Source: Candidatus Neomicrothrix sp. UBA2517 (GTDB lineage: Bacteria > Actinomycetota > Acidimicrobiia > Acidimicrobiales > UBA8592). Taken from it: a stretch of 64,000 nucleotides of DNA. The DNA is taken from positions 51,709 to 115,708 of the forward strand of contig DDNP01000002.1 of assembly GCA_002341185.1 (NCBI GenBank). Reading direction: 5' to 3'. This document shows, piece by piece, positions 1 to 64,000 of this stretch. The notes below the pieces were generated by a model. It made no database searches, was not told the origin of the DNA, and saw only the letters and a program-made list of their open reading frames with translations. Position 1 is the stretch's first letter. Every line of letters starts with the position of its first letter. A program made the translations under genes and the position numbers.

Positions 1-332
1 CTAGCTAAGGTTAAAGTTTCATTTATTGTTCGCACTGAATGCCCAAGCTTTTCTCCTTGGTCCCATATTGGGTACCAGAGAGATTCGGCTACCGATTCAA
101 TATCTGGAGCGTTGTTATGAAGGAGTAGGACATCAAGGTCAGACAAAGGCGAAAGGTCCCTTCGACCATATCCACCTACAGCTACAAGAGCTAGATCCGA
201 CCTATTATCTCCAATTGGTGAGAACAACCCCTGTAACCACTGATCAGTGGCGTCACTAAGTTGCAATGTAAATTCGGAGCCCCGAAGTTCACGATCTGCT
301 AGAAGCCTTTTCCTTTCTGCGACGATTGACAT
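1..332 (-). CDS. glnD: [protein-PII] uridylyltransferase, N-terminal part, runs off the window edge
   Basis: Not in the ORF track. Manual translation from ATG at 332: MSIVAERKRLLADRELRGSEF...LALVAVGGYGRRDLSPLSDLDVLLLH...LWYPIWDQGEKLGHSVRT, the GlnD nucleotidyltransferase signature; lies just downstream of amt. Confidence 0.92.
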   Translation of the reverse strand, partial: MSIVAERKRLLADRELRGSEFTLQLSDATDQWLQGLFSPIGDNRSDLALVAVGGYGRRDLSPLSDLDVLLLHNNAPDIESVAESLWYPIWDQGEKLGHSVRTINETLTLA

Positions 333-407
333 GACTCTACCGTATTCCAGTTATTTGATTTTGGGAATACCCACTCAATGAAGAAGTTTTCATTGAGAAG
401 ATAACCT

Positions 408-1643
408 CTACAAGTTATAAGCAGTCTCAGCGTGTTGAGATTGATCTAATCCTGCGTTTTCATCTTCTTCAGAAACTCTTAAACCTATAGTAGCGTCAAT
501 TGCTTTTGCGATAATGAAGGTCAGTACGAATGAGAAAATGATTACTGAAACTATTGCCAAGACTTGATCGATAAATAGTTCTCCTCCACCGCCAAAGAAA
601 AGACCGTCCTGGAAACCTCCGGGTTCAGAATTAATAGCTGAGTTATCTGCAAAAAGACCTAGTAGCAAACCCCCTATGACACCGCCTCCTCCATGTACAC
701 CAACGACATCTAGTGAGTCATCGTAACCAATTTTATTTTTTAGACCAATTAAGAAATAGCAGCCAGTACCTGCAACCAAACCGAAAATGATGCTTGATAA
801 TCCGCCTACGTAGCCTGCCGCAGGCGTTATTGCTACAAGAGCAGCAACAACTCCAGAACAGGCACCCAGAGTTGTTGCTTTTCCATCTCGATACCATTCA
901 ATGAGCATCCAACCAATCATCCCAGCCGCAGCAGCAACGAATGTATTGAGTAAGGCTTGAACAGCTTGACCATTAGCAGCCCCAGCTGACCCTGCGTTAA
1001 ACCCAAACCAACCAAACCAAAGAATTCCAGTTCCCAACATTACAAGAGGAAGGTTATGAGGAGGCGATGATTCAGTGGGCCAACCATTGCGCTTCCCAAG
1101 AACAAGAACAAGCGCAAGCGCTGCTGCTCCAGCATTTATGTGAATTGCCGTTCCACCAGCGAAGTCAATAGCCCCCATTCCTTCATGCCATCCTTTATAA
1201 ACCCAATAGGTAACAGGAGTGTAAACAAGCAACGACCAAATAGGTACAAAGATAATCCATGCTGAAAATTTCATACGATCAGCAACCGCACCTGATATTA
1301 ATGCAGGCGTAATCGAAGCAAAGGTCATCAAGAAAGCAACAAATATTAAATCATCGGGCTTCATATTTAAACCATCAAGACCAATCTGATTCCAGTTCCC
1401 AATTAAGTCGCCACCCCAAAAGCCTGACTCTTCTTCTCCATTTGCGCTATTTCCAAGCGTCCAAGACAGAGTGACCCAAAGCAATGGAACGACCCCTATG
1501 CAGTACAAATTCATATTAAGCATATTCAAGACGTTTTTTGACCGATCCATGCCTCCATAAAAAAGCGCTAAACCTGGAACCATGAAAACAACTAACGCTG
1601 TTGATATCAACATCCAAGCTATGTCACCTGAATTCATAAACAC
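408..1643 (-). CDS. amtB: Ammonium transporter (Amt family)
   Basis: 411 aa multi-TM protein; motifs DFAGGTAIHINAG, GWFGFNAGS, DDSLDVVGVHG with both pore histidines. Confidence 0.97.
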   Translation of the reverse strand: MFMNSGDIAWMLISTALVVFMVPGLALFYGGMDRSKNVLNMLNMNLYCIGVVPLLWVTLSWTLGNSANGEEESGFWGGDLIGNWNQIGLDGLNMKPDDLIFVAFLMTFASITPALISGAVADRMKFSAWIIFVPIWSLLVYTPVTYWVYKGWHEGMGAIDFAGGTAIHINAGAAALALVLVLGKRNGWPTESSPPHNLPLVMLGTGILWFGWFGFNAGSAGAANGQAVQALLNTFVAAAAGMIGWMLIEWYRDGKATTLGACSGVVAALVAITPAAGYVGGLSSIIFGLVAGTGCYFLIGLKNKIGYDDSLDVVGVHGGGGVIGGLLLGLFADNSAINSEPGGFQDGLFFGGGGELFIDQVLAIVSVIIFSFVLTFIIAKAIDATIGLRVSEEDENAGLDQSQHAETAYNL

Positions 1644-1687
1644 TCCTTATTCGTAAAATAATGGCAATTTTAAATTACTTTGTCTTT

Positions 1688-1715
1688 GTTTCTGAATTGT
1701 TTCAGGAGTGTTAAC
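1688..1715 (-). promoter_or_regulatory. Candidate GlnR box upstream of amtB
   Basis: Minus strand reads GTTAAC-actcct-GAAAC-aattca-GAAAC, an 11-bp periodic match to the actinobacterial GlnR a/b site pattern (gTnAc-n6-GaAAc); a GlnR gene is present at 47837. Confidence 0.6.
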
Positions 1716-1998
1716 TCTTAACCCGAAAAATTGCGCGAGCATCATGTAAAATCTAAGAATGATGGAAGTACGTAAAGATTGCAGGCATTACCGCAGTAGA
1801 TCACTTCCGACAGGTGACCAAATTCAAAAATGCAGATTGGGAAGTAACGAAGAAACCCCTTTTAGATGTCCAGAATTCTGTCTTTTCTTTGAAAAGCGAA
1901 ATATCTCAGATGCAGGCTGGAATAGATAATTAACAAAATCTCCCCATTATCACTCATTTCATTCGTTAGTTCTAAAATCGCAGGTAGAGTGTCTGTTT

Positions 1999-3291
1999 GT
2001 GGGAACAAGACTTCGCCTAATTTCAGGTTTTCTTATTTTAGTTATGGGACTTCTGGTAAGTTTCCCTGTCTTCGCGAATGCACAAAATGATAATGAACTG
2101 ACAATACGAGGCACAGTTCGCGTTGGAAAAGAGATCATCCCTGATGCAAGAGTCACTGTATCAAATGCTCAAAATATTGAAATCGGTTCCGAATTAAGCG
2201 GAGAAGATGGAAAATGGGAGATACCAATACCCGGATTGGGTGAATACACAGTTACTCTTGTTGGCCCACTACCTGAAGGAGTCGTAATCAGAGATGGGGC
2301 ATCTGACAGAGTTACTGTCATTGTTGATGAATACAAATCAAAAGCCGTAGGCTTTCAACTTGTCGGAGAAGATAAAAAACCAATTCTTGAAATTCAATCA
2401 ACATGGGAGCGCCTATTAAATAGAATGGTAAGCGGATTAAAGGTAGGCCTCCTCGTAGCACTGGCATCTATAGGATTATCTTTAATTTTCGGCGTTACAG
2501 GCCTTGTCAACTTCGCTCATTCAGAAATGGTTGCTTTTGGAGCCGTTATTGCATTACTACTAGAATCAACAATCGGTCTTACTGGCGCCTTGTTCCCAAT
2601 AGCTGTGATCCTCGCTGTCATGGCTGGGGGCGGACTCGGGTATGGATTAGAAAGAGGTATATTTGGTCCATTACGGCGAAAAAAAATGACGAATATTTCG
2701 CTAATGGTAGTTTCTATTGGCCTAGCTTTTCTCATGAGATATCTAATTCTGATCTATCATGGTGCTGAACCAGAGACCTTTGAATCTTTTAGAATTCAGA
2801 GCGGGGTTTCTCTGGGACCAATCGAACTTCCGACAAAAGATTACTTCATTATCGCTATTGCCTTAACGACACTTGTTACGGTCGGGCTTTTGCTACAACG
2901 AACAAAACTAGGGACTTCTATGCGAGCCGTATCTGACAATCCTGCCTTAGCTGAATCATCCGGAATAGATGTTAACAAAACGATTATGTGGGTCTGGATA
3001 TTAGGAAGTGCCCTAGCAAGCCTTGGGGGTACAATGATCGGCTTAACACAAGTCGTTGAGTGGCAGATGGGAGAAAAAATCCTATTGTTAATGTTCGCAG
3101 CGGTTACTCTCGGAGGCTTAGGAACAGCTTTTGGTGCGATGGTTGGAGGCTTAGCTATTGGCTTTGCTTCCGAAACTTCAACATTCTGGTTAGATAATGA
3201 CCTTAAATTCCTAATTGCTTTAGCTGTTATGATTGTTATCCTTTTGGTTCGACCTCAAGGCATCCTCGGAGTCCGAGAGAGATTAGGGTGA
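1999..3291 (+). CDS. livH: Branched-chain amino acid ABC transporter permease (LivH-like) with N-terminal extracellular domain
   Basis: GLSLIFGVTGLVNFAHSEM motif, TKLGTSMRAVSDNPALAESSGID loop; signal peptide plus about 110 aa soluble region before the permease core. Confidence 0.88.
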   Translation: MGTRLRLISGFLILVMGLLVSFPVFANAQNDNELTIRGTVRVGKEIIPDARVTVSNAQNIEIGSELSGEDGKWEIPIPGLGEYTVTLVGPLPEGVVIRDGASDRVTVIVDEYKSKAVGFQLVGEDKKPILEIQSTWERLLNRMVSGLKVGLLVALASIGLSLIFGVTGLVNFAHSEMVAFGAVIALLLESTIGLTGALFPIAVILAVMAGGGLGYGLERGIFGPLRRKKMTNISLMVVSIGLAFLMRYLILIYHGAEPETFESFRIQSGVSLGPIELPTKDYFIIAIALTTLVTVGLLLQRTKLGTSMRAVSDNPALAESSGIDVNKTIMWVWILGSALASLGGTMIGLTQVVEWQMGEKILLLMFAAVTLGGLGTAFGAMVGGLAIGFASETSTFWLDNDLKFLIALAVMIVILLVRPQGILGVRERLG

Positions 3292-3295
3292 TTCT

Positions 3296-4348
3296 ATGCT
3301 GATGAATCTTTTCGCTGAAATTGACATAAGTAAATTATTTGGCTTAGCCATCAGAACATCAATCGGAGTACAAGCCGCTACTTTCGCCCTTGCTGCGGTG
3401 GGTTTAAATCTTCATTACGGATACACCGGACTTCTTAATTTTGGTGTAGTTGCCTTTATGGCCGCCGGTGCCTATGGAATGGCTATTTTTTTCACCCAAG
3501 GTTGGCTTGGCGGTTCTATTATTCTTGCAATTGCAAGCGGACTCACTTTCGCCGTAATAATAGCTCTCAGCATTGGATTACCATCGTTACGATTACGGGC
3601 CGATTATTTAGCGTTAACCACAATAGCTATTGCCGAAGTTCTAAGAATTTCTTTCCGCTCCCAACGACTACTAGATCTTACTGGTGGACCATTTGGGCTT
3701 CCTAGCATTGAGGACCGAAACGCAAGTGTTTCTTTCGCCGATGTAATAACTATTGACTGGAACCCTATAGGAAAAGGTTCATACGGTACGTGGTTTCTAG
3801 AGTTTGATGAAAAAACATTGTGGATCATGATTATCGGATGGTCCCTTGTCTCCTTAGCGAGCCTTTTAATTTGGGGTTTAATGCGCTCACCCTGGGGGAG
3901 GGTCATCAAAGCAATCCGCGAGGACGAGGATGCCGCACGGGCATTAGGAAAAAATGTTTTCTCATACAAACTTCAAAGCCTTATCATCGGTGGAGTCATA
4001 GCTTCATTTGCTGGTATTGTTCGCGCGTTTGACATGGGGTTCGTAGAAACACAACAATTCAGACCTCAAACAACATTTTTTATCTGGACAGTTCTGATAC
4101 TGGGAGGCGCAGCTTCAATTTGGGGGCCAATAATTGGTTCTATGACGTTTTGGTTTATCATTATCTTTTCAGAAGAACTTCTGCGACAGATGGTTGACTC
4201 TGGATGGATACCTGAAGCCATTCTTGAATCAAGCGATATAGCAAGCGTAAGAATGGTCCTGATGGGAATCATGTTGGCAGTTCTTATGATTTGGCGTCCA
4301 CAGGGCCTTGTAGGGAAAAAAGAGGAGGCACAAATCGATGTCCGATAA
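3296..4348 (+). CDS. livM: Branched-chain amino acid ABC transporter permease (LivM-like)
   Basis: GLNLHYGYTGLLNFG, LRLRADYLALTTI, SPWGRVIKAIREDEDAA motifs. Confidence 0.9.
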   Translation: MLMNLFAEIDISKLFGLAIRTSIGVQAATFALAAVGLNLHYGYTGLLNFGVVAFMAAGAYGMAIFFTQGWLGGSIILAIASGLTFAVIIALSIGLPSLRLRADYLALTTIAIAEVLRISFRSQRLLDLTGGPFGLPSIEDRNASVSFADVITIDWNPIGKGSYGTWFLEFDEKTLWIMIIGWSLVSLASLLIWGLMRSPWGRVIKAIREDEDAARALGKNVFSYKLQSLIIGGVIASFAGIVRAFDMGFVETQQFRPQTTFFIWTVLILGGAASIWGPIIGSMTFWFIIIFSEELLRQMVDSGWIPEAILESSDIASVRMVLMGIMLAVLMIWRPQGLVGKKEEAQIDVR

Positions 4349-5204
4349 CAAAACCTCTGAATTAGGGAATGTAGAGCCAACCCCAGGGTCAACCAAACAG
4401 GACCCTATATTGACAATTGACGACGTAGTCCGGTCTTTCGGCGGACTCCGCGCCGTTGATGTCAAGCATCTTGAAGTCCAACGTGGAACTATCACTGCAT
4501 TTATTGGCCCTAACGGAGCTGGGAAAACAACATTATTCAATCTAATAACTGGTTTTGATAAACCTGACTCTGGAAAATGGAAGTTCCATCAACTCGCAAA
4601 TGCAAAATCTTGGACAACTGACCTCTCAGGTTTACGACCGCACCAAATCGCTAATAAGGGCATGGTCCGAACATTTCAACTAACTAAATCTCTCGCAAAG
4701 ATGACTGTTATAGACAACATGCTTCTAGGAGCAGCAGAACAAAAAGGGGAGTCTCTGAGAAACGCTCTTCTCCCCTCACGTTGGAGGCAACAAGAGAAAA
4801 CAATATTAGAAAAAGCGGAAATCCTTTTAGAACGCTTCAAACTTTCACACATGAGAGACGAATATGCAGCCACACTTTCAGGTGGGCAAAGAAAATTGCT
4901 TGAAATGGCAAGAGCCTTGATGTCTGAACCAAAACTAATCCTTCTTGATGAGCCAATGGCAGGCGTTAATCCAGTCCTTGTTGAATCTCTATTGGTTCAT
5001 ATACAAAATCTCCGAGACGAAGGCGTAAGCGTGCTTTTTATTGAACACGACATGGATGCGATTATGGGAATCTCGGACTGGATAGTAGTTTTAGCGGAAG
5101 GCCGAGTAATCGCTGAAGGAACCCCGTCAGATGTTTCAAAAAATCCAGCGGTTATAGATGCATACCTTGGAAGCGCAATTGCTGAGGAGCTTAAAGATGT
5201 CTGA
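4338..5204 (+). CDS. livG: Branched-chain amino acid ABC transporter ATP-binding protein (LivG-like)
   Basis: Walker A GPNGAGKTT, signature LSGGQRK, Walker B LILLDEP, IEHDM. Confidence 0.92.
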   Translation: MSDNKTSELGNVEPTPGSTKQDPILTIDDVVRSFGGLRAVDVKHLEVQRGTITAFIGPNGAGKTTLFNLITGFDKPDSGKWKFHQLANAKSWTTDLSGLRPHQIANKGMVRTFQLTKSLAKMTVIDNMLLGAAEQKGESLRNALLPSRWRQQEKTILEKAEILLERFKLSHMRDEYAATLSGGQRKLLEMARALMSEPKLILLDEPMAGVNPVLVESLLVHIQNLRDEGVSVLFIEHDMDAIMGISDWIVVLAEGRVIAEGTPSDVSKNPAVIDAYLGSAIAEELKDV

Positions 5205-5937
5205 TAGCCGAAAGATTGTTCTTGAGTCCAAAAACTTAGTAGCCGGTTATTTACCAGGAGTAGACATATTAACAGGTTGCAATTTCAAACTTTTCCAAGG
5301 AGAACTTGTTGGGATCATCGGACCTAATGGTGCTGGCAAATCAACTTTGGTGAAAAGCATGTTTGGCCTCGTTGAAGTCCGAAATGGAATGGTCCAATTA
5401 CTCAATGAGGAAATAACGAATCTAGCTGCTCATGAATTAGTTCGTAAAGGTGTTGGATACGTCCCGCAAACTGAGAATGTTTTCCCATCCCTAACTATTG
5501 CTGAAAATCTTCAAATGGGCGCATACCAACTAAGACCCACTGAAATATCCGAGCGAATTAAATACATCACTGACCTATTCCCAAAGCTTGGTCAACGAAT
5601 CAAACAACGTGCTGGACTTCTGTCTGGTGGTGAACGGCAGATGCTTGCCATGGGAAGAGCTTTAATGATGGAACCCTCTGTACTGCTTCTAGACGAACCC
5701 TCTGCCGGTCTTTCACCAGCATTACAAGTAGATGTTTTCGAAAATGTGACCGCAATAAATAAGACGGGTGTTTCAATAGTAATGGTTGAACAGAACGCAA
5801 CTCGCTGCTTAAAGATTAGTGACCGAGGATATGTCCTTGATCAAGGGAAAAATGCATATGATGGAACAGGTGAAGAGCTTTTACATGACCCAAACGTAAT
5901 TAAGCTTTACTTGGGAACAATGGCAGACTCACGATAA
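5197..5937 (+). CDS. livF: Branched-chain amino acid ABC transporter ATP-binding protein (LivF-like)
   Basis: GPNGAGKST, LSGGERQMLAMGRALM, LLLDEPSAGL, VEQNA. Start moved to ATG 5197, which overlaps the livG stop. Confidence 0.92.
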   Translation: MSDSRKIVLESKNLVAGYLPGVDILTGCNFKLFQGELVGIIGPNGAGKSTLVKSMFGLVEVRNGMVQLLNEEITNLAAHELVRKGVGYVPQTENVFPSLTIAENLQMGAYQLRPTEISERIKYITDLFPKLGQRIKQRAGLLSGGERQMLAMGRALMMEPSVLLLDEPSAGLSPALQVDVFENVTAINKTGVSIVMVEQNATRCLKISDRGYVLDQGKNAYDGTGEELLHDPNVIKLYLGTMADSR

Positions 5938-5980
5938 ACGAATTGAATTTCATCGATAAAAATTTTCGTTAAGAGCAGCT

Positions 5981-6003
5981 CATGTTAAGATTGCCTAACA
6001 TGT
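5981..6003. promoter_or_regulatory. Palindrome resembling a DtxR/IdeR iron box
   Basis: CATGTTA-n8-TAACATG perfect inverted repeat; 5985-6003 TTAAGATTGCCTAACATGT matches TWAGGTWAGSCTWACCTWA at 13 of 19 positions; sits at the start of an iron-uptake gene run. Confidence 0.4.
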
Positions 6004-7076
6004 TTCCCAATCTGGTAAAAAATCAATCCTCTTACTCACTATTCGGACTCGTTATATTCCTTCTTATTTTCTCCTTCTCATGTGGAAATAGCGCTTCAAG
6101 CGACTCAACTGAAACAATCAACTCTTCTGAATCAACTGATTCTCAGAGAACAGATCAAAATACTGATGGCACCGAATCTTCACCTGAAATGCCCGAAAAA
6201 ATACTTGAGGGCCATACTGAACAGAAAACTGATGACAAGCAACCTAGCTCATCTACCTTTGAAGAAATTGACCCTACTGAGATTAATACTCCTAAGTACG
6301 ACCGTGTTGTTATTTTAGGTGAAGAGTTTCTTCTATCTGATGCATTGGCTATGGGCTTAACACCAATTGCTGCTACGGCTACATTAAGTGACCGTTTCGT
6401 TGGCATAAATCGAGAAACAGATATGATTCAGCCTCTACCGTCAACTGAAGCAAACTTTGAACTGCTAGCTTCACTACAACCTGACCTGATAGTCACGACA
6501 CAAAACCTCATAAACACCGTTAGTTTGGACATGCTTGAAGAGATTGCCACAACCAAAGTTGTGACAAGCACAGATTGGCGTCAGCGAGTAATCGAACTCG
6601 GAGAAATATTTGAAACTAGTAACATAGCTGATGAAATCCTCAACGAATATGACACTCTCATATCCGAGACAAAACAATCGCTAGCATCAGATCTAACAGT
6701 TTCCGTTGTTACGGTTTATCCAGGGAATACAATTGCCGTGTGGGTAGATGGGCCAAGTAATATACCGCAAACATTGATTGACTTGGGAGTGGAACTTTTC
6801 CCAAATAAGGATACATATCAAAATGTAAGGTACGGGAGGGCATACCTTTCATTGGAACAAATCAGTGATTTAAATTCTCCATTAATTATCCTCTCCCAGT
6901 CCAACGAAGTCTCAGGGGAATCAGATTCACTTGATGAAATTGAAAAGAATTCGCTCTGGCAGAATTTGCCTGCAGTGAAAAGCGGAAACGTTATGATAAT
7001 TAACCGATTAGGCTACCCCGGGGTCGAAGGACGCATGAGATTAATCAAAGATTTTCGTGAGGGGTTGACGAAGTAG
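5982..7076 (+). CDS. Iron-siderophore/heme-type ABC substrate-binding lipoprotein
   Basis: Lipobox-like FSFSC, Ser/Thr/acidic linker, then class III binding-protein features (NFELLASLQPDLIV, WQNLPAVKSGNV). True start may be ATG 6000 or later. Confidence 0.8.
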   Translation: MLRLPNMFPNLVKNQSSYSLFGLVIFLLIFSFSCGNSASSDSTETINSSESTDSQRTDQNTDGTESSPEMPEKILEGHTEQKTDDKQPSSSTFEEIDPTEINTPKYDRVVILGEEFLLSDALAMGLTPIAATATLSDRFVGINRETDMIQPLPSTEANFELLASLQPDLIVTTQNLINTVSLDMLEEIATTKVVTSTDWRQRVIELGEIFETSNIADEILNEYDTLISETKQSLASDLTVSVVTVYPGNTIAVWVDGPSNIPQTLIDLGVELFPNKDTYQNVRYGRAYLSLEQISDLNSPLIILSQSNEVSGESDSLDEIEKNSLWQNLPAVKSGNVMIINRLGYPGVEGRMRLIKDFREGLTK

Positions 7077-7112
7077 TGACTTTTCTACAATGTTAGTAAG
7101 AGGAGAAAATTT

Positions 7113-7925
7113 GTGACGACGAAACAAGCACATGGAAGTGGGGACTCGGCCCCTTCTATCGTTGGGGATACGACATCTTTCCCATCAGATGCCGAATTAT
7201 CAAGAACATTGGTCGCGTCATCAGGGACAGGTACTTTGAGCACCCTTACCTCCGAAGGCTATCCATACGGAAGTATTGTTTCTTATATTCATGATGATGA
7301 AGGCAATCCAGTTATTCTTATCTCTGATATGGCTGAGCATACGATAAATGCCCGAAATGATCAAAGAGCTTCGATGCTCATCAGTGAGCCATCAGGAGAG
7401 GGTGACCCACTAGGAAAAGCTAGGCTTACGCTTGTTGGAACATTGCATTTACTTGATAACCCAACAGCCGAACGCGAAGAGTACTTAACAAAACATAAAC
7501 ACGCATCATTTTATGTTGACTACGTGGATTTTAATTTTTGGAAACTAATAGTTAAGGAGTGTAGGTATGTCGGCGGGTTTGGGCATATGAGTTGGGTGCA
7601 AAACAAAGAGTACCAATCAGCTGAAATTGATCCACTTTTTCTGAGTGCCCAAGGAATTGTTGACCACATGAATGATGATCACCTTGATGCAAATCTCCTA
7701 TACGTAAAGAACCTTGCGAATTTAAATGACTGTTCCGAAGCAGAAATGTTAGGCATTGATCGTTATGGCGTAACTTTACGAGCATCAACTTCCAAAGGCC
7801 CAAGAATGGTACGGATTGGATTTCCAAGTCCTATTAAGAGCGAAGAAGAAGCAAGGCCAGCTGTAATAGAGTTATTACAGGTGGCCAAAAATATTAATAC
7901 ACAACAATTAGAGCCAGGCGAATAA
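7113..7925 (+). CDS. HugZ-like protein (PNPOx-like split barrel plus DUF2470)
   Basis: GTLSTL..GYPYGS, ISDMAEHTIN, RLTLVG, then HMNDDH and GIDRYG motifs typical of DUF2470. Confidence 0.82.
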   Translation: MTTKQAHGSGDSAPSIVGDTTSFPSDAELSRTLVASSGTGTLSTLTSEGYPYGSIVSYIHDDEGNPVILISDMAEHTINARNDQRASMLISEPSGEGDPLGKARLTLVGTLHLLDNPTAEREEYLTKHKHASFYVDYVDFNFWKLIVKECRYVGGFGHMSWVQNKEYQSAEIDPLFLSAQGIVDHMNDDHLDANLLYVKNLANLNDCSEAEMLGIDRYGVTLRASTSKGPRMVRIGFPSPIKSEEEARPAVIELLQVAKNINTQQLEPGE

Positions 7926-7929
7926 GCGC

Positions 7930-8724
7930 ATGTTCGGCGAGGTAGAGGAAATTTCAATACTTTCACCGAGTATGATTCGGATAGTTCTAGGAGGCGATGG
8001 ATTAGATGGATTCACGGTGACTGACTACACCGATCAATACGTGAACGCTTACTTTATTCCAGAAAATGCATCTTACTCACCGCCATTTGAGCTTGAAGAG
8101 GTTCGGTCTTTAGGTGATGATCAGAGACCAAGACCAAGAAGGTTCACTGTACGAAAATGGGACTCCGATACGAGAAGACTAACGATTGATTTCGTAACTC
8201 ACGGTGATCAAGGTTACGCAGGTGCATGGGCACAAAAAGCCCAGATTGGTGATCGTTTACAATTTAAAGGACCTAACGGAGGTTACAAACCAGATATGAA
8301 AGCTGATTGGCACCTTCTAGCCGGAGACGAAAGCGCAATTTCAGCTATTAGCGCCTCAGTCGAATCTATCCCTGAAACCAAAACATGTTTAGTATTCCTT
8401 GTAGTAGATGGCCCAGAAAATCGAATCAAATTTACCTCATCTCACCTGCATCAAATCAAATGGGTATATAGATCTGCTGTACTCGATCCTGACTTGGCTC
8501 TTCTTGAGGCGATCAAAAGTCAGGAGTTTCCAGCTGGTGAATTTGATATTTTTATCCATGGTGAAGCAAGTGAAGTCCGAAATATCAGAAAATATTTTAT
8601 TTCAGAGTATGAAATTAACATAGAATCAGCTTCTATTTCTCCATATTGGAGGAGAGACCATACTGACGAAGCCTGGAGAAGCATAAAGAAACAGTGGTTA
8701 GCAGATCAGGAAATGGACATCTGA
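7930..8724 (+). CDS. Siderophore-interacting protein (ferric reductase, ViuB/SIP family)
   Basis: SPSMIRIVLGG, RRFTVRKWD, IDFVTHGDQG, GPNGGY, LAGDESAISAI, SISPYWRR. Confidence 0.9.
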   Translation: MFGEVEEISILSPSMIRIVLGGDGLDGFTVTDYTDQYVNAYFIPENASYSPPFELEEVRSLGDDQRPRPRRFTVRKWDSDTRRLTIDFVTHGDQGYAGAWAQKAQIGDRLQFKGPNGGYKPDMKADWHLLAGDESAISAISASVESIPETKTCLVFLVVDGPENRIKFTSSHLHQIKWVYRSAVLDPDLALLEAIKSQEFPAGEFDIFIHGEASEVRNIRKYFISEYEINIESASISPYWRRDHTDEAWRSIKKQWLADQEMDI

Positions 8725-8728
8725 CTAG

Positions 8729-9403
8729 CTAAACGCTTAATGTTATAACTTCTTCAACGTCTGCAACCACTCCCGAATAAAAAGGTCCAAATTCCGCATA
8801 TTCAGCTGAGGCTTCATCAAATCGCATCGTATAGACCACTTCTTTGAGATCATCAGGATGCACGCAGAACAATGTCACACCCCATTCAAAGTCATCAACA
8901 CCAGTTGATCCTGTTATCACTTGAAGGACACGGCCAGCAAATTGTCTTCCAGATGCCCCATGTTCGTACATGAGTTCTTTTCTTTTCTCAAACTCAAGCG
9001 TGAACCAATTCTGACCAGGATTCCTTCGTTTCGACATAGGGTAAAAGCACCAAGCTCTTTTATCTGAGGGAGGAAGGGCAGGGTATAAACGTGCTTTACG
9101 CATTTCCTCAGGCACGCCAGCAGCATATTCAGATATCTCTGTTAACGACACATACGAATCAACGATGCTAACCCCGCAATTTGAAATTTCTCGTTCGGCC
9201 ACCCGAAGTTGTACCCAATCATTGGCCAGAACCATAAAAGCGAAATCAGCTTTATGCCCCAGTATTGATATGGAAATAATCTGGGCTTCTTCCGATTTTA
9301 TTTCATGAATAGTTTCGATAAGTTTATCTTCGTCAAAGCCCTGACCAGTCTTGCAAAACAAATGTAGAACTCCAAGACCTTCAGATGGCACAAGAGAATC
9401 CAT
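8729..9403 (-). CDS. chdC: Coproheme decarboxylase (chlorite dismutase-like family)
   Basis: FYPMSKRR, NWFTL..RKELMYEHG, GSTGVDDFEWGVTLF, MRFDEASAEYAEFGPF. Confidence 0.88.
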   Translation of the reverse strand: MDSLVPSEGLGVLHLFCKTGQGFDEDKLIETIHEIKSEEAQIISISILGHKADFAFMVLANDWVQLRVAEREISNCGVSIVDSYVSLTEISEYAAGVPEEMRKARLYPALPPSDKRAWCFYPMSKRRNPGQNWFTLEFEKRKELMYEHGASGRQFAGRVLQVITGSTGVDDFEWGVTLFCVHPDDLKEVVYTMRFDEASAEYAEFGPFYSGVVADVEEVITLSV

Positions 9404-9450
9404 GAGGAAAGTCTAGTTAACTTATTAAGAGAATACGCTTTTGATTTTTT

Positions 9451-11070
<1,620 letters not shown>

Positions 11071-11099
11071 CTAAACTCTCCTTATTCACTACATTCTGT

Positions 11100-11125
11100 A
11101 ACAATTTTTTTCGATCTTTTATTCC
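11100..11125 (-). promoter_or_regulatory. SigR/SigH-type ECF promoter upstream of groEL
   Basis: Minus strand GGAAT-aaaagatcgaaaaaaatt(18 nt)-GTT, 30 nt before the groEL ATG; SD-like AAGGAG follows. Confidence 0.7.
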
Positions 11126-11160
11126 GTAAGATTTAATTTCTTACAAATCAATTTTGAATT

Positions 11161-11484
11161 TTACTTATTTGAGCGAAATTTCCCTCTTTTGTCGGCTTTG
11201 CGTAAAAGACTCCCACCAGCGACAGCTGGAACGATAGAAAGCGTTTGCCCCTCTTCAAGTTGGGTATCAAGTCCACCGAGGAAACGAACATCTTCATCAT
11301 CTAGAAATATATTTACGAATCTCTGTAAATTACCGTCTTCATCTAAGACTCGATTAACAAAATCTGGATACTCAGGCCTCAGTTGATCTAACAGTTCTCT
11401 CAAGTTCGCTCCATTTGAAGAAAGCGTTGAATGGGATTTCGTTAGTTCACGAAAAGTAGTGGGAATTCGAATTGTTACTGCCAT
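11161..11484 (-). CDS. MoaD/ThiS/CysO-like ubiquitin-fold sulfur carrier
   Basis: VTIRIPT, RFVNIFLDDEDVRFLGGLDT, SIVPAVAGG followed by a 16-aa extension. Confidence 0.88.
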   Translation of the reverse strand: MAVTIRIPTTFRELTKSHSTLSSNGANLRELLDQLRPEYPDFVNRVLDEDGNLQRFVNIFLDDEDVRFLGGLDTQLEEGQTLSIVPAVAGGSLLRKADKRGKFRSNK

Positions 11485-11578
11485 AGGCTAAATCTATCGC
11501 TTTTGCGAACGTTTAGTGCTTGGAGATTTGAATTCGTTTGACTAGCCCCTCAGCTAAAGTAACTAGTATTTTTAGAAC

Positions 11579-12331
11579 GTGAAGTTACATGGTGTAATAA
11601 ACGCATCTGGGGATTCCTTAGCCGACTTTTCAATTGCACTTGATGTCGAAAGCGCAGTAGCTCGCGCAAAAGATTTGATTACTGAAGGTTGCGTAGGTAT
11701 TGATTTGGGTGCTGCAGGTTCGACACAGTTCGCAAGCCGTATCAGTGAAGAAGAAGAATGGGATCGCCTTGATGGCAAAATCCAAGCAATTGCAGAACTA
11801 GGGGTAGAACTTTCAGTAGACACTTGGAAACCGGAAATCATGGCGAAATCTCTTCAAGCTGGAGCTAATTTTATGAATGCCTCTGATGGTATGCAAAATC
11901 CCGAAATGGTTGAAATTGCTGTCAGCACAGGAGTTCCTGTAGTGCTTCCTTTTTTAAGTGGGGAAGATCCCAAAAGCCTTGAATTCGTTAGTGGAGACCC
12001 TGTTGAAGTGATCGTAAGATGGTTCGAAAAATCTTTAGATGACCTCACTAAAATAGGTTTAAGCAAAGAGCAAATCATTCTTGACCCAGGAACAGGCTTC
12101 GGACCAGCGAATTGGGAATGGGAAGACAGGTACAAGTATCAGGAGCGAGTATACAGCAACTTAAATAAGTTAAAGATATTTGATTTACCGGTTTACGTAG
12201 CTCTTCCTTGGAAGTTTGAAAATGGTCGCAAACATTTATTGGAAATTCTCCTTGAAGTGGGTTTTGACTATGGTCGCACACATCTTCCTAAACGAATCCT
12301 AGAAATTAAGAAAGAATTAGAATCTCAATAA
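11579..12331 (+). CDS. Divergent dihydropteroate synthase-like protein
   Basis: DHPS-like pattern GVIN...IDLG...SVDT...IILDPGTGF...RTH, but the canonical TPDSF, STRPG and SRK motifs are altered; convergent with folB. Confidence 0.72.
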   Translation: MKLHGVINASGDSLADFSIALDVESAVARAKDLITEGCVGIDLGAAGSTQFASRISEEEEWDRLDGKIQAIAELGVELSVDTWKPEIMAKSLQAGANFMNASDGMQNPEMVEIAVSTGVPVVLPFLSGEDPKSLEFVSGDPVEVIVRWFEKSLDDLTKIGLSKEQIILDPGTGFGPANWEWEDRYKYQERVYSNLNKLKIFDLPVYVALPWKFENGRKHLLEILLEVGFDYGRTHLPKRILEIKKELESQ

Positions 12332-12342
12332 TCCTAAATTTG

Positions 12343-12702
12343 CTATTTAGTTCTGTAGATGTTGACTGCTGAAGAGTCTAAAAACTGTGGAACAGGTGGG
12401 CGCATCTTTCTCAGATTAACTCGTACACCACTTACTGAAGGAACAGTAAGTATTTCTGTTGCAATCCGTGTTGCTACTTTTTCTAGTAACTGGTGTGATT
12501 CATTTTCAATAATGCCAACAACCAACTCTGTGATTTCACCATAATTAATAGTGTCGTCAAGGTTATCTGATACTCCAGCAACTGATAGATCTGTTTCTAT
12601 CGCTATATCTGCTTCAAACGGTTGAGCTCTGTCCCTCTCCTCAGGGAGGACACCTATAACTCCAAGAGCCTGAATTTTGTTAAGTTCGATTCGATCGTGC
12701 AT
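12343..12702 (-). CDS. folB: Dihydroneopterin aldolase
   Basis: DRIELNKI, GVLPEERDRAQPF, SDNLDDTINYG, LLEKVA, KMRPPVP. Confidence 0.93.
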   Translation of the reverse strand: MHDRIELNKIQALGVIGVLPEERDRAQPFEADIAIETDLSVAGVSDNLDDTINYGEITELVVGIIENESHQLLEKVATRIATEILTVPSVSGVRVNLRKMRPPVPQFLDSSAVNIYRTK

Positions 12703-12712
12703 CTTTCAATGT

Positions 12713-13717
12713 TTACCCTGTTGTTTGGCCCACTGACCAGTCATCAAATGCTTTTTGAGTCGTTTTAATAATTGATTGCCTAGTTTCTAAAAACGCTTTT
12801 TCTAACCCAACAGTGTCTTCTAACGAACATGATGGCACTGGAATATGAACATTTGAGTCAATGCTTCCGGAAATAACAATAGTTTGCTTTGTCATCAGTT
12901 TTGCTAAGTTTAAGACTTCGCCTACAACCTTTCCATCAAAACTCGACTCATTAACTTCTCCTTCACCGGTAATTATCACATCTGCATTTTCAATTAAATC
13001 CACTAGAGCAACTCTTTCTGATACTGCCTCAAACCCACTTTGAAGATGAGCCCCCACGGTAGCAAGACCACCTGCTAGACCTCCCGCAGCTCCAGCCATA
13101 GGAAGTGAGGTCACATCAATATTTCTTTCTTCAAGAAATATTTGAGCTAGACGTTCAAGCCTATTTTCAAGAAACTTAATTTGATTAGGTGTTGCTCCCT
13201 TTTGAGGTCCATAGATCCTTGCACAATCCAAAAAGCTCGTTTGCACATCACAGGCAACATTTATTTCTATAGTTTTGTATCTCTTTAGCGGCTTCATAGC
13301 CTGCAAAGCTCCCAAACCACCGTCAGTTGTCGCTGATCCACCAACTCCTATGAGTATCTCCTCAGCTCCACGCTCAAGTGCTGTGCGAATGAGCTCGCCT
13401 GTACCAAAAGTTGATGCATTAATGGGATCGTTATACGAATTATCTTTTAGAAGATCCAACCCAGACGCCTGCGACATCTCGATTACAGCTGACTTCCCAT
13501 CTAGTCTCCAATCTGCTTCGACTGGCTCTCCCAATGGGCCAGTAACAACTGAAACCTTATTTCCGCCTCCGAAAATCTCTAATGTGCCTTCCCCGCCGTC
13601 AGCTAAGGGTTGCAATGTAATTTCATGAGACTGATCTAGTGCCTCAGCAATTGCCTCAGCAACTGTGGTAGCAGAGGCTGTTCCCTTGAACTTGTCAGGG
13701 GCAATCAAAACTTTCAT
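12713..13717 (-). CDS. Glycerate kinase (GlxK family)
   Basis: MKVLIAPDKFKGT, PLADGGEGT, GVGGSATTDGG, GAAGGLAGG, VIITGEG. Confidence 0.92.
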   Translation of the reverse strand: MKVLIAPDKFKGTASATTVAEAIAEALDQSHEITLQPLADGGEGTLEIFGGGNKVSVVTGPLGEPVEADWRLDGKSAVIEMSQASGLDLLKDNSYNDPINASTFGTGELIRTALERGAEEILIGVGGSATTDGGLGALQAMKPLKRYKTIEINVACDVQTSFLDCARIYGPQKGATPNQIKFLENRLERLAQIFLEERNIDVTSLPMAGAAGGLAGGLATVGAHLQSGFEAVSERVALVDLIENADVIITGEGEVNESSFDGKVVGEVLNLAKLMTKQTIVISGSIDSNVHIPVPSCSLEDTVGLEKAFLETRQSIIKTTQKAFDDWSVGQTTG

Positions 13718-13729
13718 TTACTTTGTGTC

Positions 13730-14323
13730 TCATCCACCTTGGTCAGGGAAAAGGTCAGAACCGACATGAACAAGAACATTTGCATCGGAAAGATCATCGA
13801 TTGGGAGAGTTTCGGGCATAGGTAACACATTGTTGCTGTCTGCATTTATGATCAATCTAACATTCTGGGCATCTAAGTCATAACCCTCTCCGTAATAGAC
13901 AAATGTTTCAAGTAAGACTTCATCTCCATTATCATTCGTGGCTTTGACACCGTTATACCCGGCTGTGGCAACAAGAGTATCTAAGGTTGCTCCAGCTGCT
14001 CCAGTAACCTCAGTTCCATTCGCCACCAGAACTCGTACTTCAGCAGGCGGATGAAGAACAGACGTTGGAGTTGTCGGAGTTTGCTCATTTGCTTCACTCT
14101 CACCATTTTCCTGCACTGCTTCTGTTGTTTCTTCTGGAGAGTTGGAGACTTCTTGTTCTTGTTCTTGTTCCTGTTCTTGTCTTTCTGGTTGTTGCATTTC
14201 TTGATTAGATTTAAGTGGATCAGAGGAAACTGCAGTGTTGTTGCTGAAGCCTTCGTTAAGGACAATAACCCCGATCGTAATCACGGCAACAATTAATAGG
14301 ACTCCCTTACCCGCAATATTCAT
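13730..14323 (-). CDS. Membrane-anchored LytR C-terminal domain protein
   Basis: N-terminal TM helix, Q/E/T-rich linker, then VRVLVANGT..GAAG and VLVHVGSD typical of LytR_C. Confidence 0.8.
   Translation of the reverse strand: MNIAGKGVLLIVAVITIGVIVLNEGFSNNTAVSSDPLKSNQEMQQPERQEQEQEQEQEVSNSPEETTEAVQENGESEANEQTPTTPTSVLHPPAEVRVLVANGTEVTGAAGATLDTLVATAGYNGVKATNDNGDEVLLETFVYYGEGYDLDAQNVRLIINADSNNVLPMPETLPIDDLSDANVLVHVGSDLFPDQGG
14151..14180. repeat. Hexanucleotide tandem repeat (TCTTGT)x5, one unit variant
   Basis: tcttgt tcttgt tcttgt tcctgt tcttgt; encodes the QEQEQEQEQE linker of the LytR_C protein. Confidence 0.8.
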
Positions 14324-14381
14324 AGATGATTTCTCCTGAATCGAACCTCGGATAAATCTATCCTAAATACAACCATTTGTC

Positions 14382-14639
14382 TTAGCGAATCGGGTAATTG
14401 CTAATAGAAATTCCTAATTTCTTTGATCTTCGGAACTTTCTAGCTCTTTGTAATCTTTTAACAACCATCGGATCAAACTCTAAGGCAGTAGGTTTATCAA
14501 TTAGGGAATCTCGAAGTTGATAGTACCTTGCTGGCGAAATAGAAAACGTTTGACGTATAGCTTCATGTTTGGTGCCATTATTTTGCCAAGCAGATCTCTC
14601 AAATTCTAGAATTGCGAAGTCTCGTTCAGTCAGGGACAC
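14382..14639 (-). CDS. DUF3263 family protein
   Basis: LTERDFAILEFER..W...KHEAIRQTFSISPARYYQL..LID...ALEFDPMVVKRLQR. Confidence 0.88.
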   Translation of the reverse strand: MSLTERDFAILEFERSAWQNNGTKHEAIRQTFSISPARYYQLRDSLIDKPTALEFDPMVVKRLQRARKFRRSKKLGISISNYPIR

Positions 14640-14696
14640 TTTTAAATGTTAACTTTCATCGCAGATTAGATGATGGACCTTCAAACAAATTTCTTG

Positions 14697-14769
14697 AGCC
14701 GGGTGTCGGAATCGAACCGACGACATCTTCTTTACAAGAGAAGTGCTCTACCAACTGAGCTAACCCGGC
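14697..14769 (-). tRNA. tRNA-Thr (UGU)
   Basis: GCCGGGTTAGCTCAGTTGGTAGAGCA...CTTCT-CTTGTAA-AGAAG...GGTTCGATTCC...CCCGGCT; CCA not encoded. Confidence 0.97.
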
Positions 14770-14807
14770 ACTACTTCGTCATATTATGGCGAAGCTTGTT
14801 GAGTTTA

Positions 14808-15641
14808 TCACCGTTTAACTTTAGTTAATCGTTGTCTCGCTATTTCAAAACAACCGATTGCAGCAGCCGCCCCTACATTGAGCGATTCAGTGATTCCAAA
14901 TAAAGGAATCTTAACTGTTAAGTCACATCGTTCTCTTGTGAGACGGCCTAATCCTTTACCTTCACTCCCTAGAACAAGTGCTAGCGGTTCGTTCACTATG
15001 CGCAAATCAAAAATATCTGAATCAGCAGACATATCCATACCTACAGTCCATACACCCAGCTCCTTCAGCCTTGTTAACGCTTTAGGTATTCCTGTTGTTG
15101 AAGCTATAGGGACATGTTCTATAGCACCTTGTGCTGTTTTTGAAACAGTCGGAGTTATCCGAGCGGAACGATGGCGAGGCAATAAAATACCTGTTACGCC
15201 AGCGCACTCACCACTTCTGATTATTGACCCTAAATTTCTTGGATCAGTAATACCATCCAAAACTAAAATAAATGGATTATCTGTGCCTTCGATAAGGTCC
15301 TCTATTCCTAAGTCGGGTAGTGGGTCGCATATCGCTTGAACGCCTTGCGCAGATTCTGTGGTAGTCATTGACTTGAATTTAGATTTTGAATGCTTTCGAA
15401 GAGGTATTCTTAGTTCATGAGCGAGGTTGATAATGTCGTCAATAATCGAACCCGAATCTAACCCCTCAGACATATTTACTTCTCGAACTTTTCTAGTTCC
15501 CGCCAAGATGGATTCACGAACAGCATGGCGACCTTCTACAGTTTGAAAATCTTCATGTTTGCTTGAGTTTCTTCTGGGATTCTGTTTTGGGTTTATTTTC
15601 CGCTGTTGATGATTTCTCGGATTAGATTTACGTTTATTCAT
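14808..15641 (-). CDS. rlmB: 23S rRNA (Gm2251) 2'-O-methyltransferase, TrmH/SpoU family
   Basis: VEGRHAVRE, LDGITDPRNLGSIIRS, LVLGSEGKG, ESLNVGAA. Start taken at ATG 15641. Confidence 0.93.
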   Translation of the reverse strand: MNKRKSNPRNHQQRKINPKQNPRRNSSKHEDFQTVEGRHAVRESILAGTRKVREVNMSEGLDSGSIIDDIINLAHELRIPLRKHSKSKFKSMTTTESAQGVQAICDPLPDLGIEDLIEGTDNPFILVLDGITDPRNLGSIIRSGECAGVTGILLPRHRSARITPTVSKTAQGAIEHVPIASTTGIPKALTRLKELGVWTVGMDMSADSDIFDLRIVNEPLALVLGSEGKGLGRLTRERCDLTVKIPLFGITESLNVGAAAAIGCFEIARQRLTKVKR

Positions 15642-16101
15642 ATCTTTCCTCAATAAGAGAAACTGCAATACACATTATCCCGTTCAAACTATCTATTCCT
15701 TCAGGGGTTTTACCTTTGACAGAAAAAGGGGCATCGAGAACCTTTGACAGCTTGCGTTCAATTTCTAATTTCTTTGATGAGATCTTAGGTTCTTCAGTTA
15801 CTACGGAACAGTCAACATTCACTATTTCCCATTTTTCTGCATGCAATTTTGAGACAACTATTTCAAGTAATTTGACGCTATCAATATTCTCATATGCCAG
15901 GTCGGAATCTGGGAAAAGAATACCTATATCACCTAAACCTGCTGCCCCGAGTAGAGAATCAATGCACGCATGGATGATAACGTCCCCATCAGAATGACCT
16001 TTTAGCGAGTTACCAGAGTCAAATTCTATTCCGCCCAGAATCAATGGGGCGGAACCATTCTCATCCCATTGGTGTGAGTCAAATCCTTGCCCAATCCTCA
16101 T
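15634..16101 (-). CDS. ispF: 2-C-methyl-D-erythritol 2,4-cyclodiphosphate synthase
   Basis: MRIGQGFDSH, GHSDGDVIIHA, GLGDIG..FPD, SVKGKTPEG. Confidence 0.95.
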   Translation of the reverse strand: MRIGQGFDSHQWDENGSAPLILGGIEFDSGNSLKGHSDGDVIIHACIDSLLGAAGLGDIGILFPDSDLAYENIDSVKLLEIVVSKLHAEKWEIVNVDCSVVTEEPKISSKKLEIERKLSKVLDAPFSVKGKTPEGIDSLNGIMCIAVSLIEERYE

Positions 16102-16234
16102 ACAGTCTAAGTTCCTTAAAAATAACGTTTATATTGCTTCTGCAAATGTTATCCACTAATCCACTCGACGACCATCAACTTTTCTAATTGGCTATGAATT
16201 AGAAGATTGACTTATTGCGTATTATTCTAATGAT

Positions 16235-16894
16235 ATGACAAATGCTGATTTCCTTCGATCTATAGATATGTTTTCCGAACTTGATGATGAGCTGTTAAAA
16301 CCAATTGTGGACCAATCTGAAACTGTAGATCTTCAACGTGGGGATGTCGTTTTTCAGTCAGGTGACGAATCTAGTGATTTGTATATTGTGACTCATGGAA
16401 GAATCGCAATAGGTAATCGCTCTTTTGATGGAAGGGAATCGCTAGTTGCATTAATGGAGGCTGGTGATTTATTTGGGGAAATGCCATTGTTTAGCAATGA
16501 CGGGCGGTCAGCAGAAGCTCGAGCGCTTGAGGAATCTTCACTCATTGTGATCCCTTATAAGCCTATAAAAGATTTATATGACGATAATCCAGCACTCCTT
16601 TGGAGAGTAGTTGAGATGCTGGTAAGTCGACTAAAAAGCACTGACATAGCTCTTTCAGATACCATGTTTTTGGACGTTACAGGGAGAACAGCGAAGCGGC
16701 TTTTGGAAATGGCTGGGGACTCAGATGAATTTCGATTGCCGATCACGCAAGAAGAATTAGCTGGAATGATCGGTGCATCTAGAGAACGTGTCAATAAATC
16801 AATTTCTTCGTTTATCAAACTAGGTTGGATATCTCAAAGTGGTGAAAAATACATAATTCTTGACCGAAAACAACTTGAAATACGTTCTACTTAA
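16235..16894 (+). CDS. Crp/Fnr family transcriptional regulator (GlxR/CRP-like)
   Basis: cNMP pocket FGEMPLF...RSAEA; HTH ITQEELAGMIGASRERVNK. Confidence 0.93.
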   Translation: MTNADFLRSIDMFSELDDELLKPIVDQSETVDLQRGDVVFQSGDESSDLYIVTHGRIAIGNRSFDGRESLVALMEAGDLFGEMPLFSNDGRSAEARALEESSLIVIPYKPIKDLYDDNPALLWRVVEMLVSRLKSTDIALSDTMFLDVTGRTAKRLLEMAGDSDEFRLPITQEELAGMIGASRERVNKSISSFIKLGWISQSGEKYIILDRKQLEIRST

Positions 16895-16900
16895 AAGTAT

Positions 16901-18385
16901 CTATTGACGCCTAAAAAATTCGTTTAACCTATTCACCTTAGGGTGGCTTAGATTTGGATCTACTTTTTTACCACCGGCATCTAGTAATACGGTTTTCATT
17001 CCAAGGCTTTTTGCTGTATCGAGAAAGTTTATTTCTGTATCAAGCACGAGACAAGATTGATAGGCGATACCGGAGGATCTATTGAGAATTTCAAAAATTG
17101 CCGGATCAGGTTTCCGGACCCCATTTTGAGAGCTTATGATCCAAGGATTTATTCCCTGGAGCCCGTATAGATTGCAAATTTCTATGGACCATTCAGCCAG
17201 GTCATTCGTTACTACAGAGACAGCAATTCCCCTTTTATGAAGATTTTTGAGGAAATCTTTTCCACCATTACGAAATTGAAGGCTTTTAACATATTCACGA
17301 TTCAGAGAATCTGAGTCTCCTTCAAGCCCTACTCGGTTCCATAAGTCCGATGCTGTGACCTTTCCCATCGTGCCTGAGCGGTGCAGCTCTATCAGCTCAT
17401 CATGGTCTATTTTTCCATTTTTTGCCTTTACGAATGCGCTCAGGTAGTCAATTTGATTTGTCTCCTTCTTGAAGATAACACCATACGGATCTATCACAAG
17501 TAGTTGGAGGCGTTCTGTTTGATGAGTTGATTGCTGAAAGCCTTCGGTTTCTTTCCCAGGTATTTGCTGAGAAATAGGCGATGGCCGTCGCTGTAATTGT
17601 TTTTTCTCATACCGCTTATCTAGAAACCAGTTAAGAATAGCGAGAATTATAGAGAGCCCTAAAAGGGCTATAACCGCCACAACCACCCAGTCAAGTATCT
17701 GAGCGATTCTATGTTCACTGTTGCCTGAAACGTCAATGACTCTTTGATCCCCCAAGGGCAAATCAATTATCTCTTCATTACTTTGATCTGGAAGGTTAAT
17801 AATTATTTGCATTGAGACAACATCGGTTATCGGGCGCCCTAAAGATTCTTCAAGTGTCTCTAGAGCTATTCCTAAAGGGGGTTCCTCGAGTAAATTATTC
17901 AGATCGTCATCTGTAAATAAACTAAGGCCGCCGGTAAGGTCAACGTTGCCCGATATAGAAAAATTGCGTTTCTTAGTTGTTACATCTGAGAATATTTGCC
18001 AACCTTTGAAAGTATCAGGTGAAGTTGTAAGTTCGTTTAACACGCCTTGTAAATCTTCAGAATTAACAAACGTTTTTGTTGCCTCAAACCATTCTCTTCC
18101 ATCAGGGCCGAGTCCAGTACTCTCAAATTCCCAACTGGATGCCGATAAATCACTTATTTGTAAGACTTCCTCAATATCTTGAAACGCTGGTTGATTTCTG
18201 GCTCCTTCATCTAGCCCAACACCTGCTGTAACTAGCCCTGAACCATCTTCATTTACATCAATTTTTACACGCAACTGTATCGTGCAACCAGCAGTCAAAA
18301 ATAGTATGGCAAGAACAAAGAATGCTACATTTTTAAATTTACTTCGCACACTTGCATAGTACCCCCAACAAGTGGGTACGCTCAC
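16901..18385 (-). CDS. Fusion protein: LppM/DUF3153-like lipoprotein domain, TM helix, HAD-like hydrolase
   Basis: Lipobox LTAGC then IQLRVKIDVNEDGSG; TM DWVVVAVIALLGLSIILAILNW; HAD motifs VIDPYGVIF, VVTN, RKPDPAIF. GTG at 18349 is a plausible alternative start. Confidence 0.7.
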   Translation of the reverse strand: MSVPTCWGYYASVRSKFKNVAFFVLAILFLTAGCTIQLRVKIDVNEDGSGLVTAGVGLDEGARNQPAFQDIEEVLQISDLSASSWEFESTGLGPDGREWFEATKTFVNSEDLQGVLNELTTSPDTFKGWQIFSDVTTKKRNFSISGNVDLTGGLSLFTDDDLNNLLEEPPLGIALETLEESLGRPITDVVSMQIIINLPDQSNEEIIDLPLGDQRVIDVSGNSEHRIAQILDWVVVAVIALLGLSIILAILNWFLDKRYEKKQLQRRPSPISQQIPGKETEGFQQSTHQTERLQLLVIDPYGVIFKKETNQIDYLSAFVKAKNGKIDHDELIELHRSGTMGKVTASDLWNRVGLEGDSDSLNREYVKSLQFRNGGKDFLKNLHKRGIAVSVVTNDLAEWSIEICNLYGLQGINPWIISSQNGVRKPDPAIFEILNRSSGIAYQSCLVLDTEINFLDTAKSLGMKTVLLDAGGKKVDPNLSHPKVNRLNEFFRRQ

Positions 18386-18402
18386 CAGATAACGGTTATT
18401 TG

Positions 18403-20934
18403 CTATTCAGCTGCAATAAATTCTTCCACTGATGGTGGCTCAAAGCCCTCTACCGCTTTGAAAATTATCTTGCTATCAGTTTCATCTTCTATTTCATTAT
18501 CGATATCAACAACTACTATTTGACCTGCATTAAACTCTTTCAAAAGTAATCTTTCCGAAAGCGGATCTTCAACAAGACGCTGAATAGCTCTACGTAAAGG
18601 TCTTGCTCCTAGTTCAGGATCATAGCCTCTATCAGCGAGATAATGCTTCGCCTCAACCGTGACTTCTAAGCCCATCCCTTGCATTTCAAGTTGTTCTGTT
18701 ACTCTGGCAACCATTAAGTCAACTATTTCGGTTACCTCACTCTTTGATAGCTCATGGAAGACGATAACTTCATCAACACGATTTAGGAATTCGGGCCTAA
18801 AGTGATTTTTCAAAGATTCTGTAACTTTATCTTTCATTTTTTGGTAGGTCACAGATTCATCGTTTGTCGAGAAGCCAAGATTGGCTTTTCTTAAATCGCG
18901 TGTTCCTAAATTAGATGTCATAATAATTACAGTGTTACGGAAATCAACTGATCTCCCTTGACTATCCGTTAACCTTCCTTCTTCAAGTATTTGCAGAAGA
19001 GCATTAAATACATCTGGGTGAGCTTTCTCTATCTCATCAAAAAGGACTACTGAAAATGGTTTTCTTCTCACTGCTTCTGTAAGCTGTCCACCTTCTTCAT
19101 ATCCCACGTACCCAGGAGGAGAACCCATAAGCCTACTCACGGTGTGTTTTTCCATGTATTCAGACATATCTAAACTGATGAGTGCTTGCTCATCCCCAAA
19201 TAAGAATTCCGCTAACGTTTTTGCTAATTCGGTTTTTCCGACTCCGGATGGGCCTAAGAATATGAAAGACCCAGATGGCCGTTTCGGATCCTTTAAACCA
19301 GCTCTTGTACGTCGGATCGCCTGACTTACAGCTTTTATGCTATCTTCTTGCCCAATCACACGCTTATGGAGTTCATCTTCCATCCGAAGTAGCTTCGCAG
19401 TTTCTTCCTCAGTTAATTTGAAAACAGGAATTCCAGTCCAAACGGAGAGAACCTCTGCAATTGCTTCTTCATCTACTTCATCAAAGAAATCGACACCAGA
19501 ATCTTTCATTTCATTTTCCATGGCTTCTTTTTTGTTAAGTAGCTCTTTTTCTTTATCACGCAGGCGACCGGCTTCTTCAAAGTCTTGTGATTCAACGGCT
19601 GCTTTCTTTTCACCTGTAACAATAGCTAACTCATTTTCTATTTCTTTAAAGTCTGGAGGAGTTTCCATTCTTTTCAGTCGCAAACGTGAACCAGCTTCAT
19701 CAATAAGGTCTATAGCTTTATCGGGAAGGTGGCGATCTGAAATATAACGATCGGCCAGATTTGCTGCGGCAACAAGCGCTTGGTCGGTGATTGTGACCTT
19801 GTGATGCTCCTCATAGCGATCACGAAGACCTTTCAGGATTTCTATGGTGTGCGAGACAGAAGGTTCATCAACAATAATCTTCTGGAATCGCCTTTCAAGA
19901 GCTGCATCTTTCTCAAGGTGTTTCCTATATTCGTCAAGGGTAGTCGCCCCAATAGTTTGAAGCTCTCCACGAGCGAGCATTGGCTTTAGAATCGAAGCTG
20001 CATCAATAGCTCCCTCAGCAGCTCCGGCCCCTACGAGAGTATGAAGCTCATCTATAAATAATATGATGTCCCCTCGTGTTTTGATTTCCTTTAAAACTTT
20101 TTTAAGTCTTTCTTCAAAATCACCTCGATATCGGGAGCCCGCTACCAAAGCTCCGAGGTCTAATGTGTAAAGTTGTTTGCCTCGAAGGGGCTCTGGCACA
20201 TCGTTTGTAGCTATCGATCTTGCTAATCCTTCCACAATAGCCGTTTTCCCAACTCCAGGCTCGCCAACAAGAACTGGATTGTTCTTAGTTCTTCTGCTCA
20301 GAACTTGCATAACTCGTTCTGCTTCTCTTGACCTACCGATAACTGGATCAAGTTTTTTTTCTTTGGCAAGTTGGGTTAAGTTCCGTCCGAATTGATCAAG
20401 CACCATAGAAGAATTTGGGTCACCGCCTCTTCCTCCCGTTCCGGCTGAGGCTCTTTCTCCTTTTCGACCGCCTTCTTGTTCTTGATCGCCTGAACCTGAA
20501 TACCCTGAAAGTAGTTGGATAACTTGTTGCCTAACACGAGAAAGGTCAGCTCCAAGTTTTGTTAGGACTTGAGCTGCTACTCCTTCGCCTTCTCGAATCA
20601 AGCCTAATAAAATGTGTTCAGTGCCAATATAGTTGTGACCTAGTTGAAGAGCTTCTCTTAAACTTAACTCCAACACTTTCTTGGCTCGGGGCGTAAACGG
20701 AATATGGCCGCTGGGGGATGAACCACCCTGTCCGATAATTTCCTCAACCTGTTCTCGAACAGCCTCCAGAGAAATTCCTAAAGATTCGAGCGCTTTCGCG
20801 GCTACCCCTTCTCCTTCATGTATCAGCCCTAAAAGGATGTGCTCCGTTCCTATATAATTGTGGTTGAGGAGACGAGCTTCTTCTTGAGCTAGAACGACTA
20901 CTCTTCGTGCTCTATCTGTAAATCTTTCAAACAA
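18403..20934 (-). CDS. clpC: ATP-dependent Clp protease ATP-binding subunit ClpC
   Basis: [22 protein letters not shown]-domain; two AAA modules ([16 protein letters not shown]); TTG start. Confidence 0.98.
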
Positions 20935-21024
20935 AGTGATGACCTTTCACGAAATTTTGTTTAATGTACTCTGCGCCCTTTTGTTATCAGACCGTATTGC
21001 CTAACTTAGACGTCATATTAGATA

Positions 21025-21052
21025 CAACACAATAGCGTGGCGAATCATTCCC
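21025..21052 (-). promoter_or_regulatory. SigR/SigH-type ECF promoter upstream of clpC
   Basis: Minus strand GGGAAT-gattcgccacgctattgt(18 nt)-GTTG, about 90 nt before the clpC start. Confidence 0.7.
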
Positions 21053-21175
21053 TTTTTTGTAAGAAAAGTAAATTTTTTCTATTTATATAAATAACTATGC
21101 TTATGACTAACGCTTCACGTGTGCCATCCGGCATTTTTGGGTGTCTATAGTTCATGTCTCCTTTAGACTTTAACA

Positions 21176-22171
21176 ATGGCACTCGTTTCGTCCCTGTCCG
21201 TTCTTCCCACATTGGAAGGCGATCTAGAACGTCTAGAAAAACTGCTCGTAACGTCAGTGATTGCTGAAGAGGATTATTTGACAGAAATCGCTAGTCATTT
21301 AATAACAGCTGGTGGCAAGCGCGTTCGCCCTGGTTTCTCAATCGCTTCTAGTGGGGTAGAAAAGTCAATTGCAATAAATGCGTCAAAAGCAGTTCTTCTT
21401 GGTGGTGTCGCAGTAGAACTAGTCCATCTTGGATCTCTTTACCACGACGATGTTATGGATGAAGCTGAGTTACGAAGAACTGTTCCTTCTGTAAATGCTT
21501 TATGGGGAAACTTAACTGCAATTTTAGCTGGTGATTTTTTGCTAGCACGAGCTTCTGAAATAGCTGCTTCTTTAGGAACTGAAGTCGCAGGCCTTTTAGC
21601 AAAAACCATCGGTGAGTTATGCGAGGGTCAAATTTTGGAACTTCAATCAGCATTCAAAATTGACCGTACATTAGATTCTTACGAGCGATCAATCTCAGGA
21701 AAGACAGCATCTTTGCTAGCCACGGCATGCAAAATTGGTGGATTAACAGCTGAACTTTCTCGGGAAAATATTGATATCACTAAATCTTTCGGACACTCGT
21801 ATGGTATGGCTTTTCAAATCATTGATGACATTCTTGATTTAACTGCGACCGATGAGGAGCTCGGAAAACCAGCAGGGAACGATTTAATTGAAGGTGTATA
21901 CACGCTTCCAGTAATCTCAGCATTCTCTTCAAAATATGGAGAAGAGTTAGAAGAGATCCTCGGTAAAGAAATATCCCTTGAGGAAAGAAATCGGGCTCGT
22001 CAATTGATAAGACAGAGCGGAGGAGTCAAAGATGCTCTTACTAGAGCAAGATATTGGACTGGCCAAGCTGTCTCAGCCCTAGATAATCTTCCAGATTCCG
22101 AAGCAACAACAGCACTGAAATCAGCTACCGACCATCTAATTAATAGAGCATCATCTACAACTATCAATTAA
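21176..22171 (+). CDS. Polyprenyl diphosphate synthase (HepT/IspB-like)
   Basis: GGKRVRP, HDDVMD...RR (first Asp-rich motif), FQIIDDILD (second), GKPAGNDL. Confidence 0.93.
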   Translation: MALVSSLSVLPTLEGDLERLEKLLVTSVIAEEDYLTEIASHLITAGGKRVRPGFSIASSGVEKSIAINASKAVLLGGVAVELVHLGSLYHDDVMDEAELRRTVPSVNALWGNLTAILAGDFLLARASEIAASLGTEVAGLLAKTIGELCEGQILELQSAFKIDRTLDSYERSISGKTASLLATACKIGGLTAELSRENIDITKSFGHSYGMAFQIIDDILDLTATDEELGKPAGNDLIEGVYTLPVISAFSSKYGEELEEILGKEISLEERNRARQLIRQSGGVKDALTRARYWTGQAVSALDNLPDSEATTALKSATDHLINRASSTTIN

Positions 22172-22204
22172 GCATAGCCGTGACAGAATTATGAAATAAT
22201 AGAT

Positions 22205-23605
22205 TTATTGTTCTGGCCGTAATGTCGGAAACAGAACCACATCTCTTATCGTTTGTACATCTGCCAACATCATCACCAAACGGTCAATTCCTATTCCAAT
22301 ACCTCCGGTAGGAGGTAACCCAAATTCAAGGGCGCGTATGTAATCCGAATCGACTCCCATGGCTTCTTCGTCACCAGATTTACCTTTCTCTAATTGATCT
22401 TTGAACCGTTCCATTTGTTCCTCTGAGTCAACAAGTTCAGAAAATCCGTTTAGGATTTCTCGTCCAGCAATAATTCCTTCAAATCGTTCGGTGAAACCGT
22501 CTTTATCTCGATGATCTCTAGATAATGGTGAAACTTCTTTAGGATATTCGGTGACAAAACAAGGATTCCATATATTTGCCTCTACTGTCTTTTCATAAAG
22601 TTCAAGAATTAATTTTCCAGGACCATAGGAAGGTTGGACTTCAATATCATATTGGCTACACAAGTTTCGTAACTCACCAACGGACGTTTCCAGTGAAACA
22701 ACATGACCGGTCTGTTCTTCTATCAACTCAACCATTGTTGCGCGTCTCCACGGAGCGGAAAGATCGATATCTTTCCCATCAAAAGACACTGTCGTTGAGC
22801 CAGTTAATTGAATGGCTAGATGCTCAATAAGATTCTCAGCTAATTCCATGATGTCATTCCAATCAGCATAAGCTTCATAGAGTTCTAACATCGTGAACTC
22901 GGGGTTATGCCGACTAGATATCCCTTCATTCCTAAATACTCTTGCTATCTCGAATACTTTCTCAAACCCAGCTACTACCAGTCTCTTTAGGTAAAGTTCA
23001 GGCGCTATTCGCAAGTAGAGTTCCATATCCAATGCGTTATGGTGGGTCGTGAATGGTTTTGCTAATGCCCCTCCGGGGATTGGATGGAAGACAGGAGTTT
23101 CGACTTCCATAAAGTCTTTTTTTTCTAACCATTTCCTAGTCATCGAAATCAAGTTGCTTCGGACCACAAAGGCTTTCCTGGCTTCTTCAGTAACCCAGAG
23201 GTCAACATACCTTTGGCGGTACCGTGTGTCTGGATCGCTTATCCCATGCCACTTATCTGGAAATGGCCTTTTAGTTCCAGCAAGTATTTCCCACTCATCA
23301 ACTTTGACAGATAACTCACCTCGTTTGGTCTTCATCACCTCGCCTTTGACACCAATCCAGTCTCCGATATTTAGAGCTGAAAATAGTTCAAAGTTAGGAG
23401 TTGACTTTGAGGGCGCAAAAAGTTGAATACGTCCAGTGCTGTCCTGCAAGTTTCCAAAAACAACCTTACCTTGATCACGTCTTTGCATGATCCTTCCAGC
23501 AATTGAAACAGAAACGCCTGACCCTGCTCCATCAGGAATCGATGAGTACTCTGATACTAGTTCTTCAACTTTTGCTGTTTTCTCAAATTTGTAAGGTGTA
23601 TTCAT
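22205..23605 (-). CDS. lysS: Lysine--tRNA ligase (class II)
   Basis: YRQRYVDL, YLRIAPELYLKRL, FRNEGISSRHNPEF, PPTGGIGIGIDRL. Confidence 0.98.
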   Translation of the reverse strand: MNTPYKFEKTAKVEELVSEYSSIPDGAGSGVSVSIAGRIMQRRDQGKVVFGNLQDSTGRIQLFAPSKSTPNFELFSALNIGDWIGVKGEVMKTKRGELSVKVDEWEILAGTKRPFPDKWHGISDPDTRYRQRYVDLWVTEEARKAFVVRSNLISMTRKWLEKKDFMEVETPVFHPIPGGALAKPFTTHHNALDMELYLRIAPELYLKRLVVAGFEKVFEIARVFRNEGISSRHNPEFTMLELYEAYADWNDIMELAENLIEHLAIQLTGSTTVSFDGKDIDLSAPWRRATMVELIEEQTGHVVSLETSVGELRNLCSQYDIEVQPSYGPGKLILELYEKTVEANIWNPCFVTEYPKEVSPLSRDHRDKDGFTERFEGIIAGREILNGFSELVDSEEQMERFKDQLEKGKSGDEEAMGVDSDYIRALEFGLPPTGGIGIGIDRLVMMLADVQTIRDVVLFPTLRPEQ

Positions 23606-23659
23606 GTTTCTACAGTGTCGCAGGCTCTTAACATCATTTCAGGTATTTAGATAAGGAAG

Positions 23660-24517
23660 TTAAATATTAGGTCCATTTAAAGCACTCATGTTGTCTATGA
23701 GCCGGGCCTTACCAATTTTGACCGCAATCAGAACCCTTGTTTCGTCATCTATACGATCAGCCACTTTGAAAGTTTCACCATTGACTAGTTCGACATAGTC
23801 AATACCTATTTCGGTAGACTTTTCTAGTTGTGCAATTATTAGCTGTTTGACTGCAGTTGAGTTTCTTTCTCCTGACTTTATCAAATCATACGCTTTTAGT
23901 AATGATCTCGGAATATTTGATGCTTCCTTTCGTTGACCCTCAGTAAGGTACATATTTCTACTTGATAACGCAAGCCCATCCGCATCTCTCACAATCGGAC
24001 ACCCTTTTATCTCAACGCGGTATGACAAATCAGTTATCATTCGCTTTATTACGTGGAGTTGTTGCCAATCTTTTTCTCCAAAGTAAGCAGAACAGACACC
24101 TACTATGTTAAATAATTTCGCAACTACAGTCGCAACACCTGCAAAATGAGTGGGCCTCGAAACACCCTCAAGAATGGAGGAAATTTCTGCTATCGAAATT
24201 GAAGTTAATACATCATCACAAAACATTTCCTGTTGACTAGGTATAAACAAAAAATCAGCTCCGGCTTCACAAGCAAGCAAAGTGTCTTTCTCTATATCTT
24301 TCGGATAAGTATCCAAATCTTCTGTAGCCGAAAATTGAAGAGGATTAACGAAGATCGTTGTAACAACAATATCATTTTCTAATTTTGCTCGTTTGATAAG
24401 CGATAGGTGACCTTCATGCAAATATCCCATTGTAGGGACTAGACCGATTGAACTTTTCCCTACTCTTAAGTCATCCAGAGAATCTTGTAATTCTTTATGT
24501 GCGATTATTGTCTTCAT
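23660..24517 (-). CDS. panC: Pantoate--beta-alanine ligase
   Basis: VPTMGYLHEGH, IFVNPLQF, RPTHFAGV, FGEKDWQQ, DGLALSSRN, RLIDN. Confidence 0.97.
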   Translation of the reverse strand: MKTIIAHKELQDSLDDLRVGKSSIGLVPTMGYLHEGHLSLIKRAKLENDIVVTTIFVNPLQFSATEDLDTYPKDIEKDTLLACEAGADFLFIPSQQEMFCDDVLTSISIAEISSILEGVSRPTHFAGVATVVAKLFNIVGVCSAYFGEKDWQQLHVIKRMITDLSYRVEIKGCPIVRDADGLALSSRNMYLTEGQRKEASNIPRSLLKAYDLIKSGERNSTAVKQLIIAQLEKSTEIGIDYVELVNGETFKVADRIDDETRVLIAVKIGKARLIDNMSALNGPNI

Positions 24518-25254
24518 ACGGATTCGTTCTCATTAATAATAGATTGAGCTGCAATACCTTTCGCCTCATCTAATAGACATTTGTATAAATTTTTTTCTGA
24601 TTCGGGTAAGCATTTTAAATGAGATTTGATTGTTTGTTCATCTCCTCTTGCGGCTGGTCCTGTTAAAGCTTCAGCAGGGTTAAGCCCTGACAGGCCCTCA
24701 AGTGTGCTTGCAGATAATTCTAGGAACGGTTCAAATGGAATATTTAGTTCAAGAGATAATCTTTTCACCTGTGCCATTAACACCACTAGATGGTTAGATG
24801 CGATACATGCCGTTGCATGATATAAAGATCTACTTTCATTCGCTATAGAAAATTTTTGTCCTCCAAGCGCATCAACTATCACGTCAACATCAGAATCACC
24901 ATCAATTGCATACCAAGTATTCCTAAGGAGTCTGTCTTTCCCTATTTCCGGTGTTGGCATAGAGACGAGCGGATGTATCGAAGCTCGCCTCCTGTGAGGT
25001 GAAAGACACTCAATTCCTCTAGCTCCTGATACATGGGCCACAATTGCTTCAGTAGCATTTAGATTTTGTGCGACTATGGGAATTTCATGATCGGGTGTTG
25101 TAATTAGGATGTAGTCAATATCAGGATTGAGGGCACCGATATTATCTTTTCTCCCTAATGGTTCTTTAACATTCCAACCAATCGACCTCAGAGCTAAATA
25201 AAAACTTAAGCCTGCCTTTCCTGGGCCGATTATTTGTACCGTAGGAGATTTCAC
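24514..25254 (-). CDS. Rossmann-like/DUF2520 protein, putative PanG-type ketopantoate reductase
   Basis: IIGPGKAG, HVSGA, SIHPL, YHATACIASNH, ALTGPAARGD; overlaps panC start. Confidence 0.82.
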   Translation of the reverse strand: MKSPTVQIIGPGKAGLSFYLALRSIGWNVKEPLGRKDNIGALNPDIDYILITTPDHEIPIVAQNLNATEAIVAHVSGARGIECLSPHRRRASIHPLVSMPTPEIGKDRLLRNTWYAIDGDSDVDVIVDALGGQKFSIANESRSLYHATACIASNHLVVLMAQVKRLSLELNIPFEPFLELSASTLEGLSGLNPAEALTGPAARGDEQTIKSHLKCLPESEKNLYKCLLDEAKGIAAQSIINENESV

Positions 25255-25697
25255 CAGTCTCTCAATCGACGAACTTCACCTTCATTGGGGTTATCCCAAC
25301 TTTCTAGAAATATGGGGTCTAATTCGCCAAGGGGTATCATGACAAATGCTCGTTCTCCCATTCTTGGATGCGGAACTATCAGGTCTGGGTCGTTAACTTG
25401 TTCACCGTCGACCCAAAGAACATCCACATCAAGGGTTCTTGGGCCCCATCTAATCTCTCGTTTGCGATTAGCTCGCTTTTCGAGCATCTGTGCGTGTTCT
25501 AGAAGCTCACGAGCTCCTCGGTTTGTATCAAGCTCAATCACAATGTTCAAGTATGAATCCTGATCTGGACCTCCCACTGGATCGGTTTCATAAAGTCCAG
25601 ATACAGCTTGCAAGTCATCAAAAGATGCTACAGCGTCCCTTAAAAAAGTCTCTTTCCCTCCGAGATTCGACCCTAGCCCAAGAAATGCTCGTCCCAT
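25251..25697 (-). CDS. folK: 2-amino-4-hydroxy-6-hydroxymethyldihydropteridine diphosphokinase
   Basis: AFLGLGSNLG, YETDPVGGPDQ, RWGPRTLDVDVL, PHPRMGERAFV. Confidence 0.96.
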   Translation of the reverse strand: MGRAFLGLGSNLGGKETFLRDAVASFDDLQAVSGLYETDPVGGPDQDSYLNIVIELDTNRGARELLEHAQMLEKRANRKREIRWGPRTLDVDVLWVDGEQVNDPDLIVPHPRMGERAFVMIPLGELDPIFLESWDNPNEGEVRRLRDW

Positions 25698-25703
25698 TAT
25701 GAA

Positions 25704-26297
25704 CTACTCTGCGATTTGCTCTTCAGCTTGCAGAGCTTCTAATTCCGCTAATCTTTCTTCATCTAGAGCAATCATTTCCTCGGGAGTTGGCAAATTATCA
25801 GAAGCTGACGCAATCTCTCTACCTGCAGGCCCAATTACTCGCTTGAGAATCTTTTCCATTTTCGTTATCGCTTCAGGAACAGTATCAATAAATCCATTCC
25901 AGACAAGGTAACCTGCAAGGGTTCCGCCCATGGTATCCCCAACTTCTTCATGGTGAAGAAGCAATCGCTCGTTATTTTTTATCAACTTGTTGAGGTCTGA
26001 ATACAGAACACTTAAGACCGTATTTAGATGCCCCCCAATCGCAACAGGGCGGTGAACACATTCGATATCAAACTCTTCATAGCTATGTAAATTATGATTC
26101 GCAGGGATTATTGAGACAACTCTTTTGAAATCATTTCTTCTAATCCATATTAATTCTTCAACACGTCTAACTTTTCTGTGCTGTGGACCATATCCTCCTG
26201 GACGTTCACAAACCGCTAACCGGTCCGTAATTATCCAAATGAGGTTTCGTGGCTGTATTCCTTCAGCCCATTTCCCTCTCATATTTAACTGACGCAA
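25704..26297 (-). CDS. Conserved hypothetical protein, protein-tyrosine-phosphatase-like fold without the catalytic Cys
   Basis: WIITDRLAVCERPGG, RVVSI, ECVHRP, LLLHHEEVGD in the position of the HCxxGxxR loop. Confidence 0.5.
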   Translation of the reverse strand: MRQLNMRGKWAEGIQPRNLIWIITDRLAVCERPGGYGPQHRKVRRVEELIWIRRNDFKRVVSIIPANHNLHSYEEFDIECVHRPVAIGGHLNTVLSVLYSDLNKLIKNNERLLLHHEEVGDTMGGTLAGYLVWNGFIDTVPEAITKMEKILKRVIGPAGREIASASDNLPTPEEMIALDEERLAELEALQAEEQIAE

Positions 26298-26403
26298 TTT
26301 TAACTCCTGTTAGCTTTTCCCCACATAGAATTTTAGTACCTAAGCGGTGTGTTCCCCCTCTGATTTAGCTATCTTTTGCAGATTTCTGGTCAGATAGCAG
26401 TAT

Positions 26404-26946
26404 TTAGTCAAGGCCAGGATCATAGCTCCAAAGGTCGGGAAGATTTCTGTATCTTTCTGCAACGTCAAGCCCATAACCAATTACAAAATCTGGTGGGATT
26501 TCAAAACCAACATATTTTAGACCCAATTCCCCTGCTTGCCTTCCTGACCTAACTAGAAGAGCGCAGACTTCTAGGGAAGCAGGACCTCTAGATTCAAGAT
26601 TCTTTCGGAGGTAATTCAGTGTGAGTCCGCTGTCGATAATATCTTCAACAACGATAACGTCTCGTTCAGTAAGATCAATATCAAGATCTTTCACTATTCG
26701 AACAACTCCACTTGTTTTAGTCGCGTTGCCGTAAGAAGATACAGCCATGAAATCAAATTCGATCGGTAAAGAGATTGCTCGAGCTAAATCTGCCATATAA
26801 ATGAAAGCCCCTTTTAACACTCCTATAAGAAGGGGGGCTTTCCCCTCATAGTCTGAGGTAATCTGCTGACCGAGTTCAGTTATTCGATTTTCTATTTGCT
26901 TTTCGCTTAACAGGATAGTTCCTGGTGGTTTTAGTGGTTCATTCAT
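26404..26946 (-). CDS. hpt: Hypoxanthine phosphoribosyltransferase
   Basis: GVLKGAFIYMADL, VSSYG, VIVVEDIIDSGLTL, FVIGYGLD. Confidence 0.97.
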   Translation of the reverse strand: MNEPLKPPGTILLSEKQIENRITELGQQITSDYEGKAPLLIGVLKGAFIYMADLARAISLPIEFDFMAVSSYGNATKTSGVVRIVKDLDIDLTERDVIVVEDIIDSGLTLNYLRKNLESRGPASLEVCALLVRSGRQAGELGLKYVGFEIPPDFVIGYGLDVAERYRNLPDLWSYDPGLD

Positions 26947-26991
26947 AACGCCGGAACATTAACCCAGATACCTGATTAACTTGTGCATGTC

Positions 26992-27870
26992 TTAGGTTTT
27001 TTTTGGAGGAACAAGCCTCAGTATACGATTCGTTCGTTCTACTCTCCATCCAGATCCAATATCAGTTGAAAGCACCTCCAAGGAAGCAACAGCGAGAATA
27101 CGGTCAATGGTTGCCAAATCAGGAGGGTGATCATCTTTCCGGGTCTCCCATACCCAATTTCGAATTGACTCTCTAGCTATCGCTATATGCGCTTTAATTA
27201 ATTCGTCACACTTAGTTGGATCAATCTTTCTAGATTCAATATTTAAAAAATCCGCCCCTTTTCTCAGTATTTCAGCTTGCCTTGCGAGAAGGGGAACTAA
27301 ATCTCGATCAGATATTGAATTCAGAAGCGGCAACACTTGATGCCGTATCTGATTTCGTCGATAAATTAAGCTTTCGTTTGATGGATCTTCAAAAAAATTA
27401 ATCTTAAATTCGCGACATACTGCCTCAGTCTCGGATCGCCTTAAATTCAAAATAGGGCGTTGAGGTGACGGACGGATGCCTGAAAGTCCGTGCCAAGCGC
27501 TACCACGGATCAGCGCCAACAAAATAGTCTCTGCCTGATCATCTGCGGTATGTCCGGTGAGGACATTTTTAGGGAGGACTGAATAACGAGCCTTTCTTGC
27601 CCTCGCTTCAAGATTAGGACCGTTCTCGATACTTATCGTCAGAGATTCAAATTCAGCACCCAATGTTTGCGCTGTTTGGAATACAAGATTTGCCTCCTCT
27701 CCAGAGTTCTCTCTGATTCCATGATCAACATGAATAGCTTTTACTTCCTTACTTATATGAGTAGCCAATACGAGAAGGGCAACAGAGTCAGCTCCTCCCG
27801 AAACCGCACACTCAAGAGGTCCTTCGGGAAAGGTACAACGATTCAACAGATCACTAATCACAACAGCCAT
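26992..27870 (-). CDS. tilS: tRNA(Ile)-lysidine synthase (short form)
   Basis: AVSGGADSVAL, HVDHGIR, ARKARY, TGHTADDQAET, RNQIRH; upstream of hpt. Confidence 0.93.
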   Translation of the reverse strand: MAVVISDLLNRCTFPEGPLECAVSGGADSVALLVLATHISKEVKAIHVDHGIRENSGEEANLVFQTAQTLGAEFESLTISIENGPNLEARARKARYSVLPKNVLTGHTADDQAETILLALIRGSAWHGLSGIRPSPQRPILNLRRSETEAVCREFKINFFEDPSNESLIYRRNQIRHQVLPLLNSISDRDLVPLLARQAEILRKGADFLNIESRKIDPTKCDELIKAHIAIARESIRNWVWETRKDDHPPDLATIDRILAVASLEVLSTDIGSGWRVERTNRILRLVPPKKT

Positions 27871-27902
27871 ATTTAAGTACTTTATAGAAGAACGACAATG
27901 AT

Positions 27903-28961
27903 TTACTGATTATTAATCCGCTTAACCCATTCATCTGGAGATTTAATCTCATCAAGATTTGGCAGATTCTCCGGTTTCTCCCACGCCATGTTTAATAGTT
28001 CAGGCCCACCAAAATTTTCTACTTCTTGAATAAACTTCTCGCCAGCTTGATATTGGTTAAGTTTTGCTTCAAAACCAGCTACCTTTTGAAATATTCTGGT
28101 TAAACCTTTAGCTGAGTTTCTTCTTTCTCTAAAAGTTTTTGCGAAAACATGAGCATTAGCTACATGCCCGACACCTGCACGGTCCATTGTTACATCTCCA
28201 TGCCCTTCGAGTAGGCTCATCATCCCAGAGATCTGGTTTAGCGTTTCGCGCTGTTCGGGGGTTGTAAATAGATTCGGTAATCCACCATCTTCAAAAATAT
28301 CTTCCCCGGTTTTTTTTGATTCAATAATTCTTTTAGCAGCGTCACGAAACATCTCTGGATCAGGATCTACTGATTCTAAAGTTTTATTAACTAAACCAAG
28401 GAAATGATCCCTTAACCAAGGCACTCCCGTGAACTGTGCGCGATGCGTGCATTCGTGAAGTGCTAACCAAAGTCGGAATTCCTCAGGTGGGAACCCATAT
28501 TTCTTCTCGATAGCTAATACGTTGGGTCCTACATAATAAACGATGTCTTGATCTTCAGGGTTCTCGTCTTCAATGATTAATAGATCATATTGGCCTAGAA
28601 CTCTTCCAGACATCCAACCCAGTAGTAGCCCCATTTCTGCACCACTAGCCTTTGATCCTAATTCTTTAAGAAATGATGCGTCGGTGTTTGATAGTTTATG
28701 AGATAAGGGTCTAAGTAAACGCTGAAATGAATCAATATTTGCGTCAATCCACATTGGCCTATCTGCTACTCTGCCTCGGGCTTCTCCCATTTCGGATACG
28801 AGACCAGTTGTTTGTGCTACGAGCTCTTCCGCTATCGCTGTAAAGCGTTCAAAATCTGGAGAAAGAGTTGCGTAATGATATGAAGATACAACATTATTTC
28901 TTTCGCTAATTTTTGTTGCAACCTGTCGTGCTACATCCCAGTCGACCGATGTTTCGGTCAC
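27903..28961 (-). CDS. Zinc-dependent metalloprotease, DUF2342 (F420-biosynthesis-associated) family
   Basis: RVLGQYD, WLALHECTHRAQF (HExxH), MSLLEGHGDVTMD, KLNQYQAGEKF. Confidence 0.87.
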   Translation of the reverse strand: MTETSVDWDVARQVATKISERNNVVSSYHYATLSPDFERFTAIAEELVAQTTGLVSEMGEARGRVADRPMWIDANIDSFQRLLRPLSHKLSNTDASFLKELGSKASGAEMGLLLGWMSGRVLGQYDLLIIEDENPEDQDIVYYVGPNVLAIEKKYGFPPEEFRLWLALHECTHRAQFTGVPWLRDHFLGLVNKTLESVDPDPEMFRDAAKRIIESKKTGEDIFEDGGLPNLFTTPEQRETLNQISGMMSLLEGHGDVTMDRAGVGHVANAHVFAKTFRERRNSAKGLTRIFQKVAGFEAKLNQYQAGEKFIQEVENFGGPELLNMAWEKPENLPNLDEIKSPDEWVKRINNQ

Positions 28962-28962
28962 G

Positions 28963-29118
28963 TTACTGTTCCGTATTAGGTTTTTTATATTTTGGTGGAT
29001 ATTTAGGTCGAACGACCTTTACGAAATACCCGCCAATAACTGCAAAGACCGTGAGAAATGTAGCAGGCGTAAGTACTACCGCTAACCACCAGTGCCATTC
29101 TGCAGCTAAAATTTGCAT
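28963..29118 (-). CDS. Small membrane protein (51 aa)
   Basis: Not in the ORF track. MQILAAEWHWWLAVVLTPATFLTVFAVIGGYFVKVVRPKYPPKYKKPNTEQ: one TM helix plus basic tail; fills the gap in the operon and stops 2 nt before the next start. Confidence 0.7.
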   Translation of the reverse strand: MQILAAEWHWWLAVVLTPATFLTVFAVIGGYFVKVVRPKYPPKYKKPNTEQ

Positions 29119-29190
29119 ATACAGATCGTAGTCGTAAATCAGCGCTCTCTGACACCTTCTACAAAGAGAAGCCAGAAATATTTATAAGGA

Positions 29191-29544
29191 CTACAGGTCT
29201 GTGATACTGATATCACCAAGGTCAACTCTTTGGAGAGTCTCAGTGATCTTTAACTGCAAAGCGGGTGGAGCTTTCACAGTATCTTTCTGCGCCATTGCTA
29301 ATTTAAACCTAATTTCCATTTCAAATACATTCGAGCATTGTACGCACAGACCAAAATGATTTCTGACAGATTGTATTACCGATGGATTAGGGATCCCATC
29401 GAGTACACGAAGAATAAGCTGTGCAGAATCTTCACAACTGTGTTCGGATGGTAGTTCAATAAACTTTTTTAACTCGCTACTTTTCCGTGAAGCACGAGAG
29501 TTATTGTTTGATGGCAGGTCCATATTGTCAGTCATTGAATGCAA
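29191..29544 (-). CDS. Zinc-binding anti-sigma factor (RsrA/RshA-like)
   Basis: ZAS motif H-FGL-C-VQ-C with an upstream Cys (SCED); overlaps the cognate sigma gene. Confidence 0.83.
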
Positions 29545-30145
29545 CCCCTGAGGTTTCTAACTCTTCCGAGGTAGATTGATCATCTTGGTAAATCAGTCTT
29601 CTAGAGGTCATGTAGTCCAAAAGTTGGTGTTTAAGCTTAGCCCGAGCTCGATGCAACCTTGACATCACTGTCCCGTCAGGAATCTGCAATATTTCAGCGA
29701 TTTCTTTATAAGAAAATCCTTGAACATCAGCAAGAAGAACTACTTGTTTATAGCTACCGGGAAGCGAATCAACAGCTATTTGGATTTCATCATCGGTGAG
29801 TCTTTCAAAAAGCGCATCCTCAGCGCTAATTCCAAGTTGATTATTCGAAGAAGTACCTACATTATTAAATAAATAAGCTGATTCAATATCTTCTACTTCC
29901 TGTTCATCAAAACTTCTTTGTTTTTTCCTATAGACGTTAATAAAAGTATTAGTAAGGATCCGGAATAACCATGCTCTAAGGTTTGTTCCATCATTGAAAC
30001 TTTCAAATGATCTATAACCTTTTAAGTATGTCTCTTGAACTAAATCTTCAGCATCAGAGGGATTCTTGGTAAGGCGGAGAGCGTGCGAATACAACTGATC
30101 CATGTAGGGCATTGCTTTTTCAGCGAAAAGATGTTGATCTGCCAT
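29528..30145 (-). CDS. ECF sigma factor, SigR/SigH family
   Basis: [55 protein letters not shown]; paired with a ZAS anti-sigma. Confidence 0.92.
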
Positions 30146-30204
30146 CTCTCTAGTTTATCTAAATGTTTTAGCTATGACGTATTGAATATTGATTGAAATT
30201 TTTG

Positions 30205-30277
30205 AGCCCGAGAGGGGAATCGAACCCCTGACCTATTCATTACGAGTGAATCGCTCTGCCAACTGAGCTACCCGGGC
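30205..30277 (-). tRNA. tRNA-Thr (CGU)
   Basis: GCCCGGGTAGCTCAGTTGGCAGAGCG-ATTCA-CTCGTAA-TGAAT...GGTTCGATTCCCC...CGGGCT. Confidence 0.97.
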
Positions 30278-30332
30278 GAGACACAAATCTTGCCACGTAG
30301 AGTGTACTAGTGACCTTCGTTGAGGCAATGAT

Positions 30333-31382
30333 TTATTTTAATTCTGAGAGAGAGATCAAAAGTGATGTCAATAATAGTTTTTCATTTGCGTTTCGTTTCA
30401 TTGCTCCATTTGCTTTCTTGATTATTTTTACTCCTTGATAATTTTCTTTGTGAGGGGTTTCGCGAAGTTGCTCTAGCAACATAGTTATAAATATGGATAA
30501 ACCGAAATCAAGTTCATCAGTTCTAAATCTTCTTATTTCTCGCTTATGCATGGTCTCAAGTTGGCTTCTAGCACCAGATTTAATACCCAGTTGCTTTTCA
30601 TTGTCTAATAGTTCTTGCATTTCATGTTCATGCTTGTTGGTAATAATTTGTTGAGCTTCGTCAATTGCTTTTTGTAACCCGCTGACGGAGGATGCTATTG
30701 CGTGTCCCTCAGGTGTAAGATTTTCATATGTTGATCTCCACAGTTCGTGACGATATGCGATGTTGGGGTCTGATATTAAATTTCTTGCTCTGTCAATATC
30801 TCCTCTAGCTGCGACAGTGATTAATTGATTGTTATCAGCATCATGAACATGTTGTTCTAACCATTTTTTCATTTTTTGGTCAGAGATTCGATTGAATTGG
30901 ATTTTTTGACATCTGGATGCGATGGTTATTTGATTTTTGGGAACGATCTCAGAAAGAAGAATTATGATCACTGATTCTGGAGGTTCTTCAAGAGTTTTAA
31001 GTAACCGCCCAACTGCTGTTTCATTAGCGGTGTGGAACCTATCAGCCACTATTATTTTCTTTTTCCCCTCAATTGGGGATCTCGATGCTTCATTAATAAT
31101 TTCTTGAACATCATCATCTCTATATTGGTTTCCAGTTGGTTCTATCTTGATTAAATCTGGGTGATCACCTTTGCCAATTAGATAGGTTGATCTCTCGTGG
31201 TTTTGCTTTTGATTTTCATTGGTCATTATTAATGAGGCAAAAGCCTTTGCAGCATTCCACTTGCATGATCCTTTAGGGCCTAGGAACAAATATGCATGGA
31301 GAGGGTTCTGGCAAGCTTTTTGTAACTGGGCAATAGCAGAATCTTGATCTATTACATCTTTGAATAGGTCCGTTGGTGTCAT
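30333..31382 (-). CDS. holB: DNA polymerase III subunit delta'
   Basis: HAYLFLGPKG, HPDL, LLKTLEEPP, TIASRCQ; downstream of tmk. Confidence 0.9.
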   Translation of the reverse strand: MTPTDLFKDVIDQDSAIAQLQKACQNPLHAYLFLGPKGSCKWNAAKAFASLIMTNENQKQNHERSTYLIGKGDHPDLIKIEPTGNQYRDDDVQEIINEASRSPIEGKKKIIVADRFHTANETAVGRLLKTLEEPPESVIIILLSEIVPKNQITIASRCQKIQFNRISDQKMKKWLEQHVHDADNNQLITVAARGDIDRARNLISDPNIAYRHELWRSTYENLTPEGHAIASSVSGLQKAIDEAQQIITNKHEHEMQELLDNEKQLGIKSGARSQLETMHKREIRRFRTDELDFGLSIFITMLLEQLRETPHKENYQGVKIIKKANGAMKRNANEKLLLTSLLISLSELK

Positions 31383-31394
31383 AATAGCTATTTC

Positions 31395-31997
31395 TTAAGC
31401 GAGTTGAAGACTACTAAGGATTGCCTGATCAACGTTTGTTGCTACGGTCTCTTGATTCTTTGTCCCATCAATTACGATCCATGTGTCGCTTTGAGTTTCA
31501 GCCATTTTTAAATATCCATTGCGTACTCTTTGGTGGAAATCAATATTTTCTTGTTCGAATCTATCTGGGGTGTTCCCTCGGCGTTTCATTGACTCTTCAA
31601 CTGGCAAATCAATAAGAATCGTTAGGTCGGGAGTGAGATTATCAGTAGCGAAAAGTGATAAGTATAAAACTTGGTCTATCTCCAATCCACTTGCATAACC
31701 TTGATATGCCAATGAAGAGGCAAGAAACCTATCTGTTACAACGTGCTGTCCTTCAGCAAGTGTTGGCTGAATCACGTCTTGAACTAGTTGCGCCCTTGAA
31801 GCGGCCATAAGTAATGCTTCCGCTCGCAGAGCAACAGGTTCTTTAGGATCTAAGAGAATAGATCTTAGTGATTCTCCAACTGAGGTTCCGCCGGGTTCCC
31901 TTGTGAAGACAGCATTCAATTTCTGTGAGACGCGCTCTGCTTGAGTTGTTTTCCCACTAGCGTCTCCCCCTTCAAAAGCAATAAATTTAGCTTCCAC
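31395..31997 (-). CDS. tmk: Thymidylate kinase
   Basis: FIAFEGGDASGKTTQ, TREPGGT, RAQLV, VVTDRF, PDLT. Confidence 0.97.
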   Translation of the reverse strand: MEAKFIAFEGGDASGKTTQAERVSQKLNAVFTREPGGTSVGESLRSILLDPKEPVALRAEALLMAASRAQLVQDVIQPTLAEGQHVVTDRFLASSLAYQGYASGLEIDQVLYLSLFATDNLTPDLTILIDLPVEESMKRRGNTPDRFEQENIDFHQRVRNGYLKMAETQSDTWIVIDGTKNQETVATNVDQAILSSLQLA

Positions 31998-33441
31998 TTT
32001 TCGGAGTCTCCTCTGTTTGGTTTTCTATATTTTCGTTAAATAAGTTTCGAACTGATGTGAGGGCTAAGAAGCCTGCACCAATGATAATAAGCGATGCTAG
32101 CCAAAGCGTCACACGGACACCTGGAACAAATATTTGCCACCCGAAGATGGTAGCTTTTTTATCCAAGAATTCTTCTGATAAGCCATTAAAAGTTGCTGCA
32201 ACAAAAGGGCCGATTGACATTGCGATTATTAAGGAGAGTCTGACAATTGTATATACAGCAGAGAATATTCTTCCTCGTAAATTTTCAGCAACGCTTATTT
32301 GTAGAAGTGTGAAGCCGAGTACGTAAATGGCTCCAGCAAATACACCAAGTAAACCTATTAGTGAAGCTGCTGGCCATAGCCCCGACATTGATGTACCGAT
32401 AAATAGCGATACCCCAGCGCCAAATACAGATATCACGAATAACCGTACCTGACTTATTCTTTGTCTAGATAGGGCTATGAATGCGACGCCGATAGCAACT
32501 CCTATTCCTAATGCTGTTTGTAGGACTGACATCCCGTCAGCGGGGTTTTCTCCGAGGACGTCTTTAGCAAAGATCGGCCCTAAAGGGATAAGCATGCCTC
32601 CACCTATGAGTCCTGCACCCAGTGCTGCACATACAGCTCTGACAACGGGATTAACGAAGATGAATTCCCATCCTTCTCGTAGTTCATCAATCGTTGATTT
32701 TAGATCCAGTTTGGGTTTTTTCTTGTCTTTGATTTCTGTCGAGTTTCTGTTCGGAATCGAAATAAAATAGATCATTACTGCGGAAAAGAGGAACGTTAAT
32801 GAATCTGCATAAAATCCTAAACCTATCTGATCAGCGTTGATGCTTCCTGCTCCAGGCCATGTTTCAACTTTGTCAGCAAATTTGCCAAGGAATATAAATA
32901 AACTTGCTGCAATTGGAACTGTTCCGTATGTGGCTGCCATTTGCAAAGAATTTACTGTTGTGAGACTTTCTTTAGGAACCATGCTTGGGACCACTGAATC
33001 TTTTGCTGGGATCCAGAGAAGTGTGAATACTTCTAATGCCAATGATGCAATTACAAGGTGCCATACGGTCGTTGCAAATGGGAGCATGAGTAGTATTGCG
33101 ACTCGCCCTAAGTCGCATAGGATCATGACCCTTTTTCTATTCCACCTATCCACGAGTACCCCTGCCAAAGGGGCGAGGAAAAGACCGGGGATAATGCGAG
33201 CGGAAAATACAAACCCAACAGCTGTTTCAGGAGTTCCTCCTCCCAGTTCTGTAGCCGCCGCAGCTATTGCCAGGAACCCTAACCAGTCCCCTAGTGATCC
33301 GACTAGCTGGACTAGCCATAGGCGAAAGTATTGGTAACTTCCAAATACCTTTACTACCCATTGGGTAGCATCGACTCTCTGATAGTCGGCAACGCGATTC
33401 CTATTCCGTTGCGGGTTTGATGAAGCATTTTCCACGACCAC
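31987..33441 (-). CDS. MFS transporter (type found upstream of tmk in Actinomycetota)
   Basis: About 12 TM segments; GVLVDRWNRKRVMILCDLGR; ENLRGRIFS; overlaps tmk by 11 nt. Confidence 0.9.
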   Translation of the reverse strand: MVVENASSNPQRNRNRVADYQRVDATQWVVKVFGSYQYFRLWLVQLVGSLGDWLGFLAIAAAATELGGGTPETAVGFVFSARIIPGLFLAPLAGVLVDRWNRKRVMILCDLGRVAILLMLPFATTVWHLVIASLALEVFTLLWIPAKDSVVPSMVPKESLTTVNSLQMAATYGTVPIAASLFIFLGKFADKVETWPGAGSINADQIGLGFYADSLTFLFSAVMIYFISIPNRNSTEIKDKKKPKLDLKSTIDELREGWEFIFVNPVVRAVCAALGAGLIGGGMLIPLGPIFAKDVLGENPADGMSVLQTALGIGVAIGVAFIALSRQRISQVRLFVISVFGAGVSLFIGTSMSGLWPAASLIGLLGVFAGAIYVLGFTLLQISVAENLRGRIFSAVYTIVRLSLIIAMSIGPFVAATFNGLSEEFLDKKATIFGWQIFVPGVRVTLWLASLIIIGAGFLALTSVRNLFNENIENQTEETPKSGS

Positions 33442-33488
33442 AGAGTACCGTCTTAATTGCTGTTGATCATGTTAGGTAAGAAAAGACT

Positions 33489-36400
33489 TTAATTCTGTTG
33501 TGCCCGTCGGTCTGCGAGTAATTCTTTAGCCCGTTCACTGGTTATTTGTTCAATTGTGTCTCCAAGTTGAAGACTTGCGTTCGTGACACCATCTGTAACA
33601 TATGGGCCGAATTTACCTGTTTTAACTTCGATAGGATTTCCTGAAATGCTATCAACGGCAGGCTTCCCATCCTTGTCCTTCAAAATGATGGTTTTGGTTT
33701 GTCTTCGCTGAAATTTCTTTGGGGTTGCAAGAAGAGTTAAACACGAAGCAAGGTTAATGGAAAAGATATCATTTTCACTGATACTTCGCGTCTGAATACC
33801 GCAGTCCTCTCCCTCTATACGTATGTAGGGGCCAAAGGGTCCATTATGAACGGTAATAACCTCGCCTTGTAAAAGTTTGAATGATGCTTCACCTTTTTTA
33901 GGTGGAGGGTTTATTTCAATAGTAGTTGTTTCTGGTATCAAAAGTTCTCGCGGAAGGCTGAGTACATTAATAGCGTCATCTATTGAGATAGTTTCAGAAG
34001 ACATCATCTCAAGAAGCGAAGCAGTTTTAGGTTTAGGTGCATCTTTCAAGTCTTGACGTTCAATGAGTGTGGTCGAGATGCTTTCGATTGATGAGAATTC
34101 ATTCATCGTGGCTAATAAATTCTCTAAAATCTTTATTTTGTCTTCTGCCTTATCCATTCTAGAAATTTCTTTCCAGTAGCCAGTGTCAATCAGTAATTCT
34201 CGGAGGCGGTATCCGGCAGGTTCATCGATATTTTTTTCATTCCATGAATCAAGATTCTTTATCAACTTTCTCGCTGCTTTGGCAGAGTTATCGTTGAGAA
34301 ACTTTTGTTTGGTCAGAGCTTCTTTAAATGAGACCTTCTCGCTACTAGCAAGATTCTCAATATGTTCAATTGACTTTTTCCCTATTCCACGTTTGGGTTC
34401 ATTCAAAATTATTTTCATTGCTTTATCATCATCAGGTCTTGTTGCCGCCTGTAGATAAGCACAAGCAACTTTAATGACTTTTAGATGGTGCGGTTGTTTC
34501 ATCAATCGCCCTTCTTTTGATGACATCGGAGGCCACTTAGGGAAATCCCCTAGTGAAACATATTCGCCAAATGACCCGTTCCTAAGGTAGACCGGCAAAC
34601 CCTTGGAAGGGTCATAACCCAATATTCTTTCAACTTCGTTTGATGAAATTATCTTTATTGCTTTTTCTTTTTCGATCCAACCAAGAACAGTGTCTGGTTT
34701 CGATGCTAGGTCAATTAATTCTTTGGCCTTTTTTATAGTTAACTCATCAAGCGGCAGCGTTGGAGGTAGCGAAGCTGTTTCTCCATCAACCGAAAGTTGT
34801 ACATAGGGTTTTTGGTTTGCGAAGCGTGCATAAATGCTTTGATCAGTTTCATCATCTTGCCCAATTGAATGCGCGGCTTCATGACGAATTCGCGGTAGGT
34901 CAATCTTAATTTGGTTTTGGATGTCTTCTACCTTTGATTCCCACTCATTCGTTCCGAAATACCAATCATTAAGGAAGTTGTCGCGCTCAAGGGTTCCATC
35001 CGCAATGAGATCTAGCTTCTTGTTTAAGTTTGCGGTGTATTCATATTGGACTTCGTCTTGGAATTCATTTTCATAAAAGTTGGTAGCTACAAATGCTTTG
35101 ACAGTAGGGACCAATGCGCGACCATCTTTGTGCGTGTATTCTCGTGCTTGAATTTTCCCTATGGTCGCCGCAAAGGTAGAAGGTCGCCCTATGCCTTCCT
35201 CTTCCATCCATTTAACTAATGAAGCTTCGGTGAACCTAGCAGGTGGTTTAGTTTCATGATTGTTTATATCAATTTGATTTGTATTGACTTTTTCGCCTTC
35301 TTCTAATCCTGGAAGAATAACAGTACTTTCTTGTTCTATTGAATTTCTGTTTTCTTCCTCATAGATTTCTTTAAAGCCTGAATGAATAATTGTGCGTCCG
35401 GTTGCGCTAAATAGAACATAATGAATATCTTTATTGGGGTTATTCCCTTCTAAGGTAATTCGTTTAGTTTCGCCAGTTTCATCTGTCATTTGTGAAGCCA
35501 GTGTTCTTTTCCAAATTAATGAATAGACAGCGAGTTGGTCTTTGTTAAGTTCGTTTTTTAGTTCCTCTGGTGTGCGGAATATTTCGCCGGCTGGGCGTAT
35601 CGCTTCATGCGCTTCTTGTGCACTTTTGCTTTTTGTCACGTATGTTCTTGGTTCATCTGGTAAGTATTCGGTGCCACATGTTTGCTCAACTTGCCGACGC
35701 GCCGCGTTGAGTGCTTGATCCGACAAACCTGGACTATCGGTCCTGTGATATGTGATGTAACCATTTTGATAAAGGCCCTGAGCAATGGCCATAGCTGCTC
35801 CTGAGGAACCACCTAGCTTGTTGATTACTTCCTGTTGAAATGTAGACGTTGTAAATGGGGGTTTAGGTTGTCGTCGATAGGGTGATGTTTCAATTGAAGA
35901 AACTTCTAAGGCTTCATTTGTAAATTGTTCTTTTACTTTTATTGCGTTGTCCTCAGTTAGGACAACGACATCTTCTGGTTTTTTGAGTTCACCATTTTCA
36001 TTGAAATCAGTTTTCCCTGAAGCAACTCGCTTCTGATTTATACCAATTAATTTTGCATCAAAGGTGCTTGAATTGTTTGAGCTAAGTTGCCCTGTGGCAC
36101 TCCAGTAGGAAGTGCTTTTAAACCGTATTCTTTCTTTTTCTCTTTCTACAATCTTTCTAAGGGTGGGGCTTTGAACACGCCCTCCTGTTGCGCCGCCACC
36201 TATTACTTGTCGAGCTAAGCCCGATAAGTCATATCCAATTACTCGATCTAAGACTCGTCTGGTTTCTTGAGCAGAAACTTGGTCCATATCAATGCTCCTT
36301 GTGTTCTCTAAGGCTGCTTTGATCGCTTTTTCAGTAATTTCATGAAAGACCATTCGGTACACTGGAAGGCCAGGTTGAAGTACCTCTACTAAATGCCATG

Positions 36401-36788
36401 CTATAGCCTCGCCTTCTCTGTCTTCATCGGTAGCTAGGTATAAAGCATCGGCTTTTTTAAGAGCTCGCTTTAATTGCGCAATAGTCTTCTGGCTTTTTAA
36501 GCTTTCGACATACCATGGGATCCAACTTTTTGTTCCCAGTTTTTTTTGAAGATTTTGGACGAGTGGATCTGCGGGTAAGTTGATCTCAGATTCAATTCCA
36601 AATTTAGTTAAAGTAGGATTTTCCGAATGTAGAGAAGAGATAAACTTTGTATCGTTCTTTACGTCTTTAGGTTGAATAAGGTCTCGGATATGGCCCACTG
36701 AAGCTTCGACAGTATAGTCATCGCCTAAAAAACGAGAAATTGTTTTTGCCTTTGCTGGTGACTCAACTATGACAAGTGATTTCGGCAC
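33489..36788 (-). CDS. topA: DNA topoisomerase I (type IA) with actinobacterial C-terminal repeats and an inserted UvrD/PcrA 2B-like domain
   Basis: LVIVESPAKAKTI, LATDEDREGEAIAWH, GRVQSP, GYITYHRTDS, AHEAIRP, GIGRPST; repeats G(S/P/K)FG(E/P)YV; extra about 135 aa at aa 767-900. Confidence 0.96.
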   Translation of the reverse strand: MPKSLVIVESPAKAKTISRFLGDDYTVEASVGHIRDLIQPKDVKNDTKFISSLHSENPTLTKFGIESEINLPADPLVQNLQKKLGTKSWIPWYVESLKSQKTIAQLKRALKKADALYLATDEDREGEAIAWHLVEVLQPGLPVYRMVFHEITEKAIKAALENTRSIDMDQVSAQETRRVLDRVIGYDLSGLARQVIGGGATGGRVQSPTLRKIVEREKERIRFKSTSYWSATGQLSSNNSSTFDAKLIGINQKRVASGKTDFNENGELKKPEDVVVLTEDNAIKVKEQFTNEALEVSSIETSPYRRQPKPPFTTSTFQQEVINKLGGSSGAAMAIAQGLYQNGYITYHRTDSPGLSDQALNAARRQVEQTCGTEYLPDEPRTYVTKSKSAQEAHEAIRPAGEIFRTPEELKNELNKDQLAVYSLIWKRTLASQMTDETGETKRITLEGNNPNKDIHYVLFSATGRTIIHSGFKEIYEEENRNSIEQESTVILPGLEEGEKVNTNQIDINNHETKPPARFTEASLVKWMEEEGIGRPSTFAATIGKIQAREYTHKDGRALVPTVKAFVATNFYENEFQDEVQYEYTANLNKKLDLIADGTLERDNFLNDWYFGTNEWESKVEDIQNQIKIDLPRIRHEAAHSIGQDDETDQSIYARFANQKPYVQLSVDGETASLPPTLPLDELTIKKAKELIDLASKPDTVLGWIEKEKAIKIISSNEVERILGYDPSKGLPVYLRNGSFGEYVSLGDFPKWPPMSSKEGRLMKQPHHLKVIKVACAYLQAATRPDDDKAMKIILNEPKRGIGKKSIEHIENLASSEKVSFKEALTKQKFLNDNSAKAARKLIKNLDSWNEKNIDEPAGYRLRELLIDTGYWKEISRMDKAEDKIKILENLLATMNEFSSIESISTTLIERQDLKDAPKPKTASLLEMMSSETISIDDAINVLSLPRELLIPETTTIEINPPPKKGEASFKLLQGEVITVHNGPFGPYIRIEGEDCGIQTRSISENDIFSINLASCLTLLATPKKFQRRQTKTIILKDKDGKPAVDSISGNPIEVKTGKFGPYVTDGVTNASLQLGDTIEQITSERAKELLADRRAQQN

Positions 36789-36983
36789 TGTGGACCTTTC
36801 GGCATATTTTGATAGAGAAAATTTTTTACTTTGCTAGCGAACGGAGGGTAACGCAAAAAAAACTGTTTTCAATGCATTTTACAAAATTCAATTATTTCTT
36901 GGCTCTTTGGAAAATTATAGATCTACATCAATCTTTAATTTCACCTGCTTAATTTTGATGGGGTTTGCGAATCTTATTTGGAG

Positions 36984-38351
36984 CTATTCGTTATCCATTT
37001 GAGTAGTATCTTTTGTTCCTGAGCGAAGGAACAGTAACCCTAAAATGCCTGCAATTAGTGAGGCAAAAAGGATACCTATTTTGGATTGATTAATGATTTC
37101 CATATCATCAAATGCAAGATTTGTTATGAATAATGAAACAGTGAAACCTATCCCTGCAGTAGCGGCTAGTCCAAGAAGCGATTTGAAATTTAAACCAGAA
37201 GGTGCGGACGTAAAGGGAAGTTTCATACCAAGCCATGTCAGTAATGTGATGCCAAAGATCTTCCCTACTATCAAGCCGAGACCGACCCCCCAGGTTACTG
37301 GGCTGGTGATGGCATCTGAAAGTAATCCGTCACCCATATTTACGCCTGCATTAGCAAGAGCAAAGATGGGGATGATGATGAAACTAGAAATAGGGTGAAG
37401 TGCGCTTTCTATGCGTTCAGCTACTGAGACCTGTGACTCTCGAATTTCCATAGCTGTTAGGCGAACATCAACAGGGTATATATTCTCACCTTTATCACGG
37501 AGCCACTCTAAAGCTGCTAAACCTTCTTCTTTGCTCTGTTGTGGTTTTGCTGGCGTTGCAAGACCTAGGACCACTCCAGCGATAGTTGCATGAATCCCTG
37601 ACTCAAAGGTAGCTAACCATAGCGCAGTACCTAAGGCTATATAGATTGGAATGTACCAAATGTTTAGTCTTCTCAACAAGACAATAATCCCCATAATGAT
37701 GAGCGCAGTTATGAACCAACTGAGAGATAAATCAGATGTGTAGAAGATAGCAATAACCACAATTGCGCCAATGTCATCAGCTATGGCGAGGGACAGTAGA
37801 AAAACTTTTAAAGGTCTTCCTATTCTGTCTCCAAGCAGGGATATTACTCCGACTGCGAATGCTATGTCAGTCGCCATGGGTATACCCCAACCTGAAGAAG
37901 CTTCACCACTCGTATTAAAGAGCACATAAATAAGAGCTGGGAAGACCATTCCTCCGATTGCAGCTATTACTGGAAGTGCCGCAGCTTTCGGGTCCTTAAG
38001 CTGGCCGCTAACTAATTCTCTTTTGATTTCAAGGCCTACAACGAAAAAGAATATTGCCATCAGCGCATCGTTAACTAATGTTTCAAGAGTTATGTGGTGA
38101 GACTCTCCTCCCATGTGATAACTACCTATAACAAGTTCGAAATCGGTATGCCAAAAATTATAATAGCTATCTGACCAGGGAGAATTAGCCCAAATTAGTG
38201 CGGCTATAGCTGCAATGAGTAGAACGACTCCACCTGATGCCTCAACATGCAAAAACCTTCGGACTGGCTTACCGACTCTTCTTGCGAGTCGTCCATCTCC
38301 TCCTAAGAATGTCCATTTAGGTAGTTCTGGAATAGGTGTGTTGCTGGCCAT
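36984..38351 (-). CDS. nhaA: Na+/H+ antiporter NhaA
   Basis: VNDALMAIFF, VGLEIKRE, GWGIPMATDIAF, LAIADD, GIGFTVSLFI. Confidence 0.96.
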   Translation of the reverse strand: MASNTPIPELPKWTFLGGDGRLARRVGKPVRRFLHVEASGGVVLLIAAIAALIWANSPWSDSYYNFWHTDFELVIGSYHMGGESHHITLETLVNDALMAIFFFVVGLEIKRELVSGQLKDPKAAALPVIAAIGGMVFPALIYVLFNTSGEASSGWGIPMATDIAFAVGVISLLGDRIGRPLKVFLLSLAIADDIGAIVVIAIFYTSDLSLSWFITALIIMGIIVLLRRLNIWYIPIYIALGTALWLATFESGIHATIAGVVLGLATPAKPQQSKEEGLAALEWLRDKGENIYPVDVRLTAMEIRESQVSVAERIESALHPISSFIIIPIFALANAGVNMGDGLLSDAITSPVTWGVGLGLIVGKIFGITLLTWLGMKLPFTSAPSGLNFKSLLGLAATAGIGFTVSLFITNLAFDDMEIINQSKIGILFASLIAGILGLLFLRSGTKDTTQMDNE

Positions 38352-38440
38352 TTAATACGTGTCCTTGATAAATAATTAGACAGTAATAAACGTATCTGGC
38401 TTACATTGCAATGAAGTGTTTCTATGTAATGTAATAAATT

Positions 38441-38953
38441 TCATTCGAAGAATCGTATTTCGCCTTCAGCGACCTCAATTACAGCCTGAATTGCTTCGTG
38501 AAGAGACGCATGCTGAGTCTGAAATTCCTGAATTTCTGGATCAATTTGATCACCGGCTGAGGGGGCTTTGCGAGCATCGTCTAATCCCTGAAGGTTCTCT
38601 AATGCTTTATCCCAGTCTGTTTGATTAGCCTTTCGTTCAAGAAACATACTTGGAGCTTGAATCAGAGCCCTATCAAGATCATTAATAATTGCTAAAATTA
38701 TATCTGTAGTAGTCAAAACTCCAGGTGTGGCAATCAAATGCAATGCTTGGAGTTTACGCATAGCCATAGCCGCAATCATTTCAGGTCTTCCCAACTCGGT
38801 AATAGCAGAATCGATTTCAGCTAAATCAATTGTGACGTTTATTTCAACATCAAACCATTTTCGTAAAGTATTGAATAAGTTTTCAGTCACACTGTGCAGT
38901 GCTAACAGGGAGTCGGGTTTAGGTATTGGGTTTAAGTCGTCGTTTTCTTCCAT
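38441..38953 (-). CDS. Hypothetical protein, third gene of the anti-anti-sigma / anti-sigma run
   Basis: 170 aa predicted helical, acidic ORF starting 34 nt after the RsbW-like gene on the same strand. Confidence 0.6.
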   Translation of the reverse strand: MEENDDLNPIPKPDSLLALHSVTENLFNTLRKWFDVEINVTIDLAEIDSAITELGRPEMIAAMAMRKLQALHLIATPGVLTTTDIILAIINDLDRALIQAPSMFLERKANQTDWDKALENLQGLDDARKAPSAGDQIDPEIQEFQTQHASLHEAIQAVIEVAEGEIRFFE

Positions 38954-38987
38954 CGATACAATCTACTGATTTAACTCATGATACGTG

Positions 38988-39443
38988 TTAGGTCATTGAA
39001 GTTTGAGAGGAGTCGTTAGATGGGGGTGTGTAAACGACTAGCTGTACGGTAGTGCCTTCATCAGCCGAGTTAATTTTTATTTCATCAGCAAGGACTCTCA
39101 TGAGTGGTATTCCGAACCCTCCTTCGTAATTCAACCTCTCTGGTTGGTTTAATGGTCCAGCTGGTTCTAATTTATCTGGGTTGAAGCCAGGTCCTCTATC
39201 TTGTACCTCTACTTCAATTCGATCTGTGGTAAGACCACAACGTATTGTTATGCGTTCCTCAGATCCTAAATTTGCATGGGAACGTATGGCATTCGTCGTC
39301 GCTTCTGAAACAGCTAGCCTGAGGTCTTCAAGACGCTGATCCTCAACCCCTGAATCTAATGCTGCTGCACAAACAACAACTGCTCGAACAAGTGATAGAT
39401 ATTCAGCTTTAGCAGGTATTTCGAGCGTGATTCCGTTTGTCAT
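38988..39443 (-). CDS. RsbW-like anti-sigma factor / Ser kinase (HATPase_c)
   Basis: LRLAVSEATTNAIRSH (N box), VQDRGPGF (G1), GGFGIPLM (G2). Confidence 0.88.
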   Translation of the reverse strand: MTNGITLEIPAKAEYLSLVRAVVVCAAALDSGVEDQRLEDLRLAVSEATTNAIRSHANLGSEERITIRCGLTTDRIEVEVQDRGPGFNPDKLEPAGPLNQPERLNYEGGFGIPLMRVLADEIKINSADEGTTVQLVVYTPPSNDSSQTSMT

Positions 39444-39468
39444 GATTTGGTATTAATTTGTTTATTTT

Positions 39469-39783
39469 TCATGTATCTTCCTGGGTTAATACGGTATCTA
39501 AACCCGTTAGCTTAAACATTTCCTTTAAGGATTCAGACAATCCGATGCATTGAAGATCACCACCATTGCTGCGTGTTCGTTTTAAGCCACCTATAAGGAC
39601 TCCTAAACCAGTTGAGTCAATAAAATCGACATTAGTTAAATCAAGAATGATGTGTGCATGGCCTTCTTGCACGTATTGGACAATACGTTGCCTAAGTTCC
39701 GGCCCAGTTGCCATATCTATTTCACCATTTATTTGAAGAAGAACCCAATTATCGCGAAATTGTTCGTTTATTCCGAGGATCAT
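39469..39783 (-). CDS. RsbV-like anti-sigma factor antagonist (STAS)
   Basis: GEIDMATGPELR, LDLTNVDFIDSTGLGVL with the phosphorylatable Ser. Confidence 0.92.
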   Translation of the reverse strand: MILGINEQFRDNWVLLQINGEIDMATGPELRQRIVQYVQEGHAHIILDLTNVDFIDSTGLGVLIGGLKRTRSNGGDLQCIGLSESLKEMFKLTGLDTVLTQEDT

Positions 39784-39901
39784 AATTCTAGCTTAGTAAA
39801 TACTATGAATTTGTCAGTGCAGAAAGCTCATAATATTAGTTATTAAATAAATAATGTTAATCAAACCTAATTATCGAAAGGTCTAAGTCTTGAGGATGCC
39901 C

Positions 39902-41002
39902 TTATCGTATTCTTGACCATAAATAATCACGGTGGGGTATTGCCGAATCAACATCTTCTGTCCATTCAGATTCCCCAAAATGCACTGAGCGATCGTTTAT
40001 TCTACTCATTATTATTGCATGTCGCGTTGCAGCATAAATTTCAAACCATTCAATATTTTTAGGAATGATATCGGTGAGTTCTGCGAATGTTGACGTAACG
40101 TCACTGGACGTCATAAAGTTAGGCATCCCTGGAAATTCCATTGCTTCTGCAATCACTTGAAAGAACGTATGCATGAAAATCATCCATCCAAGGTCAACTT
40201 CCACTGGAGCAAGCCCAGCCATTTCCCAGTCAAGAACCGCAACCGGCTCGTAAGACATATCATCAAACATTATGTTTCCTATTCTTGCATCACCCCAACT
40301 AACAACAGTTTCGCTTTCTTCTGGCCAGTTTGATTCAAGCCATTCAAAGGCCTGTTCAATAACTTCATGTCGGCGAGTACCCTTAATTACCCAATTGTAG
40401 TACTCTTTTTGATTCGCAAAATGTCTCTCCAGAGCTGTATTTCCTTGGGACTTAGCCTCAAGGAATCCTGTATCAACTGAATTGAGTTCGATTTGAGAGA
40501 GTTGCGCAATAATTTCTACACAGAATTTCTGTAACTTATTTTGGTCTTGAGGGTTTGCATCATATAGCCAGCCACCAAAAACGTACGGAGGTATGTCAGG
40601 AGGAACTCGTCCGTGTATCCGCTCCATTACAAAAAAGGGGACCCCGAGGATATCTAAGGACTGTTCAAGCCATAAGACCTTAGGAACTTTTATGTTGGTG
40701 GACTTTTCAACAAGTTTCATAATCCTGACTTGAGAAGAAAGATCATAGTTTGGGAAGACAGGAATATCTTGACTAGTCGGAGCAAGCCGAGCAACTAGTT
40801 GTTTATTCGTTTCACTTTCACCCTTTCCCCAACTCGATTCGAATAAAAGAGTTTCGCTTGACATACCCGACCCTGATGGTCGGCTGAAACTGCTTATCTT
40901 GGCATTATCATCTTCGGCTTTGCCTTTAATCCATTCGGATAATCGAGCATGGACTTCATCTGCGTTTAGCGAAGTGCGTTGGGGTTCATATTCATCAGTC
41001 AT
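39902..41002 (-). CDS. Phosphotransferase family protein (APH/ACAD10-like)
   Basis: SGMSSET, LGVPFFVMERIHG, SWGDARIGN, AVLDWEMA, DLGW. Confidence 0.87.
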   Translation of the reverse strand: MTDEYEPQRTSLNADEVHARLSEWIKGKAEDDNAKISSFSRPSGSGMSSETLLFESSWGKGESETNKQLVARLAPTSQDIPVFPNYDLSSQVRIMKLVEKSTNIKVPKVLWLEQSLDILGVPFFVMERIHGRVPPDIPPYVFGGWLYDANPQDQNKLQKFCVEIIAQLSQIELNSVDTGFLEAKSQGNTALERHFANQKEYYNWVIKGTRRHEVIEQAFEWLESNWPEESETVVSWGDARIGNIMFDDMSYEPVAVLDWEMAGLAPVEVDLGWMIFMHTFFQVIAEAMEFPGMPNFMTSSDVTSTFAELTDIIPKNIEWFEIYAATRHAIIMSRINDRSVHFGESEWTEDVDSAIPHRDYLWSRIR

Positions 41003-41064
41003 CGTTTATGACATTAGTTCAGGAAGGTTAGGCTCGTCAGAATTACGTCATCTACGTTTTATGT

Positions 41065-41655
41065 ATGGATCAAATTAGAATAAAGGGATTTATTAGTTCA
41101 ATAGGATTTTCAGACGGAAATCGCTTTGTAATAGGTCATTGGAAAGAGTCTCCAATAGGAGAATTTGGTGACATTATGTGGGGAACTCCTACAGGAGAAA
41201 AAATTCTAATTGCAGGAAATCAGCAGGTCGCAAACTTCGTATCTGCTATTTATGACTTTGACCATGTTCAGATTGAAGATCTCCAAACTTCGTCAAACGG
41301 GAAAAGAACAGAAGCTATAACATCTAATCTAAAAATTGATATTTCAGGAGGATTAATAGGAGGAGTCCTTCCATCCCGGCCACTGGCATTCACAAAATTT
41401 ATTGAAAACCCATTTGCTTCCTTACTTATGGGGGTCAACACATATGGAATTAGTTCCAGAGGAGTCGAAGAATGGTATCAAGCAAAGAAGTGGAGATGGG
41501 TTAAGGGTGGAACAGTCAACTTAAATGGGGCTAATCTAAAATCGCGTTCTAAGTTTACAGAACCTCTTGACGTTGGATTCTCTGAACCTCCCCGCAAATC
41601 TGCGATTGTGGAAATTCATGTAACAATCAGATTTCCGTTTGAATTCGAATTCTAA
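41065..41655 (+). CDS. Conserved actinobacterial-type hypothetical protein
   Basis: 196 aa; GNRFVIGHW..SPIGEFGDIMW...FVSAIYDFD resembles an uncharacterised family I recall from actinobacteria; no function assignable. Confidence 0.6.
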   Translation: MDQIRIKGFISSIGFSDGNRFVIGHWKESPIGEFGDIMWGTPTGEKILIAGNQQVANFVSAIYDFDHVQIEDLQTSSNGKRTEAITSNLKIDISGGLIGGVLPSRPLAFTKFIENPFASLLMGVNTYGISSRGVEEWYQAKKWRWVKGGTVNLNGANLKSRSKFTEPLDVGFSEPPRKSAIVEIHVTIRFPFEFEF

Positions 41656-41727
41656 TTTTTATTCAGATCTCTTCCGCAAAGTCGCCTATTTGATAAACAT
41701 CGGCAATACTGTAATTTGAAATACTAG

Positions 41728-41820
41728 GGAGGTGTCTGAGTACCTGGTGGGCTCCCCCGCCTTCAAAGCGGGTGGGACGGGCGATCCCCGTCCGGCGGGT
41801 TCGATTCCCGTCCACCTCCG
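41728..41820 (+). tRNA. selC: tRNA-Sec (UCA)
   Basis: GGAGGTG...CACCTCC-G acceptor, CCCGC-CTTCAAA-GCGGG anticodon arm with TCA, long variable arm GGGACGGGCGATCCCCGTCC, T arm GCGGG-TTCGATT-CCCGT; selA and selB are in the window. Confidence 0.95.
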
Positions 41821-41847
41821 CGATATGTTTAACTACCCTATTTGGTA

Positions 41848-42783
41848 CTAGACGGCCAGTAGGTCTCGAGCACCAGTGTCACTACTTGGATGACGTAGTT
41901 TAGACATTGCTCGGGCTTCTATTTGCCTTATTCTTTCACGGGTCAGGTTGAAATGTTCACCGACTTCTTCTAGTGTTCGTGGTTCTCCACGATCTAAACC
42001 AAACCGTAATTTGAGAATTTCTCTTTCTCGTTCGTCAAGAGGGGCCAATAACCTAGCAATTTCGTCGGGTAGTAAAGAAGTAGCAGCTACTTCAAATGGA
42101 GAAGCGGCTCCCCTATCTTCTACAACATCTCCGAGTTCGGCATCCCCGTCCTCGCGAAGAGGCTCAGAAAGGCTTAACGGTTCATTTGCAAAGCGCAATG
42201 CTTCAGTAATTTTTTCTTCTGGCATCTCAACATCAGCGGCTAGCTCTGTCATCGTAGCTGGCCTACCGTACTTAAGTTCTAATCTAGTTCTTGCTTTTTG
42301 AAGTCTTGCGAGGGTATCTCCAGCATGGACTGGCAACCTGATTGTTCTGCCAGTGTTCGCAATGCCCCTTGTTATAGCTTGTCTAATCCACCATGTCGCA
42401 TAGGTAGAGAACTTAAATCCCTTCCTCCAGTCAAACTTTTCTACAGCATGCATTAATCCTAGATTTCCTTCTTGAATAAGGTCAAGAAGTGGAAGCCCTG
42501 ATGCTTGGTACTTCTTTGCTATTGAGACAACTAATCTCAAATTTGATTGTACGAATTTCTTTTCAGCTCGAGCACCGTTTCGATCATCACGCTTTAGCTC
42601 ACTCTTTTCTTTAGCTGTCAGTTCTTCGGCAGTTGATAACTTCTCTCTAGCCTCAACCCCCTTTTCGATCTTCTGGGCAAGTCGGACTTCATCTTCTTTA
42701 GTCAGAAGAGGGTACTGTCCGATATCCGTGAGATATAACCTTACGAGGTCTTCTTCATCTCGTTCGACTCGCTCTTTAGGCAA
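41848..42783 (-). CDS. Sigma-70 factor, group 1/2 type, lacking region 1.1
   Basis: [11 protein letters not shown] (1.2), [25 protein letters not shown] (2.3/2.4), TRERIRQIE (4.2); TTG start. Confidence 0.93.
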
Positions 42784-42804
42784 AGTACGCTCTTTTCAAA
42801 TCAT

Positions 42805-42825
42805 GTGAAACCTATTATGTTTCAC
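42805..42825. promoter_or_regulatory. Perfect inverted repeat upstream of the sigma-70 gene, candidate operator
   Basis: GTGAAAC-CTATTAT-GTTTCAC, 21 nt before the TTG start. Confidence 0.4.
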
Positions 42826-42958
42826 GCTCCGCAAATTCAATCTACCGAGATGTGAGCTACTCGCAAACTCATTTCGTAATATCTAAAAGATTTTTTATTA
42901 TTCTTGTCTAAGAATAATAATTGATTCTGTCCTCTATAAGTTAATCAGGCCATCTATG

Positions 42959-44665
42959 TTAAGTATTTTCTCCGAGGTAAGAGTTAGTAATTGGCAGTCT
43001 TCTGTCCCTGCCAAATGATTTTGATGAAATTTTTGGGCCGAGGGGGCTCTGTCGCCTCTTGTATTCTGCTAGGTCAACAAGACGAGAAATTTGCGAAACG
43101 GTTTTAGGGTCATACCCTATTTCTAAAAGCTCATGCTTAACTTTGTCATTTTCTATAATTTCTTTCAGTAGCTCATCTAGAAGTTCATATTCAGGAAGGG
43201 TCTGATCATCTCTTTGATCTGGTCGCAGTTCAGCAGATGGAGGTTTCGTAATGATTGAGTTAGGTATTATTTCACTTTCTGCCTTTTTATTTTTCCATTT
43301 GGCTAGATTAAACACTTCTGTTTTCCAGAGATCTTTAATAACTGAAAAGGCCCCAGCTGTATCTCCATATAAAGTTGAATACCCGACTGCCAACTCACTT
43401 TTATTACCTGTTGTAAGAACTAGCCACCCAAATTTATTGGAAACCGCCATAAGTAAAGTTCCGCGAATTCGGGACTGAACGTTCTCTTCAGTAATTCCTT
43501 CTGGGAAGTCTGCAAAATATTGTTTTGTCATATCAAGAAAAGCGGCATGAGCTGGTTCTATAGAAATGCTCATTTGATGGCATTTGAGATTATCGACAAG
43601 GGCTTTAGCATCACTTACAGAGTGGGTACTTGAAAAGCGAGATGGCATTAAAATAGCATGGACGTGTTCAGGTCCTAAGGCATCGCAGGCTATTGCAGCA
43701 ACAAGTGCAGAATCAATACCTCCCGACAAACCTAGACAAACATCTGTAAAACCATTTTTTCTAACATAATCGCGGGTTCCTAAGCACAATGCATTCCATA
43801 CTTGTTCCTCTTCAGTAAGGCGAGAAGAAGACTGACTGTTTGTAGTCTTATCTCTTTCAGTATCAGAACTGACCTTGGCTAGGTATTTATCACTTATGGT
43901 CGGCTCAGACCCTGTTTCAATATCGAATACGAGAACTTCTTCTTTGAATTGTTGAGCACGTGCAATGATTTCTTTCTTAGCGGTTAAAGCGAATGAGCCT
44001 CCATCAAAAATTAATTCATCCTGTGCTCCTACTTGGTTGACGTAAACGATCGGTAATTGCGTTTCATCAACTCGATCTTTAAGCACCCTCTCACGTGTTT
44101 GTAATTTTTCTTTTTCGAAGGGTGAAGCATTGAGATTTAGTATTAGCTCAGCACCTATTGAAGCAAGGTCATTACTTATTCCATTTGGGATCCACATATC
44201 TTCACAGATTGTTATCCCGACATTAATGCCACTTATTTTAAAAGTCTGCAGTGGTTCATTTCCAGGTGAGAAATACCTCTCTTCATCAAAAACACCATAG
44301 TCCGGCAGAGTTCGCTTACTATAACTACCCATTATTTTCCCATTAGAACAAATTGCAGCAGCATTTGATGTCCGCTTGATGGGATCAGCGGCAGCTGCTT
44401 TGCCGTCAACATATCCAATCACTGCAGCACAATCTGAAATGTTGCTTGCAATATCTTTCAGCACTTTTTGCGTGTCCTGTACAAAGCCTGGTTTAAGTAA
44501 AAGATCTTCAGGTGGATAGCCACAGACTGCGAGTTCGGAGAAAACAGCAATATCACATTCCATCCTCTGAGCTTTTCGGTAAGCTCCTAGTATTTTTTCT
44601 TTATTTCCTAGGAGGTCACCAACCCGAAGATTTAGCTGGCAAGCGGCAATTCTTAGTGTGGCCAT
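42959..44665 (-). CDS. nadE: Glutamine-dependent NAD+ synthetase
   Basis: Nitrilase-like domain (FSELAVCGYPPEDL, ICEDMW) plus synthetase domain (GLSGGIDS, ENVQSRIRG, TTGNKSE, KPPSAEL). Confidence 0.96.
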   Translation of the reverse strand: MATLRIAACQLNLRVGDLLGNKEKILGAYRKAQRMECDIAVFSELAVCGYPPEDLLLKPGFVQDTQKVLKDIASNISDCAAVIGYVDGKAAAADPIKRTSNAAAICSNGKIMGSYSKRTLPDYGVFDEERYFSPGNEPLQTFKISGINVGITICEDMWIPNGISNDLASIGAELILNLNASPFEKEKLQTRERVLKDRVDETQLPIVYVNQVGAQDELIFDGGSFALTAKKEIIARAQQFKEEVLVFDIETGSEPTISDKYLAKVSSDTERDKTTNSQSSSRLTEEEQVWNALCLGTRDYVRKNGFTDVCLGLSGGIDSALVAAIACDALGPEHVHAILMPSRFSSTHSVSDAKALVDNLKCHQMSISIEPAHAAFLDMTKQYFADFPEGITEENVQSRIRGTLLMAVSNKFGWLVLTTGNKSELAVGYSTLYGDTAGAFSVIKDLWKTEVFNLAKWKNKKAESEIIPNSIITKPPSAELRPDQRDDQTLPEYELLDELLKEIIENDKVKHELLEIGYDPKTVSQISRLVDLAEYKRRQSPLGPKISSKSFGRDRRLPITNSYLGENT

Positions 44666-44784
44666 GTATCTAAGGTTAGAGGCTATTAATCAAGTGCGGA
44701 TACTTAGAGTAAAGAGATTGTTGCTAATTTCACGGAGCTTCCTATTCGAAGTATGGCAGGCTTTGGGACACCATTAAGTAAACT

Positions 44785-45204
44785 ATGGAGGTGAGTGAAT
44801 TAAACGAGACTGAAGCCAGTACCCAATTAAAGATTGATTTTAAAAAGTTATTAAAAATTGGAACGAGTGGTGAGAATGTTATTCCTGTAGTCGTGCAGAA
44901 TGCCATAACAAAGGAAGTTCTTATTGTGGCATATGCCAACGATGAGGCAGTATCTGAGACCTTACGATTGGGAGAAGCCGTTTTTTATAGCACATCCAGG
45001 AAAGAACTGTGGCACAAGGGCGCCACGTCAGGTGACATACTTGCAGTTGAGGAAGTCCGAATTAACTGCGAGCAGAATTCGCTACTTTACTTGGTCACCC
45101 CAAAAGGACAAGGCGCATGTCATACAAAAGACGATTCCGGTAAATATCGGTCAAGTTGTTATTACCGGATAGTGCTAGGTACTGGGGAACTTAAGTATTT
45201 TTAA
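44785..45204 (+). CDS. hisI: Phosphoribosyl-AMP cyclohydrolase
   Basis: IPVVVQ, FYSTSRKELWHKGATSG, three Cys in NCEQ...GACH...SCYYR. Confidence 0.88.
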   Translation: MEVSELNETEASTQLKIDFKKLLKIGTSGENVIPVVVQNAITKEVLIVAYANDEAVSETLRLGEAVFYSTSRKELWHKGATSGDILAVEEVRINCEQNSLLYLVTPKGQGACHTKDDSGKYRSSCYYRIVLGTGELKYF

Positions 45205-45225
45205 TCAAACTTATTCAAGTAAAGA

Positions 45226-46239
45226 TTAAGTTAAAGCTTCTCCACAGGTGTTCGTCATGAGAGCGGCAACCACATACGGGTCTGCGTTTGCATTTGGTCG
45301 ACGGTCTTCAAGGTATCCCTTTTGATCTTCAGCGACCTGCCATGGGATTCGGATAGAAGCACCACGATCCGATATGCCATAACTAAATTGGTCAAATCGC
45401 TGTGTTTCATGTTCACCTGTTAGACGGTCTTCAATACCGACACCGTAGCCGACCAAATGTTCTTCTGGCTTTCCTGGAGCTCCAAGTGCCTCACAAGCAG
45501 TCGTGATTGCATCAAAACCTTCTCGCATAGCTTTGGTTGAGAAATTAGTGTGCATACCTGCCCCATTCCAGTCACCTTTCATTGGCTTTGCTTCGATACT
45601 AATTTCAACATTATGCTTCTCTCCTACTCGGTAGAGTAAATATCTAGCAATCCATAAATGGTCGCCGACTTCAACGGTTCCCGCTGGACCAATTTGAAAT
45701 TCCCATTGTCCTGGCATAACTTCTGCATTCGTTCCAGATATCTTAAGCCCAGCCTCAATGCATAGAGTTGTGTGTTCTTCTACAACATCCCTTCCATGAA
45801 TTTTTAATGCACCCACACCGCAATAATATGGTCCTTGAGGAGCGGGGAATCCATTTGGTGGAAAGCCTGCAGGCCAACCTGTAGATGGGTCTATCATTGT
45901 GTACTCTTGTTCCAAACCAAACCAGGGGTCTTGGTCCCCATACTTGTCCTCTGCTTCACGAGCTAATGCTCGTGTATTGGTTGGGTGAGGGGTTTCTTTG
46001 TCTGTAAGGAACGTTTCGCACATGACAAGAATATTGTTTCCACCACGTATAGGGTCTGGGCATTGGAATACGGGCTTTAGAACAACATCGGAGTTGTCAC
46101 CAGTCGCTTGGTTTGTGGATGACCCGTCATATCCCCATATTCCAGGTTCTTCGCCATCAGCTAGGATTTTAGTTTTGGATCGAATCTCTACGGTTGGCTC
46201 AGTGCCATCAATCCAGAGGTATTCAGCTCGGTAAGTCAA
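45226..46239 (-). CDS. glnII: Glutamine synthetase type II
   Basis: 337 aa; AEYLWIDG, WGYDGSSTNQA, PWFGLEQEY, NAEVMPGQWEFQIGP, DWNGAGMHTNFST, RGASIRIP, YLEDRRP. Confidence 0.95.
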   Translation of the reverse strand: MTYRAEYLWIDGTEPTVEIRSKTKILADGEEPGIWGYDGSSTNQATGDNSDVVLKPVFQCPDPIRGGNNILVMCETFLTDKETPHPTNTRALAREAEDKYGDQDPWFGLEQEYTMIDPSTGWPAGFPPNGFPAPQGPYYCGVGALKIHGRDVVEEHTTLCIEAGLKISGTNAEVMPGQWEFQIGPAGTVEVGDHLWIARYLLYRVGEKHNVEISIEAKPMKGDWNGAGMHTNFSTKAMREGFDAITTACEALGAPGKPEEHLVGYGVGIEDRLTGEHETQRFDQFSYGISDRGASIRIPWQVAEDQKGYLEDRRPNANADPYVVAALMTNTCGEALT

Positions 46240-46357
46240 TTGATTTCTCCATTCTTATCTTCTTTAAAGACTGAAATTTTTATGTAACTCAGTATCTAAC
46301 GTTGTAAGTTATCTATTTACTAGTAAACACGACTCTAGGGCGTAAGTTGCAAAGAAA

Positions 46358-46375
46358 TGTTAACAGCATGTTAAT
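46358..46375. promoter_or_regulatory. Candidate GlnR-type direct repeat between glnII and glnA
   Basis: TGTTAAC-agca-TGTTAAT with 11-bp period, the same GTTAAC core as the amtB site. Confidence 0.4.
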
Positions 46376-46423
46376 TTGGGTTTGATAAGGGGACTTTTGC
46401 TTAAATTTGGCTAGAAATAACAT

Positions 46424-47749
46424 ATGGAACCCAAAAAAGATTATGTATTGAGAACTGTTGAAGAACGAGGAGTACGCCTTATTCGCTTGTGGTTTACCGA
46501 TGTTCTGGGACAATTAAAGTCACTTGCTATTTCTCCTGCAGAACTTGAAGCTGCCTTCGAAGAGGGGCTGCATTTTGATGGCTCTGCGATAAACGGGTTC
46601 AGTAGAGTTCAGGAAAGTGATGTATTAGCAATCCCTGATGCGAACAGTTTTGAATTATTGCCATGGGTTGACCCTTCAGAACCAAATGGTCGAATATTCT
46701 GTGATATTCATAATCTAGATGGAACTCCTTTTGCTGGCGACCCGCGACATGTATTGCGCAGGAATCTTCAGCGTGCAAAGGAAAAAGGGTTTACATTTTT
46801 CACTGCACCAGAAATTGAATATTTTTATTTTGAAAGCGCAACCGACCCTGTGCCTCTTGATAATGCAGGGTATTTTGACCTGACAACACTTGATCTTGGC
46901 AGTAGTTTAAGGAGGCGCACATTAGCAATGTGCGAAGCTATGGGAATACCTGTTGAGTACTCATTCCACGAGGACAACGCCAGCCAACATGAAATTGACC
47001 TGCGTTATACTGAAACGCTTGACATGGCAGACAACATCATGACTCTGCGTTTAATTGTGCGTAAAATAGCACTGGACGCTGACATCCACGCAACGTTTAT
47101 GCCTAAACCTCTGGACAGCGGGCAAGGGTCAGGAATGCACACGCATATGTCGCTATTTGAAGGTGACGTGAATGCATTCCACGACCCGGAAGATGAAATG
47201 GGACTTTCAGATACGGCACGAAAATTTATGGCCGGAGTTTTGTTTCACGCTCCGGAATTTACTGCTGTAACAAATCAACTAGTTAATAGCTACAAACGAA
47301 TGATAGCCGGCTATGAATCCCCAGTTTATGTTAGTTGGGCAAGAAATAATCGCTCAGCTCTTGTTCGAGTCCCTATCCACAAAGCAGGAAAAGCTTCATC
47401 AACAAGAATTGAGTACAGAGCATTAGACTCTGCTGCCAATCCTTATTTGGCCTATTCAGTTATTCTAGCTGCAGGACTAAAAGGCATTGAAGGAAACTAT
47501 GAACTCCCTGCTGAAGCTGATGATAATTTGTGGTCGCTTAATAGGGCCGAAGCACGCTCATCTGGTTTGCGGCAACTACCTCAAGATTTACGACAAGCGT
47601 TAGACCTTATGGAAGGATCTGAATTAGTAGCAACCGCTCTGGGAGATCATATCTTTGAATGGTTCCTTAGGAATAAACGATCTGAATGGGAGCTATACCA
47701 GGGAAGAGTTACCCCCTTCGAACTTGAACAATATTTACCAGTCTGGTGA
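46424..47749 (+). CDS. glnA: Glutamine synthetase type I family protein (GSI-alpha/GlnA2-like)
   Basis: RLWFTDVLG, FDGSAI, HEIDLRY, TFMPKP, GSGMHTH, NSYKR, RNNRSALVRVP, RIEYR. Confidence 0.88.
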   Translation: MEPKKDYVLRTVEERGVRLIRLWFTDVLGQLKSLAISPAELEAAFEEGLHFDGSAINGFSRVQESDVLAIPDANSFELLPWVDPSEPNGRIFCDIHNLDGTPFAGDPRHVLRRNLQRAKEKGFTFFTAPEIEYFYFESATDPVPLDNAGYFDLTTLDLGSSLRRRTLAMCEAMGIPVEYSFHEDNASQHEIDLRYTETLDMADNIMTLRLIVRKIALDADIHATFMPKPLDSGQGSGMHTHMSLFEGDVNAFHDPEDEMGLSDTARKFMAGVLFHAPEFTAVTNQLVNSYKRMIAGYESPVYVSWARNNRSALVRVPIHKAGKASSTRIEYRALDSAANPYLAYSVILAAGLKGIEGNYELPAEADDNLWSLNRAEARSSGLRQLPQDLRQALDLMEGSELVATALGDHIFEWFLRNKRSEWELYQGRVTPFELEQYLPVW

Positions 47750-47836
47750 TGATTGATAAACAGATGATTCTAAACACATTATGAAAAAGAAAATATACTC
47801 TAAACAAAATTCAACTAATGAGAGCACGATTTAAAG

Positions 47837-48517
47837 ATGTCTCAGTTACTTGTCTATCCTGACCCTCCACCACCAGAACTAGCGCAATCGCTGGATCTTG
47901 CAGGATTTTCGTGGAAAGCAGTAGCAAACTCGACTCTGGCTGATGAAAAGTCGATAGATCAGGAATGGGGCGGGGCAGTAATCGTAGCTGATGAGGATCC
48001 GAATGATGCATTTGCATTTGCAAGGTTCTTAAGGAAAAAACCAAGTCCACAGCAGGGTATTTTAATTTTATTGAATGCTACCCAGTTAGGCCAGTTGGAA
48101 CTTCGAGATGAATTATTCGATGACTTTATTTTGACTCCTTTTCGGCATCAAGAATTAGAGGCTCGATTGAAACACTTATTCTGGTCACAAGGAGTTGATA
48201 GCAGAGGTGAAGTACTATCGCATGGTGATCTCATTCTGAATCTTGAAACCTATCAAGCAGCCGTCAATGGACGACCCCTTGATTTAACTTATATGGAGTA
48301 CGAATTGTTGAAATTCTTAGTAACTCACCCAGGGAAAGTTTTCAGTAGAGAAACTCTTTTATCTCGTGTCTGGGGCTATGACTATTTTGGTGGAGCTCGA
48401 ACTGTAGATGTCCATGTGAGACGTCTCAGGTCCAAACTAGGAGAAGAATTCGCTGGTTTAATACAAACGGTACGATCTGTGGGCTACAGCTTCGGACAAT
48501 CTAGGTGGAATACTTAA
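47837..48517 (+). CDS. glnR: Nitrogen regulator GlnR (atypical OmpR family)
   Basis: Degenerate receiver plus LDLTYMEYELLKFL, VWGYDYFGGARTVDVHVRRLRSKLG, characteristic of actinobacterial GlnR; directly after glnA. Confidence 0.85.
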   Translation: MSQLLVYPDPPPPELAQSLDLAGFSWKAVANSTLADEKSIDQEWGGAVIVADEDPNDAFAFARFLRKKPSPQQGILILLNATQLGQLELRDELFDDFILTPFRHQELEARLKHLFWSQGVDSRGEVLSHGDLILNLETYQAAVNGRPLDLTYMEYELLKFLVTHPGKVFSRETLLSRVWGYDYFGGARTVDVHVRRLRSKLGEEFAGLIQTVRSVGYSFGQSRWNT

Positions 48518-48554
48518 GAAATTTGTAGAAAGGGATGTACTTATTAGTCAATGA

Positions 48555-48734
48555 CTAGGGCTTTTCGTGAAAATCTTTTCGGCTTAGTTCATGAAGTTCA
48601 GTTCCGTTGTGATCTCTATCAACTTGATTTTGAAGAATGGTTCCAAGTAAACCACTGAACAATAAACCTGTCATGATAATTGATACAGGTACGATAACAG
48701 TCAATAAAATAATAATGACTACCGATCCAATCAT
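48555..48734 (-). CDS. Small membrane protein (59 aa)
   Basis: Not in the ORF track. MIGSVVIIILLTVIVPVSIIMTGLLFSGLLGTILQNQVDRDHNGTELHELSRKDFHEKP; hydrophobic N-terminus, fills the gap after ridA. Confidence 0.65.
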   Translation of the reverse strand: MIGSVVIIILLTVIVPVSIIMTGLLFSGLLGTILQNQVDRDHNGTELHELSRKDFHEKP

Positions 48735-48764
48735 AAATTAACTCCCATATACATTATTTTTTGT

Positions 48765-49121
48765 TTATATTTGTGCTTCTACTCTAGCCCACGCTTCGAT
48801 CTCTACAACTGCTCCGAGAGGAAGAGCTGCTACAGCTACAGCGGAACGCGCAGGCCGATGTATTCCGAACTCATTCATATAAATATCATTCATCTGCTGG
48901 TAATCGCCTATATCTGTAAGAAAAATAGTTGTCTTAACAACATTTTGAAGTGTGATCCCTTCACTTTCTAGAAGAGCTTTGAGGTTTATAAATGCCTGCA
49001 CCAGTTCGGGTTCAAGCCCTCCACTAACTAGCAAGCCGTTCCGAAGGCCTATTTGGCCAGATGTAATAAACCACTCGCCAGATTGTAAAATTGGTGTGTA
49101 TGGTCCAATAGGTTTTGACAT
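48765..49121 (-). CDS. RidA/YjgF family protein
   Basis: PIGPY, SGQIG, NVVKTTIFL, RPARSAV, LPLGAVVEIE. Start taken at ATG 49121. Confidence 0.92.
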   Translation of the reverse strand: MSKPIGPYTPILQSGEWFITSGQIGLRNGLLVSGGLEPELVQAFINLKALLESEGITLQNVVKTTIFLTDIGDYQQMNDIYMNEFGIHRPARSAVAVAALPLGAVVEIEAWARVEAQI

Positions 49122-49199
49122 ATCTTTAGAGTACTCGGAGCCATTAACCAACTATGAGACTCTTATCAAACTCTTAATAGAGTCGAGTAGAATATAGGA

Positions 49200-50120
49200 A
49201 TGAGATACAAGAATATTGCTACTAAAAAAGGCGCTTTGACTCGAAGGCTGTTTCTATTAGGAGCTAGCACTACTGCTATTACAGTTGCTTGCTCACCCCA
49301 AAATTTGAATCCTGAGAATAGTTCAATTAGCAATCTTAGATATCTAAAGAGCGGTTTCGCTGATGGGCTTGTCAGCCCTACGACACTTAGCGTAAGGTCA
49401 CCTCAACGAGCTCCATTCTTACTATACGGGTCTGACGGAATCCCAATCGTAAATAATGTGCCAAAGACAATTGCAGCTAGTCTGCAATTTCCATCGGGTA
49501 AATCTGAAGCACTTGATTTAGAGAGGTTTAGTGAGGCAATCCCTACTCCGTATTTTCTTCTGCGTTTTGAAACAAATGAGGTGGGAATTCATAAGTTGTC
49601 TTATCTACTTGATGAAAATCGTCAGTCACTTTCTTTTTTTGTTGATGAACAAGAAAATATTGATCTAGTTCAAATAGGAGATAAATTACGTGAAACAGAG
49701 ATGCCTACTTTTGATGACCCGCTAAATTTCTCAATGATTTGTACTCGATTTGATCCATGTCCGTATCACGCTGTCACCGTCAGAGAAGCCTTGTCGAATT
49801 CTTTACCGACTGTTCTACTGATTTCTACACCTGGGTTTTGTCAAACAAGTATTTGTGGCCCCTCGCTGGAAATACTGATCGAACTTCTTGAAGACAATAC
49901 AGAAGGTCTGAACGTAATACATGCGGAAGTGTATGTTAACCCTGAAGACATATCTAAAACTAATAACATAACAGATCTCCTATCTCCAGTGGTTAAGGAC
50001 TATGGAATGACTTTTGAACCAAGCCTCATAACCGCTAACGGCGAAAATGTAGTGACCGCGCGCCTAGATTACACATTTGACAAAATTGAGATGGAGACTG
50101 CTTTATCTACGATTAACTAA
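49200..50120 (+). CDS. Putative Tat-exported lipoprotein with C-terminal thioredoxin-like domain
   Basis: TRRLFL twin-arginine motif, lipobox ITVAC, C-terminal LLISTPGFCQTSICGP...FEPSL. Confidence 0.6.
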   Translation: MRYKNIATKKGALTRRLFLLGASTTAITVACSPQNLNPENSSISNLRYLKSGFADGLVSPTTLSVRSPQRAPFLLYGSDGIPIVNNVPKTIAASLQFPSGKSEALDLERFSEAIPTPYFLLRFETNEVGIHKLSYLLDENRQSLSFFVDEQENIDLVQIGDKLRETEMPTFDDPLNFSMICTRFDPCPYHAVTVREALSNSLPTVLLISTPGFCQTSICGPSLEILIELLEDNTEGLNVIHAEVYVNPEDISKTNNITDLLSPVVKDYGMTFEPSLITANGENVVTARLDYTFDKIEMETALSTIN

Positions 50121-50433
50121 AGCTTTGTCCGCATCCGCAGGTCTTTTGAGCATTTGGATTGTCAATGCTGAAGCCTGACTGGTCTAAACCATCTTTGTAA
50201 TCGAGCGTGGCTCCCTGCAGAAGCATAGAACTTGAAGGATCTACAACCACTCGGATAGCCCCAAAATTAAGTGTTTCATCGTCATCAGCTATATCCGAAT
50301 CAAAATACATTTCATAGCTAAATCCTGAACAGCCACCGGGCCTAACAGCCACCCTAAGCGCGAGATCTTCTTCGCCTTCTCCTTTAATTAACTCATCTAC
50401 TTTTGTGGTTGCGGTCTCTGTAAGTGTGATCAC
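50113..50433 (-). CDS. Fe-S cluster A-type carrier (ErpA/IscA family)
   Basis: RVAVRPGGCSGFSY, NPNAQKTCGCGQSF. GTG 50433 preceded by GGAG chosen as start. Confidence 0.94.
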   Translation of the reverse strand: MITLTETATTKVDELIKGEGEEDLALRVAVRPGGCSGFSYEMYFDSDIADDDETLNFGAIRVVVDPSSSMLLQGATLDYKDGLDQSGFSIDNPNAQKTCGCGQSFS

Positions 50434-50508
50434 TTCTAACTCCATTAGGTTGGTTAAATTCATTTTACAAGAAAGTATGGCAGAGAGAAAAGGGTTACGT
50501 AAAAAATT

Positions 50509-51690
50509 TTGTATGATTTTCTTATGGATGATAATAATTCTGATCTTGGAATCAAAGAAAAGGTCATGAATCAACTACGAGGTGTTATTGATCCAGAACT
50601 TGGTTCAGACATTGTTGACTTAGGCATGGTTAAAGAAGTTGACTTCAGAGATAGCGGTGAATTACAGATAACAATTGCTTTAACCACCGCTGGGTGCCCA
50701 TTAAAGGCGCAAATTCAAAAAGATATCCGAGGAAGAATGAAAAGTATCTCGGAAGTTAAACATGTCAAAGTTAATTGGACTGAGTTATCAGATGAAGAAC
50801 GTGCACAAACGATGGACCGAGCTCGATTTAATTTATCGAAGGAGGATGTAGTCACTCAAATTCCACCAACGACGAAATCGATCATGATTGCTTCTGGAAA
50901 AGGTGGAGTAGGGAAATCATCAGTAACTGCAAATATCGCTACCGGACTAGCGGCGAGGGGCCTGACAGTGGGTGTTCTTGATGCTGATATTTGGGGATTC
51001 TCAATTCCTCAAATGCTAGGCGTTGAAGGACGGTTAGCTGGAAACGAAGAAACTAAGAGGATTGTTCCACTAGTTAAAAACATAGGATCAGGCACATTGA
51101 AGATTATTTCAATGGGGTTCTTAGTTGATGAAAATAAATCATCTCTCAATTGGCGTGGCTTAATTCTAAATCGTGCTGTACGACATTTTCTTGAAGACGT
51201 TGAATGGGGTGAAATGGATTACCTCATAATTGACATGCCTCCAGGAACAGGCGACGTTCAAATGGGGTTGGCAAAGATGCTTCCGAGGTCAGACATGATC
51301 GTTGTGACTACACCATCAAAAACTGTGCAAACTGTAGCGACACGAGTTGCTAGCATGGCACAAAGTTACTACTTGAGGATTGCGGGAGTAGTCGAAAATA
51401 TGTCAGCGTTTATAAATGAGGATGGAAAAGAATATAACATATTTGGTAGCGGCGGCGGAGAAGAGTTGGCTCAAGAACTTGGAGTGCCTTTATTAGGTTC
51501 TATTCCCATTGACCCATTCGTTAGCAATGGGTCCGATACTGGGGTTCCAGTTATTCTTGGCGATGGCCATGCTGCTAGAGCCCTGAATTCAATAGTCGAT
51601 GAAGTGATTTCAGCAGTGCCAAGAATTAATCCCCTGGACTGCACGGCTCATGGATCCTTAGAAACATCTGTATCTATCACAAATAGTTAA
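50509..51690 (+). CDS. mrp: Mrp/NBP35 (ApbC) Fe-S carrier ATPase with N-terminal DUF59
   Basis: VIDPELGSDIVDLGMV, LTTAGCPL, SGKGGVGKS, DADIWG, DMPPGTGD, VVENMS. Confidence 0.93.
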   Translation: MYDFLMDDNNSDLGIKEKVMNQLRGVIDPELGSDIVDLGMVKEVDFRDSGELQITIALTTAGCPLKAQIQKDIRGRMKSISEVKHVKVNWTELSDEERAQTMDRARFNLSKEDVVTQIPPTTKSIMIASGKGGVGKSSVTANIATGLAARGLTVGVLDADIWGFSIPQMLGVEGRLAGNEETKRIVPLVKNIGSGTLKIISMGFLVDENKSSLNWRGLILNRAVRHFLEDVEWGEMDYLIIDMPPGTGDVQMGLAKMLPRSDMIVVTTPSKTVQTVATRVASMAQSYYLRIAGVVENMSAFINEDGKEYNIFGSGGGEELAQELGVPLLGSIPIDPFVSNGSDTGVPVILGDGHAARALNSIVDEVISAVPRINPLDCTAHGSLETSVSITNS

Positions 51691-52487
51691 CGAATTGCCC
51701 ATCCTGCTTTTAGGAGTTTAACTGATTTCTCGTCCGCCAGTTTAGCCAAATGAACTTCAAAGGTTTCGGCTAAGCTTTCAATTTCTTCCGGCTCTGAACC
51801 CTTTGAAACACTAGCAATTGCGATTTCTGCTGTGGTTTTAGCACCTTTTTTTAGGGCTCTCATGATAGCTTGATCGGTCTTATCAAACGACTGGATCACT
51901 GTAGAAATAGCATTCTTGGGATCTTCAATTACGTGTCCAAATGCTGGAGCGAATCTCTTTAGACGCATCCTTTGTATCTTCTGGAAACTCTGATGGTAGG
52001 CAATAAGATCAGAGGACCCAGAAATAAGAGGAATTGATTCATCATCCAAAAGCAACTTTCCACAAATCAATGTTTTCTCTTCCTCTAATAAGAAAGACTT
52101 ATGACCAGCTACTGGACCATCCATATCATGAATAGTAATTCTGAACTCGGTTCCCAAAATTGTGTCTCCGTCTTTGGGAGTTAATCTTTCTGCTCCTGTG
52201 CGTTCGATAAGTTCATCTATTGCTCCGGCATGCTCAGGGTTCGAGCAAGTACTTGTAACCCAGCGGATTCGATCTCCACCACAGCCAATGACCGAATCGA
52301 GGTGCACACTGTTTTCTGGACCCGGATCAATGACTACAATTTCATCAATGCCTATTAGATAAGTGTTAGTTCCGTAAGATGTGTGGGGGCTTGGATTTAA
52401 GGCAAGAATCCTTCTTACAAGAGGACTTAACGCGCGAGCAACACCGGGCACTATTGGCTCTGGTCCTTCTTCCTTCTCTAGTTCCAT
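51687..52487 (-). CDS. Metallo-beta-lactamase-fold protein (LACTB2-like) with degenerate metal site
   Basis: RRILALNPS, GTNTYLIG, VVIDPGP identify the family; HxHxDH reads TCSNPEH. Confidence 0.75.
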   Translation of the reverse strand: MELEKEEGPEPIVPGVARALSPLVRRILALNPSPHTSYGTNTYLIGIDEIVVIDPGPENSVHLDSVIGCGGDRIRWVTSTCSNPEHAGAIDELIERTGAERLTPKDGDTILGTEFRITIHDMDGPVAGHKSFLLEEEKTLICGKLLLDDESIPLISGSSDLIAYHQSFQKIQRMRLKRFAPAFGHVIEDPKNAISTVIQSFDKTDQAIMRALKKGAKTTAEIAIASVSKGSEPEEIESLAETFEVHLAKLADEKSVKLLKAGWAIR

Positions 52488-52512
52488 AAGTTATAAACCT
52501 TTGTGACCTTTC

Positions 52513-53022
52513 TTAGTCATCCTCTAATTCCGGTGGGAAATTCTCACTGTCATGTTCTGCGTTTAGATCTACAATTCTACCTTGATCATTCCGATAGAAG
52601 AAGAAAGAATTCCGAGAATTATTATTTTTGCTTTCGTTGTTTTGTGAATCTTCAAAGATTGAAGATTTGTACCTAAATCTACTCAAGACAAGACTTCGAA
52701 AAATAGGTCTGCTTAATGGAAATAAAAGCAATAGACCGAAGGCATCAGTTAAAAAACCCGGAGTTAGCATCAATGCCCCCGCAAATAGAACTAGACCCCC
52801 ATCAACCAACTCTTTATTGGGTATTTGCCCTCTAATTAATTGGGATTTTATTTTTCGAATTATCCCGAGTCCTTGTGCTCGAACTAACCAGGCGCCAATA
52901 AAACTAACAAGAACCAATAGCAGGATCGAATTGAAAACCCCTGTATTCTGAGCGACTTTAACGATCACATACAATTCTGCGATTGGGATAATTATGAAAA
53001 GAATGACCAAAATAAACATCAA
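52513..53022 (-). CDS. fxsA: FxsA family membrane protein
   Basis: IIIPIAELYVI, GAWLVRAQG, GALMLTPGFLTDAFG. Confidence 0.9.
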   Translation of the reverse strand: MMFILVILFIIIPIAELYVIVKVAQNTGVFNSILLLVLVSFIGAWLVRAQGLGIIRKIKSQLIRGQIPNKELVDGGLVLFAGALMLTPGFLTDAFGLLLLFPLSRPIFRSLVLSRFRYKSSIFEDSQNNESKNNNSRNSFFFYRNDQGRIVDLNAEHDSENFPPELEDD

Positions 53023-53136
53023 TTTCAGTCTACGTCTGATTTATTAACGTTTGACCAAACCTACTGAATCGGAACTTTTTTAGATTTGGTAATTTCTTTT
53101 ATGAAAAAATGCATTGAATCGTCCTAGAGTCAATAC

Positions 53137-54396
53137 ATGGATACTTATCCTCCATCTGTGAATGAATTAGTAGAAGCCTATTCCGAGTCTGGAATACCTA
53201 GACCTCTTCTTGTGGATGAAGTTAGAAAAGCTATCGATGAAAGACAATGGGATAAGTTAGATGAACGTATTGAAGTTCTTAAGAGATTATCGCTACAGGA
53301 AGTAGTCAATGGGACAGGCGTAATTTTACACACAAATCTTGGTCGGGCGTCTTGGCCATCAACTTTTTCAGGAGCCCCAATAAATCTTGAATTTGACTTA
53401 AACTCTGGATCTCGAGGATCACGACAAAACTACATAGGTCGCTTATTTGCAAACCTATGCGGGACAGAGTCAGCGATGGTAGTTAATAACTGTTCATCAG
53501 CTGTTCTTTTAATCCTTTCTGCTCTTGCCCATGAACGCGGCGTAGCAATTTCAAGAGGAGAAATGGTGGAAATAGGCGGAGGTTTTCGAGTCCCAGACGT
53601 TCTTGAACTATCTGGAGCGTACCTAGTAGAAGTTGGAACAACGAATAAAACGCGACGAGAAGATTACGAACGTGCAATAAATGCTAACCGAGATGTCTCT
53701 ATGATTATGAAGATCCATCAATCCAATTACAAGATAGTTGGTTTCACCGAATCTACAGAAATGCAGGAACTTTCTGGAATCGGAGTGCCGTTAGTAGCTG
53801 ATATTGGTTCCGGATTGTTAGACGAAAATTGTTTCTGGTTAGAAAATGGACCACCCAACTGGCTAATAGGTGAACCAGGTGCACGACAAACTCTTTTACA
53901 GGGCGCTGATATTGTAACTTTTTCTGCTGACAAATTATTAGGTGGTCCACAAGCAGGCATTATCGCAGGAAAAAAAGACCTTATCAATAAATGCCTTAAT
54001 CATCCTTTTGCACGAGCGGTCAGGCCTGGTGGATTAGTCCTTTCGTCTCTTCAAGATTTGGCATACAAGTATCTAAATCGTAATTGGGAAGAAATTCCAT
54101 TTTGGAAGATGGCCGTTACGACTGTAGATGAACTTCAGGAACGGGCAGAAAACCTCAAAATCGGAACTCCTGTGCCTCTATATTCTGTTCCTGGTGGAGG
54201 AACCCTTCCTGATGTTGAGATCCCTTCATTTGGTATTAAAATTAATGACGATATTTCATCACAACTTCGCGATATGGTCGATGATAATCTACCGATCATT
54301 GCACGAGTCGAAGACGGTAATACGCTGCTCGATTTAAGAACTATTAACCCTGCATTAGATGAATACGTGAAATCATCGCTAAAGCAAATTCTCTAG
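53137..54396 (+). CDS. selA: L-seryl-tRNA(Sec) selenium transferase
   Basis: VVNGTGVILHTNLGRA, VVNNCSSA, SRGEMVEIGGGFRVP, EVGTTNKT, FSADKLLGGPQAG (PLP Lys). Confidence 0.95.
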   Translation: MDTYPPSVNELVEAYSESGIPRPLLVDEVRKAIDERQWDKLDERIEVLKRLSLQEVVNGTGVILHTNLGRASWPSTFSGAPINLEFDLNSGSRGSRQNYIGRLFANLCGTESAMVVNNCSSAVLLILSALAHERGVAISRGEMVEIGGGFRVPDVLELSGAYLVEVGTTNKTRREDYERAINANRDVSMIMKIHQSNYKIVGFTESTEMQELSGIGVPLVADIGSGLLDENCFWLENGPPNWLIGEPGARQTLLQGADIVTFSADKLLGGPQAGIIAGKKDLINKCLNHPFARAVRPGGLVLSSLQDLAYKYLNRNWEEIPFWKMAVTTVDELQERAENLKIGTPVPLYSVPGGGTLPDVEIPSFGIKINDDISSQLRDMVDDNLPIIARVEDGNTLLDLRTINPALDEYVKSSLKQIL

Positions 54397-54400
54397 ATCT

Positions 54401-56125
54401 GTGAAGAATCACGTTATCTGTACGGCTGGTCACGTCGATCATGGAAAATCATCGTTAGTGAATGCCTTGACCGGAGTCGACCCGGACCGATGGGAAGAGG
54501 AAAAGCGAAGAGGACTGACTATTGATTTAGGTTTCGCGAAAAGTACATTGCATGATTTCTGTAATGTCTCATTCATTGATGTTCCAGGACATGAACGCTT
54601 TTTGAAAAATATGCTTGCAGGCGTCGGTGCAGTTAACGGATGCCTTTTCGTCGTTGCATGTACTGAAGGTTGGAAACCCCAATCTGAAGAGCATCTTCGA
54701 ATTCTCGACTTATTAGGTGTGAAGCAGGGAATTATTGCTCTTACAAAGATCAATTTGGCGGATGAAGATTTACGTGAAATTGCCGCAATTGAAATCATTG
54801 ATCATCTTGAAGGAACCTTTCTTGAAGGTGCTCCCATTATCCCAATCGACAGTATCACTGGAGAAGGAATAGAATCTCTCACTCTGGAATTAGGAAATAT
54901 GTTAAGCGATACCCCTGTTAGGAAAGATGATAATAGGGCTCGTGTTTGGATTGATAGAGTATTCACAATAAAAGGTGCCGGAACAGTCGTAACAGGAACG
55001 CTTACAGGAGGTTCACTTAAAGTTGAAGATGAGATTGTTATCAACCCCCAAAATATTTTGACAAAGATACGTTCCCTCCAGTCTCATGATGAGCATGTAT
55101 CAAGTATTGAACCAGGGTCTCGTGTTGCTATTAATCTCTCTAATATTGATCATCGAACCATAAAAAGAGGAGACGTTATCACCAGACCTAAGCAATGGTT
55201 TCTTACATCAACATTTGATGCTGAGCTGAATGTTCTTCCAAATATCCAACATGAAATTTCGAGACGTGGAGCTTATTTAGCCTATCTCGGAACAAATGAA
55301 GAATCCGTAAAAGTGCGAGTTCTTGGAGAAAATTCTATTCCTGCGGGAGGTACGGGTCTTATCCGTGTGTATATGAATGAAAAATTCCCGCTCATGTTAG
55401 GTGATCGCCTTATCCTAAGAGAAAGTGGGAGAAATGAAACTATAGGTGGGGTAACCGTATTAGATCCTGAACCCATTTTACGAGCAGTCGATGCAAAGCC
55501 TGATCGTTCATTGGACCGAATAATTAAAGAACATGGATGGATAACGCCCTCTCATTTAGAGGCGTTAACGGGAGTAAAAAAAGACGTCGATGTACCCGGT
55601 TGGATTGTTGACCCAGACTCTCTGAAGAAAGTAGTTGCTGAATTATCGCGCAGACTAATAAACGCAGGAAACCTTGGTATTGACAAGACATCACTAACAC
55701 AATTTGAGCGTGCGGCAGCAGGTCTACTCAATGAAGCAGTAACGGAAGGAAATTACCTTCGATTGAAAGGGACAGGTAATTTCTCAGATCATCCCTATTT
55801 AGACCAATTGAGAGCAAACCTTTTTAAACCACCATTGCCTGATGCAATAGGCCCAAGAGAGTTACGTGAATTGGTGCGTCGAGAACTAATTATTGAAGAA
55901 AATGGGATATTTTTTTCAAATGATGCAGTTGGAAAGGCAGCTGAAATAATCAGTAATTTATTGCAAGACAATCCTGAGGGTGTGACTGTGGGAGAAATAC
56001 GGATTGCTTTAGATAGTACTCGGAAATTTGTTATTCCTCTTCTAAGTCATCTTGATCAGATAGGTGCGACTGTTAGAAGAAACGATGTTCGTCTAGCAGG
56101 AAAAAGATTAAAAGAAATCATATGA
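54401..56125 (+). CDS. selB: Selenocysteine-specific elongation factor
   Basis: TAGHVDHGKS, EEKRRGLTIDLGF, DVPGHERF, IDRVFTIKGAGTVVTGT; C-terminal TRKFVIPLLSHLD winged helix. Confidence 0.95.
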   Translation: MKNHVICTAGHVDHGKSSLVNALTGVDPDRWEEEKRRGLTIDLGFAKSTLHDFCNVSFIDVPGHERFLKNMLAGVGAVNGCLFVVACTEGWKPQSEEHLRILDLLGVKQGIIALTKINLADEDLREIAAIEIIDHLEGTFLEGAPIIPIDSITGEGIESLTLELGNMLSDTPVRKDDNRARVWIDRVFTIKGAGTVVTGTLTGGSLKVEDEIVINPQNILTKIRSLQSHDEHVSSIEPGSRVAINLSNIDHRTIKRGDVITRPKQWFLTSTFDAELNVLPNIQHEISRRGAYLAYLGTNEESVKVRVLGENSIPAGGTGLIRVYMNEKFPLMLGDRLILRESGRNETIGGVTVLDPEPILRAVDAKPDRSLDRIIKEHGWITPSHLEALTGVKKDVDVPGWIVDPDSLKKVVAELSRRLINAGNLGIDKTSLTQFERAAAGLLNEAVTEGNYLRLKGTGNFSDHPYLDQLRANLFKPPLPDAIGPRELRELVRRELIIEENGIFFSNDAVGKAAEIISNLLQDNPEGVTVGEIRIALDSTRKFVIPLLSHLDQIGATVRRNDVRLAGKRLKEII

Positions 56126-56182
56126 CACTTGTTTCCCCTAAAGCTAGGTTTAGAAGAGAACTAAATAGATAATAGGAGAAAT

Positions 56183-56899
56183 ATGGCTGCTGGACCTACA
56201 CCTCATCTTGAAGGGACCTTAGGAGATTATGCACCGACAGTCCTCTTGCCCGGAGATCCCAAAAGGGCCAGATTTATTGCTGAGAATTATCTACAAAATG
56301 TAAAGCTAGTTAATTCTGTTAGAGGAGCTGAGGGATTTACGGGAGAGTTTGATGGTACTCCTGTTTCAGTTCAGTCAGTTGGCATGGGGATTCCTTCTGC
56401 ACTTATTTATTACACGGAGTTGATTAGATTCTTCGGTGTTAAAAAGCTAATTCGTGTAGGGAGTTGTGGAGGGTTGAGTGAGTCTGTTCGACTAGGAGAC
56501 CTTATTTGTGCTTCTGCTGCTGGGACTGATTCTGCAGCAGTCCAGAAGTTAAACGGCGAACTTACTCTGCCTTCACTAGCTGACTGGGATTTACTATTCT
56601 CGGCAGTGAATGTCGCTAAGAGTGCTGGGATACATATGTCCGTTGGTCCAGTTTTTACTAGTGACCTATTTTACGGACCCGACCCTGAACTGTTTCCTAA
56701 ATTAACTAGTCGCGGAATTCTAGGGGTTGAGATGGAAATAGCAGGACTATACACTATCGCGCAGGTAGAAAATGTGAAGGCATTAGCTCTCGTCACTGTC
56801 AGCGATGACATAATCCGACAAGAGATCATGAGTTCCGTAGATAGAGAGTCTACGTTTGATGAAATGATTAAAGTCGCATTAGAAATTGCTAAAAACTGA
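56183..56899 (+). CDS. deoD: Purine nucleoside phosphorylase, DeoD (hexameric) type
   Basis: TPHL, VLLPGDPKRA, SVGMGIPS, LIRVGSCG, TSDLFY, GVEME, TVSD. Confidence 0.92.
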   Translation: MAAGPTPHLEGTLGDYAPTVLLPGDPKRARFIAENYLQNVKLVNSVRGAEGFTGEFDGTPVSVQSVGMGIPSALIYYTELIRFFGVKKLIRVGSCGGLSESVRLGDLICASAAGTDSAAVQKLNGELTLPSLADWDLLFSAVNVAKSAGIHMSVGPVFTSDLFYGPDPELFPKLTSRGILGVEMEIAGLYTIAQVENVKALALVTVSDDIIRQEIMSSVDRESTFDEMIKVALEIAKN

Positions 56900-56913
56900 T
56901 CCCATTTTTTTGA

Positions 56914-57186
56914 CTAGTCAGTGAAATGTCGAATTGCAGGAACTAATTCTTTCCTTTCTGTTGCATTGAGCCCTCCCCATATTCCATGCTGTTCCCCTAT
57001 TTGAAGTGCGTAATTTAGGCAATCATTTTGGACCACACATGTTTGACAAATCACTTTTGCCCGGCGTTCACGTTCTCTACGGTCAGATTTTCTTTCAAAG
57101 TGCGAAGGGGGAAAAAATACTTTTATTTGCGGACCGCGACAAGCAGCACGAACCTGCCATCTCTGATCATTCAGAACTACACTCAT
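56914..57186 (-). CDS. WhiB family Fe-S transcriptional regulator (WhiB3/WhiD-like)
   Basis: WQVRAAC...C..C....C with GIWGGL; four Cys present. Confidence 0.92.
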   Translation of the reverse strand: MSVVLNDQRWQVRAACRGPQIKVFFPPSHFERKSDRRERERRAKVICQTCVVQNDCLNYALQIGEQHGIWGGLNATERKELVPAIRHFTD

Positions 57187-57271
57187 GATCCCCCTTTTAT
57201 GGGAACCTAGTCAGAGATTTTTACGCAAGCAAGATAAAAACAAAAATTTTCGGTCGAAATTACTCTTTTGA

Positions 57272-58444
57272 TTACTCTCTCAATATTTGTGTGGTTGCGA
57301 ATCTTCCTCTGATCATTATTGGCATCCCTCTTGCCATCAGTACCAAAATTCCAACTATTCCTACAGACATAGGAATCCATGACATTTGTACATTGGCTTC
57401 GTAATACAAGAAAATTGTTCCGATTGTGAACATTATTTGGCCTGCTAAGGTCCAAAATCTAGGTACCACTGTCTGAATATCGATAGCAAAAGCCAGCATG
57501 GATAAAAGCAATAATGATAGAGCCCAAGAACGGAATGGAAGAATAGTTAATCCATAGGCGCTTAGCGACACCGAGACAGCGCCGATCACTCCTGCAATAC
57601 CTATTCCTATTGAGAAAAATTCAAATATTAACAAGGCTAAGCCGGACACAAGAAGTAAATAAGTTATTGGTGGACTCGCAACAGTATGCAGTAGCTGGTC
57701 TATGAGATTGAGTCTATTAATTTTGGTTTTTGTTAGAGGTGACAATCGTGGACCATTATCTGTCTCAATGACTTCTGAAATAAAGCTATCGCGATTGACA
57801 AGAAAATCTCCAAGAGTCGGATTCGCACACCTTGCTAGTTGCTCTTTTTCTGTTAATGATTTACCCAACTCATCAATTTCTACTCGTTCGCACTTAACAA
57901 GATTAGCTTCAATAGCCTCATCCCACTGCAGAGTATCGCCCTGCAAAAGGTTAATTTCTTTAATGTCAGATGTAATTTCCGAGATCGGGAAAACTAATTC
58001 TCCTGTTTTGCCAATTGTTGATCCTATCGATACTCCAAGTGAGTCGGATAAAAGAACCAATTGAGCAACTTTTCCCTGAGCAGTTGAACCAGATGGGCCA
58101 ACCCAAACTTCAATTGGGACAGACGAATCTGTAAATGCTTGTCCTAGTGCAACTAACCTTTGATTTGAAATGACTGCTTGTTTTGAATTTACTTGCAGAA
58201 TTAAGGCATTAGCTCCACTCCTTTGAGCATCTTTGATTGAGTCTTCAAGTGCTGAAGCAAGAACATCGTCAAGTAGGCCGCTAACTTCAAAAACTTCTAC
58301 ATAACCCGGATTAAGTGATTCTTCACTCTCTTGTCCTTGGAGTTGTTGCGCTGGAAACAGCAGATAACCCAAAACGAACGCTACCAATACGAAAACTTTT
58401 GATCGCGAAAACTTCAGGACCTTGACGGGGAGAGTAAATCTCAT
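57272..58444 (-). CDS. NfeD-like membrane protein lacking the C-terminal OB domain
   Basis: ClpP-like N-domain (LILQVNS, VWVGPSG), then ASPPITYLLLVSGLALLIFEFFSIGIG TM bundle; stops at FATTQILRE. Confidence 0.75.
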   Translation of the reverse strand: MRFTLPVKVLKFSRSKVFVLVAFVLGYLLFPAQQLQGQESEESLNPGYVEVFEVSGLLDDVLASALEDSIKDAQRSGANALILQVNSKQAVISNQRLVALGQAFTDSSVPIEVWVGPSGSTAQGKVAQLVLLSDSLGVSIGSTIGKTGELVFPISEITSDIKEINLLQGDTLQWDEAIEANLVKCERVEIDELGKSLTEKEQLARCANPTLGDFLVNRDSFISEVIETDNGPRLSPLTKTKINRLNLIDQLLHTVASPPITYLLLVSGLALLIFEFFSIGIGIAGVIGAVSVSLSAYGLTILPFRSWALSLLLLSMLAFAIDIQTVVPRFWTLAGQIMFTIGTIFLYYEANVQMSWIPMSVGIVGILVLMARGMPIMIRGRFATTQILRE

Positions 58445-58453
58445 ACCTTTATC

Positions 58454-58801
58454 TTATATGTCTTGGGATTCCCCTAAGACATCAAGAGCCTCGTTAACTG
58501 ACTCTGTAACAGTTACGATTTGATCAAACCCAGTCGTTTTGAGAAGACCCAGCAGTGATTCTCTTCCACACGCAACAACAATCTTCCCATCATTTTCACC
58601 TGCTTTTCTGATACTTCCGATCAAAGCTCCTAGACCAGCAGAATCCATGAACGGGACCTCACTAAGGTCAATAAGTAATTTTGGTACTGTGGCTAATGAA
58701 CTTAACGCATCTCTGAATTCATCGACGGTGTAAGCATCAATTTCACCGGAAGGTTTACATATTGAAAAATTTGTATCTCCATCAATATTGATTTCTAACA
58801 T
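58454..58801 (-). CDS. Anti-sigma factor antagonist (STAS)
   Basis: GEIDAYT, IDLSEVPFMDSAGLGAL, TTGFD. Confidence 0.9.
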   Translation of the reverse strand: MLEINIDGDTNFSICKPSGEIDAYTVDEFRDALSSLATVPKLLIDLSEVPFMDSAGLGALIGSIRKAGENDGKIVVACGRESLLGLLKTTGFDQIVTVTESVNEALDVLGESQDI

Positions 58802-58945
58802 AATGCTCTACTCCTAGGTGAAAACATTCTTAGTTTTAATATTACGGTGCAAATTTAGGTTTGCATAACCCAGTTATTGACATTATAACTACCAATCTTT
58901 GGAGTCTGAATAGAGTTGAGGGTATTTGGACGATATTGTTTAGGT

Positions 58946-59308
58946 ATGAACAAAGTCTTACTCGCAACTGATTCTAATGAAACAGCAGAAGAAACTTTCG
59001 CCGCTTTATCAGGGTCAGAAACCACCGTCAGTCGAGTAACTCGTGGTGAAGATGTTCGTGAAGTTGTTGCTGAAATAGAGCCTGATCTCGTTATTTTAGA
59101 TCTACAAATTGGAAATATGGGCGGGGTAGCCGCAAGTATCGACCTTCGGCACGAAATTACCGCTGGAAGAATCAAACCATTAAAGATCATATTGCTATTA
59201 GACCGAGAAGCTGATACTTGGATTGCAACTGAAGCAAAAGCAGATTGTGAACTTGTCAAGCCTCTCAATGCTCTACGTTTACGCAAATTAGCTAAATCTC
59301 TTTTTTAA
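58946..59308 (+). CDS. Stand-alone response regulator receiver domain
   Basis: KVLLATD, PDLVILDLQIGNMGG, ADCELVKP. Start taken at ATG 58946. Confidence 0.83.
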   Translation: MNKVLLATDSNETAEETFAALSGSETTVSRVTRGEDVREVVAEIEPDLVILDLQIGNMGGVAASIDLRHEITAGRIKPLKIILLLDREADTWIATEAKADCELVKPLNALRLRKLAKSLF

Positions 59309-59319
59309 TTTCTATTGAG

Positions 59320-59393
59320 TCGGGTAGGCGGGATTTGAACCCACGACCTCCTCGTCCCGAACGAGGCGCGCTACCAACCTGCGCCACTACCCG
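59320..59393 (-). tRNA. tRNA-Pro (CGG)
   Basis: CGGGTAGTGGCGCAGGTTGGTAGCGCG-CCTCG-TTCGGGA-CGAGG...GGTTCAAATCC...CTACCCGA. Confidence 0.97.
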
Positions 59394-59518
59394 TATTTCA
59401 TGCACGAGGGTAGCGTAAAGATGAGAGAACGTTACATTTCCCTTTTGAAAATAGTTTTTTAATCAACACCCTTCAGTGCTTTAGAACATATTCTTTTCTT
59501 ATCGAATGGAGAATGTGA

Positions 59519-59770
59519 ATGAAGATTTCAGAATTTCAAACTCATATAGAAAACGTTTATGGAGATAAGGACCGAAAGCGCGGGGTAGCCATGTCCGTTG
59601 CATGGCTTGCGGAAGAAGTAGGAGAACTTGCGCAAGCAATTAGAAAAGGAACTCACGATGAACGTGTGCATGAGTTCGGTGATGTAATCGCATGGGTATT
59701 TTCTTTGGCAAATCAAGTTGGAGTCGATATTGATGTCGCCATAGAACGCTATATTACTGATCCTCCCTAA
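59519..59770 (+). CDS. MazG-like nucleotide pyrophosphohydrolase (single domain)
   Basis: WLAEEVGELAQAIRK, EFGDVIAW, LANQVGVD. Confidence 0.87.
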   Translation: MKISEFQTHIENVYGDKDRKRGVAMSVAWLAEEVGELAQAIRKGTHDERVHEFGDVIAWVFSLANQVGVDIDVAIERYITDPP

Positions 59771-59780
59771 GGAAAAATTC

Positions 59781-60806
<1,026 letters not shown>

Positions 60807-60856
60807 CTACATAGGAATGTGTCGTTGTTGGACTTTTTTTTACTGGAACAGAAATT

Positions 60857-61585
60857 TTAGTTCTTGCTAAGGAATTCTTTGATTGTTTCAATGGCGTCTT
60901 CAAAGACGTGATAAATGTTCTCATTATCAATTGGAACTACTCGTGACTCAGACATTTTCTGGTTTACAGATGTATTTCTCATTTGTTTTTCACTGACCTC
61001 ATGTCCTTTCGGGTACGAAAAGAAAGGTTCCATATCTGGACTTATTAGAGAGTCTTGGTGTTCTTCTTTTAGGCTTACAAATCTATCAGGCAGACTTTTC
61101 CGTAGCTGTTCGATCGTGCCTCTCCGTGTGTTGATTAATTCTTCTGTCTCATTTACTGCGGGTTCAGAAATTGCATTTATTTCGGGTTCCATCCCACGCC
61201 ATTTAAGTATTACGTTTGGATCCTCCTCGCACTCTTTTAATAATTGAAGGAGAGCTGCTATTTCATGCCGGCATGGAGTTGCCCATTCGGGACATACATG
61301 ATGAATTTGGATATCAGCTAATTTAGGAACTGCTTCATGTATCGCCCCGGACTGGACGGCTCGGCGAACGTTTTCCGATGGAATAGTAGTGTGGATCTCA
61401 ACATCAAAGGCTCTTTCTCGCTTGTCATGAACTTCAAATGAAATAGATCCTTGTTGCACAAAGAAATCTCTCACAGCTCCTTTTCGCTGAATTGCAACGC
61501 CAGGGCCAAGTGGATTTTTGAAGTTTGTATACGCAGCAATGAGTTGCATTATGCTCTCTCCGAGCTGAGATGATGGTTGAATCAT
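60857..61585 (-). CDS. SWIM zinc-finger-like partner of the SNF2 helicase
   Basis: HVCPEWATPCRH, then EEDPNVILKWRG; overlaps the SNF2 stop. Confidence 0.75.
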   Translation of the reverse strand: MIQPSSQLGESIMQLIAAYTNFKNPLGPGVAIQRKGAVRDFFVQQGSISFEVHDKRERAFDVEIHTTIPSENVRRAVQSGAIHEAVPKLADIQIHHVCPEWATPCRHEIAALLQLLKECEEDPNVILKWRGMEPEINAISEPAVNETEELINTRRGTIEQLRKSLPDRFVSLKEEHQDSLISPDMEPFFSYPKGHEVSEKQMRNTSVNQKMSESRVVPIDNENIYHVFEDAIETIKEFLSKN

Positions 61586-64000
61586 TCTTGGACCGCCGTT
61601 GATATATTGAGAGCGAAAATTTCTCGTAGTTGTTCAGTCCCCATATCTGTGAACCATTCATCTCCTGTTCCCACACTTTGTGCCGCTAATTCTTTTTTTT
61701 CTATTAGTAACTGATTGATTCTTTCTTCCAAAGTTCCTCTACAAACTAGTTTGTGGACAAAAACAGTTTTTTGTTGACCTATTCGCCATGCCCGATCTGT
61801 AGCTTGATCTTCAACAGCCGGATTCCACCATCTATCAAAGTGAATGACTCTATTTGCAGACGTAAGATTCAAACCTGTGCCACCTGCTTTTAGTGAGATT
61901 AGAAGGGCGGGAGGTCCAGATTCATTTTGAAATTGATCAATCATCTTTTGGCGTTTATTTCTTGTCACTCCACCGTGTAAGAAATCGGGTTGTTCTCCTA
62001 TGGTTTTAGCTAAGTGACCTGATAGCAGGTCACCCATGACGCGGTACTGAGTAAATACGAGCACTCTTTGGCCAGCTTCATTTATCTCTTCCAGCAACTC
62101 CTCAAGTCGTGAAACCTTTCCTGAGCGTTCGCCAAGATCACTGCCATCTGACAAGAAATGCGCTGGATGATTGCAAATTTGTTTAAGTTTTGTCAATGTT
62201 GCAAGAATCAAACCTCGCCTTTTCATTCCCTCTGCTGTATCTGCATCTTTTAAGAAATCATTTAGAACGGCCTGATAAAGTGCGGCTTGTTCGTGTGTAA
62301 GGTGTGACCAAACAACTTGCTCAATTTTGTCGGGTAGATCAGGGACTAGAGATTTATCATCCTTGGTTCTTCTTAATATGAACGGATCAGTTAATTTTCG
62401 CATTCCGTTCAAAGCGTTCTGGTCTTTTCTCTGTTCAATAGGAGTCGCAAACTTCTCTTTAAACCAACTTATTCCCCCTAACATTCCGGGGTTTATTGCA
62501 TCTAATATTGACCAAAGCTCGGAAAGTCTATTTTCTACTGGGGTACCTGTAAGCCCTATCTTCTGTTCTGCTACTAATTGACGTATCGCAATCGCAGCAT
62601 TGGTTTGATGATTTTTTATGAACTGTGCTTCATCGCAAATGACAAGATCCCAATTTACCTCTGAAAGTGTTTCTATATCTCTAGTAATAGTGCCATACGT
62701 GCTTATCACAATGTCAATAGAGTCAAGGTGCTGTATCAATTCATCGCCAATAGGTCGTTTAGCTCCATGGAGAATAAGGATATTTAAATTTGGTGTGAAG
62801 TATTTGGCCTCTTGTTCCCAGTTATGAACGACTGATAGTGGGCAAATAACTAGATTTGGTTTATTTAAATTTCTTAATTGAATGTGGGCTAATGCGGTTG
62901 GTGTTTTACCTAAACCCATATCGTCTGCAAGGCACCCACCGAGCCCTAAACGGCCCAGGAACTGTAACCAACTAAGTGCTCTTTTTTGATACGGTCTTAA
63001 AGCACCATTAAATTCAGGGGATTCGTTTTCCTCCGTTAAGTCGGCATCTGGCAAGCCTTCGATTAATTTCATCAGCCAATCATCTGCTGATTGTGTTGTC
63101 GGGGCGAAAAGAGCTGCTTCAAATTCCGTGTCATTTTCTTCTGCGCCTAGCTCAGCCGTAATTCGGAGAAGATCTGTTGGAGATACGAAAAAATCACTTT
63201 TTCTTCTCTTCTCTAATTCACGTAATGCAACTTCGGCTTGTTGATTGTCTATGTGTACCCACTCCCCTTTTATTTGAACAAGGTTAGTTTTAGAGTTTGC
63301 TAATTGCAGTAATTCTTCTTCGGTAAGAGCTTCATCCCCAAGCGCTAACTCCCAGTCAACATCAATCATTGCTTTGCCAAGATTCGCTGAAATACCACCA
63401 CTTTCGCTCGTATTAGCTCTTGCGGCTAGTTTAATCTTTTGCTTTATTAACCCTTTCGGAACAAGAACTGGGATCTGTAAGATATCGCAAATGTGTATTC
63501 CATCTAAGAGCAGTAGAGATAGATCATTAATAGACAATGATGCCTCATCGTTGCATGCTTCTGCTCCGACGTGGTCTAGACCTGGAACGCTGGAACTTAT
63601 TAGCTCAATCATGTCTTCCATGAAGTTACGTAAAGATTCAGAAGCTTCTTTGATCCTAAATTCCTCCAGAGTTCTTTGATCAACTAATAGTTCTTTCCAA
63701 GTAACAACATTGTCAGGAGATGAATTTTTGAACGCCTCAAAGATTATCCGCCATGATTGACCTTTGCTATCTGGTGATAGTCTCAATTGGCACGAAAGGT
63801 CCAATCCAGTTTCTGCATGCAATTTTCCGTATCGTAAGCTTGAAGATAGGTCGAGGAGCGCGTTATCAAGATTGACCATATCTGTAGTGAAGTAGCCTGA
63901 TATATCTCCAGATGTATCCGAGAGAGCTGAACACGTATTTCTTAGAGCCTTTATATGAGTATTGCGTTTCTGAGATAAATATGGTTTCCAACTTGAGTAT
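61582..64000 (-). CDS. SNF2-family (DEAD/DEAH) helicase-like ATPase, 5' end beyond the window
   Basis: LADDMGLGKT, DEAQFIKN, LTGTPVEN, ISLKAGGTGLNL, QATDRAWRIGQ. The frame stays open from ATG 63879 to the window edge (YSSWKPYLSQ...), so the true start is outside. Confidence 0.93.
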   Translation of the reverse strand, partial: YSSWKPYLSQKRNTHIKALRNTCSALSDTSGDISGYFTTDMVNLDNALLDLSSSLRYGKLHAETGLDLSCQLRLSPDSKGQSWRIIFEAFKNSSPDNVVTWKELLVDQRTLEEFRIKEASESLRNFMEDMIELISSSVPGLDHVGAEACNDEASLSINDLSLLLLDGIHICDILQIPVLVPKGLIKQKIKLAARANTSESGGISANLGKAMIDVDWELALGDEALTEEELLQLANSKTNLVQIKGEWVHIDNQQAEVALRELEKRRKSDFFVSPTDLLRITAELGAEENDTEFEAALFAPTTQSADDWLMKLIEGLPDADLTEENESPEFNGALRPYQKRALSWLQFLGRLGLGGCLADDMGLGKTPTALAHIQLRNLNKPNLVICPLSVVHNWEQEAKYFTPNLNILILHGAKRPIGDELIQHLDSIDIVISTYGTITRDIETLSEVNWDLVICDEAQFIKNHQTNAAIAIRQLVAEQKIGLTGTPVENRLSELWSILDAINPGMLGGISWFKEKFATPIEQRKDQNALNGMRKLTDPFILRRTKDDKSLVPDLPDKIEQVVWSHLTHEQAALYQAVLNDFLKDADTAEGMKRRGLILATLTKLKQICNHPAHFLSDGSDLGERSGKVSRLEELLEEINEAGQRVLVFTQYRVMGDLLSGHLAKTIGEQPDFLHGGVTRNKRQKMIDQFQNESGPPALLISLKAGGTGLNLTSANRVIHFDRWWNPAVEDQATDRAWRIGQQKTVFVHKLVCRGTLEERINQLLIEKKELAAQSVGTGDEWFTDMGTEQLREIFALNISTAVQE

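Follow-up and report, generated by a model that had tools for sequence, protein, structure and literature searches.

The locus downstream of clpC in the window (the 64,000-nucleotide stretch of DNA analysed here, from a marine actinobacterium) raises two questions: whether an LppM-like envelope lipoprotein is genuinely joined to a HAD domain, and what such a domain would do beneath the membrane. The minus strand between 16901 and 18385 holds a single uninterrupted open reading frame (ORF) of 494 aa, in which lipobox, ectodomain, transmembrane (TM) helix, linker and HAD domain follow one another in one frame, as the original prediction had described. Residue numbers (Cys34, Asp299 etc.) are those of this 494-aa ORF. 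The gene and its upstream surroundings are as follows.

18403..20934, minus strand: clpC-type Hsp100 ATPase gene, directly upstream of the LppM-like/HAD gene
18350..18402, minus strand: spacer of 53 nt from the clpC stop to the start codon, containing 36 nt earlier counted as coding
16901..18349, minus strand: corrected gene, 482 aa plus stop, encoding the LppM-like lipoprotein, TM helix and HAD-like domain in one frame

The start had been placed at 18385, but the true start is most likely the GTG at 18349, which yields a protein of 482 aa. This GTG is the Cys-21 codon, i.e. it lies 21 residues ahead of the lipobox cysteine, and the same codon is GTG or ATG in 13/13 marine-clade relatives checked (L001-L015, L019), while the more distant L017 and L020 have their start codons elsewhere. 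Because the Cys-21 start is conserved and in-frame stops lie just upstream of it in L006 and L014, we delimit the gene at 16901-18349, which agrees with the lengths of the homologues, mostly 479-482 aa. Within the spacer, a conserved GG-rich stretch (TTGGGGGTACTATGCAAGT) sits right before the GTG.

The gene does lie immediately downstream of clpC, as first stated, with a gap of 53 nt, and no terminator-like hairpin was found on the minus strand of this spacer. Judged from the gap and the hairpin-free spacer alone, the two genes may be co-transcribed. Across all related loci, ClpC shows 82-97% identity, and the LppM-like gene always follows clpC. The order clpC...radA...ispF...rlmB is a housekeeping block broadly conserved in actinobacteria. 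Unfused LppM-like orthologues occupy the same site after clpC; since the linkage is common to the LppM-like gene, fused or not, it is uninformative on the HAD domain. For the same reason, we rejected the idea that the HAD domain and ClpC are functionally linked.

Is the fusion real? Homologues were recovered as 43 clusters, most of them full length, from ENA, JGI, TARA and NCBI, and 27 species assemblies from the Acidimicrobiales contain a full-length orthologue, each time immediately after clpC. In the class as a whole, what usually occupies this clpC-downstream site is a stand-alone LppM-like gene, the fusion being found in 4 of the 301 genomes sampled. Profile scores (E from 1e-20 to 1e-57) mark the stand-alone Acidimicrobiia lipoproteins (240-290 aa) as orthologues of the fused protein; these lipoproteins share both its lipobox-domain-TM layout and its position after clpC, but they end about 10-30 residues past the TM helix, which bears out the earlier remark that LppM proteins usually stop soon after it. 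No HAD domain was found within 1.5 kb of the stand-alone genes. An assembly or annotation artefact, in which two genes were joined by a lost stop or a frameshift, is vanishingly improbable and was rejected on the conservation across homologues: the same single frame recurs in 27 species-level loci from independently assembled genomes and also across dozens of clusters from metagenomes, it is held from 99% down to 25% identity, and the length of the linker varies in frame. No support for an artefact was found; the one exception, L027, has its frame change inside the N-domain. The fusion is real and conserved, and represents a variant form in which an ordinary envelope gene recurs. No description of this architecture was found in the literature, consistent with the initial statement that it is not known from characterised proteins; one paper, whose title and abstract deal with biofilm release in Mycobacterium abscessus, contains both 'LppM' and 'haloacid dehalogenase', each a single time.

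The N-terminal and membrane-spanning parts of the protein comprise four segments.

18284..18349, minus strand: lipoprotein signal peptide (V/M)RSKFKNVAFFVLAILFLTAGC, with lipobox LTAGC at 18284-18298
17708..18283, minus strand: extracytoplasmic LppM-like domain, aa 35-226, about 190 aa
17621..17689, minus strand: TM helix WVVVAVIALLGLSIILAILNWFL, aa 233-255 (W233-L255)
17510..17620, minus strand: basic stop-transfer segment and disordered linker, aa 256-292, with a conserved RRP motif

This layout is that of LppM, with an N-terminal lipobox bearing an invariant cysteine and one TM helix after the domain. Cys34 is invariant in the 19 aligned relatives of one alignment (A1) and the 43 of another (A6), and closes the pattern L-x-[AS]-[GAS]-C in relatives. 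W233-L255 is the sole hydrophobic helix and is followed by the basic segment DKRYEKKQLQRR; its conservation is unusually high (89-52% identity across the clade). The linker is the least conserved stretch of the mature protein, the C-terminal tail excepted, and its residues 263-289 are modelled with pLDDT <50, although R266 and R267 are nearly invariant in the alignment of relatives.

To examine the relationship of the ectodomain to LppM, a separate model of aa 35-226 was built with AF2 (pLDDT 82.8, pTM 0.79), since a whole-protein Foldseek search was dominated by the HAD domain. The only PDB match of this model with E <= 0.001 is 2NC8, the LppM of Mycobacterium tuberculosis (E 1.6e-5, probability 1.00, TM-scores 0.39/0.42, rmsd 8.1 Å). 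The superposition is moderate, not tight, and 2NC8 is an NMR model.

The Pfam model for LppM is PF21946 (gathering cut-off 27 bits) and not PF11353 (DUF3153), the accession wrongly given at first; PF11353 matched neither the protein nor the genome, and the relatives fit PF21946 instead. PF21946 itself gave no match at E <= 10 on the protein and none when all six frames of the genome were searched, and among the 43 fused relatives it gave sub-threshold matches in 6 (best E 2.8e-4). A PDB sequence search with the N-domain profiles A2 and A4 likewise returned nothing at E <= 10, so that 2NC8 is reached by the comparison of folds only. The connection to PF21946 is made through intermediates. Profile A2 retrieves 1748 cluster representatives, and ten stand-alone representatives of about 250 aa were scanned with PF21946: two pass the cut-off (31.2 and 40.5 bits vs 27), both reached by A2 at E ~1e-60, and four more match below it. 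The same genes are matched by A2 and PF21946 in at least 12 genomes (e.g. G160, G133, G238, G190, G112, G140), and hhalign against mycobacterial-type LppM gave 88% probability (E 2.9e-6) over the C-terminal half only. The ectodomain is a remote relative of LppM, as judged by fold together with transitive and profile evidence. The original assignment of an LppM-like N-domain is therefore retained on the fold of 2NC8 and the profile links, but not on a direct PF21946 match. Genome G000 has just one LppM-like gene.

LppM consists of a signal peptide, a lipobox, a soluble domain and a C-terminal TM, and binding of PI and PIM derivatives is reported for M. tuberculosis LppM only (PMC5217060). The protein of the window resembles M. 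tuberculosis LppM (Rv2171; 2NC8; PF21946) in its lipobox signal, its soluble domain of similar fold and the single TM after it. It differs in a sequence too diverged for a direct Pfam or PDB-sequence match, in a gene location downstream of clpC, and in an extra cytoplasmic extension of about 240 aa that LppM lacks. A myo-inositol-1-phosphate synthase gene (ino1) is present in the genome and is at most compatible with PI/PIM binding. Lipid binding by the ectodomain would be an extrapolation from the distant mycobacterial protein.

Past the linker, the following features define the C-terminal domain.

16904..17509, minus strand: cytoplasmic HAD-IA-like domain with four-helix C1 cap, aa 293-494
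17477..17491, minus strand: HAD motif I DPYGV, aa 299-303, with the nucleophile Asp299 kept and Tyr301 in place of Asp+2
17201..17209, minus strand: HAD motif II, T393-N394-D395
17111..17113, minus strand: HAD motif III, Lys425 (in GVRKPDP)
17018..17041, minus strand: HAD motif IV region, D449-TEINFL-D456, with the first acid kept

All the motifs that had been named by eye (DPYGV at 299-303, T393-N394, K425-P-D-P and D449-T) are present. Membership of HAD-IA follows from model scores (PF13419, 31.4 bits vs a cut-off of 23.8; TIGR01509, 34 vs 29.4), a Rossmannoid core and a C1 cap, whose four helices are predicted between motifs I and II. Foldseek matched both HAD phosphatases and L-2-haloacid dehalogenases, with E down to 1e-9. 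T393, K425 and D449 of motifs II-IV are invariant or nearly so in the clade of the window protein, whereas motif I departs from D-x-D: in D299-P-Y301 the nucleophile stands without Asp+2. An alignment to 2HOQ also shows that motif IV has no second acid at +1 or +4, where one is usual. HAD phosphatases need Asp+2 as the general acid/base for turnover.

The closest described group is that of the HAD-IA variant 3 hydrolases (TIGR01509; E. coli YihX, B. thetaiotaomicron BT-2542, Deinococcus 3CNH and the sEH N-terminal phosphatase), which share the Rossmannoid core, the four-helix C1 cap, and the Asp, Thr, Lys and Asp of motifs I, II, III and IV, respectively, and match with TM-scores, normalised by target, of up to 0.75. 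Unlike these enzymes, the domain studied here has Tyr for Asp+2, lacks a second motif IV acid and is tethered by a TM helix, and its catalytic residues are missing to a varying extent within the fused family. One might instead see an Asp-nucleophile hydrolase acting on something other than phosphate, for instance an enzyme of the 2-haloacid dehalogenase or epoxide-hydrolase-like type, as DPYGV resembles the dehalogenase D-x-Y-G-T. The L-2-haloacid dehalogenase L-DEX YL (1JUD) has the D-x-Y-G first motif as well as KPD-x3-[YF]-E after the Lys, and 1JUD, 1ZRM and 2NO4 rank among the top matches by sequence and fold. However, phosphatases match equally well, the profile and fold scores of 1JUD being comparable, and TIGR01428, the equivalog model for L-2-haloacid dehalogenase, reaches 14.3 bits, far under its cut-off of 125.4. 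The motif IV of L-DEX dehalogenases, S-S-N-x-x-D, is absent here, the Tyr is not conserved, relatives having His or Met as alternatives, and a membrane tether would make little sense for a haloacid enzyme. We consider a dehalogenase-type activity very improbable.

The residue at Asp+2 is never Asp: its place is taken by Y, H, M or some other residue in 81/81 fused members. The nucleophile Asp is kept in 65/81 and lost in 16/81, the motif III Lys kept in 58/81 and lost in 23/81, the motif II T/S kept in 56/81 and the motif IV acid in 68/81. About a quarter of the fused cluster representatives are without nucleophile and/or Lys. Non-catalytic residues (W399, S418, G422, P426) are kept in 78-80 of these 81 members. 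All members of the clade at least 37% identical to the window protein have Asp299, Thr393, Lys425 and Asp449, and only Tyr or His occurs at position +2. The HAD domain evolves as slowly as the ectodomain, with similar ranges of identity (75-28% and 71-25%, respectively). In the literature, no comparable bacterial HAD pseudo-phosphatase was found.

On balance, these patterns incline us towards a single LppM-family envelope lipoprotein carrying an accessory cytoplasmic HAD-fold module, either ligand-binding/regulatory or a very slow or non-canonical enzyme, and not a housekeeping phosphatase. The gene would be the orthologue of the stand-alone LppM-like gene found downstream of clpC throughout the Acidimicrobiia, to whose product an old sub-lineage would have added the extra cytoplasmic HAD-fold domain. 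The N-terminal Cys would be lipidated, placing the LppM-like domain of about 190 aa on the membrane's outer face, where, by analogy with M. tuberculosis LppM, it may hold an envelope phospho- or glycolipid. The conserved TM helix and the basic disordered linker would position the HAD-like domain beneath the membrane. Asp299, Thr393, Lys425 and Asp449 are presumably the set required for binding Mg2+ and a phosphoryl group; with these kept and the Asp+2 acid/base absent, the module would most likely bind, or regulate via, a phosphorylated ligand, or turn over very slowly or non-canonically. It would be accessory, as most relatives manage without it. What the data show directly is the architecture with its topology signals, the homology of the two domains, and their conservation, distribution and synteny; the lipid ligand of the ectodomain, the non-catalytic role of the HAD domain and co-transcription with clpC are inferred.

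A Tyr or His at +2 could, however, act as an alternative acid in the clade of the window protein, which speaks against this explanation; HAD catalysis is possible, since the binding residues are invariant in that clade and a possible acid is at hand. The C-domain would then be an active membrane-tethered phosphatase using Tyr/His as substitute acid on a membrane-proximal substrate, for instance a lipid or sugar phosphate that feeds the envelope lipid handled outside by the LppM domain. E. coli PgpC, a TM-anchored HAD lipid phosphatase, provides a precedent; the invariant tetrad and the restriction of +2 to Y or H in the clade point the same way, as does purifying selection on the HAD domain. 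As the genome encodes myo-inositol-1-phosphate synthase, inositol phosphates and inositol lipids are plausible, which also fits. Yet we regard such an enzyme as unlikely, given the complete lack of Asp at +2 among fused members, the loss of nucleophile and/or Lys in about a quarter of their representatives and the missing second motif IV acid. Moreover, this locus carries no such domain in most Acidimicrobiia, which means that the domain cannot be responsible for an essential pathway step. The lipid-phosphate processing enzyme originally proposed is disfavoured by this family-wide absence of Asp+2 and by the eroding catalytic residues.

The combination of an intact Mg/phosphoryl-binding tetrad with an absent acid/base could also suit a phospho-aspartate switch, i.e. 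a one-component device coupling the cytoplasmic state to the outer LppM domain, which would correspond to the sensor originally suggested. P-type ATPases form a long-lived Asp-phosphate and have Thr at +2. Here, Asp299-phosphate would be long-lived for want of the acid/base, and the signal would pass via the TM helix, whose unusual conservation, like that of the juxtamembrane RRP motif, agrees with such a role. Against it, no kinase, phosphodonor or output partner was found in the gene's neighbourhood, and the Asp is missing altogether in many family members; we know of no precedent for a HAD domain used as a phospho-aspartate switch in bacteria. We hold this possibility to be quite improbable, though if true it would represent a previously undescribed one-component mechanism by which monoderm Actinomycetota tie the handling of envelope lipids to the phosphate or metabolite state of the cytoplasm.

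An old and recurrent natural fusion of this sort offers a testable handle on the purpose of the cytoplasmic tail of the LppM family; the fusion alone opens no long-standing question. The decay of catalytic residues in a fold that is kept would be a clear bacterial example of a HAD drifting towards a pseudo-enzyme. As current Pfam models miss the LppM part, databases label these proteins only as 'HAD-IA family hydrolase' or 'hypothetical', which bears on how abundant marine Acidimicrobiales are annotated.

Among stand-alone proteins, the nearest relatives of the C-domain (25-32% identity) are soluble HADs with a D-A-M-G first motif from sponge-associated MAGs (L028-L033). They are without a lipoprotein or TM part and lie in unrelated gene neighbourhoods; comparison of L030 with L032 revealed no shared or informative neighbours, the flanking genes encoding a PQQ dehydrogenase, GNAT, another HAD, Nudix, an ABC ATPase, MnmE and glyoxalase. 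These soluble HADs nevertheless resemble the fused domain in having no Asp+2 and in the ISND/ITND...W, RKP and VDD motifs common to both.

The gene studied here joins a lipoprotein ectodomain (N-domain) to a HAD domain (C-domain) by way of a TM helix; residues are numbered on the 494-aa ORF. The gene, its upstream neighbour and the parts of the protein are as follows.

16901-18385, minus strand: fused-gene ORF as first read, an uninterrupted frame of 494 aa
16901-18349, minus strand: fused gene with corrected start, 482 aa, 53 nt after clpC
18403-20934, minus strand: Clp/Hsp100 gene, 843 aa, upstream of the fused gene
Residues 13-34: lipoprotein signal peptide, ending in LTAGC
Residues 35-226: ectodomain, mainly beta with short helices in the AF2 model
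Residues 233-255 (window 17621-17689, minus strand): hydrophobic TM helix, followed by DKRYEKKQLQRR
Residues 263-289: linker, modelled as disordered, pLDDT <50
Residues 293-494: HAD-IA domain (PF13419, TIGR01509, fold)

The original prediction, that the ORF runs on through the linker into a HAD domain, is borne out well beyond the window. A word-indexed search returned 43 homologue clusters, mostly full length and from 99% to 25% identical, drawn from ENA, JGI, TARA and NCBI. Scanning one genome per GTDB species yielded 34 loci, 27 of which carry the complete two-domain gene in a single frame; L011 is truncated by a contig end. These 27 stem from different studies, and all bear the label of Acidimicrobiales, Acidimicrobiia or generic Actinomycetota MAGs. 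The C-terminal tail set aside, no part of the mature protein is less conserved than the linker, whose length varies from about 25 to 60 residues among relatives, the frame always being kept. A lost stop or assembly artefact is ruled out by this in-frame variation and by the single frame conserved across the 27 loci, and the probability that the fusion is artefactual is practically negligible. At one locus from an Acidimicrobiales MAG (L027:6001-7342), the N-domain and HAD part lie in different frames, the change falling inside the N-domain, so that either the gene has suffered a frameshift (pseudogene) or the assembly is wrong there.

The gene is best set at 16901-18349 because the codon at lipobox Cys-21 is GTG or ATG in all 13 marine-clade relatives checked (L001-L015, L019), a stop lies just upstream of this start codon in L006 and L014, and homologues are mostly 479-482 aa long. 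On this comparison, the first 12 codons from the first GTG of the 494-aa ORF are probably not translated; that ORF as first read begins 17 nt from the Clp/Hsp100 stop. We read the upstream gene as clpC. Its product contains two AAA+ modules, a short region separating them and an LGF loop, and the ClpB model aligns to two separate parts of it, the long middle domain being absent. The fused gene does lie directly downstream of clpC, as previously claimed, and the same order is found at LppM-like loci across the class. No terminator-like hairpin was found on the minus strand in the 53-nt gap. Nucleotide-level conservation extends over about 20 nt before the start codon (window 18350-18372, minus strand; GTTGGGGGTACTATGCAAGT-GTG) and recurs at the same position in L001-L019; relatives with only 50% protein identity keep the pattern G-T/A-T-C/G-G-G/C-G-T/G-TAC-x-ATGCAA. 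Such conservation exceeds the need of a Shine-Dalgarno site, and the stretch separating clpC from the lipoprotein gene could hold a regulatory or translational element.

The fused gene (16901, minus strand) meets a convergent Crp/Fnr-family regulator gene (16235-16894, plus strand), whose synteny holds in all close relatives, their stop codons being 6 nt apart; since no convincing terminator was seen between them, the two transcripts may overlap. Further along the minus strand are a 197-aa predicted membrane-anchored protein (13730-14323) with a low-complexity (EQ)n run, QEQEQEQEQE, and no NCBIfam match, and an 85-aa protein (14382-14639) resembling the mycobacterial nucleoid-associated protein NapA (NF053843, 86 bits, below the cut-off of 160), which is kept downstream of rlmB in related loci.

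The nature of the ectodomain was predicted only partly correctly. PF11353 (DUF3153), the accession then proposed, gave no score on the protein or in its genome; the LppM model is PF21946, which likewise gave none. On the 43 fused relatives PF21946 matches six, all sub-threshold, and ectodomain profiles found no match among PDB sequences. Other lines do connect the ectodomain to LppM. Modelled alone by AF2 (pLDDT 82.8, pTM 0.79), it has a single PDB fold match at E ≤0.001, namely M. tuberculosis LppM as solved by NMR (2NC8; E 1.6e-5, probability 1.00, TM 0.39-0.42; next match E 0.14). When 1.84 billion cluster representatives were searched with a profile built from 15 N-domains, 1748 proteins were reached at E ≤1e-3, the best mostly stand-alone and of 230-290 aa. 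Among ten of these stand-alone proteins, PF21946 scored two above its cut-off (31.2 and 40.5 bits) and matched four more below it. The N-domain profile and PF21946 choose the same genes in at least 12 genomes of the phylum sample, and profile-profile comparison with mycobacterial-type LppM gave 88% probability (E 2.9e-6), covering the C-terminal half and TM helix only. The N-terminal part also shares the LppM layout of signal peptide, lipobox, soluble domain and C-terminal TM helix (PMC5217060), and the Cys of LTAGC is invariant across all our alignments. Consequently, we file the ectodomain as a remote member of the LppM superfamily, below Pfam's own threshold.

Both component parts, the LppM superfamily and HAD-IA, are already known; our literature search found no paper describing their combination across a membrane. 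Source databases name the fused proteins 'hypothetical protein' or 'HAD-IA family hydrolase', and Pfam architecture listings do not show the fusion, since fused members escape the LppM model.

In G000, the genome from which the window comes, the N-domain profile has a single match; the fused gene is therefore the one LppM-like gene there. Of 301 sampled genomes of the class, four (G000, G542, G446, G550) have the two-domain match at full length, and more than 100 others carry an N-domain-only gene ending just after the TM helix. The locus was examined in 13 genomes sampled from the order and class: clpC is immediately upstream in 11, and in none does a HAD relative occur within 1.5 kb. The succession of clpC and an LppM-like gene is thus a class feature, and the HAD domain an addition to the same gene. 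Of 148 proteins newly returned among the 150 best cluster representatives, 45 have a HAD domain. Mapped on a FastTree of 184 N-domains, the two states, fused and alone, require 15 changes (about 54 with shuffled labels), at least eight of these being forced by well-supported branches; some 'alone' rows within fused clades are probably contig-end fragments. The fused members all belong to a single HAD subfamily (78-80 of 81 keep W399, S418, G422 and P426), so that a single old fusion with repeated later losses appears the simpler history.

The C-terminal HAD assignment is confirmed by PF13419 (31.4 bits, cut-off 23.8) and TIGR01509 (34, cut-off 29.4). A PDB profile search returned HAD proteins at E 7e-8 and weaker, and the predicted structure matched HAD phosphatases and L-2-haloacid dehalogenases in Foldseek (E ~1e-9; target-normalised TM-score up to 0.75 against 3CNH), four helices between motifs I and II forming a C1 cap. 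The active site was surveyed in 81 fused members aligned to the HAD profile.

Asp299, nucleophile: Asp in 65/81; the rest G, A, E, N, H
Position +2 (Tyr301), general acid/base: Asp in 0/81; H 21, Y 20, M 16, others 24
Thr393, motif II: T or S in 56/81
Lys425, motif III: Lys in 58/81
Asp449, motif IV first acid: Asp in 68/81

Several lineages have lost three or four catalytic positions together (e.g., GSAMLD, APGASD, HNILST), while non-catalytic positions are almost invariant. Motif strings include VVLDARGVLYD in representative P0095 and VVLNPLGVLF in P0066. Identity to the window protein is 75-28% for the HAD part and 71-25% for the ectodomain; the two are equally conserved, and the HAD part is hence not in overall decay. 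The role of Asp+2 in HAD phosphatases is to protonate the leaving group and to activate water. As this residue is absent family-wide and the nucleophile is often lost, phosphatase activity is not what holds the fused family together. Within the window clade (down to ~37% identity), Asp299, Thr/Ser393, Lys425 and Asp449 are all kept and +2 is Tyr or His; the usual second motif IV acid is absent in the alignment to 2HOQ. An active tethered phosphatase with this Tyr or His as acid appears unlikely, a phospho-aspartate switch built on Asp299 is more doubtful still, and a dehalogenase or epoxide-hydrolase-type enzyme, despite the dehalogenase fold matches, is very improbable. We modestly favour an accessory module with a ligand-binding or regulatory role; at best, it would be an enzyme that is non-canonical or very slow.

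DKRYEKKQLQRR after the TM helix and the positive-inside rule place the remainder of the protein in the cytoplasm. The ectodomain would be lipid-anchored on the outer face of the membrane and, by analogy with LppM, reported to bind PI and PIM derivatives (PMC5217060), may handle an envelope phospho- or glycolipid. The genome encodes a myo-inositol-1-phosphate synthase, which is compatible with inositol lipids and no more. The conserved TM helix and basic linker would keep a HAD-fold module beneath the membrane. In the window clade this module lacks the turnover residue but should remain able to bind Mg2+ and a phosphoryl group. Within the marine clade the TM helix is the most conserved segment (89-52% identity), which is unusual for a mere anchor and hints at a specific intramembrane contact; W233, A237 and N252 are invariant in a 19-sequence alignment of relatives.

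The closest stand-alone relatives of the C-domain are soluble HAD proteins of ~200-230 aa from sponge-associated Gammaproteobacteria, Chloroflexi and Dehalococcoidia MAGs (L028-L033). They carry a D-A-M-G first motif, with Met at Asp+2, and intact motifs II-IV (SND/TND, RKP, VDD), and seem to form an uncharacterised HAD subfamily that lacks the general acid/base.
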